From NCBI GenBank assembly GCA_963793425.1, contig CAWCAG010000005.1, positions 608,001-672,000 on the forward strand: a DNA stretch of 64,000 nucleotides. The letters are read 5' to 3'. Numbering within the stretch: the first letter of the stretch is position 1; the number at the start of each line of letters is the position of its first letter. The translations under genes and the position numbers were made by a program. Under the pieces are notes generated by a model that saw nothing but the letters and a program-made list of their open reading frames with translations, was not told where the DNA came from and searched no databases. This document shows positions 1 to 64,000 of this stretch, one piece after another. This DNA is from an uncultured cyanobacterium (GTDB taxonomy: Bacteria > Cyanobacteriota > Cyanobacteriia > Cyanobacteriales > CAWCAG01).

Positions 1-716
1 ACATAGCAAAAAACGATAATCCCACAAGCCAAGTTAAAAACTGTTCTCTTACCAACCAATAAAGTTAGAGTTTGAATATTATATTGTTTATCTCCTTCCA
101 TATCTGGTACATCTTTAAAAATTGCGATCGCAATAGTAAAAATAAGAATAAACAGAGTTAACACCCATACAGTAGAAGTTAATATCTCCTCTCCATTTAA
201 CTTGCTACTAAAATGTAAAAACAAACCCAAATTAACAATCATTCCCCGCACAGTAAAGATACATAAAGCAGCCAGGAAAGGAAAGCGTTTTAAGCGGACA
301 GGAGGTAAAGAATAAGCTGTCCCAATTGCTAAACTAACTGCTACGGTTAGAAATAACCAAAATCCCAAAACTCCAGCTAAAACCAAAGCTAATATGCCTG
401 TGATAGCAACAATCATCCTTCCTTGAAATAGAGAAAATTCTCCTGCTGCCAAAGGAAGATGGGGTTTATTAATTTCATCAATAGCAATATCTTCTAATTG
501 ATTTAAACCAACAATATAAATGTTGCCACAAATACAAGCAAGCCAACTTCCTAATAGTACTAGCAAGTTGTTTGTACCGGGGCTAAGCTCAAAACTAGCC
601 AAAGCAATTAAGTAAAGAGCTAAAGTACTTAAAGTTGTACCAATAATTGTATGGGGGCGAGAGAATTTCCAAAGACTATGAAACCAGGGAAAATTTTTAT
701 TTAAAGCTTGGGTCAT
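1..716 (-). CDS. hpt: Homogentisate phytyltransferase (UbiA family), partial; runs off the left edge
   Basis: Manual translation from ATG at 716: MTQALNKNFPWFHSLWKFSRPHTIIGT...IYIVGLNQLEDIAIDEINKPHLPLAAGEFS; directly downstream of the tocopherol methyltransferase. Confidence 0.9.
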   Translation of the reverse strand, partial: MTQALNKNFPWFHSLWKFSRPHTIIGTTLSTLALYLIALASFELSPGTNNLLVLLGSWLACICGNIYIVGLNQLEDIAIDEINKPHLPLAAGEFSLFQGRMIVAITGILALVLAGVLGFWLFLTVAVSLAIGTAYSLPPVRLKRFPFLAALCIFTVRGMIVNLGLFLHFSSKLNGEEILTSTVWVLTLFILIFTIAIAIFKDVPDMEGDKQYNIQTLTLLVGKRTVFNLACGIIVFCY

Positions 717-850
717 CAGTTGTTAGTTATCAGTTATTAATGTATGGCTTGCCATTGCTGTTAGGGGTCAGTTAGCGATTAGCGATTAGCAACCGGTGCG
801 CGTTCCCTTGCGCCTTACGTCGACGCGGGGTCGCACAGCAACTAGCAATT

Positions 851-1711
851 TCATTTTGTACCGTAAATTAAACCAAAACGAATCAAACCTTTTTCGTAAC
901 CACTACTCATTAAATTTAAAGAAAGGGCAGCTTGAATAGTTTGCCAACCGGACTGGAAAAGTGCTGTAATAGCTTGAGGATTTAGGGCTGAATCTATCAC
1001 CACATCCCAAAAAGGAGCAACGGCTGTTGACCAATCATCAGAACGCAGATTTTGGAAACCGCAACCAATGGCAAATTGTTCGTATTCTGGCAAAGAAATA
1101 ACGTAGGGCAAACAATAAACTTGATAAATCTGTTCTAAATGTTTCCTTTCTGCTACTGTTAACTCCCCTGCAACAGAATTAGTCGGGCGATGACACCAAG
1201 TCGCCATAATAAAAGTCCCCCCTGGTTGCAACACTCGATAGCATTCTTGCAAAAACTTACCCTTATCGGGCATATGTTCGCCACTTTCTAAAGACCAAAC
1301 TAAATCAAAGGAATTATCAGCAAAAGGGGTATCAAGAGCATCCGCAACCATAAATTGAACTTGATGACCTAAATTAGCTTTCATCGCTCTTTCTTTCGCT
1401 CTAGATGCTTGGATAGGGGATAAGGTAATGCCTGTACCTATAGCAGCAAACTTATCTGCTAAGTAAAGGGTACTACCGCCAATACCGCAGCCAACATCAA
1501 GAATATTTTGGGGCAGTTTTTTCCCTTCAGACACTCCAGCCCAAAACAAAAGTTCTTCAATTAAATCAATCTGTGCTTGCCGCCGTTCAATTTTATAATT
1601 ACCAGCCCTACCATAATAGCCGTGGTGCATATGCTCACCCCAAGTCTGTTCCCAAACTCCGCTAGAGGCATCATAAAATTGTTGGATTCGTTTCGATAAA
1701 GCCATAATCAT
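851..1711 (-). CDS. Gamma-tocopherol methyltransferase (VTE4/Slr0089-like)
   Basis: WGEHMHHGYY, SAM motif LDVGCGIGGS, WSLESGEHMPDK; adjacent to hpt. Confidence 0.88.
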   Translation of the reverse strand: MIMALSKRIQQFYDASSGVWEQTWGEHMHHGYYGRAGNYKIERRQAQIDLIEELLFWAGVSEGKKLPQNILDVGCGIGGSTLYLADKFAAIGTGITLSPIQASRAKERAMKANLGHQVQFMVADALDTPFADNSFDLVWSLESGEHMPDKGKFLQECYRVLQPGGTFIMATWCHRPTNSVAGELTVAERKHLEQIYQVYCLPYVISLPEYEQFAIGCGFQNLRSDDWSTAVAPFWDVVIDSALNPQAITALFQSGWQTIQAALSLNLMSSGYEKGLIRFGLIYGTK

Positions 1712-1809
1712 TTAACATTTAACATTCAACATTTAACATTGAGTAACTCTTTGCTACTCCTTGTAGCCTAGGGCAACGAAGTTTGTGATAGAAATTATCT
1801 TAAAGCAAA

Positions 1810-1851
1810 AAACTCTGTCTCAAGTAAAAAGAAGTTAAGAGACAGAGCTTT
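1810..1851 (-). terminator. Probable intrinsic terminator after glnA
   Basis: Inverted repeat ctctgtct / agacagag, followed by a T-run on the minus strand. Confidence 0.5.
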
Positions 1852-1860
1852 ATTTCCCAA

Positions 1861-1897
1861 TTAGCCATTAGCCGTTAGCCGTTAGCCGTTAGCCATT
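1861..1897. repeat. Heptamer short tandem repeat (TAGCCRT)n; representative of many STRR-like arrays
   Basis: ttagccattagccgttagccgttagccgttagccatt. Related arrays: TTAACAT ~1712-1740 and ~13580-13597, CCCTACT ~6430 and ~9550, TAGCAAC ~15696-15725, TAGCCAC ~39011, TAAGTAA ~47097-47124, ACCTATT ~57476-57502 and ~59293-59311. Confidence 0.8.
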
Positions 1898-3317
1898 AAA
1901 CATCATAGTAAAGAGAAAACTCGTAGGGATGAGGACGAAGCTTGAGGGGAATAACTTCATTAGAAAGCTTAAACTCAATCCAGTTTTTAATAAAGTCTTC
2001 GGTAAAGACACCACTTTCAGTTAGGAAACCGTGATCTTCTTCTAACGCCTCTAAAGCATCTTCTAATGAACCAGGGGTAGAAGGAACTTTGGCCAACTCT
2101 TCAGGACTAAGTTCGTAGATATCCACATCAAGGGGTTCCCCCGGATCAATTTCATTCTTAATACCATCAATCCCGGCACAAAGCATCGCCGCAAAAGCTA
2201 AATAAGGATTGCTAGAAGCATCAGGACAACGAAACTCTAAACGCTTAGCTTTAGGATTGGGGCCAGATAAAGGAATCCGAACAGAAGCCGAACGATTACC
2301 TTGAGAATAAGCCAAATTAACGGGGGCCTCAAAACCAGGAACCAAACGCTTATAAGAGTTTGTAGTAGGATTAGTAAAAGCCAAAAGTGCTGGGGCGTGC
2401 TTAAGAATACCGCCAATGTAATTTAAAGCCATTTGGCTTAAATTTGCATAACCATCACCCCAAAATAAAGGCTCTCCACCTTTCCAAATAGACTGGTGAC
2501 AGTGCATACCAGTACCATTATCGTTGAAAAGAGGCTTAGGCATAAAAGTAGCCGTTTTGCCATACTTTTTCGCCACATTCTTAATGACATACTTATAAGT
2601 CATCAAATAGTCGGCAGATGCAACAATAGGAGCAAATTTAATCCCTAACTCATTTTGCCCTCCAGTGGCAACTTCGTGGTGATGTTTCTCAATCGGTACA
2701 CCACACTCTCCCATAGTTAGGAGCATTTCAGTACGCATATCCTGGAGAGTATCGGTTGGTGGTACAGGAAAATAACCTTGTTTGTAGCCTGGCTTGTAAC
2801 CAAGGTTGCCCCCTTCTTCTTCCCTACCTGTATTCCAGCGCCCCTCAACACTGTCTACATAATAGTAACCCTTGTTTTCAGCTTGGTCGAAGCGTACATC
2901 ATCAAATACAAAAAACTCAGCTTCAGGACCAAAAAAAGCCGTATCTCCAAGCCCACTAGAGGTAAGATATTCCAGGGCCTTTTTCGCAATGGAACGAGGA
3001 TCTCGCTCATACATCTCACCCGTGCGAGGTTCTATAATGCTACAGATCATGCTTAGAGTTTTCTCTTTCATGAAGGGGTCGATCCAAGCTGTTTTTGGAT
3101 CAGGAACCATCGCCATATCAGAATTATTAATCGCTTTCCAACCGCGAATACTAGAGCCGTCAAAAGCCACACCATCTACAAATGCGCCTTCATCTATTTG
3201 ATCTTGGAAAAAAGAACAGTGCTGCCAAATACCAGGCATATCGATAAATTTCAAGTCAATTATCTTAATATCTTCATCTTGAATCATTTTCAAGACTTCT
3301 TGGGGCGTTTCTGCCAT
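1896..3317 (-). CDS. glnA: Glutamine synthetase type I
   Basis: [50 protein letters not shown]. Confidence 0.98.
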
Positions 3318-3352
3318 GGGTCAATTCCTCAGTATCTTTATCTTTAGAGATA

Positions 3353-3368
3353 TGTTACTTGCTATACA
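3353..3368 (-). promoter_or_regulatory. Possible NtcA-like site upstream of glnA
   Basis: Minus strand TGTA-tagcaagt-AACA, one mismatch from TGTA-N8-TACA; spacing to a -10 box is non-canonical. Confidence 0.35.
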
Positions 3369-3641
3369 AAAAATAAATTGCTTTACCAGTTAACTTTAAA
3401 AAATTTATCAAAAAATCTCTTTTCGTCAACAAAAAGCCCGTGAGATGCTACTCTCAAATATGCTTTCCCTAAACTCACAGTAGGGAAATTTCTGATTAGT
3501 TATTAAGTTCGGCCCCTAAAAGTTAATTTTCTTATTGAATACCATCTCCTCAAGGCAGCTTGAATGGGATGATAAATAAAGAGCGACGGGGCTTTATATT
3601 AAGCCAAAAATAAATAAAATGCTGTTGGGAGAAGAAATTTA

Positions 3642-4151
3642 ATGCGGGATGCTGTTACAAGCTTAATTAAAAATTATGATGTTGCTGGTCGTTATTTTGA
3701 CCGCAATGCCATGGATAGCCTGAAATCATATTTTGAATCAGGTCAAGCAAGAATCAAAGCCGCAGAAATAATTAGCGGCAATGCTGCTGCCATTATTAAA
3801 GAAGCTGCTTTGCAACTATTTGAGGAACAACCGGAATTAATTCGTCCGGGAGGAAATGCTTATACTACTCGCCGCTACTCTGCTTGCTTGCGGGATATGG
3901 ATTATTACCTGCGCTATGCCAGTTACGCCCTGATAGCAGGAGATACTAATGTCCTTGATGAGCGAGTTTTGCAAGGTTTAAGGGAAACCTATAACTCTTT
4001 AGGGGTTCCCATCGGCCCTACAGTTTACGGCATTCAGATTGTCAAAAACATGGTCAAAAACATGGTTGCAGAGGCTGGTGTAGAGGATACCTCATTCATC
4101 GATGAGCCTTTTGAACATCTAACCCGTGACTTCGGGGAAAAAGACATTTGA
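3642..4151 (+). CDS. apcF: Allophycocyanin beta-18 subunit
   Basis: MRDAVTSLIKNYDVAGRY, PGGNAYTTRRYSACLRDMDYYLRYA; divergent from glnA as is common in cyanobacteria. Confidence 0.95.
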   Translation: MRDAVTSLIKNYDVAGRYFDRNAMDSLKSYFESGQARIKAAEIISGNAAAIIKEAALQLFEEQPELIRPGGNAYTTRRYSACLRDMDYYLRYASYALIAGDTNVLDERVLQGLRETYNSLGVPIGPTVYGIQIVKNMVKNMVAEAGVEDTSFIDEPFEHLTRDFGEKDI

Positions 4152-4206
4152 ATCATTGTTCGGCTTGCCGTTGCCGCTAGGCAACATTAATCATTGAACA
4201 TTGAAG

Positions 4207-4246
4207 AGGGAGAGGACTTCTAATTATCAGGCCTCTCCCTTTTTTT
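4207..4246. terminator. Terminator between convergent apcF and the RHH gene
   Basis: agggagagg...cctctccct followed by a T-run. Confidence 0.6.
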
Positions 4247-4247
4247 G

Positions 4248-4583
4248 CTAATTGCTTAGGCTCTCTGGACTTAAGGGAACTAAGTCGTTGTTGATAGTGA
4301 GTCCGAGCAAAATTGGTTCCCCTTCAGAAATAAACTTACCCGTTAATACGCAGCATTCATCTCTTTGGGCCATCGCTTCAAAACTAGCTCGAATATCAGA
4401 GCGGCAAAACTGGGGGCGATACTCTCCCGATTTAAGTTGTACATAATTCCATAAAATATCCCTAACCAAAGCTTGATATCCCTGATTGCCGGCAAGTTCT
4501 TTCAGCTTGTCCTTAAGCGCCCTCTCTAAGCGGATGCTAGTAACTTCCATGTCGGTTGTTGAAGTGCGAGTTAGAGTACGCAT
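4248..4583 (-). CDS. trcR: Ribbon-helix-helix repressor, TrcR (All0854)-like
   Basis: VTSIRLERALKDKLKELAGNQGYQALVRDILWNYV (RHH). ATG at 4583 has an AAGGAG RBS. Divergent from small ORF-HNH-alr0857-like genes, the synteny I recall for Anabaena trcR. Confidence 0.7.
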   Translation of the reverse strand: MRTLTRTSTTDMEVTSIRLERALKDKLKELAGNQGYQALVRDILWNYVQLKSGEYRPQFCRSDIRASFEAMAQRDECCVLTGKFISEGEPILLGLTINNDLVPLSPESLSN

Positions 4584-4606
4584 AAAAATTTTCTCCTTCC
4601 AAATAG

Positions 4607-4635
4607 TGGACATATCGGTAATACAAGTGTAGTAT
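4607..4635 (+). promoter_or_regulatory. Sigma70-type promoter with overlapping putative RHH operator repeats
   Basis: TGGACA-N17-TAGTAT; direct repeats GTAATAC (4618-4624) and GTAGTAT (4629-4635). Confidence 0.55.
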
Positions 4636-4672
4636 TAAAAAGTCTCTTTGAGTAATTAAGTCAAGAAATTCT

Positions 4673-4915
4673 GTGAAACGTCTCTCTACCATTTCCACTA
4701 CTAGAACTGCCCTCGATTTCCCCCAAGGTGGGAAATCAGCAGCTATGGGAGTGGATTTTGCTTTTATAGGTTGTTTCACAACTTCAACAAACAGCTTGGA
4801 GATTAACCAGCAGCAACTTAATACAAAGGAAAATTATTGGTTAGAAAACAGCCATAGTCGGGAAATTCGAGATTCAAAACTAAATCAACAAGGCGGGAGG
4901 TACAGGTGTAAATGA
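4673..4915 (+). CDS. Small hypothetical/leader ORF upstream of the HNH gene (Alr0855-like position)
   Basis: 80-aa ORF (GTG start) between the promoter and a strong terminator. Confidence 0.5.
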   Translation: MKRLSTISTTRTALDFPQGGKSAAMGVDFAFIGCFTTSTNSLEINQQQLNTKENYWLENSHSREIRDSKLNQQGGRYRCK

Positions 4916-4961
4916 AGCCAAAACTGTACCGAAGATAAAAAGAAAATTTTCCAAGTTTTCT

Positions 4962-4998
4962 AAACCCCCGCTCAAACTCAAAAAAAGCGGGGGTTTTT
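4962..4998 (+). terminator. Intrinsic terminator/attenuator inside the operon
   Basis: aaacccccgct...agcgggggttttt. Confidence 0.75.
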
Positions 4999-5024
4999 GT
5001 GTGAAAAATCGAAACTTTTGACTT

Positions 5025-5327
5025 TTGATGAAGCACGTAGCGCTCCTGCCAACCTTCAATCGAGAAGTACTGCGGCGCGATCGCCATAGCTGCCAGTACT
5101 GCGACAGCAAAAAAAAACTGACCTTAGATCACGTCATTCCTCGCTCAAAAGGCGGAAAACACACTTGGGACAATGTAGTAACTGCCTGTGAACGGTGTAA
5201 CTCCAAAAAAGGTAGTCGCACTCCCACTGAAGCAGGCTTAATTCTCAAGAGCAAACCAAAAGCTCCTCTTCACCCTGCGATCACCTTTGCTGAGAAGTTT
5301 TGGGAACGGCAAAAACACCTGGAATAA
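5025..5327 (+). CDS. HNH endonuclease (McrA-like), apparently N-terminally truncated
   Basis: REVLRRDRHSCQYC, LTLDHVIPRSKGG, NVVTACERCNSKK; only 100 aa. Confidence 0.8.
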   Translation: MMKHVALLPTFNREVLRRDRHSCQYCDSKKKLTLDHVIPRSKGGKHTWDNVVTACERCNSKKGSRTPTEAGLILKSKPKAPLHPAITFAEKFWERQKHLE

Positions 5328-5341
5328 CAGGAGAACGATAA

Positions 5342-5731
5342 ATGCTGAAACTAACTTACACTGAAAATGGTTTTTATTTAGAGCGTTTGGCTCAGTCAGT
5401 AGAAGAGTGGGTATCCACAAGGACACTTTTAGCTCTCAGAACTGGTACAAGCCTCTATGTGGAGCCTAGCACTGCTTCTTTCCTGTTACCTGCGGATTTA
5501 CCCCAGTTGGTACACTTTGAAGCCGTAGTGGAGCAGGAAAACCCTGATGCCGTCACTCTATCTGTATGTGATGCTGACTGTATTGAGGTGAGCTTAGATG
5601 GTACTTGGTTAGTAGGTGAACCTGGAAGCGAAGAAGGTATCTTCACCTGCACCATGGGCGATCGCGCTGAGTTTTACCTCTTCAAGCTCTGGGAAGAAGC
5701 TCAAATTGAGGCTTCTGTAGTCCAGGAATAA
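5342..5731 (+). CDS. Alr0857-family protein
   Basis: MLKLTYTENGFYLERLAQSVEEWV...EPSTASFLLPADLP; AGGAG RBS. Confidence 0.75.
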   Translation: MLKLTYTENGFYLERLAQSVEEWVSTRTLLALRTGTSLYVEPSTASFLLPADLPQLVHFEAVVEQENPDAVTLSVCDADCIEVSLDGTWLVGEPGSEEGIFTCTMGDRAEFYLFKLWEEAQIEASVVQE

Positions 5732-5791
5732 TTAATGGCATAAATGGGCGCAACAACTGTTACGCCCCCTAATTTAAAAAATTAAAGAAAC

Positions 5792-6361
5792 ATGAAAAAG
5801 AAATTTTTTTTACCAATTTTTTTTACCACCCTATTATTAAGCGAATCTACTTTAGCCGAAGTAGTTCAGGCTCAACAACCTCAACCAATTCAAATAGCCC
5901 AATCTGTCTGGAAGCCATTTTCTTCTGTCCCAGGAAAATTCACGGTTTTGTTTCCTGGTACTCCGGCTCAAACTCAGGAAACCGTAGACACTCCTTTAGG
6001 AACAATTAATTTATTTGGTTTTTCTGCTGAACGCCCCAACGAAGCTGGTTATTTAGTCGCTTATTCTGATTTTCCCGTTAATTTAGCTCAAAGTTCTATT
6101 CCCATCGAAGACTTACTGGCGGGAATTATGTCAGGATTCATCACTAGCATTGGTGGCAATGTTTTAAGCCAGAACAGTATTAGCTTAAATGGTTTTCCTG
6201 GTCAAGAAGCCCGTATTCAACTAAAAGATAATTTTATAACTAGATATAGAGTATTCATCGTTAATGAGCGTTTGTATCAATTAGCAGTATTTACCGATAA
6301 AGAGCAAGACTTGCCTCAAAGTATTGAAGGCTTTTTCAACTCTTTCCAGCTTATTGAGTAA
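5792..6361 (+). CDS. Exported protein, possibly PsbP/Mog1-like fold; paralog of 18925-19533
   Basis: Signal peptide; WKPFSSVPGKFTVLFPG, RLYQLAV, FFNSFQLI. Confidence 0.65.
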   Translation: MKKKFFLPIFFTTLLLSESTLAEVVQAQQPQPIQIAQSVWKPFSSVPGKFTVLFPGTPAQTQETVDTPLGTINLFGFSAERPNEAGYLVAYSDFPVNLAQSSIPIEDLLAGIMSGFITSIGGNVLSQNSISLNGFPGQEARIQLKDNFITRYRVFIVNERLYQLAVFTDKEQDLPQSIEGFFNSFQLIE

Positions 6362-6640
6362 AAAATCACCCCCATTTCCCCTCACCAGGAACATCCTTCA
6401 CAAAAAAACGGTCTGTTGAAGTTCTCAAACCCTACTCCCTACTCCCTACCCTAACAAATAAGTCATACCACTCAATACCGATTTGATATGATTTTGCTAC
6501 TTCATCTTCAATCTAAAGATCAGTAAAAATAGATTTATAAGTTACTATTTTTGAAATATCGTGGTATTTCTAGACAAAGAAGCCAAGAAAAAGAAAAGCA
6601 TCAAGTCGGGGTAAGTTGGTGGGTTGTCTGAGGAGTCGAG

Positions 6641-9256
6641 GTGCAAAAGTTTATTTCTAGGTTCAGATTCAAAAATATGTCGAGTAAGCAATCTTCTAAC
6701 TCGACATCCACAGATCCGCAAACCGTATCTGGTGATGTCCCGTCCAAGACTGAGGAACAACAATTGGAAGTAGAAACAAATGAGCAAGGGGAAGCCCCTG
6801 AGCAAAACTACTTCCAAAAATTTAAAACTAAAGCTGTTGGACTCAAAACCAAAGCTGTTGGACTTAAAACTAAAGTAGTTCGCCCCTTCAAAGGAGATAA
6901 TCCTTGGCAAAATCGTCCCCGCTTTTGGTTAGCTTTAGGGGCAGGTTTGGGTTTTACTACAGGTTTAGTTCTTTTTGGTTGGGGTTGGTGGAAAATTGAA
7001 AAAAGTTTGCCGGACTCTGTTAGTGATGTCCTAACCTATGCCCGTGAGGGAACTTTAACAATTACCGCTTCTGATGGTACTGTATTGCAGGAAGTTGGCC
7101 CCACAACTCATGATCAGTTAGATATCAAAGAAATTCCCCCAGATGTAGTTCAAGCTTTTATTGCGAGTGAAGATAGGCGTTTTGAGGCACATCATGGGGT
7201 GGACTTTCAAGGTGTCCTCAGAGCAGCTTTCTCCAACTTTCAATCTGGGGACGTTGTTCAAGGGGGAAGCACGATTACCCAACAACTAGCCCGTATCGTC
7301 TTCCTTAACCAAGAACAGAAAATTTGGCGCAAGCTGCGAGAGATGCGCTTGGCTAATAAAATTGAGGGGAAATTCGAGAAAGCCACGATTATGGAACGTT
7401 ACCTGAACCTAGTTTATTTAGGTTCGGGGGCCTATGGTGTTGGAGATGCCGCTTGGGTTTATTTTAGTAAAGAAATTGAAGAAATTACCCTCCCGGAAGC
7501 AGCAACGATTGCCGCTTTAGCCCCAGCCCCCACAGCTTATTCTCCTTTGGAAAATAGAAAATTAGCCAAAAAGCGCCGTAATGTGGTCTTGCGGCAAATG
7601 GAGAAAGAGGGTTTCATTACTGAAGCTGAAGCCAAAAAAGCCATCGCTTCTCCTTTGAGAACAAACTACAGTGAACCCAAGCGCCTCAACCGCAAATTCC
7701 CTTACTTCACCAGTTATATCCAAAAAGAACTGCCTAAATATGTCTCCTCAGAAAAAATTGAAGCTGGGGGCTTGACTGTAGAAACTACTCTTGACCCAGA
7801 ATGGCAAGAACTGGCGGAAGAAACTATTACCAAAACCATAGAAAATCAAGGTAAGAGTCAGCGTTTTGATCAAGCGGCTTTAGTAGCCATTGACCCCCGC
7901 AATGGGAAAATCAGGGCTTTGGTGGGAGGGAAAGACTTTGACGAAAATCAATTTAATCGCGTTACCCAAGCCCAAAGACAGCCCGGTTCCACCTTCAAAA
8001 CCTTTGTTTATTCCACGGCGATCGCCGCAGGTTTTTCTCCTTATAAAGGTGTTCTAGATCAACCATATGTTGTCGCTGGCTACCAACCTGAAAATTACGA
8101 TGATAAGTATCGCGGCAGTTATGTATCCATGAAGGATGCTTTAGCCTATTCTTTGAATGTGGTTGCTGTCCGTACTTTAGTTGATGTAGGTTGGGAACCA
8201 ACCATTGAAATCGCCAAGAAAATGGGTATTGAGTCTGAACTCAAACCAACTTATTCTCTGGCGTTAGGTTCCTCTGAAGTTAATCTCCTAGAATTAACTA
8301 GCGCTTACGGAACTTTAGCCAATAAAGGAATCCACGTTTCTGCCCGTGGCATCAACCGCATTCTTGATAAAGATGGTGAGGTAATCTACAAAGCCGACTC
8401 CAAAAAAGAACGGGCTTTGGATAAAGATACTGCCGCTATTATGACTTGGATGCTCCAAGGAGTCGTAAATTATGGTACAGCTTCAACAGCCCAAATAGAC
8501 CGGCCTGTGGCCGGAAAAACCGGAACATCCGACGAAGAAAAGGATCTTTGGTTTATTGGCTATATACCTCAGTTAGTTGCTGGGGTCTGGCTTGGAAATG
8601 ATGATAACAAATCTACTTACGCCAGTAGTAGTACTGCTGCTGCCACCTGGAGAAGGTTTATGGCAGAGGCAGTAGAAGATTTACCTAAAACTGATTTTCC
8701 TAAGCCTCCTGATAAGTTAGAAGGTCGCGAAGGTACGATTAAGGCTAAACCCATTAAGCCCAAAAAACAGTATTACAAAAAAAGTAATCAAAGCAACAGC
8801 CGTAGAAGTTCTAGTGGCTCTAGTGGTTCTAGTAGCAGAAGCTCTTCTTCTAGTTCTGGCAATAGTCGTCGAAGCTCTGGTTCCAGTTCTAATTCCAATT
8901 CTAATTCTCAACCCAAACGCCGCTCTCAGCCTAGCCAAGGCAATAGCGGTAATAGCAGAAATAATCAGCAAGGTAGTCCCAGGAATAATAGTCGTCCAGC
9001 ACCCGCACCAGCGCCAAGACCAGCACCTGCACCTGCCCCAGCACCTGCCCCAGCACCTGCCCCAGCACCAGCACCAAGACCTGCACCTGCCCCAGCACCT
9101 GCCCCAGCACCACCTCCTACAATCGATAAACAATCAAAACCAGCCCCAGCACCTGCCCCAGCACCTGCCCCAGCACCTGCCCCAGCACCTGCCCCAGCAC
9201 CCGTACCAGCACCTGCCCCAGCACCCGTACCAGTTCCCATAACAGCGCCAGAATAA
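6641..9256 (+). CDS. Class A penicillin-binding protein (PBP1A family) with Ser/Asn-rich and Pro-Ala tail
   Basis: TM helix; EDRRF, GGSTITQQL, RQPGSTFK (SxxK), SLN, KTGT; start may be ATG 6677. Confidence 0.93.
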   Translation: MQKFISRFRFKNMSSKQSSNSTSTDPQTVSGDVPSKTEEQQLEVETNEQGEAPEQNYFQKFKTKAVGLKTKAVGLKTKVVRPFKGDNPWQNRPRFWLALGAGLGFTTGLVLFGWGWWKIEKSLPDSVSDVLTYAREGTLTITASDGTVLQEVGPTTHDQLDIKEIPPDVVQAFIASEDRRFEAHHGVDFQGVLRAAFSNFQSGDVVQGGSTITQQLARIVFLNQEQKIWRKLREMRLANKIEGKFEKATIMERYLNLVYLGSGAYGVGDAAWVYFSKEIEEITLPEAATIAALAPAPTAYSPLENRKLAKKRRNVVLRQMEKEGFITEAEAKKAIASPLRTNYSEPKRLNRKFPYFTSYIQKELPKYVSSEKIEAGGLTVETTLDPEWQELAEETITKTIENQGKSQRFDQAALVAIDPRNGKIRALVGGKDFDENQFNRVTQAQRQPGSTFKTFVYSTAIAAGFSPYKGVLDQPYVVAGYQPENYDDKYRGSYVSMKDALAYSLNVVAVRTLVDVGWEPTIEIAKKMGIESELKPTYSLALGSSEVNLLELTSAYGTLANKGIHVSARGINRILDKDGEVIYKADSKKERALDKDTAAIMTWMLQGVVNYGTASTAQIDRPVAGKTGTSDEEKDLWFIGYIPQLVAGVWLGNDDNKSTYASSSTAAATWRRFMAEAVEDLPKTDFPKPPDKLEGREGTIKAKPIKPKKQYYKKSNQSNSRRSSSGSSGSSSRSSSSSSGNSRRSSGSSSNSNSNSQPKRRSQPSQGNSGNSRNNQQGSPRNNSRPAPAPAPRPAPAPAPAPAPAPAPAPAPRPAPAPAPAPAPPPTIDKQSKPAPAPAPAPAPAPAPAPAPAPVPAPAPAPVPVPITAPE
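8996..9240 (+). repeat. Coding (Pro-Ala)n tandem repeat
   Basis: Repeated CCAGCACCTGCC units in two blocks. Confidence 0.95.
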
Positions 9257-9318
9257 ACTTGTACAATCAGTATTATTGTGCTACAAATATTACTAGGCAA
9301 GTATGAGGAATAATAAAA

Positions 9319-9519
9319 GTGGTAGAGCGACTCAAGCGCTGGGAATCCCCTCGCCGCCGGGGGCGTAACGATAAGGGCAAAGGCGGGGCGGCCAGGAAGC
9401 GACAACTGAAAAAGCGGCAGCAAATGTTACGCAAAAAGTTGAAAGCGCGTTCAGACAATCAAAAAAAACAGACAAAAGAAGGAAGAGAGTTTGATTCTCT
9501 TCCTTCTTTTTTATCTTGA
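9319..9519 (+). CDS. Small Arg/Lys-rich hypothetical protein
   Basis: RWESPRRRGRNDKGKGGAARKRQLKKRQQMLRKKLK; GAGG upstream. Confidence 0.6.
   Translation: MVERLKRWESPRRRGRNDKGKGGAARKRQLKKRQQMLRKKLKARSDNQKKQTKEGREFDSLPSFLS
9474..9512. terminator. Bidirectional terminator
   Basis: aaaagaaggaagaga / tctcttccttctttt between convergent genes. Confidence 0.65.
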
Positions 9520-9580
9520 GTACCAGCTAATAAAATTCAGGCGAAATTCTACTCCCTACTCCCTACTCCCTTCCCCCATG

Positions 9581-11071
9581 TTACACTTTCATCTTTTCTA
9601 AAATCAACTTAGAACGCTTCACTTGGTTAGGAATAGAGATGGGATAGTCACCATCAAAGCAAGCAGTACAAAAACTTTGAGGATCTTCTCCAGTTGCTTC
9701 TAACATACCTTCCCAACTTAAATAAGCCAAAGAATCTACCCCAATTTGTGCTTCTATTTCTGCTACAGACTTAGTAGCTGCAATAAGTTGGTCTTGACTA
9801 TCGGTATCTATACCATAAAAACAAGGATGGGTAACAGGAGGGGAAGAAATACGCATATGTACTTCCTTAGCCCCAGCTTCTCGCAAAGCTTTAACAATTT
9901 TTTTGCTGGTTGTACCACGAACAATAGAATCATCAACAATAATTACCCGCTTGCCCACTAAAACGTCTTTGAGGGGATTGAGTTTCATGCGGATGCCAGC
10001 TTCTCTCATTTCTTGGGTAGGCTGGATGAATGTACGGCCTACGTAGCGATTTTTGATTAATCCTTCAGCAAAAGAAACACCTGATTCCTGGGAATAACCA
10101 ATGGCCGCAGGAACTCCAGAATCGGGAACGGGAATAACAATATCTGCATCTACAGGAGATTCTTTTGCTAGCTGCCTACCGATACGCATTCGGTAGCTAT
10201 AAAGGGTTTCTTCATTAACAAGGCTATCCGGCCTTGCGAAGTAAATCATTTCAAAGATACAGAGTTTTCTTTGGGGTTTTTGTCCCCAGTGGAAAGAAGC
10301 CATACCTTCTTCAGTAATCCAAACTACTTCCCCAGGTTCTACATCCCGGAGATATTCTGCCCCAATAATATCTAAGCCACAGGTTTCTGAAGCAAGAACG
10401 TAGCGACAAGGATTATTGCCTAATGTACCAATTACTAAAGGACGAATACCATGGGGATCTCTAACCCCCATTAAACCTTCAGGAGTACCAATTGTTAGAC
10501 TGTAGGCTCCTTCACACATTTGAAAAGCACTAATAGCTGATTCTAACCAATCTTTACCACGGTCTACTTCTTCGGCGATCGCGATCGCAATCATTTCTGA
10601 GTCTGTGGTACTAGCGAAGTTACAATTTCTCCTACTCAGTTTTTCTTTTAATTGGGCTGCATTAACTAAGTTGCCATTGTGGGCCAGGGCTAACATCCCT
10701 TTTTTAGTTTCTACAACTACTGGCTGGGCATTTGAGGCTAAACTAGAGCCTGTTGTGGAATAGCGGGTGTGACCCACCGCTAGATTTCCCGGCATAGTAC
10801 TTAAAATAGACTCATTAAACACTTGGGACACCAAACCCATATCTTTATGAATTAGGGTTCTATCTTCAGTAAAAGTTGCTATTCCAGCGGATTCTTGACC
10901 TCGGTGTTGCAGGGCATATAGTCCAAAATAAGTTAGTTTGGCTACGTCCCGTTCGGGGGCATAAATGCCAAAAACACCACAGGCTTCTTCTGGTTTATCT
11001 GGTCTTTTTTCGCTTTGACCAAAATTGTCAGCAGAGTTGGCCTTAAAGGGAAAGGATGAGTTAGGAATCAT
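9581..11071 (-). CDS. purF: Amidophosphoribosyltransferase
   Basis: EEACGVFG, LQHRGQESAG, GHTRYST, VDDSIVRGTT. Confidence 0.97.
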   Translation of the reverse strand: MIPNSSFPFKANSADNFGQSEKRPDKPEEACGVFGIYAPERDVAKLTYFGLYALQHRGQESAGIATFTEDRTLIHKDMGLVSQVFNESILSTMPGNLAVGHTRYSTTGSSLASNAQPVVVETKKGMLALAHNGNLVNAAQLKEKLSRRNCNFASTTDSEMIAIAIAEEVDRGKDWLESAISAFQMCEGAYSLTIGTPEGLMGVRDPHGIRPLVIGTLGNNPCRYVLASETCGLDIIGAEYLRDVEPGEVVWITEEGMASFHWGQKPQRKLCIFEMIYFARPDSLVNEETLYSYRMRIGRQLAKESPVDADIVIPVPDSGVPAAIGYSQESGVSFAEGLIKNRYVGRTFIQPTQEMREAGIRMKLNPLKDVLVGKRVIIVDDSIVRGTTSKKIVKALREAGAKEVHMRISSPPVTHPCFYGIDTDSQDQLIAATKSVAEIEAQIGVDSLAYLSWEGMLEATGEDPQSFCTACFDGDYPISIPNQVKRSKLILEKMKV

Positions 11072-11250
11072 GCTACGGCTTTTGCTCCTGATAGCGGCAA
11101 GTGAATCAATGAGATGAGTATTGAGGTAGATAGACCCTTAAGTTGAGCTTAACGTTTGCTTAACAATTACAACAATAGCAGTAATTCTTAACTTTGGAAA
11201 AGTGAGAATTGCCGCTAATGGCTAATGAGTTTAATTGCATAATTTAAGTT

Positions 11251-13563
11251 TCAAACTTTTAAGCGTTTGGGTATGGCCTCTTGCCAGCGATCGCTTACTT
11301 CGGTCATCTTAACTTTTATTAACAATACCTTGTCAGCAGTATATATGCGTAATTGAGATTTTTTTTCTTTCACTGTGCCAATTTGTAACCAAGCATCTGG
11401 TAGTTCTTTTTGGAGGTATGATTCCCAAGTTTTTTGTTGAGTAGGGGAAATAGAAACCAAAATACGGCTGGTAGCTTCCCCGAAGAGGACTTCATCCCAA
11501 CGTTGAGCTTCTGGAATATTAAGGTAAATCTCTGCCCCTAACTGGTTAACTAAACAAGCTTCAGCTATAGCCACAGCTATGCCACCTTCAGAACAATCAC
11601 AGGCAGAGTTGACTAAGCCACGACGAACACCTTCCCGGCAAACTTTTTGTACCTGAATTTCCAAAGAAAAATTAACCTGGGGTGGTTTTCCCGCCACAAT
11701 ATCGTGAATAGCAGCTAAATATTCCGATCCCCCCAAGGTAGGTAAGTTGTCACCATTTCCTAACAAATAAATTAAATCTCCCTCTTCCCTCCAACCCCGG
11801 CCGCAAACTTTGTTAAGGTCAGCAATTAAACCTACCATGCCAATCACGGGAGTAGGATAAATGGGTTGAGGCTTACCGTTGCTATCGAGGGTTTCGTTAT
11901 ACAAAGAAACATTTCCCCCAGTCACAGGGGTATTAAAAACTTCACAGGCTTCAGCAATACCCCGACAAGCCCAAGCTAACTGCCAGTAACCCACGGGCTT
12001 TTCCGGGCTACCAAAATTGAGGTTATCAGTAACCGCTAAAGGTTCAGCCCCCACACAGCTTAAATTTCGGGCTGCTTCAGCTACCGCCGCTTTAGCACCT
12101 TCATAGGGATCAAGGTAACAGTAGCGGGAGTTGCAATCTGTAGTTGCTGCCACTCCTGTAATACAGCTTGCAGGATCTGCCTCTAAGGGACGAACTCTCA
12201 CTACCGCAGCTTCAGCACCCCCTGGCAAGATTACGGTATTATTTTGAACTTGATGGTCATATTGGCGATGAACCCAGGTTTTGTCAGCTAAGGTAGGGTT
12301 ATCTAAGAGTTCAAGGAGAATTTCTGACCAGGTTTTGTTATCCCCATCTAAGGAAATACCTGTGGTCGTGCAAGGGGGCAAGGAAGCGGAATTCCATTGC
12401 CAGGCTTCTTGGGCATAAGCGGGAGGTTCTGCTAAGAGTTCTCGGTTATAAATAGGAGTATTATCAGCCAAAGCTGTAGCCGGGACTTCTGCGGCGACTT
12501 TCCCTTGAAACCAAATCCTCACAATGGGTTCTTTAATAACTTTCCCTGCCACCACTGCATTGAGTCCCCAACGGTGGAAAATAGCGATTAATTCCTCTTC
12601 TCGCCCTTTTTCGGCTACAAACAGCATTCTTTCTTGGGATTCAGAAAGCAGGTATTCATAGGGAATCATCCCTGTTTCTCGCACCGGAATTTTATCTAAA
12701 TCTAATTCTACTCCCACACCTCCAGTAGCAGCCATTTCCGAGGTTGAACAGGTAAGTCCCGCCGCCCCCATATCCTGTGCCGCAACCACTGCCCCAGTTT
12801 TGAAGGCTTCTAAACAAGCTTCTATTAAGGATTTTTCTAAGAAAGGATCACCCACTTGTACTGCCGGGCGATCATCCATAGATGCTTCGGAAAGTTCTGC
12901 ACTAGCGAAGCTAGCCCCTCCCATACCATCTCTCCCGGTGGTGGAACCTACATATAAAACTGGATTACCAATGCCTGTTGCCCCGGAGGTGACTATCTCC
13001 TCTGTTTCCATTAAACCCAAAGCCATAACATTAACCAAAGGATTACCTGTATAAGCCGCATCGAAGTAAATTTCTCCCCCTACGGTGGGAACCCCTACAC
13101 AGTTACCGTAATTAGCAATTCCTTCTACTACCCCAGTAAAAATCCTTCTGGTACGAGGATTATTTAATTCCCCAAAACGTAAGGAGTTTAAGATAGCAAT
13201 GGGACGGGCCCCCATCGTGAAAATGTCTCGGAGAATGCCCCCCACCCCTGTAGCGGCCCCCTGGAAAGGTTCAATGGCTGAAGGGTGGTTGTGAGATTCT
13301 ATTTTAAAAGCAAGGCGTAAACCATTGCCTAAATCCACAACTCCAGCATTTTCTCCTGGCCCCACCAGGACTTGCTTACCGGTGGTAGGAAATTGTTTCA
13401 GCAGGGGACGGGAGTTTTTATAACAACAATGTTCTGACCACATTACCCCAAACATACCTAATTCAGCTTGATTGGGATGGCGACCTAATCTCTTGACAAT
13501 TTCTTGATATTCTTCTGGTTTAAGACCTTCAGCAGCAATTTCTTGGGGGGAAAAGGGAGCCAT
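11251..13563 (-). CDS. purL: Phosphoribosylformylglycinamidine synthase subunit PurL
   Basis: [34 protein letters not shown]. Confidence 0.97.
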
Positions 13564-13664
13564 GGTTAATCATTTATCATTTAACATTAAACATTAAACG
13601 TTTATCTGCGATCGCAAAGCAACAGGAAGTAATAACCACGGTATTTTCACTTATTACTTATTAC

Positions 13665-14855
13665 CTATGGTTCATCAATTTTGAGTGCTTCTTGGGCAGT
13701 TATGCCTTCCCCTTGAAAACCGAAATACCAAAGGGTAGCTGCCGCTTCAGCGCGGGTAACAGGTTTTTTGGGTTGGAAAATGGTTGTATAACCAAAAGTA
13801 CGGCGTATATTGGCTTGTTCTCCGTTTTGGAAATCTAAATAAAGGGCAGGTAATACTTGAGGATTAACTTTACTGGCATCTTGAAAGCCCCAGGTTTGTT
13901 GAATTGAATCTAAGGTGGTTTTTGGCAAGGCTTGGCGAGTATCTAAAGGGACTTTCCACCAGATTAAGTCTTCTCTGGTTAAAGGTGCATCAGGACGAAA
14001 TAGCCCTGCATCGATGTTACCAGTTAAAGAAGAGGGAATTAACCCCGCTTCTGCTAAACCTTGAATGACAGCAAAATCGGGGTCTGATTTTTTGACATCC
14101 TGGAAAGCCGGTTGTTGGGCATCCTCTATGAGGCGAATTTGTTTGCTGGGGATATTTTCATGAAGCAAGTTATTAGCAGTAACTAACCAATTAGCATAGT
14201 CTCTGCGGGTGATAGTTTGGTTAGGTTGAAACTTTTCATCTTGATTTTTATTACTTGATGAAGCGAAAACTCCCAATTGCCCTAAGTCTTGAATATATTC
14301 AGTTAGTTGAGGATTAACTTTCTCAAGATCAGAAAATTCTTGAGGTGCATTTTTTTCTACTGGCTTATTCTTTACAGTTATTGCTTCCCGTTGATATTCC
14401 ACCAGGAATGCTGTACCCTTTTCCTCCTCTTCTGGGGTTGTGGGATTAACCACAGAAACTTTAACTTCTAAGCCATTTTTACTAGCAACTATAGGGCTAT
14501 CCTCCTCTCCCGAAGAAGCAATTTCCCAATCATTATTTTGAAATTCTTCTTGATAAAAACTAGCAATCGAATTACTGGGATCTTCAGATTGCCACCGAGT
14601 AAGAGTTCCTTTACCAGCAGGTTTCGTCTCCAAAAGTTCGGCTTTGGGATATGAGGGAATCTCTTCGGGAAACTCTTCAGTTGTTGGAGTTGGTGTAGGA
14701 GTGGGCTTTTCCGCAACAGGTTCAGTGGTTTCTGAAGTCTCTTTGAGTTCAGGATCAGGTGCTAACTTATTTTGCAAGTCCTGAGTACAAGCATTTAAGC
14801 CCAGCAAACTGAAGAGGAGAAAACTAGTAGCGAAGCATCGATTAAACAATACCAT
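13665..14855 (-). CDS. Lipoprotein with S-layer homology (SLH) domains
   Basis: Lipobox-like LNAC; FQPNQTITRRD, FRPDAPLTRED, FQPKKPVTRAEAA. Confidence 0.85.
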   Translation of the reverse strand: MVLFNRCFATSFLLFSLLGLNACTQDLQNKLAPDPELKETSETTEPVAEKPTPTPTPTTEEFPEEIPSYPKAELLETKPAGKGTLTRWQSEDPSNSIASFYQEEFQNNDWEIASSGEEDSPIVASKNGLEVKVSVVNPTTPEEEEKGTAFLVEYQREAITVKNKPVEKNAPQEFSDLEKVNPQLTEYIQDLGQLGVFASSSNKNQDEKFQPNQTITRRDYANWLVTANNLLHENIPSKQIRLIEDAQQPAFQDVKKSDPDFAVIQGLAEAGLIPSSLTGNIDAGLFRPDAPLTREDLIWWKVPLDTRQALPKTTLDSIQQTWGFQDASKVNPQVLPALYLDFQNGEQANIRRTFGYTTIFQPKKPVTRAEAAATLWYFGFQGEGITAQEALKIDEP

Positions 14856-14921
14856 TAAGCAAAAGGGAAAAAATATTCTTACTTAAGTTTAAGCTAACGC
14901 AAAATTGTCATTAGCAAAATT

Positions 14922-15641
14922 CTAGCCTTTCACCAAAGCTTTAAGAGCAAACTGAGGTAATACCAACATCCTACGCCAACGCCATGGTTCTTTGTATAAA
15001 CGATATAACCATTCCAAATTATTATTTCGTAACCATCCAGGCGCTCTTGATTTTACCCCTGCCCAAATATCAAAGCTACCTCCTACACCAATCCAAGTAG
15101 CTTGAGGACAAAGATGACGATTTTCCTTAATCCAAACTTCTTGGCGGGGTACTCCCAAACCAACTAAAATAATTTTTGGTTGCAATTGTTGCAGAGTTTG
15201 TTGCCATTGCTGTTGTTCCTCCGGGCAGAGGAAACCGTGGTTTGTGGTGATAGAAATACCCCTGACTTTTTGCCGCCAGATTTGAGCCGCTTTTTCCGTA
15301 ATTCCTGACGCACCACCATAGAAAACAATAGGGCAAGCTTCCCCTTTCTGCCCCATTTTTGTGATTAATGATTGAGCCAATTCGATACCAGGACAGCGTT
15401 TTTGTTGAGGACTTTTTCCTCGCAAGCGTAAATAAAGTACTACCCCTGCCCCATCAGGAATAACTAAATCTGCGGTGTGGATAATCTCTCCTAAAGATTG
15501 ATCCTTTTCCGCTTCCATGACCATTTCTGCATTGAGGGTAACGACATGATTGCCTCGATTTTCTTCGATACGCGATGCCAACCAACCTACATAATCGTTG
15601 CTGACATGAATTGGTATTCCTAATACTGAAGATTTTTGCAT
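14922..15641 (-). CDS. WecB/TagA/CpsF family glycosyltransferase
   Basis: HVVTLNAE, PDGAGV, VGLGVPRQE, GVGGSFD, LEWLYRL; ATG 15641 taken as start. Confidence 0.92.
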   Translation of the reverse strand: MQKSSVLGIPIHVSNDYVGWLASRIEENRGNHVVTLNAEMVMEAEKDQSLGEIIHTADLVIPDGAGVVLYLRLRGKSPQQKRCPGIELAQSLITKMGQKGEACPIVFYGGASGITEKAAQIWRQKVRGISITTNHGFLCPEEQQQWQQTLQQLQPKIILVGLGVPRQEVWIKENRHLCPQATWIGVGGSFDIWAGVKSRAPGWLRNNNLEWLYRLYKEPWRWRRMLVLPQFALKALVKG

Positions 15642-15731
15642 GGGTTTATAGGAAGGGAATGAGGAAAGGGAAATAGGGAGAAAACTATTACCAATTAGCA
15701 ACTAGCAACTATAGCAATTAGCAACTCACAA

Positions 15732-17744
15732 TTAAAGTCGAGGTAAAACTTCTGGTAATAGATAACCTGGTAACAAACCAAGGGCCATATTTTGACCAGA
15801 GATACCACATTCTCGATAACAAGCTCTGACTGTATTGATAATATAGTCAAAAGTATTTTTATAAACTTCTTCATCAGGGTCAATTTGGGCTAAAACCTGT
15901 AAATGTGCGGCCAGAGAAGCTTTGAGATAATCAGATTTAACCCCAGCTTCTAAATCAAACTGCTGTTCTGTTGCTAATCGATAATTAAGTAAACCTAAGT
16001 TATTATAAGTACTTAAGATATCAAAACTTACAGGGGTAGGAGTATCGTTTTGGCTTAACTGTTCGCTAATTTCAGCAGCCTTAGTAAAAGCAACTATTCC
16101 TTCTTTTAAGAATGCTTGTTTTTGTCTTAAATTCTGGGGAAACTTGAGGCTAAGATGCCAATAAGCAGTACCTAAATTGTTTTGAGTTGCTGCACAGGCA
16201 GCCGGATGAGTTTCTGGGGTACGATACTGGAGAGCATATTCATAGGCTTTAATAGCTAATTGTAACCATTTAGCATCCTCTTCATGTTGAGATAAATTCC
16301 AGTAAGCCGTACCCAAATTGTTTTGCATCATTGCCCAATGTAGAGGGGCCGTTTCCGGATTATATTGAGCCAAAGCTTGATCATAGGCAGCGATCGCAAG
16401 CTGTAAATTATTTTGAGGTGCTTGGTGTTGGGCAAGATGCCAATAAGCAGTACCTAAGTTATTTTGGCTAGAAGCGTATTGTTCAGCATCAAGTTCTGGA
16501 GTTCGATATCTCAAAGCGGCTTGGTAAGCTTGGATAGATTTAGTCAGGTTTTCTGCTATATCTCCATAACGGGCTAAATCATTATAAGCTGTCCCCAAAT
16601 TATTTTGGATCATGGAGTAAACTTGAGTATGATCAGCAATAATTTTTGCCTTGCTTGAAGCGAGATGATAGGACTTAATCGCCTCTTGTAAATAAGCCAA
16701 AAGTTGCTCAGTTGCTCCTGCTTGCCGAGAAAGCATCCAATAAAAATTACCTAGATCATTAAGAACCTCTGGAGCATTAGGATCGCTACTGTGACTATGT
16801 TGATACCATTTATAGTAAGCTTGTATGGCAATAGTGAGGTTTTCTTGAGAAGCATCTCCATTCGCAATGCGATCGCGGTAGCGATGACCGATACGTAAAT
16901 AAACTTGAGCCGCTAATTCAGGAGAGTCCGTATTGCGATTCAACTTTTCTAGATCCTGCCAACTATAAAGTTGTAATTTCTGAGTTGGAGGTTTTCCTGC
17001 TTCTTTCTCAGCCATATCATGGTCAAAAACCAACCTTGGCTCATCTTTTTGGTTCACCTCGCCATTAAGCAACTCTTCTGAATGATCTAAAGCTTCATTT
17101 AAGGAAAAATCCCCTTGCCCGTTAGGATTAGAGTCTGCCAACAAAAAAGGAGAATCTTCTTGGGGAACGGGGGTAGGCTCTCCTTGAAACAAAAATACCC
17201 CCGTACACCAGCGCCAAAATTCCGGTGCAGATTGTTTAACAACATTAAGCCAGGGATAGGGCAACCATAATAATAGATTTGATTTCAGTCTTGGTAAATA
17301 AGGTTCCAAGCTTTGGAGGTGACGCAAAAAGCTACGTTGAACTCCTGTCGGTTGTCGAGTGAGGCGTTCAATACCAATAATCTGAAAACTAGGTAAAGAA
17401 TTGATGGGAGTTGGGGCAGGATTTTGTCTTACCCACTGGGCAATCTGGGACAAGAGATTAGGATTATTGACATCAAAGTCAAGACTAACTAAGCGAGGAT
17501 AACTAGCCCCTGCATTCTCTTTCGTCGGATCTTCTTTTAAATCACGATTCAGTTGCCCAACTAGGCGATCGCGCAGACTTAAATCATCGCATACTGCCAC
17601 AAAAACTTGGCGATGCAAATTAAGATTAAGTGCCAGTTTCAGGCGCTGATAGACTTGCTGGTTATGACTCAACACTTGGGGAATAGCAGTATCAATCGCA
17701 GGGTTCATTGCTTCAGTATTCATACATATTCCCTTCTTCTTCAC
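15732..17744 (-). CDS. Tetratricopeptide repeat protein with N-terminal degenerate NTPase-like domain
   Basis: Repeated QNNLGTAYW TPR units; N-terminal QSAPEFWRW motif. Confidence 0.8.
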   Translation of the reverse strand: MKKKGICMNTEAMNPAIDTAIPQVLSHNQQVYQRLKLALNLNLHRQVFVAVCDDLSLRDRLVGQLNRDLKEDPTKENAGASYPRLVSLDFDVNNPNLLSQIAQWVRQNPAPTPINSLPSFQIIGIERLTRQPTGVQRSFLRHLQSLEPYLPRLKSNLLLWLPYPWLNVVKQSAPEFWRWCTGVFLFQGEPTPVPQEDSPFLLADSNPNGQGDFSLNEALDHSEELLNGEVNQKDEPRLVFDHDMAEKEAGKPPTQKLQLYSWQDLEKLNRNTDSPELAAQVYLRIGHRYRDRIANGDASQENLTIAIQAYYKWYQHSHSSDPNAPEVLNDLGNFYWMLSRQAGATEQLLAYLQEAIKSYHLASSKAKIIADHTQVYSMIQNNLGTAYNDLARYGDIAENLTKSIQAYQAALRYRTPELDAEQYASSQNNLGTAYWHLAQHQAPQNNLQLAIAAYDQALAQYNPETAPLHWAMMQNNLGTAYWNLSQHEEDAKWLQLAIKAYEYALQYRTPETHPAACAATQNNLGTAYWHLSLKFPQNLRQKQAFLKEGIVAFTKAAEISEQLSQNDTPTPVSFDILSTYNNLGLLNYRLATEQQFDLEAGVKSDYLKASLAAHLQVLAQIDPDEEVYKNTFDYIINTVRACYRECGISGQNMALGLLPGYLLPEVLPRL

Positions 17745-17818
17745 CTAGGGACTTACTTCAGGATCATTATTTGTTGCTTAGGTTCAACCGTAGTGCTTCC
17801 CCACTTCACTAAATATCC

Positions 17819-18586
17819 TTACAAACTCTCCGGATCAATACCCAACTCTTGTAACTTGGCAGCTAATTTTTCGGCTTTTTCCTGAGCTTCAGCTACCTGT
17901 TGAGTTGCGGTATTAGCAATTTCTGTTGGCTCTTGAATTAATGCCCCTTCTAAAGTGAACCAACGCAACCAGAGACGATTTAGGCCCTTGTAAGCACCTT
18001 GCCATAAACCTAAACATAATTCTAATTCTGGTATTGCCCAGCGTCCTTGTCTACCTTCCCACCGTTCATAACGAGCGCCTACCAAGCGAAAAGCTTGCAC
18101 CTCATTAGTATAGCGACTGAAGACAAAATAGTAAGGAATGCCTAAAACCTGTTCGTACACCTGCCACTTCGTAGGAGGTTGATCAGATTGGTTAGTCGTT
18201 TGTCCTAAATCCTCTTTTTCTGTGCCAGGAGATAGCAATTCAACAGCAATAGTTGGTCTGATTACTTCTTGCCAAATTACATAACTCAAGCGCAAATCTT
18301 GATTCTCATACAAAGAAGTGACTCCTACCACCCCGAACCAATCTGGTCTTTTGTACCACAGAAGATGATTAACATCGTAGTAGAGATTAAGATCAGAACC
18401 AGTAAATACTCTCTCTGGGGGGTGGTTCCCTGGCTTAAAAGTAGACTCTAATAATTGCGGTTGCCAAAGATGGAATTGATCAGGCAAACCAGGTTCCTCC
18501 GGATTTTCACTCGGTAGATCATACATCGTCGGCAGGGTTTTGCGAGGAGACAGAGGAGGATCAGATTGAGTTGCGTTGTGGGGCAT
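17819..18586 (-). CDS. Uma2 family (DUF820) endonuclease-like protein
   Basis: LPTMYDLPSENPEEPGLPDQFH, KRPDWF, VELLSPGTEKED. Confidence 0.88.
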   Translation of the reverse strand: MPHNATQSDPPLSPRKTLPTMYDLPSENPEEPGLPDQFHLWQPQLLESTFKPGNHPPERVFTGSDLNLYYDVNHLLWYKRPDWFGVVGVTSLYENQDLRLSYVIWQEVIRPTIAVELLSPGTEKEDLGQTTNQSDQPPTKWQVYEQVLGIPYYFVFSRYTNEVQAFRLVGARYERWEGRQGRWAIPELELCLGLWQGAYKGLNRLWLRWFTLEGALIQEPTEIANTATQQVAEAQEKAEKLAAKLQELGIDPESL

Positions 18587-18641
18587 TTGAGTTACTTTGA
18601 AGAAGAGACATAAAGACGACCCATTTTCAGGATATCAACAG

Positions 18642-18670
18642 TTGACTAATTAATCAAACCAGAATAAAAT
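18642..18670 (+). promoter_or_regulatory. Near-consensus sigma70 promoter driving the structured RNA
   Basis: TTGACT (18642-18647)-N17-TAAAAT (18665-18670); predicted TSS ~18677-18678. Confidence 0.7.
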
Positions 18671-18677
18671 AGTTGCT

Positions 18678-18921
18678 ACGTACTTGTTAATTTGGTCGAA
18701 CAGCCTTGCAATCTGGACAGTGGATCGCTGTCCTTGCGCTTAGTTGATACACACATCACTAGCTTGCTCTTGACTGTGCGGTCATTCGGGTACTGTCGCT
18801 ATTACGGTTTGGTTTCTCAAGAAACTAATGAGCGACAGTACCCGCGACCGCTTGAGTTGAGCAATCTAGTCCTAGGGAGCTTACGAAGGGGAAACCAAAT
18901 TAACAAGTGCGCTTATTTTTT
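18678..18921 (+). ncRNA. Unassigned ~235-nt highly structured RNA (retron msr-msd-like architecture)
   Basis: Perfect 15-bp terminal IR (18682-18696 / 18894-18908); hairpin GGACAG/CTGTCC; long hairpin 18758-18870 with perfect 14-bp core; upstream promoter and downstream T-run. Confidence 0.7.
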
Positions 18922-18924
18922 CAC

Positions 18925-19533
18925 TCAATCAATAGTTTTAAAAGAGTCAAAGAAGCCTTCAATACTTTTAGGTAAATGTTGCGCTTTTCTGGTGAAAACT
19001 GCCTGTTGATAAATACGCCTATCTATGAGATAAAATCTGTAGATAGCAGTGTAATCATCTTCCAGTTTTAGAATATATTGAGCCGCCACAAAATCATCGG
19101 ATTCAATACTTTCTTTACTAGGAGCAGTTGGTGTTTCTGCACCTGCTACTGTGGGTCTAATTTCCTCAAATATCTCGTCAAATATCTCACTGGCCCCAGC
19201 TTCTTCTAAAGCATAAGGGAAGTAAGAATAGGCCATATAGTATCTTGTTTCTTCTTGGGAGCGATTAACCAAATAACCCAAAAAGTTAGCTTCTCCAACT
19301 GAAGTTGGTACACTTTGCCAACGACGAACAGGTTCCCCTGGCATCAAAACGACAAATCCCCCAGGGATGGATGTAACAGATCGCCAAATAGAAGATTGAG
19401 CAATTTGTAAGTTGTTTCCTGGGCTATTAATGTCTTGATTTTTTAAGGGAGTATAGCCGCTTAATAGTAGAGCTGGTACTAGCAAGGAAGCGCATATGGA
19501 AAGTTTTTTACCTTTGATAAGATTCGCTATCAT
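18925..19533 (-). CDS. Exported protein; paralog of 5792-6361
   Basis: QIAQSSIWRSVTSIPGGFVVLMPG, LPKSIEGFFDSFK. Confidence 0.65.
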   Translation of the reverse strand: MIANLIKGKKLSICASLLVPALLLSGYTPLKNQDINSPGNNLQIAQSSIWRSVTSIPGGFVVLMPGEPVRRWQSVPTSVGEANFLGYLVNRSQEETRYYMAYSYFPYALEEAGASEIFDEIFEEIRPTVAGAETPTAPSKESIESDDFVAAQYILKLEDDYTAIYRFYLIDRRIYQQAVFTRKAQHLPKSIEGFFDSFKTID

Positions 19534-19681
19534 CTTTGATAATAATTATCCTTTTATGAAACTACCTTTAGGTTAAAGAAAATATGACTATTTTTCTTAC
19601 TCAAAAAGATATAGCAATTCTATCTGCTAACTTTGTGCTACAACAGTAGGGAAAGCTTAGGTATTATTGCTCAACTGGCCT

Positions 19682-20377
19682 ATGTCTCCTGTTAACTTAG
19701 ACAGTAACTCCTGCGTTCTCTTAATTGAAACTGACGAGACTTTAACTCAAAAAGCAAATCTAGATTTGAGAGAGGCTGGTTACAAAACTTCTATAGCTCT
19801 AGATGCTGATAGTGGTATGTTGCGATTTGAACAATTACAACCCTCTGTGATAGTTGTAGATAGAGCTTTAGGGGAAGAGTCGGGGCTATTTTTTTGTCGT
19901 CAGTTAAGGCTCACAGGAAGCAGAGTACCTATACTAATATTAATGTCACGGGATAGCGTTGAAGATAGAGTAGCTTGCTTAGAAGCAGGAGCCGATGATT
20001 ATTTACTTAAGCCCTATCGTACAGATGCCTTTTTGCAGTTAATCAGTTTTTATCTACAACCTAATCAAGAAGAAACAAAACAACTGCGCTTCGGAGAGTT
20101 GGTATTGGATCTCAGTACACGAAGGGTACTTCGTCAGGGTAGGAATATTGAACTAACAGTGAAAGAATTTGAACTACTGAAATATTTAATGTCTCATCCC
20201 CGTGAGGTGTTAACCAGAGAACAGATTTTGGAAAATGTTTGGGGCTATGACTTTGTTGGGGAGTCTAATGTCATTGAAGTTTACATTCGTTATCTACGCC
20301 TGAAAATTGAAGATGAAGGTGAAAAGCGCTTAATACAGACAGTTAGGGGAGTAGGATATGTGCTTCGGGAAACTTAA
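19682..20377 (+). CDS. nblR: OmpR-family response regulator NblR
   Basis: Atypical receiver (LLIETDE...DLREAGY, DRVACLEAGADDY) plus winged helix (ESNVIEVYIRYLRLK). Confidence 0.8.
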   Translation: MSPVNLDSNSCVLLIETDETLTQKANLDLREAGYKTSIALDADSGMLRFEQLQPSVIVVDRALGEESGLFFCRQLRLTGSRVPILILMSRDSVEDRVACLEAGADDYLLKPYRTDAFLQLISFYLQPNQEETKQLRFGELVLDLSTRRVLRQGRNIELTVKEFELLKYLMSHPREVLTREQILENVWGYDFVGESNVIEVYIRYLRLKIEDEGEKRLIQTVRGVGYVLRET

Positions 20378-20746
20378 AAATCAAAAAAAATCTCGTTACA
20401 TATTCGGAAACGGCTTCGTGAAATTGAAGTAATTAGTTCTAAGATAATCAATACTGAGATTGTGGAGGCAATTTGCAATTTAGCAACAACATTTCTACAT
20501 ATTTGTGAGAAAATTACTATGATGCTGAAACTAACTGAGCCTTAGAAGGATTTTGACTGGTTTAAGTAACTAAAATCCTTACTAACCTGTGATTTGAGAC
20601 ACAAGCAAGAAAACCAAAAAAGCTGAAAATATACAAGCATAGGGCTGGAGATAGTAGACAAATTAAAGACTGGCAACCTCTAGCTCAGTTAAACGAGGTA
20701 ATCGTTAGAAAATATATCTACCCTTTAAGGAGGTGAAACAAAACTT

Positions 20747-20938
20747 ATGCCACCGGTAACTTATTCTCGATTTTTGAATTTTCTAGAAAACGAACTAGCA
20801 ATATCCCAAGATTCCATTGCGATCGCCCAGAGGTATACAGATCAACATCCTGGATCTTTACCTATGGTTCTTTGGAAATACGGTTTAGTCACCCTAGAAC
20901 AACTTGATCAAATTTTTGACTGGCTGGAAACTGCTTAA
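20747..20938 (+). CDS. DUF2949 family protein
   Basis: FLENELAIS...LPMVLWKYGLVTLEQLDQIFDWL; AGGAGG RBS. Confidence 0.85.
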   Translation: MPPVTYSRFLNFLENELAISQDSIAIAQRYTDQHPGSLPMVLWKYGLVTLEQLDQIFDWLETA

Positions 20939-21073
20939 GACTATAGTAACTATCCAGGAGCAAATAATAAATGTCTAAGGTATTAAACTTTAGGAATAAA
21001 CAAGCTCACAAATACGGTTTGTTGCAATGGTTTTTCCAGCAACCGCCCAGAAAAAAAATAACAAAAAATTATT

Positions 21074-21105
21074 AAGAGCGAGTTATTAAATAACTCGCTC
21101 TTTTT
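21074..21105. terminator. Strong terminator hairpin
   Basis: aagagcgagttat / ataactcgctctt followed by T-run. Confidence 0.75.
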
Positions 21106-21155
21106 AGTTGGCTAAAAGAAAAGTTTTTCTATATTTCAGCTTTAAAAACTAATAA

Positions 21156-21480
21156 TCACTTAATCTTGATTTTCTGCGGAACAACGTACAAAGACAATCC
21201 TTTTCTTGCATCCACATCAAATTTTAAGCCAACCTCTATTTCTGCATCTGCTTCTATCTTTATTTCTGATTTATCATTAATCTGAATACTCTCAATAGTG
21301 GCGAATTGGCAGTAAGAAAGACTTTCACTAACCAACCAAAGACTAGAATTTACTGATAAAGCTGTTTTTTCTACTTTTGCCCTTCCTGCTTTAATTTTAT
21401 CAAACCACCTCGTTAGTTTTAATAATAGAGCGAACGGTAGCAATATCTTCTCTCGCTTTAACTAGAAGCTGTTGATACAC
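21156..21480 (-). pseudogene. MAE_28990/MAE_18760-like HEPN protein remnant (internal deletion with frameshift)
   Basis: GTG at 21480 gives MYQQLLVKAREDIATVRSIIKTNE then a stop at 21400. Another frame carries the C-terminus (...ATIESIQIND...EVGLKFDVDARKGL). Lies directly downstream of DUF262. Confidence 0.55.
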
Positions 21481-21486
21481 CTCTAT

Positions 21487-22122
21487 TTACTCCGCGATGA
21501 TTTTAGAAAGCATCTCATCGGACAATTGTATTCGTTTTTGCAGATCAGCTTTAGTTTTTCCTGAACCTGTAAACAACTTTGTACTATCAGCTTTGAATAT
21601 TTTTTGGGTTTCTTCTATAATTCGTGACTTTCGCTCTACTAATAATTCTGCATCTTTTAAATGACGACTGAATCCGACCATAACAGCATCATAATATGCT
21701 TTATAAGACTTGTCTTTCCAACTACTAGACTTAGGATCGAAAGGTTTAAATAATTTTCCCTGATACACTTTATCTGCTACATTAATGGTTTCAATAAATA
21801 TGTTTTCAAGAAGATTAATCTTCTCATCAGAATAAAGAATAATTGGCGGAACAGGAATGTTACACAAAAATGATTCAATTAGCAGCGATTGCCTCCTATC
21901 ATCCCAACGTGACCTTCTTTGATAAAATGGACTAAAATCCATATGACCTGGCTTCTGCAAAGCTTCAACAAAGCTGGGCAACTTTTCACGATTCATTTCA
22001 GTTAGGATTCTTTGGTGTCCCTTGTCATACTTAGCGTTAATTTCCTCCTCTGTCATTTTTGAATTGCTATTTCTTGAGGGAGATTTGTCCCACATTTTTG
22101 TTTCTGTTGATGCTATTGACAT
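21487..22122 (-). pseudogene. DUF262 (ParB-like/GmrSD N-terminal) protein with internal deletion
   Basis: PFYQRRSRW...LIESFLCNIPVPPIILY joined directly to a C-terminal segment; the catalytic DGQQR motif is absent. Confidence 0.65.
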
Positions 22123-22341
22123 TGACTTTACTCAAAACGATACAACTATATATAGCTTAGCCCGTTCTTTTAACAGCTTAATGTTACAGATCCAACCTTA
22201 AAAGAAAGTTCGTAACTCACTAAAATCTTTTTCCTGTAATTAGAATTTAAAAATAAATCTTTCTGTTGAATAATAGTAAAGAGCCATATTTTCCTATAGG
22301 ATTTAAGCAAATAAAAATTCGTAAGTGACAGTAGTGTAAAA

Positions 22342-23448
22342 GTGAACAGTAAAAAAATATTCAATCACGACATTATGACCTGTACCCATGAGGCGGTGGT
22401 GGGTAACCATCTTTATTCTGGTAGGGTACTTGGTATGACAGAGTCCCAGGATATTATTCAACTACATCCTGACTTAAAACCAGAGTGGAATACTATCGTT
22501 GAACACTACCAACGTATCGGTTTAAACCACACTCATGAAGTCATTTGGGATGTATCGCGAGTAAAAATGGGGGATTATCCAGACTATGATATTTCCGTCT
22601 TTTTCTTTGGTGATGCTTTTGGTGACGACCACAACAGCCAAGATTGGTTTCGTCAAGCAGATGAAGATTGGTTGAAAGTTGTTGCCTTCATGAACTCCAA
22701 GAACAACTTTATTAAAATAGCCCAAGAACTTGAAGTCACAATTCCTCAAACTATCTGTGTTGATAGCAAAACAAAAATAACTAGCTACGAAGAACTTCCT
22801 TATCCTTGTTATTTAAAGCCAGCAGTTTCTGTTGATGGTATGGGTATTGTACGCTGCGAAGACAAAAAAGAATTAATTGCGGCCATGGAATTTGTTGAGG
22901 GAGATGTACCTCTACAAATTCAAGAAGAAATTATCGCTTCTAAGTTCTTGAACTTACAATATTCCATTAAAGGAGAACAAGTTCAACCCTTAGCCGCATC
23001 AGAACAGATATTAGCAGACTGTACCCACATGGGCAATCGCTATCCTACACCTCACCAACCTTGGGAAGTTGTGGAACCGATGGCGGAATGGATGTTAGAA
23101 AATGGCATGAAAGAAATTTTTGCCTTTGATGTCGCTGTAGTCGAAGGGGAAAATGCCACCCGTTATGTAGCTATTGAGTGCAATCCTCGCTTCAATGGTG
23201 CATCTTATCCCACCGGAATTGCCCAGAAATTGAACATATCTAGTTGGACAAGCGAAAACTTTAATACCAGCCATCGTTCCTTAAAGGAGATAAATTTGGA
23301 AGGTATTGAGTTTGATTCTCAAAGTAGTACGGGAGTAATTTTGGTTAACTGGGGCTGTATTTTAGTGGGGAAAGTAGGTGTATTGTTGGCAGGGACAGTA
23401 GAACAACAAGACAAACTTCGCGTGATTCTACAAGAACGACTTGGATGA
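22342..23448 (+). CDS. ATP-grasp domain protein
   Basis: YPCYLKPAVSVDGMG, IQEEI, FAFDV, IECNPRFNG. Confidence 0.75.
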   Translation: MNSKKIFNHDIMTCTHEAVVGNHLYSGRVLGMTESQDIIQLHPDLKPEWNTIVEHYQRIGLNHTHEVIWDVSRVKMGDYPDYDISVFFFGDAFGDDHNSQDWFRQADEDWLKVVAFMNSKNNFIKIAQELEVTIPQTICVDSKTKITSYEELPYPCYLKPAVSVDGMGIVRCEDKKELIAAMEFVEGDVPLQIQEEIIASKFLNLQYSIKGEQVQPLAASEQILADCTHMGNRYPTPHQPWEVVEPMAEWMLENGMKEIFAFDVAVVEGENATRYVAIECNPRFNGASYPTGIAQKLNISSWTSENFNTSHRSLKEINLEGIEFDSQSSTGVILVNWGCILVGKVGVLLAGTVEQQDKLRVILQERLG

Positions 23449-23561
23449 TTTCTGCGGTCTAACTCAAAAACCGACCGTCTTAAGGCAGAAAAGTTAAACT
23501 AGATACAGTAACCGTATGTAAAAAGCAAACCCCATCAAGCTATCTTAAAAAAAGCAAGGGC

Positions 23562-25583
23562 ATGAAAAAAAACCAGATTAACAAGCAAGTAGTTTTTTCT
23601 CATAGAAACAGTAAGAGTTCTCCTTCAAAACAAGGTACAAAAGCACCGCAAAGCCTCTGGCGTTTTGCTACTAGCTTGCTACTTTTCTCTACTATGTTGC
23701 TGGGAAATCCTGCCCATGCCCAGAAAGAAGAAGAGAGTAATGAAATTAGCTATAGCGAACTCTTAGAACAAATTGACAAAGGTAAAGTAGAAAAAATTCA
23801 GATTGACGAAACCACTGAAACCGCAAAGGTTTTTCTGGCTGGCCAAGATGCTGATACCCCTCCTAAAGAGGTCAAATTATTTCATCAAAATCCTGAACTT
23901 ATTGAGAAAATCAATGGTAGTGGAGAGCCAAAAAACACCGATATCGATGGTGAAGCCATACTTCCAAAACCAGAAACCCCTACACCTCAAAATCCTCAAA
24001 AAGTTGAACTAGAAGTTACCCAATCTACTGATCACTCCGAGGCTTTTGGCATCGCCGTTAATATTTTGATCCTCGTAATTTTATTAGGTGGATTAATTGC
24101 CATTTTGCGGCGTTCAGCAGCATCTTCTGGCCAAGCTATGAATTTTGGGAAATCCCGCGCCCGCTTTCAAATGGAAGCAGAAACAGGTATCCAATTCAAT
24201 GATGTGGCTGGTATTGATGAAGCTAAAGAAGAACTGCAAGAAGTAGTTAGCTTCCTCAAAGAAACTGAGCGTTTTACGGCCCTGGGCGCTCGTATTCCTA
24301 AAGGAGTTTTGTTAATTGGACCTCCTGGAACTGGAAAAACTTTATTAGCTAAGGCTGTAGCTGGAGAAGCTGGAGTTCCCTTCTTTAGCATTTCTGGCTC
24401 AGAATTTGTGGAAATGTTTGTTGGGGTGGGGGCTTCTCGTGTTCGGGACTTATTTAAAAAAGCCAAAGAAAATGCTCCTTGTCTCATTTTTATTGATGAA
24501 ATTGATGCGGTAGGTAGACAGCGAGGGGCAGGAATTGGTGGTGGCAATGATGAGAGGGAACAAACCCTCAACCAACTCCTCACAGAGATGGATGGTTTTG
24601 AAATGAATACCGGGATCATTGTGATTGCTGCTACCAATAGAGCCGATGTTCTCGATTCTGCCTTATTGCGTCCAGGAAGATTTGACCGTCAAGTTATGGT
24701 AGATTTACCTGGATATAACGGGCGTTTGGGCATCCTGCAAGTCCATTCCCGTACCAAAAAAGTTGCTGAAGATGTCTCCTTAGAAGCCGTAGCCCGCCGT
24801 ACTCCTGGTCTTTCTGGGGCTGATTTAGCTAACTTACTTAACGAATCTGCCATTTTAACAGCGAGGCGGCGTAAGGAAGCTATTACTACCCTAGAAATTG
24901 AGGATGCCCTTGATCGCATCACCATCGGCTTAAGTATGAATCCCCTTTTGGATAGTAAGAAAAAGCGGCTAATTGCTTACCACGAAGTTGGTCATGCTTT
25001 ATTAATGACATTGTTGAAGCATTCCGATCCCCTCAATAAAGTGACGATTATTCCTCGCTCTGGGGGCATAGGAGGCTTTGCCCAACCGATATATGACGAA
25101 GAAATGGTAGATAGTGGTCTTTATAGTCGGGCTTGGCTGATGGATCAAATTACCATCTATTTAGGGGGAAGAGCCTCAGAAGAGGAGGTTTTTGGTCATG
25201 ACGAAGTTACAATAGGAGCAAGTGGAGATATTAAAGGAGTTGCTGATTTAGCGAGAAAAATAGTAACTCGTTATGGGATGTCAGACCTTGGCCCCATAGC
25301 ACTAGAAAATCCTGACGACCAAGTTTTTCTCGGTTCAGGGTGGGGGCCTCGTTCAGAATATTCTGAAGAAGTCGCCCAAAAAATTGACCAACAGGTAAGA
25401 GAAATTGCCAACCAAGGTCACACCGAAGCAAGAAGACTGATTCGCGAACATCGTCCCTTGGTAGATAGTTTAGTGGATTTGTTGCTGGAAAAAGAAACTA
25501 TTGAAGGAGATGAATTCCGGCGTATCGTCGCTAAGTATACAGATTTACCAGAGAAGCAAAGGCAGTTGGTTGCTTCTGCCTAA
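23562..25583 (+). CDS. ftsH: ATP-dependent zinc metalloprotease FtsH
   Basis: [32 protein letters not shown]. Confidence 0.96.
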
Positions 25584-25589
25584 AAAAAA

Positions 25590-25617
25590 TATCCCCGGCA
25601 TTAAGGCTGGGGATATC
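25590..25617. terminator. Terminator between convergent ftsH and DUF4912 genes
   Basis: atatccccgg...ctggggatat. Confidence 0.55.
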
Positions 25618-25655
25618 TATTAAAGTAGCTAGGAAAATTGAAAATTTAGTTTAAT

Positions 25656-26876
25656 TTAAGCAAACCATTCTTCTACTGCTTCTTCTTTGGTATTCGTATT
25701 TCGAGAAGGAGTTTCGCGGTTGAACTTCATTTGAATAGAACGAGTTTGTTCACCATCAACAGCTACTGCCTTGATAGGATAATCGATTAAGCCGTCTTGG
25801 AAAGACATTTGGAAGCGGAAAGTGCCGTCAGGACTAAGTTTGATGGGGCGACCACCAATGGTAACTGTAGCATCAGGTTCCGTTGCACCATAAACAATTA
25901 ACTCCGCATCAGCTACCAACCAGAACTTGCGAGGGCGAACTGGAGGCGCAGAAGCAGAGAAACCTGCCCCAGACATATTTCCAGAAGCCCACATTCCTAC
26001 TCCAGAGGGGAAAACATAGGAACTAATAGCTTCTTCATGAACAGGAACTTGTTGCATGGAACCGTAAAGAGAACCCGCAATCCTTTGGGCTTCGGTAGAC
26101 TCAGCCATACCGAAAATTTCATCATAAATGGGGTTACCAGCAGTCGCAGTACCACCTCCCATACTACTAGCAGAGGCAGCAGTACTTTTGCTGGGGGGAA
26201 CAAGTTGAAAGACTGTTTTACCTTGTAAATCTTCTTCCCAATCTACAGTTACAAGTTGATCTTCTATCCAATCAGAAGGATAAACGGGTGGTACGCGCAC
26301 TACCGCAGAACGGGCTAAGATTAGCCAGCGTCCATCTGCACAGCGATAACCAATATCTACTGCATAGTCGCGATCGCTAACCGGCATTGGTAAATACCAT
26401 TCTCTGGCTAGTTCATCACAGGGAAATTCTTGTAAGCTATGGGGACTCTGAGAATCTAGGTTGATATCAGTAACATCGTAGAGTCGTAGAGTAAGTTGTT
26501 GCCCCCCTTGGCGACGCAATTCTTCTTTATGTTCCCCAGGAATATCCCAGTAGGTATAGCACCATTGAGGATCACGGGGCATTAAAACAATTCTGCTTGT
26601 ACCATAGCCATCAGGAAGTTCCTTAAGTCCCTCATCTACGGATGCTAAGCTTCCGCCGGTAGGATCTTCTTGACCTAGTTCAAATTTAGATGCTTCCACT
26701 TGTGCCTCCGATATGATAGATGGACTGCGAGAAAATTTTTCGCTTGCTCTTTTCTGTAATTCAGCGAGTAGCTGTGCCTTACGCATCCGGCTATAGCGAC
26801 TTACATTATATTCACTGGCAACTCGACGAAGCTGCCTTAGAGTCATTTCTTCTAAAGGTGGACGTTCTTTTGCCAT
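25656..26876 (-). CDS. DUF4912 protein with N-terminal Rho-N-like domain
   Basis: LEEMTLRQLRRVA...YSRMRKAQL; LMPRDPQW; ELIVYGATEPDA. Confidence 0.85.
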   Translation of the reverse strand: MAKERPPLEEMTLRQLRRVASEYNVSRYSRMRKAQLLAELQKRASEKFSRSPSIISEAQVEASKFELGQEDPTGGSLASVDEGLKELPDGYGTSRIVLMPRDPQWCYTYWDIPGEHKEELRRQGGQQLTLRLYDVTDINLDSQSPHSLQEFPCDELAREWYLPMPVSDRDYAVDIGYRCADGRWLILARSAVVRVPPVYPSDWIEDQLVTVDWEEDLQGKTVFQLVPPSKSTAASASSMGGGTATAGNPIYDEIFGMAESTEAQRIAGSLYGSMQQVPVHEEAISSYVFPSGVGMWASGNMSGAGFSASAPPVRPRKFWLVADAELIVYGATEPDATVTIGGRPIKLSPDGTFRFQMSFQDGLIDYPIKAVAVDGEQTRSIQMKFNRETPSRNTNTKEEAVEEWFA

Positions 26877-27336
26877 GAGTTTCGATCTCCTATTCAGCGT
26901 ATCCGGCTAATCCCCGGCTTCTTGAGTTTGGTTACTTTTTCTTTTGAAGCTAGTGTTTTTTGTGGCTACCAAATAAAGTTTTGATGACCTAACTTTTGAT
27001 GTGGGATCGTGGGGATCGCTTATGTATTTAAAATGTAACAGAATTTTAACGAGGGAGATCGCCTGCTGTTACTAAATTTTGGCTTTTAGAACGAGTTTTC
27101 GAGCTTGCGGGGGATCGTCATGTCAATTTTTCCTGACATTACCTCGAAAATACTAAATATGGGGATCTTGAACAAGTACTCCTGAATTCACTGATAATTA
27201 GATTCTTTGATCGCAGTCTACAAACTAGTTTTAATCGTCCATGATATTTGTAGATATTCAGTTTTATTTTTTGACTCAACCTAAAGAAAATCACATACTT
27301 GTAGGTTAATACTCAAATTAACTTTAATTAAAGAAG

Positions 27337-27558
27337 ATGAAACTCAAAGTGACGGCGGTAGGCAATTCTGTAGGCATAATTTTTTCTGAGGAACTTTTAG
27401 AAAAACTGTGTATTAGCCAAGGAGATACACTTTACGTCACACAAACCCCTAGAGGAGTCGAACTCAGTCTTTATGACGAAGAGTTTGCTACCCAAATGGA
27501 GATAGCTGAGTTAATAATGCGTGAGGATAGCGATGTGTTGCATAAGTTAGCACAATGA
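27337..27558 (+). CDS. AbrB/MazE-type antitoxin
   Basis: LKVTAVGNSVGII; ATGA overlap with the toxin gene. Confidence 0.85.
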   Translation: MKLKVTAVGNSVGIIFSEELLEKLCISQGDTLYVTQTPRGVELSLYDEEFATQMEIAELIMREDSDVLHKLAQ

Positions 27559-27944
27559 CATCTCCTGTTTGGATTGAAGCACTAGTGGTTATTGCTATAC
27601 ACAGTCGCCAGTTAGAGCAACACGGAGGTAGTGAGGGAATTAGGGATGAGGGATTGTTAGAGTCAGCACTATTTAGACCAAAAAACCAATTTAATTATGG
27701 CAATCCAACCATCTTTGATTTAGCAGCAGCTTATGGATATGGTCTTACCAATAATCATCCTTTTATTGATGGTAATAAAAGAACATCTTATATTGTGATG
27801 CGGACTTTTCTGCGACTTAACGGCTACAATCTCCAAGCATCAGCCATAGACAAATATGAAACATGGATACGTCTTGCCAATAATCAAATTAATGAAGCTG
27901 AGTTAGCTAGTTGGATTGAGGAAAAATCTGTGAAGATTAAGTAG
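27555..27944 (+). CDS. Doc/Fic family toxin
   Basis: HGGSEGIRDEGLLESAL; HPFIDGNKRT. Confidence 0.9.
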   Translation: MTSPVWIEALVVIAIHSRQLEQHGGSEGIRDEGLLESALFRPKNQFNYGNPTIFDLAAAYGYGLTNNHPFIDGNKRTSYIVMRTFLRLNGYNLQASAIDKYETWIRLANNQINEAELASWIEEKSVKIK

Positions 27945-28233
27945 TGATTGCTAGAAATAAATACTGCCACGAATTACTAATGAGATAACTAATATAGGCA
28001 GGAGATAAATAGTACTTATTATTGTGCGATCACGCTCTAAAAAATAATTGCGATCGCCCATAACATTTTCAGGTATTGGGTTTTATTTTTTTGTTTGATT
28101 TATGAGTGCGATCGCTCTATTAGACATATTGTTACTAGGAATTTAATAGCCTTTCTATCACTTGTTCGCGAGTAAAAGAGTCATTTTCTTTACGAAATCT
28201 TGTTGCTAGGAATTTGATAGCATTTCATCTTTT

Positions 28234-29402
28234 CTACACTTGTTCGTGAGTAAAGGAAGGATTCTCTCTCCTAATAATCCAGTAGCGAATATGACCATTT
28301 ACTCTATTCTGTAGATTCCGACCTTTACCATCTTCATCAATCCATTTTTGTACTTCTTTCCTAGTAGGTAATTGAGGACTTTTAGTGAAGCCTTCAGCTT
28401 TACATTTATCTCTTATTTCTTCTATCAGAGGCGTATCTTTCATTTTTTTTGCAGCAGTTCGTTGAGCTTCTGCTTTTTCTCGTACTTTAATTTGATACTC
28501 TTCTGCTTCCGGTAGAGGGATAATCTGTTCAATATTGAGCAAAAGTTCTTCTCCAAGTTTATAGGGCTGTAGTCGGACGCAGCGAATATCCAAATTTCGC
28601 TCATTGAGCCACATTACAGTAGTCGTCAGCTCTCTAGAAAAATTGCCAGATGCCAGCACAATTCTGACATCTGTAGGAAACTGTTCCTCTAAAGAATCAC
28701 TCCAATCCAAGAAATCAAGGATATCTTCTTCAGGATTTTTCTCAATGGCACGTTTATTGAGATATTGCTTGTAAACTTCAACAGCTTTCTCAAATGTCAT
28801 TGTAGAAACCATCGCTGCATAGCGCAGAGCTTGAAGTTCCATATGAAACGTTTCATCTCGCATAGTTAAAATACAAGATTGCAACGAATATCCAAGTTTC
28901 GCTCATTCAACCACATTACAGTAGTAGTTAACTCTCTAGAAAAATTGCCAGATGCTAGTACAATTCTGACATCCGTAGGAAACTGTTCTTCTAAAGAATC
29001 ACTCCAACCTAAAAAATCAAGAATGTCTTCTTCAGGATTTTTCTCAATGGCACGTTTATTGAGATATTGCTTGTAAACTTCAACAGCTTTCTCAAATGTC
29101 ATTGTAGAAACCATCGCTGCATAGCGCAGAGCTTGAAGTTCCATATGAACCCCCGTTTCATCTCGCTTCAGTTCAATTACTACAAGATTTGCTTGCTTAT
29201 CAATACCAAGAAGATCGATTCTTCTGGCTCCCTCTGTCCACTCTGAAAACTCTTCAGCGATAATTAAAGTGTCTGGAGAGATAGCATTGATTTGATCTCT
29301 CAAGGCTGACTGAAGATCCACACGTTCTGTAATTCCTTCTATTCCAAACTGAGTACTCTGAACTTCTGCGATTTGCTTGTTTCTGAAAGTATAAAGGGGC
29401 AT
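28234..29402 (-). pseudogene. NucS/DUF91-like PD-(D/E)xK nuclease gene split by a ~300-bp internal tandem duplication
   Basis: RRIDLLGIDKQANLVVIELKR...QALRYAA; ORFs 28866-29402 and 28234-28884 share ~90 nearly identical residues. Confidence 0.7.
28579..29190. repeat. Imperfect tandem duplication, period ~302 bp
   Basis: cgaatatccaa at 28583 and 28885; copies are identical over one part and differ mostly at synonymous sites over the other. Confidence 0.9.
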
Positions 29403-29454
29403 AGATTATGCTGAAGTATAGACGATTACTTCTAGTTGCCAACAGCCACAAAAA

Positions 29455-29532
29455 ATGACCATTGAGGAATATTTTGTCTGGGAACCCAAGCAAAATATCC
29501 ACTATGAATATATTAATGGGGAAGTCTATTCC
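29455..29532 (+). pseudogene. Uma2 family N-terminal fragment
   Basis: MTIEEYFVWEPKQNIHYEYINGEVY, then runs into the 3' end of the convergent gene. Confidence 0.6.
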
Positions 29533-31338
29533 TTATTGACAAACATAAAAACAACTATGTAAATGTTCATCTCCTGTAGGTTCAAACTTATTGGTTATCC
29601 AAGCAGATTGATAGGGTTGAAGTAGGAACTCTGCATAGAGATCCTCAATTTGATAGCCGCTAATCAGATCAGCCCAAGTATCTGTACCTACCAAATTCAA
29701 ATCTCCTAAATTGATTTTTTGAGTGCGATCGCTCAAATTATGCAAACAGAAAATGCTTTGATCTCGAATAATACTTTGCCGCCAGAAAGCAAAAATTTCC
29801 GGGGCAATATGCAGAGTATACTGAGTTGCATTAGGGTGAAATGCACCTTGTTGACGACGGATTTTAATTAAGCGAGAAAGTTCTTTTAAAACGATAGCTT
29901 GAGGAGATTTGGAATCTTGTAACTTTTCATTTAACTCTTCATAATTCCATTGATAGCGGTTAATAGAACGGTTTCTGCCTGTACGTTTAACCCCTTCCTT
30001 ATCATTAGGTGTCGCCAACAAACTATGGATATAAAAAGCGGGAATACCTTCTAAGGACATCATAATAGTTTGAGAACAAACAAAGCGTTGCATTTGCCAA
30101 TCATCTTCCCCTTTTGCAGTACCTTTTAAAGCATCAAAAAGAGAAATATTTACTTCATAAGGACTTTCTGTACCATCGTCCTTTGTTCTCATACTAATCT
30201 CCCCACCAAACTGCTTCATACAACCAAGTAAGGTTTGATATTCATCATCAGATAACAATCCTTCGGCAGGGCGCAAACCGATACCATCGTGGGAAGCGGT
30301 AAAGTTGAGATAAGCACATCCTAGGGGGGCGGGAGGCATACTCATCATCCAAGTTTTGAGGTGAACACATTTCCCTTGGAGTAAAGCATTAAGCAACAAA
30401 GGCGGCAAGCTAAAGTTATAAATCAGATGAGCCTCATTACGGTTGCCGAAGTAACTGAGGTTTTCTTTATTTGGTACGTTAGTTTCTGTAATTAAAGCGA
30501 TGGAAGGGTCAACAATTTGTAAAATTTCCCGCATCAACTTAATAGCAGCGTGGGTTTCCGGCAAATGGATACAAGGAGTCCCCAAACACTTCCACAAATA
30601 ACCAATTGCATCAAGGCGAATATATTTAGCCCCCGCTTCAATATAAAAAATAATGATCTTAATAAACTCAATCAAAACATCCGGGTTAGCAAAATCAAGA
30701 TCAATTTGATCATGACTAAAGGTTGCCCAAACATACTTTTCTCCCTTAACAGTATCTACTTTAACCAGTAAGGGGCTGCTACGGGGACGAACAACACCAG
30801 AAGTATCAACATCAGATTCTACTTCAATAAAATAATCGCAGCCTGGTTTCTCACCTTGCTTAAACTGTTCAAACCAAGCACTCTGACTAGAAACGTGATT
30901 AATTACTAAATCCGCCATCAAATCGAATTTATCGGCAATTCTTTTAATATCCTGCCAGTCTCCCAAAGCCGGATTAACCTTCAAATAATCAATAACCGCA
31001 AAGCCATCATCAGAACTGTAGGGACAAAAGGGTAAAATATGTACCCCAGTGATAGTATCTTGCAAATACTCTTCTAAAAAACGACTCAAAGTAACTAGAG
31101 ATTTTTCCCCAGAATCACTACAAATGCTATCTCCGTAGGTAATGAGTAAAACTTTGTCTTCACTCCATTTTGTCAAATTCTCTTCTACTGATGTAGAAAA
31201 ATAGTCTTGGAGTTCAGTAAATAACTTTTGTATTAAAGCCTCTACATCCTCATCTACATAGATTTTTTCTAAAAGAGGCTTAACACGCACAGAAAAATGT
31301 GCATAGCGATCGCTGGTACTGAGGGTTGATGCAGTCAT
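29533..31338 (-). CDS. GH13_18 sugar phosphorylase (glucosylglycerate/sucrose phosphorylase family)
   Basis: LITYGDS, SSDDGF, DLVINH, WATFSHDQIDL, IRLDAIGYLWK, ITETNV, ASHDGIG. Confidence 0.88.
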   Translation of the reverse strand: MTASTLSTSDRYAHFSVRVKPLLEKIYVDEDVEALIQKLFTELQDYFSTSVEENLTKWSEDKVLLITYGDSICSDSGEKSLVTLSRFLEEYLQDTITGVHILPFCPYSSDDGFAVIDYLKVNPALGDWQDIKRIADKFDLMADLVINHVSSQSAWFEQFKQGEKPGCDYFIEVESDVDTSGVVRPRSSPLLVKVDTVKGEKYVWATFSHDQIDLDFANPDVLIEFIKIIIFYIEAGAKYIRLDAIGYLWKCLGTPCIHLPETHAAIKLMREILQIVDPSIALITETNVPNKENLSYFGNRNEAHLIYNFSLPPLLLNALLQGKCVHLKTWMMSMPPAPLGCAYLNFTASHDGIGLRPAEGLLSDDEYQTLLGCMKQFGGEISMRTKDDGTESPYEVNISLFDALKGTAKGEDDWQMQRFVCSQTIMMSLEGIPAFYIHSLLATPNDKEGVKRTGRNRSINRYQWNYEELNEKLQDSKSPQAIVLKELSRLIKIRRQQGAFHPNATQYTLHIAPEIFAFWRQSIIRDQSIFCLHNLSDRTQKINLGDLNLVGTDTWADLISGYQIEDLYAEFLLQPYQSAWITNKFEPTGDEHLHSCFYVCQ

Positions 31339-31552
31339 GATGATATCTAGCTAGTATGTCGAGATTAAATTAGGAAAGAGTTTTTAAACCTCACCATAAC
31401 TAACATATAAATATTCTCAATCCTGGTAAAAAAATCACAAATTTCGTCTTTTTAGGGAAATTTGCCCAGTTTTAATATTGATATCAAATCAAAATCTGCT
31501 ATTATCTTCTTAACATTCCGATAGCAGAATAGTTATTTTTACTCTTCCTCGC

Positions 31553-32029
31553 ATGCAATACGTAGACACCAAGAAAGTTGCCGAAATGTTAAAGATAACT
31601 CCCCGGCGAGTTGTCTATTTACTGCAACAACGCCGTATTAAAGGAGCCTATAAGATTGGTAAGTTTTGGGCAATTCCTCTATATAAAGGCAAGCCGAAGA
31701 TTTCTCGCGGGAAAAGAGGCCCGGCTCCTCGTTGGTGTCAACCTCGTGTAGGGCCGGTGAAGATTATTCATGTTAATGGAGGGGCGATCGCTCGCAATAG
31801 GAAGAAAAGCAAGCTCGAAGAGTTAGAAGCAGTGATTAGTGTTAAGCACAATAAGGCTAATCATTATGGACACGAGGTAGATATTTATGGCCCTTGTCGT
31901 TTAGTGTATAGCTACGATAAAGCTAAATATGGTGGGGCGAGGTTATGGATAGAAACATACTCAGAGGTTGAGGTGTTTGAGTTTAAAGGAGAGGGCCATT
32001 CTACGATTGAGATGACTAAGTTAGAGTAG
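31553..32029 (+). CDS. Excisionase-like HTH DNA-binding protein
   Basis: VDTKKVAEMLKITPRRVVYLLQQRRIKGAYKIGKFWAIP; C-terminal GARLWIET. Confidence 0.7.
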   Translation: MQYVDTKKVAEMLKITPRRVVYLLQQRRIKGAYKIGKFWAIPLYKGKPKISRGKRGPAPRWCQPRVGPVKIIHVNGGAIARNRKKSKLEELEAVISVKHNKANHYGHEVDIYGPCRLVYSYDKAKYGGARLWIETYSEVEVFEFKGEGHSTIEMTKLE

Positions 32030-32070
32030 CTTTTATCTCCCCTTGTAACAAAACTTAAAAGCATAGCAGC

Positions 32071-32712
32071 TTACTCATTACTCTTGCCAACAAAATTATC
32101 TCTACCTGCCACACTTTCTATCGCTGCTTTCACCGCACGAGAAGCAGCCATGATCTCTTGTTCTGGCCCTCCCAAATAAAGCCGCCCGAAACTACCTACA
32201 GCACTAATTTGTAGTATATTAATTCGGGCAGATTTTTCCGCCTCATTCGCGGCTAAAGCAGCATAGGCAGCAGGTTGTACTTCAAAAACAAACAAAGTTT
32301 GCCCAGCGAGAATCATTTGCCCTCGACAGGTACGATTAATTAGTTGGGCTTGGTGAGAATCAAGATTGCGAATAATCTGACTAGAGATAATGCGAGGTTT
32401 AAGACATTCTTCTTTACCAACTCCTAAAGCCTCCAGAATTGCCCTACCAGCAGCCCTAGTTTCCCCTTGAGAGCTAGAATGAATTTCTAGGACTCCATAG
32501 AGCCTTTCCACCATTTGTACCCCAGGGCGAACAGCGGTGGATTTGAGGGCAACATCAGTAATACGATTAATTTCAATGCCCGGTGAAATTTCAATCCACA
32601 GCGAAGTATCTCCTGGTAGAGGCAAAAAGCCTATAGCTACTTTGCCCATATAAGCAGCGTGTTGAGCCTGTAAGTTATCCAGAAATACGTAACTGCGTAG
32701 TTCTATGCCCAA
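32071..32712 (-). CDS. ccmP: Carboxysome tandem-BMC shell protein CcmP
   Basis: [47 protein letters not shown]. Confidence 0.9.
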
Positions 32713-32786
32713 GGTTCGGATCTCCTTGTATTGGGGGTTGGCTGAATTACCCCTTAACTATTTTCTTGCTCAGCCTTGCCCAAATA

Positions 32787-33431
32787 CTATACAGGATTGG
32801 AGGATTCTTCAGCTTGCTCTTCTTCATTTTCTGTTGTGGCAATGGGCAAAATTTGCTTAACCCGAAAACCAGGAATAACAAAATCTTGGGTTATGACATT
32901 ACGATCCCAAGGCTCTTGTTGCTCAAACTGTTCCTTATTAGTAATAAGTACCCCTAATACACTGACAGGAATTTGCAAAAATAAATTACTAGCTAGAAAA
33001 GCTAAAGCCGCTAATAACAATCCAGCAATACGCCATTGAGGAGGGAAAGGCGCTACCATTGCTACGGCAGGGGCAACTAAATAGATTTTCCATAATAACC
33101 AAAACAAAAAAACTGCTGTCATAACAGCCAGCAAGCGATGTTTAGTTGTTTTAAAAAGACTTAAAATTTTGAGTTGTTCAGAGGTTAACTCTTCTGATCT
33201 CAGGGCTAAAATCAAAATACTAAAAATATCAAAAGGTCGATGCCACTGCATCCACAACACAGGGAGAATTCCCAGCGCAGCAATAGGGAGAAATTCTAGC
33301 CAGAAAGGTAAAACAGGATCTCCCACCGCTAGCCCCAACCAAACAACTTGTAGAAACAGGGGTAATACAGCTATACCAGACAGATGAATCCATAAGAAAG
33401 GTTCAGAACGGAAGGAACGGAAGGAGCGCAT
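32787..33431 (-). CDS. Conserved cyanobacterial membrane protein (low-complexity tail family)
   Basis: RSEPFLWIHL, WMQWHRPFDIFS, LFLQIPVSVL; TM helices; downstream of infB. Confidence 0.7.
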   Translation of the reverse strand: MRSFRSFRSEPFLWIHLSGIAVLPLFLQVVWLGLAVGDPVLPFWLEFLPIAALGILPVLWMQWHRPFDIFSILILALRSEELTSEQLKILSLFKTTKHRLLAVMTAVFLFWLLWKIYLVAPAVAMVAPFPPQWRIAGLLLAALAFLASNLFLQIPVSVLGVLITNKEQFEQQEPWDRNVITQDFVIPGFRVKQILPIATTENEEEQAEESSNPV

Positions 33432-33525
33432 TTTTATTTTTGTAGGTAGATAATTGGCTTGTGGTTAGGTTAAAAAAGCTCGGAACTTCCCACCTAACCA
33501 CTTTTTTATCAACTAACCTCACGGT

Positions 33526-36500
33526 CTATTTAGCCGCAAGTGTTCGTCTTCTAGTAACCATTTGATAGGTTTCAATGATATCTCCTTCTTGCCAACTATT
33601 GAACTTATCTATGTTGATACCACATTCAAAGCCAGCGTTGACTTCTTTGACATCATCTTTCATTCGCTTGAGGGAGTCGATACTTCCTTCATAAACAACT
33701 TCGCTCCTCCTACGAACTCGCGCCCTACAGTTACGGACAACTTTGCCTGATTGTACATAACAACCAGCTACAGAACCACGACCAACCTGGAAGACGGCTC
33801 TTACTTCTGTTTGACCTAAGTGTTCTTCTACTTCTTCAGGGTCAAGCAAGCCTTCCATTGCTCCTTGAATGTCATCAAGTAGCTTGTAAATGATATCGTA
33901 TTCGCGGATATAAACCCCTTCTCGGTCAGCCGCCTGACGAGCGCCACTAGCCAAGGTGGTATTGAAGCCAATTACTATGGCTCCACTAGCTGCAGCTAAG
34001 TCTACATCTGTTTCGGTTATTTCCCCAGGAGCAGAAAACAGAACCCTAACTTGTACTTCGTTTTGAGGTAGCTGTTGCAAAGTGCCGAGAATCGCTTCTA
34101 CAGAACCTTGAACGTCTGCTTTCAAGATTAAGTTGAGTTCTTTGAGTTCTCCTTCTTGAGCTTTGGCTGATAGCTCTCCAAGGGTAACGCGACGGGAAGA
34201 CATCGCTTTTTGGAGGCGGGATTCTCGCTTATTATCGGAGCGCTTATCTGCTACGGCCCGGGCTTCTTTTTCACTAGCAAAAGCTTCAAACTCGTCCCCG
34301 GCTGCGGGAACATCCCCCATACCTAATATCTCTACAGCGAAAGAAGGAGATGCTTTTTCAACTCTTTCACCTCGGTCGTCAATCATGGCTCGAATCTTAC
34401 CAAAGGTTGAGCCAGCAACAACGGGATCACCAACTTGTAAAGTTCCGTTTTGAACTAATAAAGTAGCAACCGGTCCCCTGGATTTATCAAGGTTGGCTTC
34501 GATTACTGTTCCTTTAGCTAAGCGATCAGGATTAGCAGATAGTTCTTCAATTTCCGATACCAGCAAGATCATTTCTAAAAGAGTATTTAAGTTTTCTCCT
34601 TTAATGGCGCTCACTGGAACCATAATAGTGTCGCCACCCCATTCTTCCGGAACTAAACCATGTTCAGTTAACTCTTGCTTAACTCTGTCTGGCTCTGCAC
34701 CAGCCTTGTCTACTTTATTAACCGCTACGACAATGGGAACCCCTGCTGCTTTAGCATGGCTGATGGCTTCCCTGGTTTGGGGTTGAACCCCATCATCAGC
34801 AGCTACTACCAAGATGGCAATATCTGTTACTCTTGCTCCCCTAGCACGCATCGCTGTGAAGGCTTCGTGACCAGGAGTATCGAGGAAGACAACTTGTTGG
34901 TCAGCGCCATTATGCTCTACATCAACATGGTAAGCCCCGATATGCTGGGTAATACCTCCCGCTTCTCCTTCAGCAACTTTAGTTTTGCGTATAGCATCAA
35001 GGAGGGTGGTTTTACCATGGTCAACGTGACCCATAATTGTGACCACAGGAGGACGGTGTTGGAGTTGTCCTTTATCTCCTTCCTCAACCATTTCGGTAAC
35101 TTTAGTCGCAGCAGAAGTTTCTTCGGGGATTTCGACTAAGACACCTAACTCTTCTGCCACCATTTTGGCTGTATCAATTTCTAAGGTTTCGGTAATGTTG
35201 ACCGCTACACCTTTAGAGAAAAGCTGCTTAATTATGTCTGTTTCTGGGGTATTTAAAAGGTCAGCCAACTCCCTTAAGGTAAGGTTGTTGCTCAAAGTAA
35301 TTAGTTCTGGCAACTCCTCAACTACTTGGCGATCGCTTTTTTTCTGCTTCCTCTCAAAAGCAGCCGATTTGTTGCCTCCTCTGCTAGGAGCAGCGGGTTT
35401 CTTTTCTTTACGTCTGCTAGGAGAAGTTTGCTTCGTTAAAGATTTGGGTTTTGGAGGACGAGCTACGGACATACTAGCAACCATTGGGATCAAGGACTTG
35501 TCCTTATCTCCATTCAAATCATCATCATCTTCTTCAATGATGAGAGAACGACGCTTTTTAGCAGCAGCTTTGCTAGCTTTATTTTTATTTTCTTGAATTT
35601 CCTCTTCTTCTTCTTCCCACTCTTTGCGTTTAGCAGGACGGGGAGTTGGTCGTTTTAGTTTAGGTTGTTTCCTGACCGACTTTTCTAGTCCCCCTACTTC
35701 ATCGCCAATAGCCTCATCAAAGTTATCAGTACTATCCTTGTCATCAGAAGAATCTAGATTATCCTGTTTAACCTTCTTGCTTTGAGGAGGCTTAGGTAGA
35801 TTGGGCTTCTGTAGCTTAGGAAGAACGGGGACAGGAGTTTCTTTCTCAATCTTAACTGTAGCTGATTTTGGAGATAATTTTTCAGTTTGAACAGATGAAG
35901 AGGCAGATATTTTGGGCTTTTTCGGGACAGGTTTTTCTACCCTAACTGAACGGCGATTATCTCGCTTTGGTCTGGGAGGAGGGCCGATAAGTTGGGCAGA
36001 TGCTTCTTCTGATTGACTGGAAATTTCCTGTTTTTCTGAAGGTTCTTTTTTTGCTTTGATTTGGCTCACTTCTTGAGGAGAAGAAGGAGGTTTAAGTTGT
36101 TGAGTAGAAGATTTTGATTTTCCTTGTTCTGATGAGGGTGATGGTTGTAGTTTTGCGGAGGGATGAGGAGGAGGGGCTAATTGAGCTGAGCTAGAGGTAT
36201 CCCCTTCCTTGGCATTAAGATTTTCCTTAGAAGCATTACGCAGTTTGGGCTGCTTACGAATTTCTAAGATTTCTTGCTTGTGCTTTTTTTTGGGGCGGAC
36301 AGCTTTAGAATTTGGGCTATTACTCGCCCCTCCAGACGATTTGGCTCCGTCTTTATTTTTACCGTTAGTAGAGGCAGGAACATAACGCTCTGCCCCTGCT
36401 CTAATCAATTCTGCTTGAGATTCTGTAATGGTGCTACTGTGACTTTTAACTGAAATATTTAGCTGATCGCAAATTGCTAGAATATCCTTGTTGTCCAAAT

Positions 36501-36546
36501 TCAATTCCTTTGATAATTCGTAAATTCTGACTTTGCCGTTGTTCAT
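33526..36546 (-). CDS. infB: Translation initiation factor IF-2
   Basis: [38 protein letters not shown]. Confidence 0.98.
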
Positions 36547-37080
36547 CCACTATGCCCCGTATTGTTTTGTGTTGTTTTTATTCCATGAGCAATAAAACTT
36601 TATTCATTTTTGTTGCTTGTTGTATGGTGAAGACTCAAATCCTTAAACATTACCTCGTTATAAAAAGTTAATAATAAGTTTGCTTGGGGTAGGGCCTCCT
36701 ACTTAATATATTTTAAAAAAAAACCACCTATTTTACTCATTTATTACCAAACTAGAGAAAAAACCTAATTTTTCAGACTAGAGATATGAGAGCTTATTTA
36801 ACCAAGGAAGATAACTAGGTTTAGGGATTTTAACCTTTTTAGTTTACTTCAAGTCTCTAAGCTTAATTCCAGGATAGAAAGAAAATCATCTAGTTGAAAG
36901 CTTTTTTGCTCTACTATTTCTACTATTATCCGTTAGTAGTGGCATTAGGTAGCTATGGAGCTTACAACTCTACCACCTTCTCTCTACTTAGTTCCAAGTA
37001 ACTACGGTTTTTTGAAAGTAGTTGAGAGAAGTTGTCCTTACTTGCTATTTTAACAAAAATGCCGAAAGTCCCACACCACA

Positions 37081-38604
37081 TTAGTCATTTGGTTGCTCAG
37101 ACCACTTTTCACCTTTTTCAGCGGCTTTAGGAGGTGGAACTTTCGGCATTTTATAACTTATTGGGGAAGGTAAAATCTCTAATTGTTTAGGCTTGTCTTT
37201 ATTGACTTTTTTGGGTTTAGTTACCACGGCTTGAGTTTCCTTTGCTCTTCTTCTTTGGGAAACTCTTTCTTCGCTAGTATCTTCTGTAACTACCTCATAA
37301 AGCAGAGCCAATTTGTCTCCTGTGGTTCCTTTGCGTAACACCCTACCTTTGCGTTGAATAAATTCTCGTGCTGAACTAGTCCCCGATAAAATAATAGCGA
37401 TCCCAGCATCCGGTACATCTACTCCTTCATTGAGAACATGGGAAGCAATCAAGGTTTTGTATTCCCCTTCTCGAAAGCGAGTCAAGATATCGTGACGTTC
37501 TTTAACAGGAGTTTGATGAGTAATAGCAGGGAGAAGAAATTCTTGGGAGACACGATAAACTGTGGCATTGTCATTAGTGAAAACTAGTATTCGCTCTGGA
37601 TAATGGCGGCTAATTAAATCTGTCAAAATTCGCAACTTAGCATCAGTACCTAAAGCAATCTCTTTAGCTTCTCGATGAGCTAGCATTGCTCTTCTACCCT
37701 GGGGAGAGCGGGCGCTAGCTTGGACAAATAGTTGCCAACCTTTAAGACTACCCAAAGAGATTTTTGCTTCTTTGAGGAAATCGTTGCGAGTCTGAATCGC
37801 TTTTTCGTAATTTTTCCTTTCTTGTTGAGATAACTTAACTTTAATTTGTACGGTTTTATGTTCTGCTAAAGCCTTGCCGGATAATTCTTCTGGAGTTTTA
37901 CTATAGACTACCGGACCAATTAAATTATTTAAGTCTCGGTGTTTGCCATCAGAGCGATCTGGGGTAGCTGTTAATCCTAAACGATAAGGGGCGATCGCAT
38001 ATTCGGCAATGACACGGTAAAAATCTGTGGGTAAGTGATGGCACTCATCAAATACCAATAAACCATACTGATTTCCCAAGGCTTCGGCATGGATGGCAGC
38101 ACTATCATAGGTTGAGATTAATATTGGTGTGCGATCCCTTGATCCCCCACCCAATAAACCAATTTCTACATCCGGAAAAGCTGCTAGTAATTGAGCGTAC
38201 CATTGGTGCATTAAATCCAAAGTTGGTACAAGAATCAAGGTGCTGCGGGGGGTAGACTGCATTGCTAATTGAGCCAGATATGTCTTTCCGGCTGCCGTAG
38301 GTAAGACAACAACCCCTCTTCTTCCCCTTTGTTTCCACTCTGCTAAAGCTTCACTTTGATGGGGATAGGGTTCCATCTCAAAGCTAGAAGCTAAATCTAA
38401 GGAGGTAAATTCCTTGGCTTCATCAACAAAATTATGGCCACCAGCTTGTAAAGATTCCACTAAGGAATGATAGTGAATGGCACGAATACGAAACTTTTCT
38501 ACGCGATCATCCCAAGTAGCGTAGTCTACCCAAGCTTTGCCCCTTGGGGGTGGATGCAGAATTAATGTGCCTCGATTGAAGGTTAGGGTGGGGGTACGAG
38601 CCAT
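37081..38604 (-). CDS. XPB/Rad25-like superfamily 2 helicase
   Basis: LPTAAGKT, DECHH, LGLTATP, EGVDVPD, QRKGRVLR. Confidence 0.85.
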   Translation of the reverse strand: MARTPTLTFNRGTLILHPPPRGKAWVDYATWDDRVEKFRIRAIHYHSLVESLQAGGHNFVDEAKEFTSLDLASSFEMEPYPHQSEALAEWKQRGRRGVVVLPTAAGKTYLAQLAMQSTPRSTLILVPTLDLMHQWYAQLLAAFPDVEIGLLGGGSRDRTPILISTYDSAAIHAEALGNQYGLLVFDECHHLPTDFYRVIAEYAIAPYRLGLTATPDRSDGKHRDLNNLIGPVVYSKTPEELSGKALAEHKTVQIKVKLSQQERKNYEKAIQTRNDFLKEAKISLGSLKGWQLFVQASARSPQGRRAMLAHREAKEIALGTDAKLRILTDLISRHYPERILVFTNDNATVYRVSQEFLLPAITHQTPVKERHDILTRFREGEYKTLIASHVLNEGVDVPDAGIAIILSGTSSAREFIQRKGRVLRKGTTGDKLALLYEVVTEDTSEERVSQRRRAKETQAVVTKPKKVNKDKPKQLEILPSPISYKMPKVPPPKAAEKGEKWSEQPND

Positions 38605-38624
38605 TTTTTCAGTTTCGCTGTGAC

Positions 38625-38733
38625 TATAGCAATTCTAAGCCACATGAGGTACATAGCTTTTCCTCATGCTCCCTGTAGCCTACGGCAAGGCTAACGCCAA
38701 CCCTGCTCCCTCAAACCAAGAATTTAGTACCTC
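38625..38733. mobile_element. Truncated MITE-like element (TATAGCAATTC end)
   Basis: Begins TATAGCAATTC; internal IR GAGGTAC (38646-38652) / GTACCTC (38727-38733); the matching outer right end is missing. Confidence 0.5.
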
Positions 38734-38901
38734 GCCTTGGTTATCTTCTTGATGATTCGTGCTATTGAAGGAGCGCGCAGGAAATTACAACGGAAAGAAG
38801 CTTTGGCCGAGGAGGTTACCCCGGAAGAAGCTGTAGCAGTAGAAGAAAGGCTAATTGAGTCTCTTGAACGTCTCAACAATACGATAGAATCTCGGAGTTA
38901 A
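38734..38901 (+). pseudogene. mscL: 3' remnant of large-conductance mechanosensitive channel MscL
   Basis: ALVIFLMIRAIEGARRKLQRKEALAEE...EERLIESLERLNNTIESRS* resembles the end of TM2, the basic cluster and the C-terminal helix of cyanobacterial MscL. Confidence 0.55.
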
Positions 38902-38915
38902 ACGGTGTAAGCACG

Positions 38916-38949
38916 AAGTAGAGACACTATCGATGACGTGCCTCTACTT
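38916..38949. repeat. REP-like GTAG palindrome
   Basis: aagtagagacac...gtgcctctactt; a similar GTAG-headed hairpin lies at 44446-44508. Confidence 0.5.
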
Positions 38950-39070
38950 GAGAGAAATTATGCCTAAGATTACTCCAATTAATCAAAGATCCTCACCAGG
39001 TCTAAGATTTTAGCCACTAGCCACTAGCATATTGCTTTTGGATAAATTTTTTCTTGGAGGTTTCTAGCTT

Positions 39071-39439
39071 TTATCCCACTACTTCCACTAACCGCCAACT
39101 ATTACAATCTGAAATTGCTTTCCTAACATTTTCAAATACTTGCTGGCAATGGTTTTGGGTTTGTAAAGGTAGTTCTTCGTTTTTAATTACCAAATTAACT
39201 CTGACAGCATCTTGAGTAGCGGTAGTTTTATCAATCAAAGCTTCTACCGTCACAAGTTGAGAAAATGCTACGTTGCCAGGACGCTCCCGGGCCATTAGGT
39301 AATCTATAGTTTGGTAAATAATGTTAAAATTACAAGATTCTAGAACTTCCACTAAATATTGGGGAAGGCTAGGGAGGGGAACAGAAAGAGTATAAGAACA
39401 AGTATAGCGAGCCATAATGAAATTAACCTTATAATGCAA
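39071..39439 (-). CDS. Conserved cyanobacterial hypothetical protein
   Basis: MARYTCS...YLMARE...LVTVEALID...KNEELPL...NHC; probable start at MARYT. Confidence 0.7.
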   Translation of the reverse strand: MHYKVNFIMARYTCSYTLSVPLPSLPQYLVEVLESCNFNIIYQTIDYLMARERPGNVAFSQLVTVEALIDKTTATQDAVRVNLVIKNEELPLQTQNHCQQVFENVRKAISDCNSWRLVEVVG

Positions 39440-39746
39440 CAGAGCTAGACCTTAGATTACAAACTTACTCCTCAATTCAAGGCTGCGAATAAGTGTTTGC
39501 TTTGAGGAAGTGTTGTAATTCTTGATTGCTATATCCTTACTAGCTGCTGTACCTCGTGTCGGGATGAAAATCACTGGTACGAACAAATCAAGAATCTTTA
39601 AAGATAAGCAACTACTTTGTTCGCCACCATGATAATTTCTTCTTATTTATAACAAGAAAAATTAAAGTTGAGGTTAAGTTGAATTTTTAAATTGAGTTAC
39701 TTTGACCTCAATTCTAACATTTAATTTTAGGAAGATAATAAAGAAG

Positions 39747-40967
39747 TTATGTATTTTCGATGATTTCTAGTACTGCTTTAGGTGATAATTTCTCCTTAAA
39801 CCAAATAATCTGGGCTGGTACATCCGTGAACTTAACTCCGGCTTTCTCTAAGTTCAAACGCTCAGAAATAGCTAAAATCAGATTATCAACTTGACCCCGA
39901 CGTACTTGATAAAACTTTTTTCTTAAATATTCTGGTCGCCAAAAGCCAATGATTTCCAGGACATAAATACGCCCGTCGGGATGTACTAAGCGAAAGTCAG
40001 GAATCATCACGCTACCAGGAAGAGGAATTAAGTTCACCTCCCTTTCTAAAACCCATTCAGTTTTTTGTTTTTCCCAACGGTTTGCAAAAGCTTGTTCTAA
40101 CATACTATCAAAAGGCTTGCCGGGGGGATAATGAGTTACTAAGCCACATTTGTCATTGATGCGGAAATAGCCAATTTTTTTCGCCCCGGTGTAGGCATCT
40201 TTTTGTTGCAAGGTAGCTTTGAGGTTCCATTTGCTAACGTGCAACAGGGCTGGTAGCATTTTGGCCATGGCTAGACCATAACGAGTACTAGGCTTGAATA
40301 AACTAGTGGGGCCATCTATGGCAATAGTAAAGCCGTGATCAGCATCTCCTTCTATATAACTCATTAGTTGGAAGAGCTTTAGGTAACGGAAAAGCAGCTT
40401 ATACTGTCCAGGAACGTTACGATGAGCATTAATAGTAATTTCACTGGCGCGGTAAAAAATTCCTTGAACTTGAGAGAGATTGTAACGGTGCAGTAAAGCT
40501 TCTGGGGTTGGGGCTTCAAATTGAATAAGCAGACGATTTTCTTGTAAATCTGCGTAAAGTCCGATTTGAATTTCCGGAGGCAAAATTTCTCGGTTTAGTT
40601 CTTGGGAGAGGCTATGGGCTAAGGTTTCTAGAGTAGTAAGTTTTTGTTGAGGGGTAGGAATTGATTGAGCGGCTAAGGCGAAAACTCTTCTTCGTAAATC
40701 TGGGGGTTGTAGGGGACTAACAATTTCAAAGGTAGAAAAACCACTTTTAAGTAGATGAGCTAATCCTCTTTTAATCCGATAATCAATGCTGTCTCCTTCA
40801 AATTCTAAGAGTTTTTTGTCGAGTTCTCCTTGAGTTTTTCCCTTCGCTTCCTCGAAAAAGTTAATTATTTCCCTAGCAAGGCTAAGGTTTTTCTCTTCAA
40901 CAGGTAAGTTTTTCGGGACAATTGTCTCGCCGTTTAAGCGATTAATCAGCAAATCTGTTGGTAACAT
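39747..40967 (-). CDS. DUF790 (Bax1-like) endonuclease
   Basis: RYNLSQVQG, IDGPTSLF..STRYG, FDSMLE, IPDF, EIIGFWRPEYL. Confidence 0.85.
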   Translation of the reverse strand: MLPTDLLINRLNGETIVPKNLPVEEKNLSLAREIINFFEEAKGKTQGELDKKLLEFEGDSIDYRIKRGLAHLLKSGFSTFEIVSPLQPPDLRRRVFALAAQSIPTPQQKLTTLETLAHSLSQELNREILPPEIQIGLYADLQENRLLIQFEAPTPEALLHRYNLSQVQGIFYRASEITINAHRNVPGQYKLLFRYLKLFQLMSYIEGDADHGFTIAIDGPTSLFKPSTRYGLAMAKMLPALLHVSKWNLKATLQQKDAYTGAKKIGYFRINDKCGLVTHYPPGKPFDSMLEQAFANRWEKQKTEWVLEREVNLIPLPGSVMIPDFRLVHPDGRIYVLEIIGFWRPEYLRKKFYQVRRGQVDNLILAISERLNLEKAGVKFTDVPAQIIWFKEKLSPKAVLEIIENT

Positions 40968-41013
40968 TTTGGTAAGGATTCAGGAAGCGGGCAGTTAGCA
41001 ACTTATTACATCT

Positions 41014-41268
41014 TTAAGTTTCTTTCCCTTCTTCTTCTTGGAGAAGTTTGTCTTTGGAATCTCCCCAATAAGCACTATAAGTCCAAACTTCTTGGGTTCC
41101 TTTTTGTTCAGCACTCCAGCGATAAATAGCTGATTTTGGGTTGATGCCAACCTCAATTAACTTTGCTCCCATATAATATTCGGTTTGACGTTTTTTCATT
41201 TCTTTGGCTGCTGAAGAAAAATTACGACTCCAGGTTTGAGACATATGCGCCTGAGTAGGCTTGGCCAT
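41014..41268 (-). CDS. Small conserved hypothetical protein
   Basis: 84-aa ORF with AGAGG RBS; WTYSAYWGDSK. Confidence 0.65.
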   Translation of the reverse strand: MAKPTQAHMSQTWSRNFSSAAKEMKKRQTEYYMGAKLIEVGINPKSAIYRWSAEQKGTQEVWTYSAYWGDSKDKLLQEEEGKET

Positions 41269-41350
41269 TGTTTTACTTACCTCTTTTACTTAATTTGGCA
41301 AAACTAATTTTATATTATTTCACAATTTTATTTTAGATGGGAAAAATTAG

Positions 41351-42463
41351 CTAAATTGTCATGGGCGACTCAACATAAATAGTTGGTTCTTGCAAAACAA
41401 AATCTATTTTGTGAGTGGTTAACTTCTTGGTAATACTTTCATTAGCTAACTCCAATAGTCGCTTACGTAGTTCGAGGGAATTTTCACTAGAGCCTAAGAT
41501 AAAAAAGGTTACTCTTCCGCGACTTCCTGGTTTATCTTCAGGTTCAAATAAAGTAATTTTGGTACTACCGGGATCGATGCCAAAAAGAGAATCTGTACTT
41601 TCTTTGACAACTTGCTCTACTAAGGCAGATTCACTCTTTTCTAAGATTTTAGCAAAGTCGAGATATAACAAGACCATGACCTTTTTTCCCCTGGTCACAT
41701 TTTCAATTTCAAAATTAGCCATATTAGAATTAGGGACAATCATTAAAGTACTTTTTGCTGCTGTACGGATTTTAGTAGAACGTAAACCAATAGATTCAAC
41801 CCTACCGAATGTACCATTGGGAAGGCGAATATATTCCCCTGTAATAAAAGGACGATCTAAGTATAAAACAATAGTTCCTAAAAGCTGTTGCAGAGTGTTT
41901 TGAGCAGCAAAAGCGATCGCTAATCCTCCAATACCTAAACCAGCTAATAAACCCACTAAATCAATATTCTGGCTACGGGCAAAAGAAATAGCAGCAACAA
42001 AGCCGATGGTTATGTTAGCTAAGGTTTCAAAGATTAGTAATAATTCATCAACTTCTCGACCTAATTTTCTGACTAAGTTAATACCGTAGATACGGACAAT
42101 TTGTTTTAATAAACGAGAAATAACCCAAGCAAGGCTAATAGTTACTGCTAAGTCGAGGAAAAACTTCAAGAAATTATATAAGCCTTCGTAGGTTTTGAGC
42201 CAAGAGAAGGATAAGTAAACTAAAATTAGTGTCCCAGCAATTTTTACCGAAGGCGCAATCGGACTGATTATGCTCGAATAAATGTCTTTTCCCTGTTGAG
42301 GGAACCAGCGATAAACAATAATTCTTACGAGAGTAGGAGTAAATCTCCCTACTAAAAGTGCTAACAAAAGAAAGCCGAGAAAAACGGCATAATCAGGAAT
42401 ATTATAGTCAGAAATTATTGCATTGAATTGACTGATATTGCCCTTGAGTTGGGATAAATCCAT
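41351..42463 (-). CDS. MscS family mechanosensitive channel
   Basis: GLGIGGLAIAFAAQ, DRPFITGEYI, GRVESIGLRSTKIR, VPNS. Confidence 0.9.
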   Translation of the reverse strand: MDLSQLKGNISQFNAIISDYNIPDYAVFLGFLLLALLVGRFTPTLVRIIVYRWFPQQGKDIYSSIISPIAPSVKIAGTLILVYLSFSWLKTYEGLYNFLKFFLDLAVTISLAWVISRLLKQIVRIYGINLVRKLGREVDELLLIFETLANITIGFVAAISFARSQNIDLVGLLAGLGIGGLAIAFAAQNTLQQLLGTIVLYLDRPFITGEYIRLPNGTFGRVESIGLRSTKIRTAAKSTLMIVPNSNMANFEIENVTRGKKVMVLLYLDFAKILEKSESALVEQVVKESTDSLFGIDPGSTKITLFEPEDKPGSRGRVTFFILGSSENSLELRKRLLELANESITKKLTTHKIDFVLQEPTIYVESPMTI

Positions 42464-42467
42464 AGAC

Positions 42468-43571
42468 TTAGATTGTGATGGGGGAATCTACATTGATCGT
42501 TTTCTCTTCTAAGTCAAAAGCTATACCATATTCTTTTAACTGTTTGGTAATGTTTTGGTTAGCAATGTCTAAAAGCTGGCGGCGTAAATCCATAGAAACT
42601 TCCCCTGAACCGAGAATAAAGAAGTTAATTTGAGCTTGGGTAAGTTTTTTGTCTTCTTCATTAACTAGTTCTTTAAAAACAACTTCGGTACTGCGAGAAT
42701 CAATACCAAAAATATCTGTAGTACTTTCTAAAATAACTTGGCGAATAAAGGCTCTTTCTTCTTGGGGTAAGGGGCGATAGAAAGTCAAATAAATCAGAGA
42801 AATAACTTTTTTTGCTCCTGTAAAGTTCTCAATATTCATTTGCGTTAGAGCATTATTCGGAACAATCATTAAAGTTCCTTTACCCGAAGTTCTAACTTTA
42901 GTAGAACGCAAACCAATAGATTCTACCCGCCCAAATGTACCATCAGGCAAGCCAATATAATCATCAGCAACAAAAGGGCTATCTACATATAAAACAATTC
43001 CGCCTAATAATTGTTCTAAAGTTTTTTGAGCCGCAAAAGCAACAGCTAGTCCCCCTACTCCTAAACTAGCTAATAACCCTAAAATGTTAATCTTATGGGT
43101 TTGGGCAAATAGAAAGACAACCAGCAAAATGATTACTGTGTTAGCTACTAATTTAGCTAGAATAAGGATTTCACTATTAACTTTTCGTTTACTTTGTATA
43201 GCTGCATCTAGTAAATAAAGCTCAAAGAAACGCCTAAACAATTGGGAACCAAGCCAAATAAAGATAGTACTTAAACTAAGGCTAATGGGTATTTCAATTG
43301 ACTCAAACCAATTAGGTGTTGAAGTGATTAAGATAGCTAAATCGGTAAAGGTGAGAATAGCTACTATCACTAACCATCCTTGGTAAGGTTGAAATATCTT
43401 TTGGTATACTTCTTGGTATTGAGGAGAAAATAAACGATTGAGTCTCAAATATAGTTTCTTGCCAAAATAAAAAATAACAAGAATCGAAATGATTCCTGTC
43501 ATTGTTAGTAAAATAGCTAATAAAGTTCGATTGCTTTCAATAATCGGTAGCACAGAATTAATCATCAACAA
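42468..43571 (-). CDS. MscS family mechanosensitive channel
   Basis: SLGVGGLAVAFAAQ, GRVESIGLRSTKVR. Confidence 0.9.
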   Translation of the reverse strand: MLMINSVLPIIESNRTLLAILLTMTGIISILVIFYFGKKLYLRLNRLFSPQYQEVYQKIFQPYQGWLVIVAILTFTDLAILITSTPNWFESIEIPISLSLSTIFIWLGSQLFRRFFELYLLDAAIQSKRKVNSEILILAKLVANTVIILLVVFLFAQTHKINILGLLASLGVGGLAVAFAAQKTLEQLLGGIVLYVDSPFVADDYIGLPDGTFGRVESIGLRSTKVRTSGKGTLMIVPNNALTQMNIENFTGAKKVISLIYLTFYRPLPQEERAFIRQVILESTTDIFGIDSRSTEVVFKELVNEEDKKLTQAQINFFILGSGEVSMDLRRQLLDIANQNITKQLKEYGIAFDLEEKTINVDSPITI

Positions 43572-43634
43572 ATACCTCGATTTGTTATTAATCTTCCCTG
43601 ACTAACGACTAATGTCCCGTCTGTTTCAGGGAAA

Positions 43635-44162
43635 TTAGTTGGGCGCTTCTCCACCAATGCCAATCCCAGTATTAAAAATTTGGGCCCCAGTGAGATTCAT
43701 ATCTTCCATAGATGCGCCTGAGACGTTGGCATCATAGATGATAGCATTGCGTAGGTTAACTTCATCTAAATCTGCTTGCTTAAAAACAGCATTGGTTAAG
43801 AAAGCTGCTGTGAGATTTGCACCTTCTAAATCTGCACCTGTAAGATCAGCACCTTCTAAATTAGCTTCGGTAAGATTTGCCCCTTCTAGGTTAGCATCCC
43901 TCAAATCTACTCCGATAAGATGGGTTTGAGACAAATCCGCACCAGATAGATTACAACCGACACAAGCCCTGGTATTCATTAATTGCTCAATGTGGGAAGG
44001 GTTAGCGGCTTTAGCTGGGCTGGGGAAAAATAAAGGTGTAAGGGCAGCAAGGGCAGCTAAAAAGTGGATTCTCATATCTGGATGTTTTTTGTTAGTACAA
44101 AGTAATTTTTTCGTTATTACCATAATAAGCAGTTTGAGGATTTTTGTCAAGGCAAAAACCAT
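43635..44162 (-). CDS. Pentapeptide repeat protein with signal peptide
   Basis: CVGCNLSGADL and A(N/D)LxG repeats; true start probably MRIHFLAA. Confidence 0.88.
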   Translation of the reverse strand: MVFALTKILKLLIMVITKKLLCTNKKHPDMRIHFLAALAALTPLFFPSPAKAANPSHIEQLMNTRACVGCNLSGADLSQTHLIGVDLRDANLEGANLTEANLEGADLTGADLEGANLTAAFLTNAVFKQADLDEVNLRNAIIYDANVSGASMEDMNLTGAQIFNTGIGIGGEAPN

Positions 44163-44264
44163 ACTTTGTCATTACAAAAGCATTAAGGATTCAGAGTGAA
44201 CTTTCTTAAAACAGTGTTATGATGCCGTTAAGACAATCAATGTACACTGTAAGTACAACTTCTC

Positions 44265-44441
44265 ATGGCACGAACAAAACCTAAATCAGATAAAGTCCTG
44301 ACTATCCGTCTTCCAGAAAAAGATTTGAAGTATTTAGAAGCTTACTGTATTGACCAAGGCAAAACAAAGACAGAAGTTTTGAGAGGGCTAATTCACAGCC
44401 TCCCAGTATCTGTATCTACCCAAGAAATGGTTTCTGCATAA
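44265..44441 (+). CDS. Small CopG/RHH DNA-binding protein (58 aa, missed by the ORF track)
   Basis: MARTKPKSDKVLTIRLPEKDLKYLEAYCIDQGKTKTEVLRGLIHSLP. Confidence 0.7.
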   Translation: MARTKPKSDKVLTIRLPEKDLKYLEAYCIDQGKTKTEVLRGLIHSLPVSVSTQEMVSA

Positions 44442-44519
44442 CTGCGTAGGGGCAGGTTTCACATTGATGTAAGAGATTTACCCAAAATACGAATGAACCT
44501 GCTCCTAACTTCATATCTT

Positions 44520-45020
44520 CTATATAGTCTTTAATTTTTTCCTAAAAAGACGTAGAGCTTTCAACCAAGCTTTTGCTGGTTTGTCGTAAAAGCTAAAAAT
44601 ATCTCCATAGGCAACGTTAGCATTTTCATGGTGTAGCCAATGTCTTTCTGGAGTAGTAATAAAAAAGAAATCACAAACTTTGAGAATCGGCTGAGGGGTT
44701 TTCCACTTCAGCAAAGAAACGTGCCGCCAGACGACATGAAATTCCCCTAATAATAACCCTAATATTGTTCCTACTGCCGATACTTGCCATAACCAAGGAA
44801 CAAAAAGGAAGTAAGGCAAAGCACCTAAAGCCCCATCTAAAATCACTAAAGGATTTTTCGTTAAGACAGCGTAGTGGATAAAGCTACGGTTTTTGCTATG
44901 ATGAACTACGCTATGAAATTTGCCGAACACGTGTTCGGGTACGTGATATAAAAATGTTGAAATTAAGTCTCCTATAAGCAGGAGAATCATAGCTACAGAA
45001 ACTGCTTTAATAATTTCCAA
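44520..45020 (-). CDS. Sterol desaturase/fatty acid hydroxylase family protein
   Basis: His boxes HVPEH, HSVVHH, HVVWRH, HWLHH. Confidence 0.75.
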   Translation of the reverse strand: MEIIKAVSVAMILLLIGDLISTFLYHVPEHVFGKFHSVVHHSKNRSFIHYAVLTKNPLVILDGALGALPYFLFVPWLWQVSAVGTILGLLLGEFHVVWRHVSLLKWKTPQPILKVCDFFFITTPERHWLHHENANVAYGDIFSFYDKPAKAWLKALRLFRKKLKTI

Positions 45021-45216
45021 AATTAACTCCTCGTTACCTAAGACAAACTTAGTTACTAGGAGTTAAATTTTCTTAAGGTTGAGGTTAATTTAGATTTATC
45101 TGGTTATTAAGGTTTTGCAAACTAACAATCCTGGGAATTTGATCAAAACTTTTAATCTTCACCAAATTCTCAGGATTGTCAAAGCTTAGTTTTAACTCAC
45201 CAGGAATCACTGCAAT

Positions 45217-45933
45217 TTAATCAGCCGTAGCCAATTCTGTGCTGCCGCGAATACGGCGCTTAGTTAAGCTATTGAAGAGCATTTTACCAACAGCTTTAAT
45301 CAAGTTACCTTCCAATTCTTGGAACAGTTTCATATTCATGGCAAAAGCAGCATTAGCTTCATCTACAATATCTTCCGCTGTTTGTTGATCGATAGGCAAA
45401 TTGTTCATTGCCTTGCGATACTTACTCTTAAAAGCTTTCTCATCAGGAATATCGGCAAACTCATAAAAAGCAGTACCTTCACCTTCAGAAAGATTCATCC
45501 CTTTTTTAGCAATCTTTTTCAGGATTTGCCCCCCAGATAAATCTCCTAAATAGCGGGTATAAAGATGAGCGAGAAGTAACTCAGGGCGAGAATTGGCCAC
45601 TTCTCTGATACGCTCTACATAAGCCTTACCTGCATCGCTGAGGAAAATTTCGTTTTTCCAGTTGGGGCCATAATAGTAAAGTAAGTCTTGTTCTAAACTT
45701 TGTTGGCGATTTAACTCGGGGAAGTAAACTTGAGAAATTACAGGATGATCCCGCAATTTTTCCATTTCTTCTTCCATTGCTGAATAAACGTAGTAAAGAT
45801 TGGTAACTAGCTTTCTATAAGATTTTTTCTCAACAACTCCTTTTAAAAAGCACTTGACAAAGCCTACATTTTCTGCCATCGTATGGGACTTTTTTGTCCC
45901 CTCGCGCAACATAGTAGCTAAATTTACACTCAT
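45217..45933 (-). CDS. ho1: Heme oxygenase 1
   Basis: LREGTKKSHTMAEN, HLYTRYLGDLSGGQIL. Confidence 0.93.
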   Translation of the reverse strand: MSVNLATMLREGTKKSHTMAENVGFVKCFLKGVVEKKSYRKLVTNLYYVYSAMEEEMEKLRDHPVISQVYFPELNRQQSLEQDLLYYYGPNWKNEIFLSDAGKAYVERIREVANSRPELLLAHLYTRYLGDLSGGQILKKIAKKGMNLSEGEGTAFYEFADIPDEKAFKSKYRKAMNNLPIDQQTAEDIVDEANAAFAMNMKLFQELEGNLIKAVGKMLFNSLTKRRIRGSTELATAD

Positions 45934-46204
45934 GTTAAATTTCCTGTTCTATGATTATCAAAAACCAGGGACTAGTGGGAAGACCCCTAAAAAAAAGCAC
46001 CTAGTTTGCTAGATTAAACTGAATTAATGAGGATTTTGATTAAGAATTTTGAAGTCAAGGATTTCTGAAATAAGTCCTCGACAAAAATGCCATTTTGTGC
46101 ATGGCTTTGCTGTAAGACAATCAGCAACTAGCCATTAGCCATTAAAATCTGTTGCAAAAACTGTAACCAAGCAAACTTCCGGCTCTTGAAGCAGGCATAC
46201 TGGA

Positions 46205-47116
46205 TTGAAAAATAAATGCAGTAACTCTACAGGTAAACTTATGCTGCTCAAAGATGCCCGCGATTATCAAATTCTGTTCCTTTCTCTATTCCTCATTTTG
46301 GGGATTGGTACGAGGGATTGGACTTTGCGTACAGATTTAATGTTAGTAACCATTGGTAGCTGTTTAGCAACTCAGTGGATATTAGTTTCCCTCGTTCCTT
46401 ATATCCAAGGAAAAATGCAACTCCAATGGTCTTCTTCCCCTAAATCTATCCTCACTTTACTACCAACCCTTTCTACTTTTCGTAGTGCGGCTATCACTTC
46501 GTTAGGTCTTTGTTTACTGTTGCGAGGAAACAGTTATCATACTATGGCCTTGGCTGGATGTTTAGCGATCGCTAGTAAGTTTTTATGCCAATACAAAAAT
46601 AAACACTTTTTTAACCCAGCTAATTTCGGTATTATTGCCGCACTTTTGTTAACCAACGATGCTTGGATATCTCCGGGACAATGGGGAACTGACTGGTGGT
46701 ATTTACTGCTGTTTGCTGGTACAGGAGGAATGCTTCTCAAACGAGTTGGGCGTTGGGACACCTCTGCGGCTTTTTTCCTTAGCTACGCTGGGTTAGAAGC
46801 GATGCGTAATTTCTGGTTAGGTTTTGGTTGGGATGTACTCATACACCAATTAATGAGCGGCTCTTTATTACTATTCGCTCTGTTTATGCTGACAGATCCT
46901 CGTTCTATTCCTAACGCTACCACGAGCCGTTTAATTTGGGCGATCGCAATTGCCCTATTAACCTTTGTTTTGCAACATCAATTCTTCGTCGAAAGTGCCA
47001 TCTTCTGGGCTTTATTCGCCCTCTCTCCTGTCACCATTTTCTTAGATGAATTTTGGTTGGCCCCCAGGTTTACTTGGCAACAGGCAGGATTATCGCAAGT
47101 AATAAGTAATAAGTAA
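46205..47116 (+). CDS. RnfD/NqrB-like membrane protein (standalone)
   Basis: KHFFNPANFG, LFALFMLTDPRS; multiple TM helices; probable start at MLLKDARDYQI. Confidence 0.8.
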   Translation: MKNKCSNSTGKLMLLKDARDYQILFLSLFLILGIGTRDWTLRTDLMLVTIGSCLATQWILVSLVPYIQGKMQLQWSSSPKSILTLLPTLSTFRSAAITSLGLCLLLRGNSYHTMALAGCLAIASKFLCQYKNKHFFNPANFGIIAALLLTNDAWISPGQWGTDWWYLLLFAGTGGMLLKRVGRWDTSAAFFLSYAGLEAMRNFWLGFGWDVLIHQLMSGSLLLFALFMLTDPRSIPNATTSRLIWAIAIALLTFVLQHQFFVESAIFWALFALSPVTIFLDEFWLAPRFTWQQAGLSQVISNK

Positions 47117-47128
47117 TAAGTAAGAATA

Positions 47129-48463
47129 ATGAAAACTTTTCGAGTAGTGGCGACTTGGTTAATTGCCTGTGTTGCTACATTGGCATTAGCACAACCTGCA
47201 TGGGCTTTTTGTGGCTTTTATGTGGCTAAAGCGGACACAGATTTGTACAATCAAGCTTCTCAAGTAATTATCGCTAGAGATGGCGATCGCACAGTGTTAA
47301 CGATGGCGAATGATTACCAGGGTGAAGTCAAAGATTTCGCTCTGGTAGTCCCGGTTCCAGTTATCTTACAAGAAGATCAGGTTAATGTCGCTGAACCAAA
47401 AATCTTAGAACGCCTTGATAGTTTTAGCGCACCACGTTTAGTAGAGTATTTCGATGAAGATCCGTGCGCGATCCGAGACTACGAAGAATTTGATGGTGCA
47501 ACATTGAATCGGCTTCCCTCTGCGGCAGACCCAAAAGAATCTAGAGATGAAAGCTTAGGTGTAACAGTTGAATCAAAGTTTAGCGTCGGGGAATACGACA
47601 TCGTTATCCTCAGTGCCAAAGAATCCGATGGTTTAGAAACTTGGCTGCAACAAAACAATTACAAGATTCCCGATGGGGCAAGCAAACTTTTACAACCCTA
47701 CATTCGCCAAAACCTGAAATTCTTTGTCGCAAAAGTTAACCTCGAAGAATTCGAGAAAAGTGAATTTCAATCCCTTCGCCCATTAATGATGGCTTACGAG
47801 TCCTCTAGATTTATGTTACCTATTCGCTTGGGAACTATGAATGCTAAGGGGCCACAGGATTTAATTGTTTATCTTCTTTCCCCTAAAGGGCAAACAGAGT
47901 TAACCAATTACCGCATGGTGAAAATTCCTTCTGATACGGAATTACCAGAATTTGTTGAAGAAGAATTCGGTGACTTTTATCAATCCATGTTTCAAAAAGC
48001 TTATGAAAGGGAAAACAAAAAAGTTGCTTTCCTAGAATATGCTTGGGATATGTCTTGGTGTGACCCTTGTGCCGCCAACCCCTTAACCCCAGAAGAATTG
48101 CGTCAGGCAGGGGTATTTTGGCTTAATCAGGGGGGAAATCCCAATTTAGGTAGTCCAGCGCAAAATGTCTTTATTACCCGCCTCCACGTCCGTTATACCC
48201 GCGATAACTTTCCTGAAGACTTAAGGTTTGCAGAAACCGCGAATCGAGAAAACTTCCAAGGACGTTATGTGATTCGTCATCCTTTCACCGGAGAAATGGA
48301 TTGTCCCCAGGCAAAAGAATATAAACAGGCTTTGGCACAACGTCAAGAAAAAGAAGTGCAAACCCTTGCTAAGTTAACCAAATGGAACATTGCTGAGATT
48401 CGCAAAAAGGCCAGAATTGAAGCTAGCAAACCTACTCCTTGGTGGCGTAACATCTTCCGCTAG
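47129..48463 (+). CDS. DUF2330 exported protein
   Basis: Signal peptide then AFCGFYV; VGEYDIVIL, WLQQNNY, MLPIRL, ITRLH. Confidence 0.8.
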   Translation: MKTFRVVATWLIACVATLALAQPAWAFCGFYVAKADTDLYNQASQVIIARDGDRTVLTMANDYQGEVKDFALVVPVPVILQEDQVNVAEPKILERLDSFSAPRLVEYFDEDPCAIRDYEEFDGATLNRLPSAADPKESRDESLGVTVESKFSVGEYDIVILSAKESDGLETWLQQNNYKIPDGASKLLQPYIRQNLKFFVAKVNLEEFEKSEFQSLRPLMMAYESSRFMLPIRLGTMNAKGPQDLIVYLLSPKGQTELTNYRMVKIPSDTELPEFVEEEFGDFYQSMFQKAYERENKKVAFLEYAWDMSWCDPCAANPLTPEELRQAGVFWLNQGGNPNLGSPAQNVFITRLHVRYTRDNFPEDLRFAETANRENFQGRYVIRHPFTGEMDCPQAKEYKQALAQRQEKEVQTLAKLTKWNIAEIRKKARIEASKPTPWWRNIFR

Positions 48464-48527
48464 GCTCAATTAGCTAAAATAGACTCTATTCAATCGGCCT
48501 TGCTTTAACAACAAGGCCGTTCCTTTT

Positions 48528-49115
48528 TTGAGAAACTTTTTATTAATGACTGAAAATATCTCTCCTGACCCCAGTAATAATCGCCTGAGAAATATCTTAA
48601 TTGCCGTTGCTGCAATTTTCCTAAGTGCAGCACTCTTTTTTGGTTTGCAAACGAAATCTGGTTCTACTTCCCTAGAAGCCCAAGCGGAAAAATCTATTCC
48701 TTTAGAAGTCGCAATTAATAACCCGAAACCCACCCTAATGGAATTTTATGCCAATTGGTGTACAAGCTGCCAAGCTATGGCCAAAGATTTAGCTCAACTA
48801 AAACAGCAATATGGAGAAAAAGTTAACTTTGTCATGCTGAATGTAGATAATACCAAGTGGTTGCCAGAAATCTTAAGTTACCAAGTAGATGGCATTCCCC
48901 ACTTCGTCTTTCTTAATCAACAAGGACAAACCGTCGCCGAAACCATTGGGAAACAACCCTTTTCTGTCCTTGAAGCAGATTTAAACGCTTTAATTGCTAG
49001 CCGCCCTCTCCCCCATACCTATAGCTCAGGACAGGTTTCTGATTTTGATGCCCCTCTTTCCAGTGCTAATAACCAGCAAGTAGCCCCCCGTACCCACGGC
49101 AGCCAGGTTAAATAA
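48528..49115 (+). CDS. txlA: Membrane-anchored thioredoxin-like protein TxlA
   Basis: TM helix; EFYANWCTSC; VDGIPHF. Confidence 0.8.
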   Translation: MRNFLLMTENISPDPSNNRLRNILIAVAAIFLSAALFFGLQTKSGSTSLEAQAEKSIPLEVAINNPKPTLMEFYANWCTSCQAMAKDLAQLKQQYGEKVNFVMLNVDNTKWLPEILSYQVDGIPHFVFLNQQGQTVAETIGKQPFSVLEADLNALIASRPLPHTYSSGQVSDFDAPLSSANNQQVAPRTHGSQVK

Positions 49116-49334
49116 AACTGATGCACAATATCCAAAATTCTTCTTGTTAAAGACATAATGGTAGGGATTACCGTACATTACCACCCAAAACACTTGCCAA
49201 AACCTCTCTACTTGCGCTAAGTATTATAGAAGTACTTCCCACCTCGTTAAAAGCTCGATTCATTACTAAAGTCGTCTGAGTTGGGGATGCTTTTATCAAG
49301 AGTTCATGTAAAGGATTTCAAATAAATTTAGCGT

Positions 49335-49553
49335 ATGAGTAGTAAAGTAGCTCACCCTATGGTGAAGTTGCAGCACAAACTGCTTTCCCTTGTGGATTCT
49401 CAAGTCCTCAAGCCCAGCGATAAAATCTGGAAAGTCGCTTTTTTGTATGGCGACAAGTGGGAATATTGGAAAAAAGAGCTGCAAGACTTTGGTTTCAGTA
49501 CTCAAGACCCCATTAGCGAAGTGCTAATGGTAGAGGCTTGGGACGAAGATTAA
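49335..49553 (+). CDS. DUF4327 family protein
   Basis: HPMVKLQ...LKPSDKIWK...WEYWKKEL..F.FSTQDPI. Confidence 0.75.
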   Translation: MSSKVAHPMVKLQHKLLSLVDSQVLKPSDKIWKVAFLYGDKWEYWKKELQDFGFSTQDPISEVLMVEAWDED

Positions 49554-49568
49554 AAAAAATTCAAAACC

Positions 49569-50789
49569 TCAAAGACATTGAGCTAAAGCTTCAGATAACT
49601 CTTTAGCTGTTTGGTAGCGCTCACTTAGCTTGCGCTCACAGGTTTTTCTGATGACGTGACTAAGGCCAGGGGTAATAGTTGGAATGTTTTTCAGATCAAA
49701 TCCATAGCTGTTACCCAAATCTCGATAATACTTGAGGGGAGCTTCTCCTGTCAGTAAAAAGATTAAGGTAGGGCCAATGGCATACAAATCTGATTGAGGA
49801 CAGGGTTTGCCTCTATCTTGTTCTGGTGCGCTATAACCTTCTGCACCAATGCGGGTTCCTGAAGGAGTGCCAATCTCTTTGACAGCGCCAAAATCTAACA
49901 GGACAATGTTCCCGTCAACGTTACGGGCCATTAAGTTGGCAGGTTTTACGTCCCTATGAACCAAAGGTGGTTGGAGGGAGTGGAGATAGCCGAGAATATC
50001 GCAAGTTTGCATCATCCATTCAATTGCCTGTTGTGGTGCGACAGGGCCTGTTTTATAGATGCGTTCCTCTAAATTCTGGCCGTGAATTAGCTCCATGGCC
50101 AAATATTTTTTCCCTTTTTCCACAAAAAAGTTGTAGTAGTTGGGAATTCCCGGATGATCTAAGGATTTGAGAACACGAGCCTCCCTCTCAAAAAGTTCTT
50201 GGGCTTTGGCGATCGCTGCCATATCCGCATTCATTTCCTTAAGAACTAATAAATTAGGAGAATCATTAAACTGGCTGTCTTTATCCCAGGCTAGGTAAGT
50301 AGTTCCCATCCCTCCCTGCCCTAAAGTACGGAGGATTTGGTAGTGGCGGATGAATTGCTCTTTTTCTACTAAGGGATGACCGCAGTAAATGCAAAATAAA
50401 TGTTTAGGCGGCTTAGATAAATTGCGACAAGGCTGATGGGTTAAAGGGCAGTTAGGAAAAGCTGGACCAGTCTTTTTCTGAACAGATTGAATTTGAAATC
50501 TAAATATAGGTCCTCTTTTCGCTAACTGAATAATCGAACCATTAGTAAGTAGCCCTTGAGTTGTGAGAATACCATTGAGAAAAGTGCCATTAGTGCCTTT
50601 ACTAAGTAACTGCCAAGAAGAATTATCTATTTTCTTTAACTCTAAGTGATACCGTGATACCTCTGGATAGTCTTCCAGGATAATATGATTATCCCCAGCG
50701 CGACCGACGCGAATAATTGCTTGCTGGGGAAAATTCCATTGTTGTATAGCAGTATGACCTTGGGATTTTAATAAAGTCAGGATGACCAT
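49569..50789 (-). CDS. FHA domain Ser/Thr protein kinase
   Basis: FHA (GR, VSRYH, GTNGTF); kinase LGQGGMG, HRDVKPAN, DFG, APE. Confidence 0.92.
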   Translation of the reverse strand: MVILTLLKSQGHTAIQQWNFPQQAIIRVGRAGDNHIILEDYPEVSRYHLELKKIDNSSWQLLSKGTNGTFLNGILTTQGLLTNGSIIQLAKRGPIFRFQIQSVQKKTGPAFPNCPLTHQPCRNLSKPPKHLFCIYCGHPLVEKEQFIRHYQILRTLGQGGMGTTYLAWDKDSQFNDSPNLLVLKEMNADMAAIAKAQELFEREARVLKSLDHPGIPNYYNFFVEKGKKYLAMELIHGQNLEERIYKTGPVAPQQAIEWMMQTCDILGYLHSLQPPLVHRDVKPANLMARNVDGNIVLLDFGAVKEIGTPSGTRIGAEGYSAPEQDRGKPCPQSDLYAIGPTLIFLLTGEAPLKYYRDLGNSYGFDLKNIPTITPGLSHVIRKTCERKLSERYQTAKELSEALAQCL

Positions 50790-51084
50790 AGGTAGTTAAT
50801 CACATCCTACCTGAAATTGAAAATCAATTGCCTGGGGCTTTGCTCCCAGGCTATGATCGTAGCCGAATTGTAAAGGAGGATTCTTTTCCATAATCCCTGT
50901 CCATAGTTATTAGCTGGTCTTCCGTAAGAAGCCTCACACCATAATTTTAATTTGGTGTTGAGATCAATTACGCGCCTGTGAGTTTCGGAATTGGTAAACC
51001 CTTGATGTATAATGCCAATGTAGGTATTAAAACCCAAGAGCGAAAGCCGCCTACAAAAAAACAAAATAGAATTTATTTTTAATT

Positions 51085-51199
51085 CCGGTGCGGTAGGGCA
51101 TTCCGTGTCGTTAATAAAGCTGAGAGCCTCCGCGCGCAATAGCCGGATTGTCTCAGAAGCCTACACTGTACTTAGTGAGTCAGTGTAGGAGTATGTCAC
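51085..51199 (+). mobile_element. IS200/IS605 (TnpB-type) right end/omegaRNA remnant
   Basis: GCGGTAGGGCATTCCGT motif; subterminal hairpin CCTACACTG (51160-51168) / CAGTGTAGG (51181-51189); ends in TCAC at 51199; no tnpB ORF. Confidence 0.6.
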
Positions 51200-51203
51200 G
51201 GAT

Positions 51204-53297
51204 TCAAATCTGGGGAATACCCAAAGATTGTTGATTAGGACGGACTTTTAACCGAACTAAGATGGCTGTTATATTATCATGACCGTTTTGGCGATTACCA
51301 AATTCAATTAGTTTATGTAAACCTTGTTCTAGGTTAGCGCTAGAACTCATGAGAGGATGGAGGTAGGTTTGGGAGTTGGTTTCTAGTAAATTGCCATCGG
51401 ACAAGCCATCGGAACAGAGAACTAACATAGTATCTTCATTAACTTCCATAGAGTAAACATCAGGATTGATAAAATTATTGTTGCGGGGTCCCAATGCCTG
51501 GGTTAATTGATAAGCATCGGCACGGGCATAAGCAACTGTAGGTTCCACACCACGCTGGATCTCTCTTTGTCCTACCTCGTGGTCTACTGTAAGTTGTTCC
51601 AAGCCCCGTTTGCGAGTATAGCCATAAACTCGACTATCTCCTACATGGGCAATCATGACATTGGTATCTTGTACCAAAGCCATGACTAGAGTTGTTCCCA
51701 TACGCCCGCTTCCTGAGCGAGCATTTTGTTGATTAACATCGTAAATTGCTTGGTTGGCGGCTAAAATTCCTTCACGAATAGTTTCTTTACTGGGTAACTC
51801 ATCTTTCCAGCGGAGTTGAAAGTAACGCTGCAAGTTTTCTACCGCCATAGCACTAGCAACTTCCCCGGCGGCATGGCCCCCCATACCATCACAAACGATA
51901 TATAAGCCCCTACCCTGAACGTTTTTCCCCAAAGCGCTTTCTTGCTTTTTAACGGTAGTTTGAATGCCAAAATAGTCCTCATTATGCTGGCGTTGGCGGC
52001 CAATATCTGTACAGCCAGCATCAGTTGAACTAAGTAGCTGCATAGGTAAGACGACAGTGGGTAAATCATCTCCTTCACCACTAGCATAAATCTTTTCGTT
52101 TTCGTAGTCCCCAAGAATTTCTTCTGGCAGTTCGCTTTCTTCTTCGGTGGTAACTTCAGCAATCTCTTCTTCTGTCTGTTGCTGTTCTTGAGCAAGTTCT
52201 TGTAAACGAGAACGTAACTGGTCTACTGAGGCGATTTTTTCTCTGTTTAATTCGTCCAATAATTGTATCAAAGGACCATACTGGGTGCGTTGAGACTGGT
52301 TAAACAAAAGCTGCCAGACTAGGGCTAAATCCTTCAGCTTAAATTCTTGATTTTCGGGAGTAGGATATAACTGTTGCAAGCACAGGCTTTGGTCTTCGTC
52401 CAAGCGTAAATTATCTTCTTCCAAAAGGCTTTGACAACAACCAAGCTTTTCTAAAGCCACCCAAAGCTTAGTCATCTCATCAAGCCAATAGAGAATTTGC
52501 AGTGTTCCTACCTCTTCTTGACCCCATAGAGTTGCCAAATACTCCCACTCAGAACGATCTTCTAACAAAACGATGGATTTCTCCCCTTGCTGCCAAGCAT
52601 CATAAACTTGTGGTACGAGGTTAGAAAAGGAGTCTTGTAAAACCAAGTAGGGTTCAACAAGATTTTTTAAATGTTCTGAATCAGGAAATAAATACTCTTG
52701 AGCGTTTTTATCCTCTGGGGCAAAAATGTTGCCCTGTTGCTCAATCAGGACTTCTACAAAAGATTTGTGCAAGGGTTGACGGTCTAGTACCCGGAAGCAA
52801 GACAACTTAAGATCAGAAAGATTTTCTCCCCATTCAACAACAGGAGATATTTGTTGATACCTCTCCTGTAGGTCTAGGTATATATCTTCTTCTTCTGGTG
52901 GAGTTTCATTTGCGGCAGTGATTTGAGTCAAGGGTTCTGTCTGTTCTAATGCCGGGTCAGATGGTGCTGATTCTGTTGGTGATTCTTGTTCAGATGGTGG
53001 TAGTGGTTTAGTAACTATTACTTCGGTTATCTCTTCATCTACCCCTACTTCTGAGGCTGATGGTTCTACAGCTACAGGATCTCCTTGGGTTGTTTCATCT
53101 TCAGCTATAGTAGGTTGAGCGATAACAGCCCAGCGGATAATACCCGTGACCGCGCCACAGTTGTTACAATTTTTAGCACTCCAATCCACACTTGCACCGC
53201 ATTCCGGGCATTTTTGATGAGTTAGAGAAGCTCCACATTGCTGACAAAACTTGTTGGTATCGGGATTTTCAAATTCGCACTGAGGGCAAACAAGCAT
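51204..53297 (-). CDS. PP2C-type Ser/Thr phosphatase with N-terminal double zinc ribbon
   Basis: CPQC..CQQC..CPEC..CNNC; RQHNED, CDGMGGH, HVGDSR, LCSDGL, GHDNIT. Confidence 0.9.
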   Translation of the reverse strand: MLVCPQCEFENPDTNKFCQQCGASLTHQKCPECGASVDWSAKNCNNCGAVTGIIRWAVIAQPTIAEDETTQGDPVAVEPSASEVGVDEEITEVIVTKPLPPSEQESPTESAPSDPALEQTEPLTQITAANETPPEEEDIYLDLQERYQQISPVVEWGENLSDLKLSCFRVLDRQPLHKSFVEVLIEQQGNIFAPEDKNAQEYLFPDSEHLKNLVEPYLVLQDSFSNLVPQVYDAWQQGEKSIVLLEDRSEWEYLATLWGQEEVGTLQILYWLDEMTKLWVALEKLGCCQSLLEEDNLRLDEDQSLCLQQLYPTPENQEFKLKDLALVWQLLFNQSQRTQYGPLIQLLDELNREKIASVDQLRSRLQELAQEQQQTEEEIAEVTTEEESELPEEILGDYENEKIYASGEGDDLPTVVLPMQLLSSTDAGCTDIGRQRQHNEDYFGIQTTVKKQESALGKNVQGRGLYIVCDGMGGHAAGEVASAMAVENLQRYFQLRWKDELPSKETIREGILAANQAIYDVNQQNARSGSGRMGTTLVMALVQDTNVMIAHVGDSRVYGYTRKRGLEQLTVDHEVGQREIQRGVEPTVAYARADAYQLTQALGPRNNNFINPDVYSMEVNEDTMLVLCSDGLSDGNLLETNSQTYLHPLMSSSANLEQGLHKLIEFGNRQNGHDNITAILVRLKVRPNQQSLGIPQI

Positions 53298-53472
53298 AGG
53301 GAACTTCCTTAACTGCCAATACTTTTAGGGGGAGAAATGGCAATAGGCGAGTAAATTACTTCGCTACCATCTCTACATCATATCTTGGAAAGAAGAGAGC
53401 AACATCGCACTAAAGCTCTACCTCTACTGCTAGATAATTTAACTGATTTAGTTGGTTAGGAAAGAGGAATTC

Positions 53473-54075
53473 TTAAAGTTTTTCTAAAATTTCTTGTTCT
53501 TGAGAGGTCAAATACCTCCACTGGCCTGGTTTTAAACCTTGTAAGTTAAGTTGCTTTGTCTTTTGGGCTAGACCTATAGTTAGAGAGACTCTGACTAATC
53601 TTAAGGTAGGATGACCTATGGCTGCTGTCATTCTTCTTACCTGACGATTACGTCCTTCCGTTAAAGTAATTTCTAACCAACCAGTGGGGACGTTTTTACG
53701 GTGACGGATGGGAGGATGGCGTGGTGGTAAAAATGGTTCTTTGCTTAGTTGCTTTACTTGAGCTTGGCGAGTGTGATAATTCTTTATCTTTACTCCTTGA
53801 GCAAGCTTTTGTAGGGCTTCAAGAGTGGGAATTCTTTCTACTTGTACCCAGTAAGTACGAGGATGTTGAAATTTCCGGTGGGATACCTTATGCTGCACCT
53901 TCCCGTTATTGGTCAGAAGTAGTAATCCTTCACTATCTAAGTCTAATCTGCCTACGGGATAAACGGAGGGTAAGGAAATGTAGTCTTTGAGAGTAGGATG
54001 TTTTTTGCTACTGTTGCGATCCGTAAATTGACATAGAACTCCGTAGGGTTTGTTGAACAAAATATAATCAGACAC
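53473..54075 (-). CDS. rRNA pseudouridine synthase (RluE/RsuA family)
   Basis: [33 protein letters not shown]. Confidence 0.9.
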
Positions 54076-54178
54076 AGATATGAAATTAGCTGTTAAATTA
54101 ATACTTATTTTATAAGAATATTAAATTTTAATGATAGTTAATTTAGTATGTGATGAGAGTTGATTTAGTAATAGTTAT

Positions 54179-55168
54179 ATGCTGGACTTAACCGTAGCAG
54201 TTTGCACCTACAATGGAGCAAATTTGATACCTGAAATTTTAGACAAACTGCGATCGCAGGTACAAACAGAAGCCATCAATTGGGAAGTTATTGTTGTAGA
54301 TAATAATAGCAGTGATGATACAGCCCAGGTAATCAAAACTTACCAACAAAATTGGTCTTGTGTTTATCCTTTACGCTACTGCTTTGCCCCAGAACAAGGC
54401 CTATCTTTTGCTCGCAGATATGCTATCACTGAAGCAAAGGGAGCTATAGTTGCTTTTCTCGATGATGATAACTTACCTGCCCCTGATTGGGTAGCTCAAG
54501 TTGCTCTATTTGCTCAAAAACATCCCCAGACAGGGGCTTATGGAGGGCAGATTCATCCTTTATTTGAAGTTGAACCTCCAGTCGGCTTTGAAAGAATTGC
54601 TCGTTTTTTCGCTTTGTTTGAAAGCAAAGAGACTTTCTGTTACAACCAGAGGTATGAATCAAAATATAAAAGAATGTTTCCCCCTGGTGCTGGCATAGTT
54701 GTTCGTAAACAAGCTTGGTTAGATAGTGTGCCGGAACTTCCTGTGCTGAAGGGAGTAGCCGGAAAATCTTTATTATCTAAAGGAGAAGATTTAGAAACAT
54801 TATCTTACATTAGAAATGCTGGTTGGGAATTATGGTTTAATGCTGAGATGCACATTGATCATAAAATCCCTAAATCAAGGTTAGAAAGAACTTACTTAAT
54901 GCGTTTTTTTAAAGGGGTAGGAACAAGTAGGCATAAAATTAGGATGTTAAAGTATAGAAATTGGCAAAAACCTTTGATAACTCCTTTATATATGGCTAAT
55001 GATCTTAGAAAAACCTTTAGCTATTTCTTGAAAAACCGCAATCTTCTTGATAAAGATGTTGTTATTGCAGCGGAGATGCGTTATTTAATTAGTAGTTTTT
55101 TATCTCCTTTATACCACGCTTCAATTGGCATGAAAATTAATTTCAGGTCTACAAGTAATCAACAATGA
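54179..55168 (+). CDS. GT2 glycosyltransferase (HpsE-like)
   Basis: VCTYNG, VDNNSSD, FLDDD, PPGAG, GEDLE. Confidence 0.85.
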   Translation: MLDLTVAVCTYNGANLIPEILDKLRSQVQTEAINWEVIVVDNNSSDDTAQVIKTYQQNWSCVYPLRYCFAPEQGLSFARRYAITEAKGAIVAFLDDDNLPAPDWVAQVALFAQKHPQTGAYGGQIHPLFEVEPPVGFERIARFFALFESKETFCYNQRYESKYKRMFPPGAGIVVRKQAWLDSVPELPVLKGVAGKSLLSKGEDLETLSYIRNAGWELWFNAEMHIDHKIPKSRLERTYLMRFFKGVGTSRHKIRMLKYRNWQKPLITPLYMANDLRKTFSYFLKNRNLLDKDVVIAAEMRYLISSFLSPLYHASIGMKINFRSTSNQQ

Positions 55169-56208
55169 ATATTTTAGAAGACACTGGCTTATATAAGTTA
55201 CAAAGAAGAGATACTCACCCCATAATTATTACTTCTCAAAGTTACTTGTGTTTTCTGGTGGTTAGAAATGAAATGTTGCGTCTTCCCTTTATCTTTGAAT
55301 ATTATCGAAAAACAGGAATAACTAATTTTTTTGTAGTTGATAATGATTCCCAAGATAATACTTTGAATTACTTGTTGCAACAACCAGATGTTCATGTCTG
55401 GCATACTGCTCAACATTTTGATCACAAATTAAACTGGCTTACTAGCCTACTGCAAAAATACGCTTTAGGTCGTTGGAGTTTGATTATTGATGCTGATGAA
55501 ATTTTATATTATCCAGATTGTGAAGAACAAAGTATTCCTCAACTCTGCCATCATTTAGATAAGCAGGGTAAAAATGCTTTGCAGGTTGTCATGTTAGATA
55601 TGTATAGTGATAAACCTGTGGTAGCTACTAATTATCAGCCAGGGGAAGATTTTTTAGGAAGCTGCTCTTTTTTTGAGCGGCAGTTTTTCCACCATCGAGA
55701 AGGAATTAGTAACAATTATTACTGGGGTGGATTGAGGCAGAGGGTTTTTGCGACTTCTAATCAAAATAAAAAGAAACTTTATTGTTTGACGAAGTTTCCT
55801 TTAATTAAATATAACTCCCAGATGAAGTTGTATTCAAGCCATATGATTAATAATATTCAAGTTTCCTCCACAACTGGTTGTTTACTACATTTTAAATATT
55901 TCTCTTCTTTTCTTGATTATGTGCAAGAAGAAATAACCAGAGAACAACATTGGCAAGGAGCTAGTGAATATAAAGAGTATGCAAAAATTATACGTAACCA
56001 AAACAACTTTACTCTCTATGATCCAGCCGATTCATTAAAGTTGGAAAGTAGTCAGCAATTGATTGATTTGGGAATTATGAAACGTGGTGTTGCCACGAAG
56101 AATATTCCTGATTTTTTAGTTGTTTGCTTAGAGTTTGGCTACGATTTAATCAAGAAAATGGTTAATTTACTTCGTAACAAATTACTAGCAAGATTTTTCT
56201 CTAGGTAA
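55165..56208 (+). CDS. GT2-like glycosyltransferase
   Basis: VRNE, VDNDSQD, IDADE, LLHFKY; ATGA overlap with upstream gene. Confidence 0.8.
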   Translation: MNILEDTGLYKLQRRDTHPIIITSQSYLCFLVVRNEMLRLPFIFEYYRKTGITNFFVVDNDSQDNTLNYLLQQPDVHVWHTAQHFDHKLNWLTSLLQKYALGRWSLIIDADEILYYPDCEEQSIPQLCHHLDKQGKNALQVVMLDMYSDKPVVATNYQPGEDFLGSCSFFERQFFHHREGISNNYYWGGLRQRVFATSNQNKKKLYCLTKFPLIKYNSQMKLYSSHMINNIQVSSTTGCLLHFKYFSSFLDYVQEEITREQHWQGASEYKEYAKIIRNQNNFTLYDPADSLKLESSQQLIDLGIMKRGVATKNIPDFLVVCLEFGYDLIKKMVNLLRNKLLARFFSR

Positions 56209-56216
56209 ATTTTCTT

Positions 56217-57413
56217 TTAACCAAGAGATACCAAACGATCACCTTTACTTAACTCTTCGCTAACAGCAAGGACAGCTTTTCTTGCCCAAGAATCTGCCTC
56301 GACAATTTCCTCTAAACTAGGGGCAGAATTATTGAGGATTGAGGCGCGATCGCAGGCAGTTTCAATTAAACGAGGAATATCTAGAAACTGAATTTTCTTC
56401 TCTAAAAATAGGGCCACAGCTTGTTCATTAGCGGCGTTTAAAACTGCTGGCATCAAACCTCCAGCCCTCCCCGCAGCATAGGCAAGTTGCATACAGGGAT
56501 ATTTTTGATGATCTGGCTCTTTAAAGGTTAAACTGCCTGCTTTGACTAAATCCAACTGTTCCCAATTAGTATAAATACGCTGGGGCCAAGACAGGGCATA
56601 TAATAGCGGTAAACGCATATCTGGCCAGCCTAACTGGGCGAGTACGGAAGTATCTTGTAGTTCAATTAAGGAATGAATAATACTTTGGGGATGGATAACA
56701 ATGTCTATGTCGTCATAATCTACCTTAAAGAGAAAATGGGCTTCAATAACCTCTAAACCCTTATTCATTAGGGTAGCAGAATCAATAGTAATTTTTGGAC
56801 CCATAGACCAATTAGGATGCTTTAAGGCATCAGCAACGGTTACTTGAGATAATTTTTCTACTGGCCAGTCGCGGAAAGATCCCCCGGAAGCGGTTAAAAT
56901 AATTCTGCGTAAGCCGTCATCTGGTACTCCTTGGAGACATTGAAAGATGGCGGAGTGTTCTGAATCTGCTGGTAAGATGCGGTTTTTATGTTTAGCAACC
57001 AGGGGTAAAACTACTGGCCCACCAGCAATTAAGGTTTCTTTATTCGCTAAAGCTATATCCTTGCCTGCTTCAATAGCTGCGATAGTAGGCATTAAACCAG
57101 CACAACCAACAATCCCCGTTACCACAGCCTCAGCATCACCATAACGGGCAACTTCTGCAACCCCTTCTTCTCCGACTAAGGTGATGGGAGGATCTTCTAA
57201 TTTGGCGACAATTTCTTTGAGTTGAGGATATTTATCCTCATCGCAAATAGCGACAATTTCTGGTTTATATTTACGAATTTGTTCTGTTAGCAGAGTAATA
57301 TTACTCTTAGCTGTTAAACCAACAACTCGAAATTGTTCGGGATATTGCCCTACTATATCAAGAGTTTGTGTGCCAATAGAGCCAGTAGAGCCAAGAATAG
57401 ATATAGGTTTCAC
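56217..57413 (-). CDS. dxr: 1-deoxy-D-xylulose-5-phosphate reductoisomerase
   Basis: [34 protein letters not shown]. Confidence 0.97.
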
Positions 57414-57501
57414 GGTAATATATTTATTTATTCAGTTAGTTAATTCAAACCTATTATATCCTGAAGTAAGCTCGTACCTATTACCTATTACCTATTACCT
57501 A

Positions 57502-59280
57502 TTACTTATTTTCCAACCAACCAGCTAATAATTTTTCTTGTTCTTTAGTAGGAGATTTAACTGGTTTAGCTTTGTAGCGACTAGGAACACTTTCGCCTAG
57601 CTTTACTTCATAATTAAAGAGTTGTTCAGCGTGAAATACAGAGATTTGAATAATATCTCCTGGGCAATAATCTTTGAGGCGATCGCTCAACAATTCAGCC
57701 GTAACTTTATACCCATCAATTGCTAATAATTCATCCCCAGCATCTAATCCAGCCCTACTAGCAGGGGAACCTATTTCTACAAATTTAATGGTGGCGGGGC
57801 CGTTGGTTTCATTGAGGACAATGCCTAAATGAGGTACTGGCTCTTTTTCCTTAACTCCTGATACTTGTAAGCCAAAAGGTTCGAGATATTCATTAAAAGG
57901 TAACTCTTCTGTGCCGTTGAGATAAGAATTGAAAAAACCAGTTAAATCTGTATCGGCAACGGAGGTAATAACTTCTCTTAGTTGTTTTGGTTTGAAACCA
58001 ATTTCTTTTTCACCGAAACGTTGCCACATTTGCAATATTACGTCATTTAAAGAGCGTTTATTTTTATGGCGGGCGCGAATTAATAAGTCGAGTAATAAAG
58101 AAACTAATTCCCCTTTTAAATAGTAAGAGATTTGGGAATTATCACTATTAGCATCCCGGCGATAAAGTTTAATCCAAGCATCGAAACTTGATTCACTCAA
58201 GGGTTGTACTTTCCGTCCTGGCGTGGTGAAAAAGCGGGTGACATCTTTGCTTAAACTAGCTAAATAGGTTTTGCGATCATAAACACCGGCCCACAAAGGA
58301 ATTAATAAATCATAGTAACTAGTTACACCTTCACAAAACCAGAGAGAGGTTGTGTAACTTTCTTGTTCATAATTAAACTTTTCTAAAACATGGGGACGAA
58401 TGCGTTTGACGTTCCACAAATGGAAAAATTCGTGGGCAACTAATTGGATAAAACGTTCATACTTATCTTTAGCCCGAAAACCAAAACGAGGATAGTTTAA
58501 AGAACAGGATTCTTTATGTTCCAAGCCACCAAAACCACTCGCAGAAAGATGGAGTAAAAATAAATAGTTTTCGTAGGGCAAGCCGCCATATAAATTAGCT
58601 TCTACCTCAATAATCTTTTTGGTATCTTCAATAACTTTTTGGGCATCAATATTGCCTTTTCCCCAAATAGCTAGTCGATGAGATTTTCCTAAGACTTCAA
58701 AGTTATAAATTTCCTGTGTACCAATCTCAAAAGGACTATCTACTAAAGTGTCAAAATCTGGAGATAGGAAAGTATTAGCTTTGCCTGGAATTTCCGGTAA
58801 AGTTGTGGTAACTTGCCAATCGGGTTGAGGCGGAATAATTTCGATTTGCAGAGGTTGTTGTTCTAACCCAGGTAGAAAAAAGAATAAAGCCGCACCATTA
58901 AAATAGCCGTGGGTACTATCTAAATGGTTAGTTCTAACGCTAAGTTCATTCGCAAAAACGCGATAAAAAATAGTTATACTTTGATTGTCTCCTGTTTCAA
59001 TACGCCAATGATTTTTAGTTTTTTTGTAACTAGATAAAGCTACTTTTTTTCCCTTAATTTCTGCCCGTAAATCTTGTACTTGCTTGGCATACTCCCGTAC
59101 TAAATAAGACCCCGGAGTCCAAACCGCCATACACAAATCCAACCAAGATTCCTGCCAGCCCTCAACCTGAAGTGTTACCTCAAACAAATGGGTTTCTGGT
59201 TGTGGCATAGCCACTTGATAAGAAATTGTTGGAGTTGTCACAGATGAGATGCGATCACGAATAGCAGTTGCTTCTGTCAT
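57502..59280 (-). CDS. M61 glycyl aminopeptidase with PDZ domain
   Basis: WTPGSY, GGLEH, HEFFHLWN, SYYLKG, C-terminal PDZ. Confidence 0.9.
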   Translation of the reverse strand: MTEATAIRDRISSVTTPTISYQVAMPQPETHLFEVTLQVEGWQESWLDLCMAVWTPGSYLVREYAKQVQDLRAEIKGKKVALSSYKKTKNHWRIETGDNQSITIFYRVFANELSVRTNHLDSTHGYFNGAALFFFLPGLEQQPLQIEIIPPQPDWQVTTTLPEIPGKANTFLSPDFDTLVDSPFEIGTQEIYNFEVLGKSHRLAIWGKGNIDAQKVIEDTKKIIEVEANLYGGLPYENYLFLLHLSASGFGGLEHKESCSLNYPRFGFRAKDKYERFIQLVAHEFFHLWNVKRIRPHVLEKFNYEQESYTTSLWFCEGVTSYYDLLIPLWAGVYDRKTYLASLSKDVTRFFTTPGRKVQPLSESSFDAWIKLYRRDANSDNSQISYYLKGELVSLLLDLLIRARHKNKRSLNDVILQMWQRFGEKEIGFKPKQLREVITSVADTDLTGFFNSYLNGTEELPFNEYLEPFGLQVSGVKEKEPVPHLGIVLNETNGPATIKFVEIGSPASRAGLDAGDELLAIDGYKVTAELLSDRLKDYCPGDIIQISVFHAEQLFNYEVKLGESVPSRYKAKPVKSPTKEQEKLLAGWLENK

Positions 59281-59312
59281 AAGAATCCAGTTACCTATTA
59301 CCCATTACCTAA

Positions 59313-59996
59313 TTACATTCTTCCAGCCAAATTAGTTAATTGCTTCATATTCAAAAGATAAAGCATTTTCTTTTGGCTATCTTGTCTTACCCAACCTTTG
59401 CTTTTCAACTTCTCCATAATCTTATTGTTTTCTTCTAAACCAATTCCTGAAACATCAGCTAAATCCTGTTCCGGAATATCCCAAATTGCCATACCTTGTT
59501 CTAAAGAAACACCGTAACTCTCTGCTAAGAAAACTAGAGTTTGAGATAATTTCACTGCTGGAGGTTTACCTCGCATCTGGAAACGGATATTGCTTTGACG
59601 TAACCGCCTCACCATTAGCTGTAGCATCCGGTGGTGTAGCTTGTGATCCTTAAAGAGAATTTGAATAAAACGTTGGGCAGAAATACTTAATAGTTTCACT
59701 TGTGATAAAGCAGTTACATCCGTCGAACGGGGAGATTCATCAAGAATAGCCATTTCACCAAAAAAGTCTCCCCGACCCAAAATTGCTAGGGTAGAAGCAT
59801 TTTCTTCTGATAAGCGACGAACTTTCACCCAACCAGAGACAATTAAGTAAACTGCATTGCCCCAAGCATCTTCCATAAGAACAGTTCTGTTTTCTGGATA
59901 CTCATGCTTAACGATAACCGATAAGAGCCATTCTAAGGTTTCTGGGTCTGCGGTGTTGAACAGTGGGAAAAGCTCGCTAAAAGCTTTAGTATCCAT
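59313..59996 (-). CDS. Crp/Fnr family transcriptional regulator
   Basis: FFGEMAILDESPRST; C-terminal HTH. Confidence 0.88.
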   Translation of the reverse strand: MDTKAFSELFPLFNTADPETLEWLLSVIVKHEYPENRTVLMEDAWGNAVYLIVSGWVKVRRLSEENASTLAILGRGDFFGEMAILDESPRSTDVTALSQVKLLSISAQRFIQILFKDHKLHHRMLQLMVRRLRQSNIRFQMRGKPPAVKLSQTLVFLAESYGVSLEQGMAIWDIPEQDLADVSGIGLEENNKIMEKLKSKGWVRQDSQKKMLYLLNMKQLTNLAGRM

Positions 59997-60407
59997 GAAA
60001 GGTTAATAAGAGTGAGGGTAAATACAAAATCATGATTAACTGCTGGCAGAGGCTATTTGAGGAACTCTTGATAGCAGGTTAATTTATAAATTCCCACAAT
60101 CCCACCATAAGCTACCAACTGTCAACTACCTAAAAGTGATAATTTCCTGTGACTAGATAATTTTCGCTCAAGATTATTGTTCTTCTGTTGTAAATGACCA
60201 ATAACCAATCGCTGTGATATAAATGTTAAGGTTTCTTACATTAAGTTTTTGATGTATTTACACCTAAGTTGTTCTAGCTTAATTGCGAACTGACTAGATG
60301 CAAGTTGTTACTAAAACCAGTTCTCTAACTGGATTTGGTAGTTGAGGAGAACATCGTAACCCTCTAAATTTGACATTACTGGCAACAGCTAAATTATTAA
60401 TCAATTC

Positions 60408-61457
60408 ATGACAGCATCAACTTTAAAGTCTGAAAATGTAGTACTTTCGACCACAGAGAAGAAGAGTCTTAAGCTCAAAAATATCCTCAATACCTTGCCC
60501 CGAAAGGTTTTTATCAAAGATAGACGTAAAGCTTGGCTAACAGTAGCAATAAATGTTTTTTTAGTCGGGTTAGGCTACTGGGGATTAGCCGTTTCTCCTT
60601 GGTTTTTGTTACCATTGGTGTGGATTTTTACCGGTACAGCGTTGACCGGTTTTTTCGTTATTGGCCACGATTGCGGCCATCGTTCTTTTGCCCAACGTAA
60701 GTGGGTTAACAATTTGGTAGGGCATCTTATGTTTCTACCTTTGATTTATCCTTTCCATGCTTGGCGACTGGGGCATAACTATCATCACAAGCATACTAAT
60801 AATCTTGATGAAGATAATGCTTGGGCCCCCCTCAAAGTTGATGATTATGAAAATCTGCCCAAAGTTGTTAGGTACACTTACGAAGTAATTCGAGGTCGCT
60901 TATGGTGGATAGGTTCAATTTTTCATTGGGCAAAAGTCCACTTTAACCCTTCTGATTTTAAGACCCCTAAACAGCAGCGACAAGTAGGATTTTCCATTGC
61001 TATAGTTTTGGTCGGGGCAGGAATCGCTTTTCCTTTACTCATCGCTACTACTGGTATTTGGGGTTTTGTTAAGTTTTGGTTGATTCCTTGGTTGGTGTAT
61101 CACTTCTGGATGAGTACCTTTACTATTGTTCATCACACAACCCTCCAAATCCCCTTCAAACCGACTCAGCAGTGGGACGAAGCAACGGCCCAACTAGCAG
61201 GGACTGTTCATTGTGATTATCCCCGTTGGGTAGAGTTCCTTTGCCATGATATCAATGTTCATATTCCCCACCACATCTCCACAGGAATTCCTTGGTATAA
61301 TCTCCGTTCTGCCCATAAAAGCTTAAAGGAAAACTGGGGAGAATATTTGGTGGAAACTAAGTTTTCTTGGCCATTGATGCAAGAAATTACTGAAAAATGT
61401 CACTTATCGAATGGTAAGGATTTCTACCAAACATTCCAGGATTACGAAAGAAATTAA
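60408..61457 (+). CDS. desA: Delta-12 acyl-lipid desaturase
   Basis: HDCGH, HNYHH, HIPHH; GTVHCDYPRW. Confidence 0.9.
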   Translation: MTASTLKSENVVLSTTEKKSLKLKNILNTLPRKVFIKDRRKAWLTVAINVFLVGLGYWGLAVSPWFLLPLVWIFTGTALTGFFVIGHDCGHRSFAQRKWVNNLVGHLMFLPLIYPFHAWRLGHNYHHKHTNNLDEDNAWAPLKVDDYENLPKVVRYTYEVIRGRLWWIGSIFHWAKVHFNPSDFKTPKQQRQVGFSIAIVLVGAGIAFPLLIATTGIWGFVKFWLIPWLVYHFWMSTFTIVHHTTLQIPFKPTQQWDEATAQLAGTVHCDYPRWVEFLCHDINVHIPHHISTGIPWYNLRSAHKSLKENWGEYLVETKFSWPLMQEITEKCHLSNGKDFYQTFQDYERN

Positions 61458-61526
61458 TCATCAACGTAGTGGGGAAGAAGTCAAGGATTTCACCCACTAA
61501 TAACTAAAAAATTAGAGTGATTTTTT

Positions 61527-62588
61527 GTGCAAATTACAACAACTGAAGCAAAACAGCAGTTTTTTAGCCAGGAAAGATCAGAACTTCCTTTTACTTTAAA
61601 GGACTTGAAAACAGCAATTCCTGATTATTGTTTCCAACCTTCTGCTTGGCGTTCTTTATCCTACTTCTTTCTTGATGTTGGCATCATTGCCGGATTATAT
61701 GCAGTCGCCAACTATTTAGATTCTTGGTTTTTTTGGCCGATTTTCTGGTTAGCCCAGGGAACTATGTTTTGGGCCTTATTTGTGGTAGGTCATGATTGTG
61801 GTCATCGTTCTTTTTCCCGTTATCTTTGGTTAAATGATTTAATTGGCCACCTTTCCCATACACCAATTTTGGTTCCTTTCCATGGCTGGCGTATTAGTCA
61901 TCGCACCCATCACCACAATACAGGTAATCTTGATACTGATGAGAGTTGGTATCCCATCAAAGAGAGTACCTATCATCAAATGACGTGGTATGAAAAAATG
62001 CTGCGTTTTGAATTGCCTTTGCTGATAGTTTATCCCCTGTATTTATTTAAGCGTTCTCCTGATCGTGAACAAGGTTCTCATTTTGATCCTTCTAGCCCCA
62101 TCTTTAAACCTTCAGAAAGGAAGGATATTTTAACCAGTACGATTTGCTTGGTAGCAATGGTGGCTTTGTTAGGATTTTTAACCTATCAATGGGGTTTTAT
62201 TTGGTTGTTGAAAAACTATTTAGTACCCTATGTTGTTTTTGTTGTTTGGTTAGATTTGGTTACCTTTTTACACCATACAGAGGCAGATATTCCTTGGTAT
62301 CGTGGCAAAGATTGGTATTTCCTTAAAGGGGCTTTATCTACCATTGATAGAGACTACGGTATTTTTAACAACATCCACCATAACATTGGTACGCACGTAG
62401 CCCACCACGTTTTCTTGAATATGCCTCACTACCATCTTAAAACAGCAACGGAGGCGATCAAACCTATTTTAGGAGATTATTACCGCATCTCAAAAGAGCC
62501 AATATTTAAGTCCTTCTGGAAATCTAGTCGTAGTTGTCACTTTGTTCGTGATCAAGGGAGTGGTGTTTATTATACTAATGTTAAGTAG
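61527..62588 (+). CDS. desB: Omega-3 (delta-15) acyl-lipid desaturase
   Basis: HDCGH, HRTHH, HVAHH; PFTLKDLK, TIDRDYG. Confidence 0.92.
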   Translation: MQITTTEAKQQFFSQERSELPFTLKDLKTAIPDYCFQPSAWRSLSYFFLDVGIIAGLYAVANYLDSWFFWPIFWLAQGTMFWALFVVGHDCGHRSFSRYLWLNDLIGHLSHTPILVPFHGWRISHRTHHHNTGNLDTDESWYPIKESTYHQMTWYEKMLRFELPLLIVYPLYLFKRSPDREQGSHFDPSSPIFKPSERKDILTSTICLVAMVALLGFLTYQWGFIWLLKNYLVPYVVFVVWLDLVTFLHHTEADIPWYRGKDWYFLKGALSTIDRDYGIFNNIHHNIGTHVAHHVFLNMPHYHLKTATEAIKPILGDYYRISKEPIFKSFWKSSRSCHFVRDQGSGVYYTNVK

Positions 62589-62695
62589 CAATTAGGATTA
62601 ACATTAACATTTTGCTTCACAAGCGATCGCAGTTTTCTTAAACAAAGGCGATCGTTTTTTTTAGGTAATATTATTTATAGCAATTAATAAAAAAA

Positions 62696-62730
62696 TGCAA
62701 GTCTAATAGATTAGTTCAAATAGACTTGCA
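62696..62730. terminator. Hairpin downstream of desB
   Basis: tgcaagtcta...tagacttgca. Confidence 0.45.
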
Positions 62731-63504
62731 AGAAGCGTCTTTTCTTTTGAGAATGCCCATTGCCGACACAACAAGGTCGGAATTAATTAATTGAGCAAAA
62801 GTTGAGATTGCTTGCTAGCTTTTTCCTTTCCCTTTGCCCCTCAAACAATGTACTTTTACTCAATCAAATAAAGAAAAATGGTATTTTCACCCTAACCATT
62901 GGAAACACAGTTGGGTTGTTTGTCTTGAATTCCCAGCAATTATTCAACAAGTTGAAATAAACTGCTTAACTAACTTAAAAAGCGTGGGGCAGGTTCTAGT
63001 CCGCTTCCACGCTGAGGAGATTGTCCCCTCTGGGTTTTATTACTATAAGGAAAGATTGAAATAGTGGCTCCAATGCTTTCACTACTAATTGAGCCATAAT
63101 CGACCCAATAAGAATCTTTTTTAAAGCTAGTTTGGATTGTGAATATCCCTAAAGCTAAGGCTAAAGTAGCAATGTTTTGAGTAGATGTCCCTAATAGAAT
63201 CACGATAATCTCCAAATGCAGTGATAATGGTTGTTCTCCCTTAATGCTTTGGTTTAAGCATCTGTTTTAACGGGTTTTAAACTATTCAGTTTAATTTTTG
63301 TCCTTGGTTTCTTTCGGTTGAGAAATGTCCCTTCATCACTAACTAAGTTTAATGCTAAGCGGTGATAATGAGTTCCGTATTAATACCCCTTTATAAAGTT
63401 TAAGCTAAGAAAGTTAGCATAATATATTTGTTTACATTCTTATTACTTAAAAATGTCATTAAGAAATTAAACAAAGTGGCTTATTAACTCTTTTTGTCCT
63501 AAAT

Positions 63505-64000
63505 TCACCCTGTAGATTGGGCAGTGTAATTGCGGCAATTATTGAGAAAATTAGTAGCAATTTCAGTGTTAAAACCGAAATGTAAATGTAGATAAGAAGC
63601 ATGAAGATTAGCTCGTTGCCACCCTTCAAATATTGCTGCACTTTGAGGATTTAAGGTTTGCATTTCCCATAAAGGCTGGGTTACGGAGGAAGTTAACTGG
63701 GAACGATGAAATTCATGTCCCCAGACTATTTTTCCTTGTTTAACCATGGAACTAGTACGTAAAGCCTTAGCTTTTCGATATCCTATTATCAAACTCTTTC
63801 CCATAGCAACGCCAGTGGGTAATACCCCTACCATAGGCCAATATTTTCCAGCAAAATCAACAATTTGCTGTCCCAAATACATTAATCCACCACACTCTGC
63901 ATAAATAGGTAAACCCTTTTCAATAGAAGCTTTTAGCTGCTTAAGGATTTGTTCATTTCCAGTTAGTTCTTGAGCAAAAACTTCGGGGAATCCCCCACCT
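63505..64000 (-). CDS. cobB: Cobyrinate a,c-diamide synthase, C-terminal part; runs off the right edge
   Basis: GGFPEVF, IYAECGGLMYLG, GHEFH, ASYLHLHF. Confidence 0.9.
   Translation of the reverse strand, partial: GGGFPEVFAQELTGNEQILKQLKASIEKGLPIYAECGGLMYLGQQIVDFAGKYWPMVGVLPTGVAMGKSLIIGYRKAKALRTSSMVKQGKIVWGHEFHRSQLTSSVTQPLWEMQTLNPQSAAIFEGWQRANLHASYLHLHFGFNTEIATNFLNNCRNYTAQSTG

Follow-up and report, generated by a model that had tools for sequence, protein, structure and literature searches.

Within the window, the whole 64-kb stretch of DNA analysed here and the reference for all positions of the element, a structured RNA gene lies between a Uma2-family gene and a gene for a 202-aa protein without a Pfam match; an OmpR-type response regulator is also among its unrelated neighbors. 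The source genome (G000) comprises 5.28 Mb, and the gene is found at C5:626678-626921, where C5 and C9 denote contigs 5 and 9. The features of the locus are as follows.

17819-18586, minus strand: Uma2-family gene, flanking the element
18642..18670, plus strand: promoter-like site, with TTGACT at 18642-18647, a 17-nt spacer and TAAAAT at 18665-18670
18678..18921, plus strand: whole noncoding RNA (ncRNA) gene, approximately 235-244 nt with the T-run, assigned as msr-msd type of the retron type XIII family; delimited by fold, match to covariance model R1 and covariation
18679..18696, plus strand: a1 arm of the closing stem, 94% complementary to 18894-18911 and containing the invariant G18695
18707..18738, plus strand: msr-type hairpin, with outer helix UGCAA/UUGCG, inner helix GGACAGUG/CGCUGUCC and a loop within a GATCGC motif
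18758..18870, plus strand: long msd-type hairpin of approximately 113 nt, from fold, complementarity, covariation and invariant columns
18871..18893, plus strand: highly conserved 3′ segment CCTAGGGAGCTTACGAAGGGGAA, which includes a short stem of 4 pairs (helix 9)
18894..18911, plus strand: a2 arm of the closing stem, from fold, covariation and complementarity
18916..18921, plus strand: T-run after a2, probably a 3′ end or terminator signal
18925-19533, minus strand: gene for a 202-aa protein without a Pfam match, flanking the element

An earlier note on this DNA had described the element as a self-contained RNA gene of retron-like architecture with no adjacent reverse transcriptase (RT), and the identity of the two flanking genes agrees with the last point. 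The note had also called the segment GC-richer than its surroundings, which is true in direction, but the excess is small (0.45-0.48 in the element versus 0.34-0.43 in the flanks). A search of the whole 5.28 Mb, conducted both by DNA similarity and with R1, returned one copy of the element; the note had proposed that many copies with target-site duplications would mark a MITE, and the single copy indicates that the element is not one. A 105-aa open reading frame at 18692-19009 was considered as a coding sequence and rejected, because the homologues differ by gaps of 1 and 2 nt and their substitutions preserve base pairs. Sequencing runs X1-X4 contain the stretch at shares of 1.00, 1.00, 1.00 and 0.90, the other 16 runs at only 0.05; because X1-X3 are possibly the source sample and X4 comes from the same study, these four runs do not constitute independent support.

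Structure of the RNA

The plus strand of the element folds with an energy of -105.2 kcal/mol (z = -8.67), a value that was reached by none of 200 shuffled sequences. Because the minus strand folds about equally well (z = -8.79), energy alone carries no information about the strand. The closing stem corresponds to the terminal inverted repeat that had been noticed earlier, and extends over 18 nt (18679-18696 with 18894-18911; 94% complementary, with one G-U pair). Both sides have changed among relatives in 12 of the 20 pairs of this stem (helix 1 of a hand-set structure), so that the a1/a2 pairing characteristic of retron ncRNAs is present as an 18-bp stem kept through compensatory change. Within a1, G18695 (alignment column G30) is invariant in 11/11 sequences of alignment A1 but is predicted to be paired; it is a candidate for the branching, or priming, guanosine.

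The interior of the RNA consists of one short and one long hairpin, an arrangement that corresponds to the published description of retron ncRNAs, in which between one and three short msr hairpins precede a long msd stem-loop (Mestre et al. 2020, NAR 48:12632, PMC7736814; cited throughout from part of its text). The short hairpin, at 18707-18738, includes the GGACAG/CTGTCC pairing that had been seen at 18715-18733. Its helices 2 and 3 are 94.5% and 98.9% paired in the hand-set structure, and its pair 34-75 is GC in 29 and AU in 14 of 43 copies aligned to R1. A second short hairpin suggested by the earlier note, TAGTTGAT/ATCACTA at 18741-18761, is not conserved, only two pairs being predicted there from the 11-sequence alignment; it competes with the invariant ACTAG/CTAGT pairing at the base of the long rod. 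The rod itself was found as the note had drawn it, over 18758-18870. Its core pairs perfectly over 14 bp (18787-18800/18831-18844), and its outer arm, 12 nt in length, shows 92% complementarity. In this 113-nt hairpin, the ACTAG/CTAGT base and the sub-apical CGGTTTG ... TAATGA sequences are conserved while the middle stem covaries, and 25 of the 28 pairs in helices 4-8 have changed on both sides among the 43 copies. The 3′ segment that follows contains a block, columns T216-G224 (TTACGAAGG), that is invariant in A1. On the retron model, this segment (18871-18893) would sit just 5′ of a2, where reverse transcription would begin. The T-run that had been reported behind the closing stem is present at 18916-18921.

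Conservation and strand

Of 40 relatives examined by DNA similarity search, 10 have a homologue, with identities of 72-95%. In the resulting alignment (A1; 11 sequences from 10 genera), blocks predicted to be single-stranded are invariant and stems change by compensation. One of these sequences, in a genome of the same genus (G001), is 95% identical to the element, with every helix kept. RNAalifold applied to A1 identified 68 pairs, of which 31 showed changes on both sides, and the hand-set structure of 80 pairs, which includes the closing stem, was 89.2% paired over the 11 sequences, with 41 pairs changed on both sides. None of 500 shuffles reached the real values for the hand-set structure, and slid controls were 35-40% paired.

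Covariance model R1 comprises 214 positions and 59 pairs, and leaves the full closing stem unscored because it was built from a trimmed alignment that lacks the outer half of a1 and a2. R1 scores the element of the window at 237.7 bits over 18688-18902, the fourth highest value of 43 copies. When the 43 copies were aligned to R1, 95.1% of the cells were paired and 38 of the 59 pairs exhibited changes on both sides (403 cells); this alignment is fitted to R1 and is therefore biased towards the structure, although an independent MAFFT alignment agrees with it. Here too, none of 500 shuffles was as good, and slid controls were 34-46% paired. The compensatory changes that the earlier note had looked to as a check were thus found with RNAalifold, with the hand-set structure and with the R1 alignment, and the element is a conserved structured RNA.

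The strand follows from two other observations. G-U pairs are conserved at four pairs (UG in 42 of 43 sequences, UG in 30, GU in 26 and GU in 18), each of which would be an A-C mismatch on the opposite strand, and a T-run stands behind a2 in most of the 41 copies compared. Together, these features place the RNA on the plus strand.

Scored with Infernal's stricter filters on samples, so that a genome in which the RNA was not found does not necessarily lack it, R1 detected the RNA in 36 of 151 genomes and 26 of 80 genera of the same order, and in 14 of 151 genomes of a phylum-wide sample, some of these matches being weaker and falling in two families beyond the order. R1 also matches records titled Nannocystis and Pyrinomonadaceae.

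No match to any Rfam 15 family reached the gathering score anywhere in the window, and a search of 18500-19050 at E values up to 10 returned only weak, sub-threshold matches to eukaryotic snoRNA and miRNA families, which we regard as noise. This supports the judgment, originally made by eye, that the element is not ffs, tmRNA, RNase P RNA or tRNA. A strong hit to 6S RNA, which had been named as an example of a result that would remove its novelty, was likewise not obtained: the element does not match RF00013, and the real 6S RNA of this genome (RF00013, 90.6 bits) is located elsewhere, at G000:C5:847072-847254.

Transcription

The TTGACT-N17-TAAAAT sequence to which the earlier note had drawn attention is present at 18642-18670, with 10 of 12 matches. 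A 1-kb region contains two such promoter-like sites, versus 1.8 expected by chance, and the match alone therefore proves nothing. The TAAAAT hexamer is found 7-8 nt before a1 in the copies of both G000 and G001, and in other stand-alone copies a1 is preceded, at a distance of 6-8 nt, by a hexamer resembling a -10 element, such as TAGAAT (at locus L074 and in the second copy at L079). Homology between the promoter regions of G000 and G012 appeared suggestive by eye but was weak once the sequences were aligned, and is not claimed. From the position of the hexamer, transcription would start at approximately 18677-18678, at the 5′ edge of a1. A T-run ends most copies, even those that are followed by an RT gene. 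This arrangement suggests that the RNA is its own transcription unit, a property that may be what allows the parts of the system to separate.

Contigs that are 80-99% like the element, and that derive from relatives, occur in four RNA libraries, each from a different study. These contigs measure 59-274 nt, apart from one of 961 nt, and cover only 18695-18904, excluding the flanks of the element, which differ in relatives. One contig of 274 nt has a depth of 11,676, and one of 233 nt spans approximately a1 to a2. Because the contigs are assembled and may include DNA, they cannot show transcript ends or expression level, and they offer a weak hint that the RNA family is expressed in relatives.

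Assignment to retron type XIII

Most relatives have a long open reading frame that stops a few bases short of the element, and a further gene is often present behind the element. Pfam searches with the genes that flank these copies identified a SWIM zinc-finger protein and a reverse transcriptase. At locus L025, PADLOC recognized the order WGR_XIII (1272.9 bits), SWIM_XIII (788.1 bits), element, a gene for a 302-aa protein, and RT_XIII (657.7 bits). The 302-aa gene was not found in G000 and thus is not a core part. The location of the element between SWIM_XIII and RT_XIII in relatives is the layout of a type XIII retron, which consists of an ncRNA, an RT of clade 10, a SWIM/winged-helix protein and a HEAT/ARM (WGR) protein (PMC7736814). 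According to the same source, the ncRNA of this type has its own distinct structure, the HEAT/ARM protein often precedes the SWIM protein, and the latter is predicted to combine a DprA-like winged helix with a DEDE transposase-like core; type XIII retrons also show a correlation of 0.78 with host 16S, suggestive of vertical inheritance.

We conclude that the element is very likely the msr-msd template RNA of a type XIII retron, an assignment made by genomic context and not by a match to a published model. Type XIII retrons, with an ncRNA structure distinct to them, had already been described (PMC7736814), and the element therefore does not represent a new sRNA class, which was one of the possibilities raised by the earlier note. 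The RNA belongs to a described family, and its unlinked arrangement is what departs from known retrons. Our literature search returned no experiments on type XIII retrons, and the main text of Khan et al. 2024 (bioRxiv 10.1101/2024.01.25.577267) mentions neither type XIII, nor clade 10, nor cyanobacteria.

Reverse transcriptase and partner proteins in the source genome

The search for a retron-type RT with a VTG motif, which had been proposed as a check, succeeded. All members of the type XIII partner set (SWIM/winged-helix cluster 114, HEAT/ARM-WGR cluster 216 and clade 10 RT) are present in G000, unlinked, at the following positions (strand not given).

C5:1157337-1158737: RT orthologue, 467 aa, 530 kb from the RNA, 73% identical to the RT of locus L011
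C9:699175-700848: SWIM protein, 812.4 bits to SWIM_XIII
C9:833599-836736: WGR/HEAT protein, 1173.9 bits to, and 54% identical to, the L025 protein

The RT scores 636.5 bits as RT_XIII and carries NAQPH, YADD and VTG motifs, an NAXXH motif and a VTG triplet being the marks of retron RTs (PMC7736814). Among proteins of solved structure, its closest relative is the RT of retron Ec86 (E = 3.2e-43), and the G000 enzyme possesses an extra N-terminal region of approximately 135 aa. The RT, SWIM and WGR/HEAT genes are all intact, without internal stops. R1 found no second match in the genome and none at its RT, SWIM or WGR loci (L028, L033 and L041 among those scanned), and the 640 nt upstream of the RT gene of G000 show no similarity to 80 RT loci. 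In this genome, therefore, the RNA is not contiguous with and upstream of the RT in one cassette. The description of the element as an orphan holds for its position but not for its genome, which contains the RT and the partner genes. The companion proposal of a retron-like template served in trans draws support from the type XIII context in relatives, the intact RT 530 kb away and the co-occurrence of RNA and RT.

Co-occurrence and linkage across relatives

Co-occurrence and linkage were counted for RNA, RT and SWIM genes in one sample of 151 genomes of the order, in which the RNA was present in 36, the RT in 38 and the SWIM gene in 34. Every genome with the RNA had the RT (36/36) and every genome with the SWIM gene had the RNA (34/34). 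The two genomes with an RT and no RNA match were G067, which has a divergent partial match, and G109; those with the RNA and no SWIM match were G008, a divergent case, and G012, in which the contig ends 498 nt from the RNA.

Linkage of the RNA to the RT was far less regular than this co-occurrence. In 14 of the 36 genomes, RNA and RT had the same orientation and the RNA preceded the RT by no more than 3 kb; in one (G008), the RNA was downstream of a divergent RT. RNA and RT shared a contig at a great distance in four others (530 kb in G000, 3.38 Mb in G006, 640 kb in G077, and 28 kb on opposite strands in G117). In the remaining 17, they were on different contigs, for which a distance is not measurable, and three of these cases are ambiguous, one of the parts lying at a contig edge (G079, G116 and G144). 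By comparison, the RNA lay within 0.9 kb of the SWIM 3′ end in 30 of 34 genomes, the exceptions being G000, G001, G060 and G121, and such SWIM-linked copies start 2 to approximately 150 nt after the SWIM gene (889 nt in G005). The stable neighbor of this RNA in cyanobacteria is thus the SWIM gene, and the genus of the window stands out as one in which the RNA is linked to neither SWIM nor RT. Separation from the RT can characterize a whole family: in family f5, RNA and RT were apart in all six RNA-bearing genomes, by 3.38 Mb or on different contigs.

An independent sample of named RT loci produced a similar picture. The RNA was found at 41 of 80 loci, always upstream and on the strand of the RT. 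Among the 65 loci for which a full 4 kb of upstream sequence was available, 38 had the RNA there (36 strong matches, one cut at the locus edge and one of 17.9 bits) and 27 did not. Five genomes from the latter group were tested, and all five contained the RNA elsewhere: approximately 1.56 Mb from the RT in Chlorogloeopsis fritschii PCC 6912, approximately 1.19 Mb in Calothrix parasitica NIES-267, several Mb in Moorena bouillonii PNG, and likewise unlinked in two further genomes. The unlinked layout is therefore widespread in cyanobacteria. In the Nannocystis and Pyrinomonadaceae records, the RNA is directly upstream of the RT, which makes it probable that the contiguous state is ancestral and dispersal derived. 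No natural retron with an ncRNA unlinked from its RT was found in the literature searched, to which the supplements of Mestre et al. 2020 do not belong.

Discussion

Because linkage of the RNA to the SWIM gene is far commoner than linkage to the RT, the primary partner of this RNA could be the SWIM protein instead of the RT. The element would then be an RNA partner of the SWIM/WGR module, or an RNA derived from its 3′ UTR, that serves as a guide, scaffold or regulator, and the RT would be a looser associate. The placement of the RNA just after SWIM in 30/34 genomes, set against proximity to the RT (3 kb or less) in only 14/36, favors this idea, as does the little space that SWIM-linked copies leave for a separate promoter. 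Nevertheless, we consider it unlikely, given that an RT is present in 36/36 genomes with the RNA, that the RNA is directly upstream of the RT in Nannocystis and Pyrinomonadaceae, that the a1/a2 arms with a short and a long hairpin have the shape of a retron template as described (PMC7736814), and that the RNA of G000 is unlinked from SWIM too. Less probable still is that the element is a functionless, decaying relic of a retron locus broken by rearrangement. Its isolation from every partner gene, between two unrelated convergent/divergent genes, is what such a relic might look like, but its score is the fourth highest of 43 copies, it agrees with the G001 copy at 95% identity and in every helix, a promoter-like site precedes it and a T-run closes it, the RT, SWIM and WGR genes are all open, and entire families stably maintain the separation, as in the six f5 genomes.

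An element that acts at the level of DNA, such as a recombination site, a MITE or a transposon end recognized by the DEDE transposase-like SWIM protein, might be suspected from the terminal inverted repeats, from the DEDE transposase-like core predicted in that protein (PMC7736814) and from the equally good folding of the minus strand. We judge it very improbable in view of the single genomic copy, the earlier note's remark that no target-site duplication is seen, the conservation of strand-specific G-U pairs, compensatory changes that keep pairing and not sequence, and the occurrence of relatives' copies in RNA libraries. The chance that the element belongs to another known RNA family (6S RNA, SRP RNA, tmRNA, RNase P RNA or a riboswitch) is negligible, for although its rod shape, closed by a stem and interrupted by internal loops, is reminiscent of 6S RNA, Rfam offers no usable match, the true 6S RNA is at C5:847072-847254, and the idea is refuted for all Rfam 15 families at the thresholds used.

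If the element is the template RNA of a type XIII retron, the RNA and its protein partners probably function together despite being encoded apart. We infer the following scheme, from the ends of the transcript and the priming guanosine to msDNA synthesis, complex formation and a biological role, by analogy with studied retrons. The RNA would be transcribed from its own promoter on the plus strand, from approximately 18678 to the T-run near 18921, and pairing of a1 with a2 would present the short msr hairpin and the long msd hairpin. The cognate RT, encoded 530 kb away on the same contig, would bind this RNA in trans, and the 2′-OH of a guanosine at the a1 end would prime DNA synthesis. The 3′ segment (18871-18893) and the long hairpin would then be copied into a multicopy single-stranded DNA of approximately 110-135 nt. 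The resulting RT-RNA-DNA complex might act together with the SWIM/winged-helix (transposase-derived) and WGR-HEAT proteins.

Retrons have been defined and sought as contiguous ncRNA-RT cassettes, and searches reported in the part of Mestre et al. cited here were made only near RT genes (PMC7736814). Finders that depend on neighborhood would classify RTs such as that of G000 as "ncRNA-less" and miss the RNA. In the same part of that source, trans-acting effectors are raised only as an open question, for retrons without an associated protein. The unlinked layout would provide natural evidence of a retron RT finding its template in trans, a capacity that engineered retron editors already use (Simon et al. 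2019, PMC6868368, also cited from part of its text). Together with the lineage-wide distribution, it suggests that type XIII behaves like a resident cellular system and not like a mobile defence island. More tentatively, and with considerable doubt, one might suppose that cyanobacterial type XIII has been domesticated and is vertically inherited, with its four parts scattered and with a free-standing, abundantly expressed RNA that remains closer to SWIM than to RT, and that its msDNA has a role in the cell, such as maintaining the genome or sensing breaks through the WGR domain, instead of or in addition to abortive-infection defence. Covariance model R1, together with strains that can be grown in culture, among them Chlorogloeopsis fritschii PCC 6912, offers the means to study how type XIII functions.

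Comparison with known systems

The element resembles 6S RNA in being a rod-like RNA of approximately 200 nt with paired ends and a promoter-like site of its own; it differs in possessing a multi-branch core, as opposed to the single central bubble of 6S RNA, and in leaving RF00013 unmatched. With Retron-Eco1 (Ec86) and types I-VI, the system has in common a related RT with NAXXH, YADD and VTG motifs and the same overall layout of the template RNA, and they are the source of the mechanism proposed above, in which a G at the a1 end primes through its 2′-OH and the msDNA stays complexed with an effector. In those retrons, by contrast, the ncRNA is immediately upstream of the RT and co-transcribed with it, and they are located in mobile defence islands with a patchy distribution and have other effector proteins. 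The closest likeness in partner proteins and context is to type XIII as published: all three of its protein families occur, at very high PADLOC scores, the RNA is beside the SWIM and RT genes in relatives, the a1/a2 arms of the element enclose a short msr and a long msd hairpin, and the broad, partly lineage-wide distribution of the RNA fits the reported 16S correlation (PMC7736814). Whereas retrons are defined there as contiguous cassettes (PMC7736814), G000 holds the four parts at separate loci.

Conserved features of the template RNA and the 6S RNA of the genome

The msr hairpin of the type XIII retron template RNA (18715-18733 of the window) is conserved in many homologues, and its loop lies inside a GATCGC core that forms part of a GCGATCGC palindrome, a sequence that is common in cyanobacterial genomes. 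Of this core, ATCG is invariant in the alignment of RNA homologues (11 of 11 sequences). The 6S RNA of the same genome is a separate gene outside of the window, approximately 220 kb from the element:

G000 contig C5, 847072-847254, minus strand: 6S RNA (RF00013, 90.6 bits)

Reverse transcriptases

Beyond the type XIII reverse transcriptase (RT), six further RVT_1 matches were present in the genome, for which the surrounding open frames extend to about 660 aa in three cases and 357 aa in one:

C6:51946-52566
C2:3927-4547
C8:30399-31019
C6:9489-10130
C9:373253-373879
C9:950149-950691

An RT at a locus (L119) whose source record is titled as an Actinomycetota MAG is 73% identical to the query RT, level with the cyanobacterial ones; its occurrence in this bin is probably the result of a binning error, rather than of transfer.

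Arrangement of the RNA and RT loci

Genes of the Uma2 family (putative restriction endonucleases) adjoin both the RNA and the distant RT locus (L028) of this genome, an arrangement that may be due to chance in a genome rich in such genes. In some of the relatives, the gene that lies between RNA and RT varies, as seen by comparing loci L025 and L017. The 302-aa product encoded at L025 had no match in Pfam or PADLOC, and no homologue of its gene was found in G000.

Window 17819-18586, minus strand: Uma2-family gene adjoining the RNA
L028:275-859, plus strand: Uma2-family gene adjoining the RT
L025:12140-13048, plus strand: gene for the 302-aa protein, between RNA and RT
L017:834-1499, plus strand: SRAP (SOS-response-associated peptidase) gene, between RNA and RT

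In a number of relatives, the RNA is accompanied by another copy that is more divergent, scores 113-162 bits and has a longer hairpin of 241-260 nt:

L018 (genome G005)
L019 (G017)
L075 (G058)
L079 (G074)
L167/L168 (G152)
L157/L158

The spacing of the first and second copies ranges from 60 nt to about 1.3 kb, and in Calothrix parasitica the copies are 5.8 kb apart. In G074, one copy follows the gene for the partner protein SWIM_XIII and the other precedes the RT, while in Pyrinomonadaceae records two copies are found in tandem, directly upstream of the RT. RNA and RT could have become separated during evolution through a duplication of the RNA, after which one of the two copies was lost.
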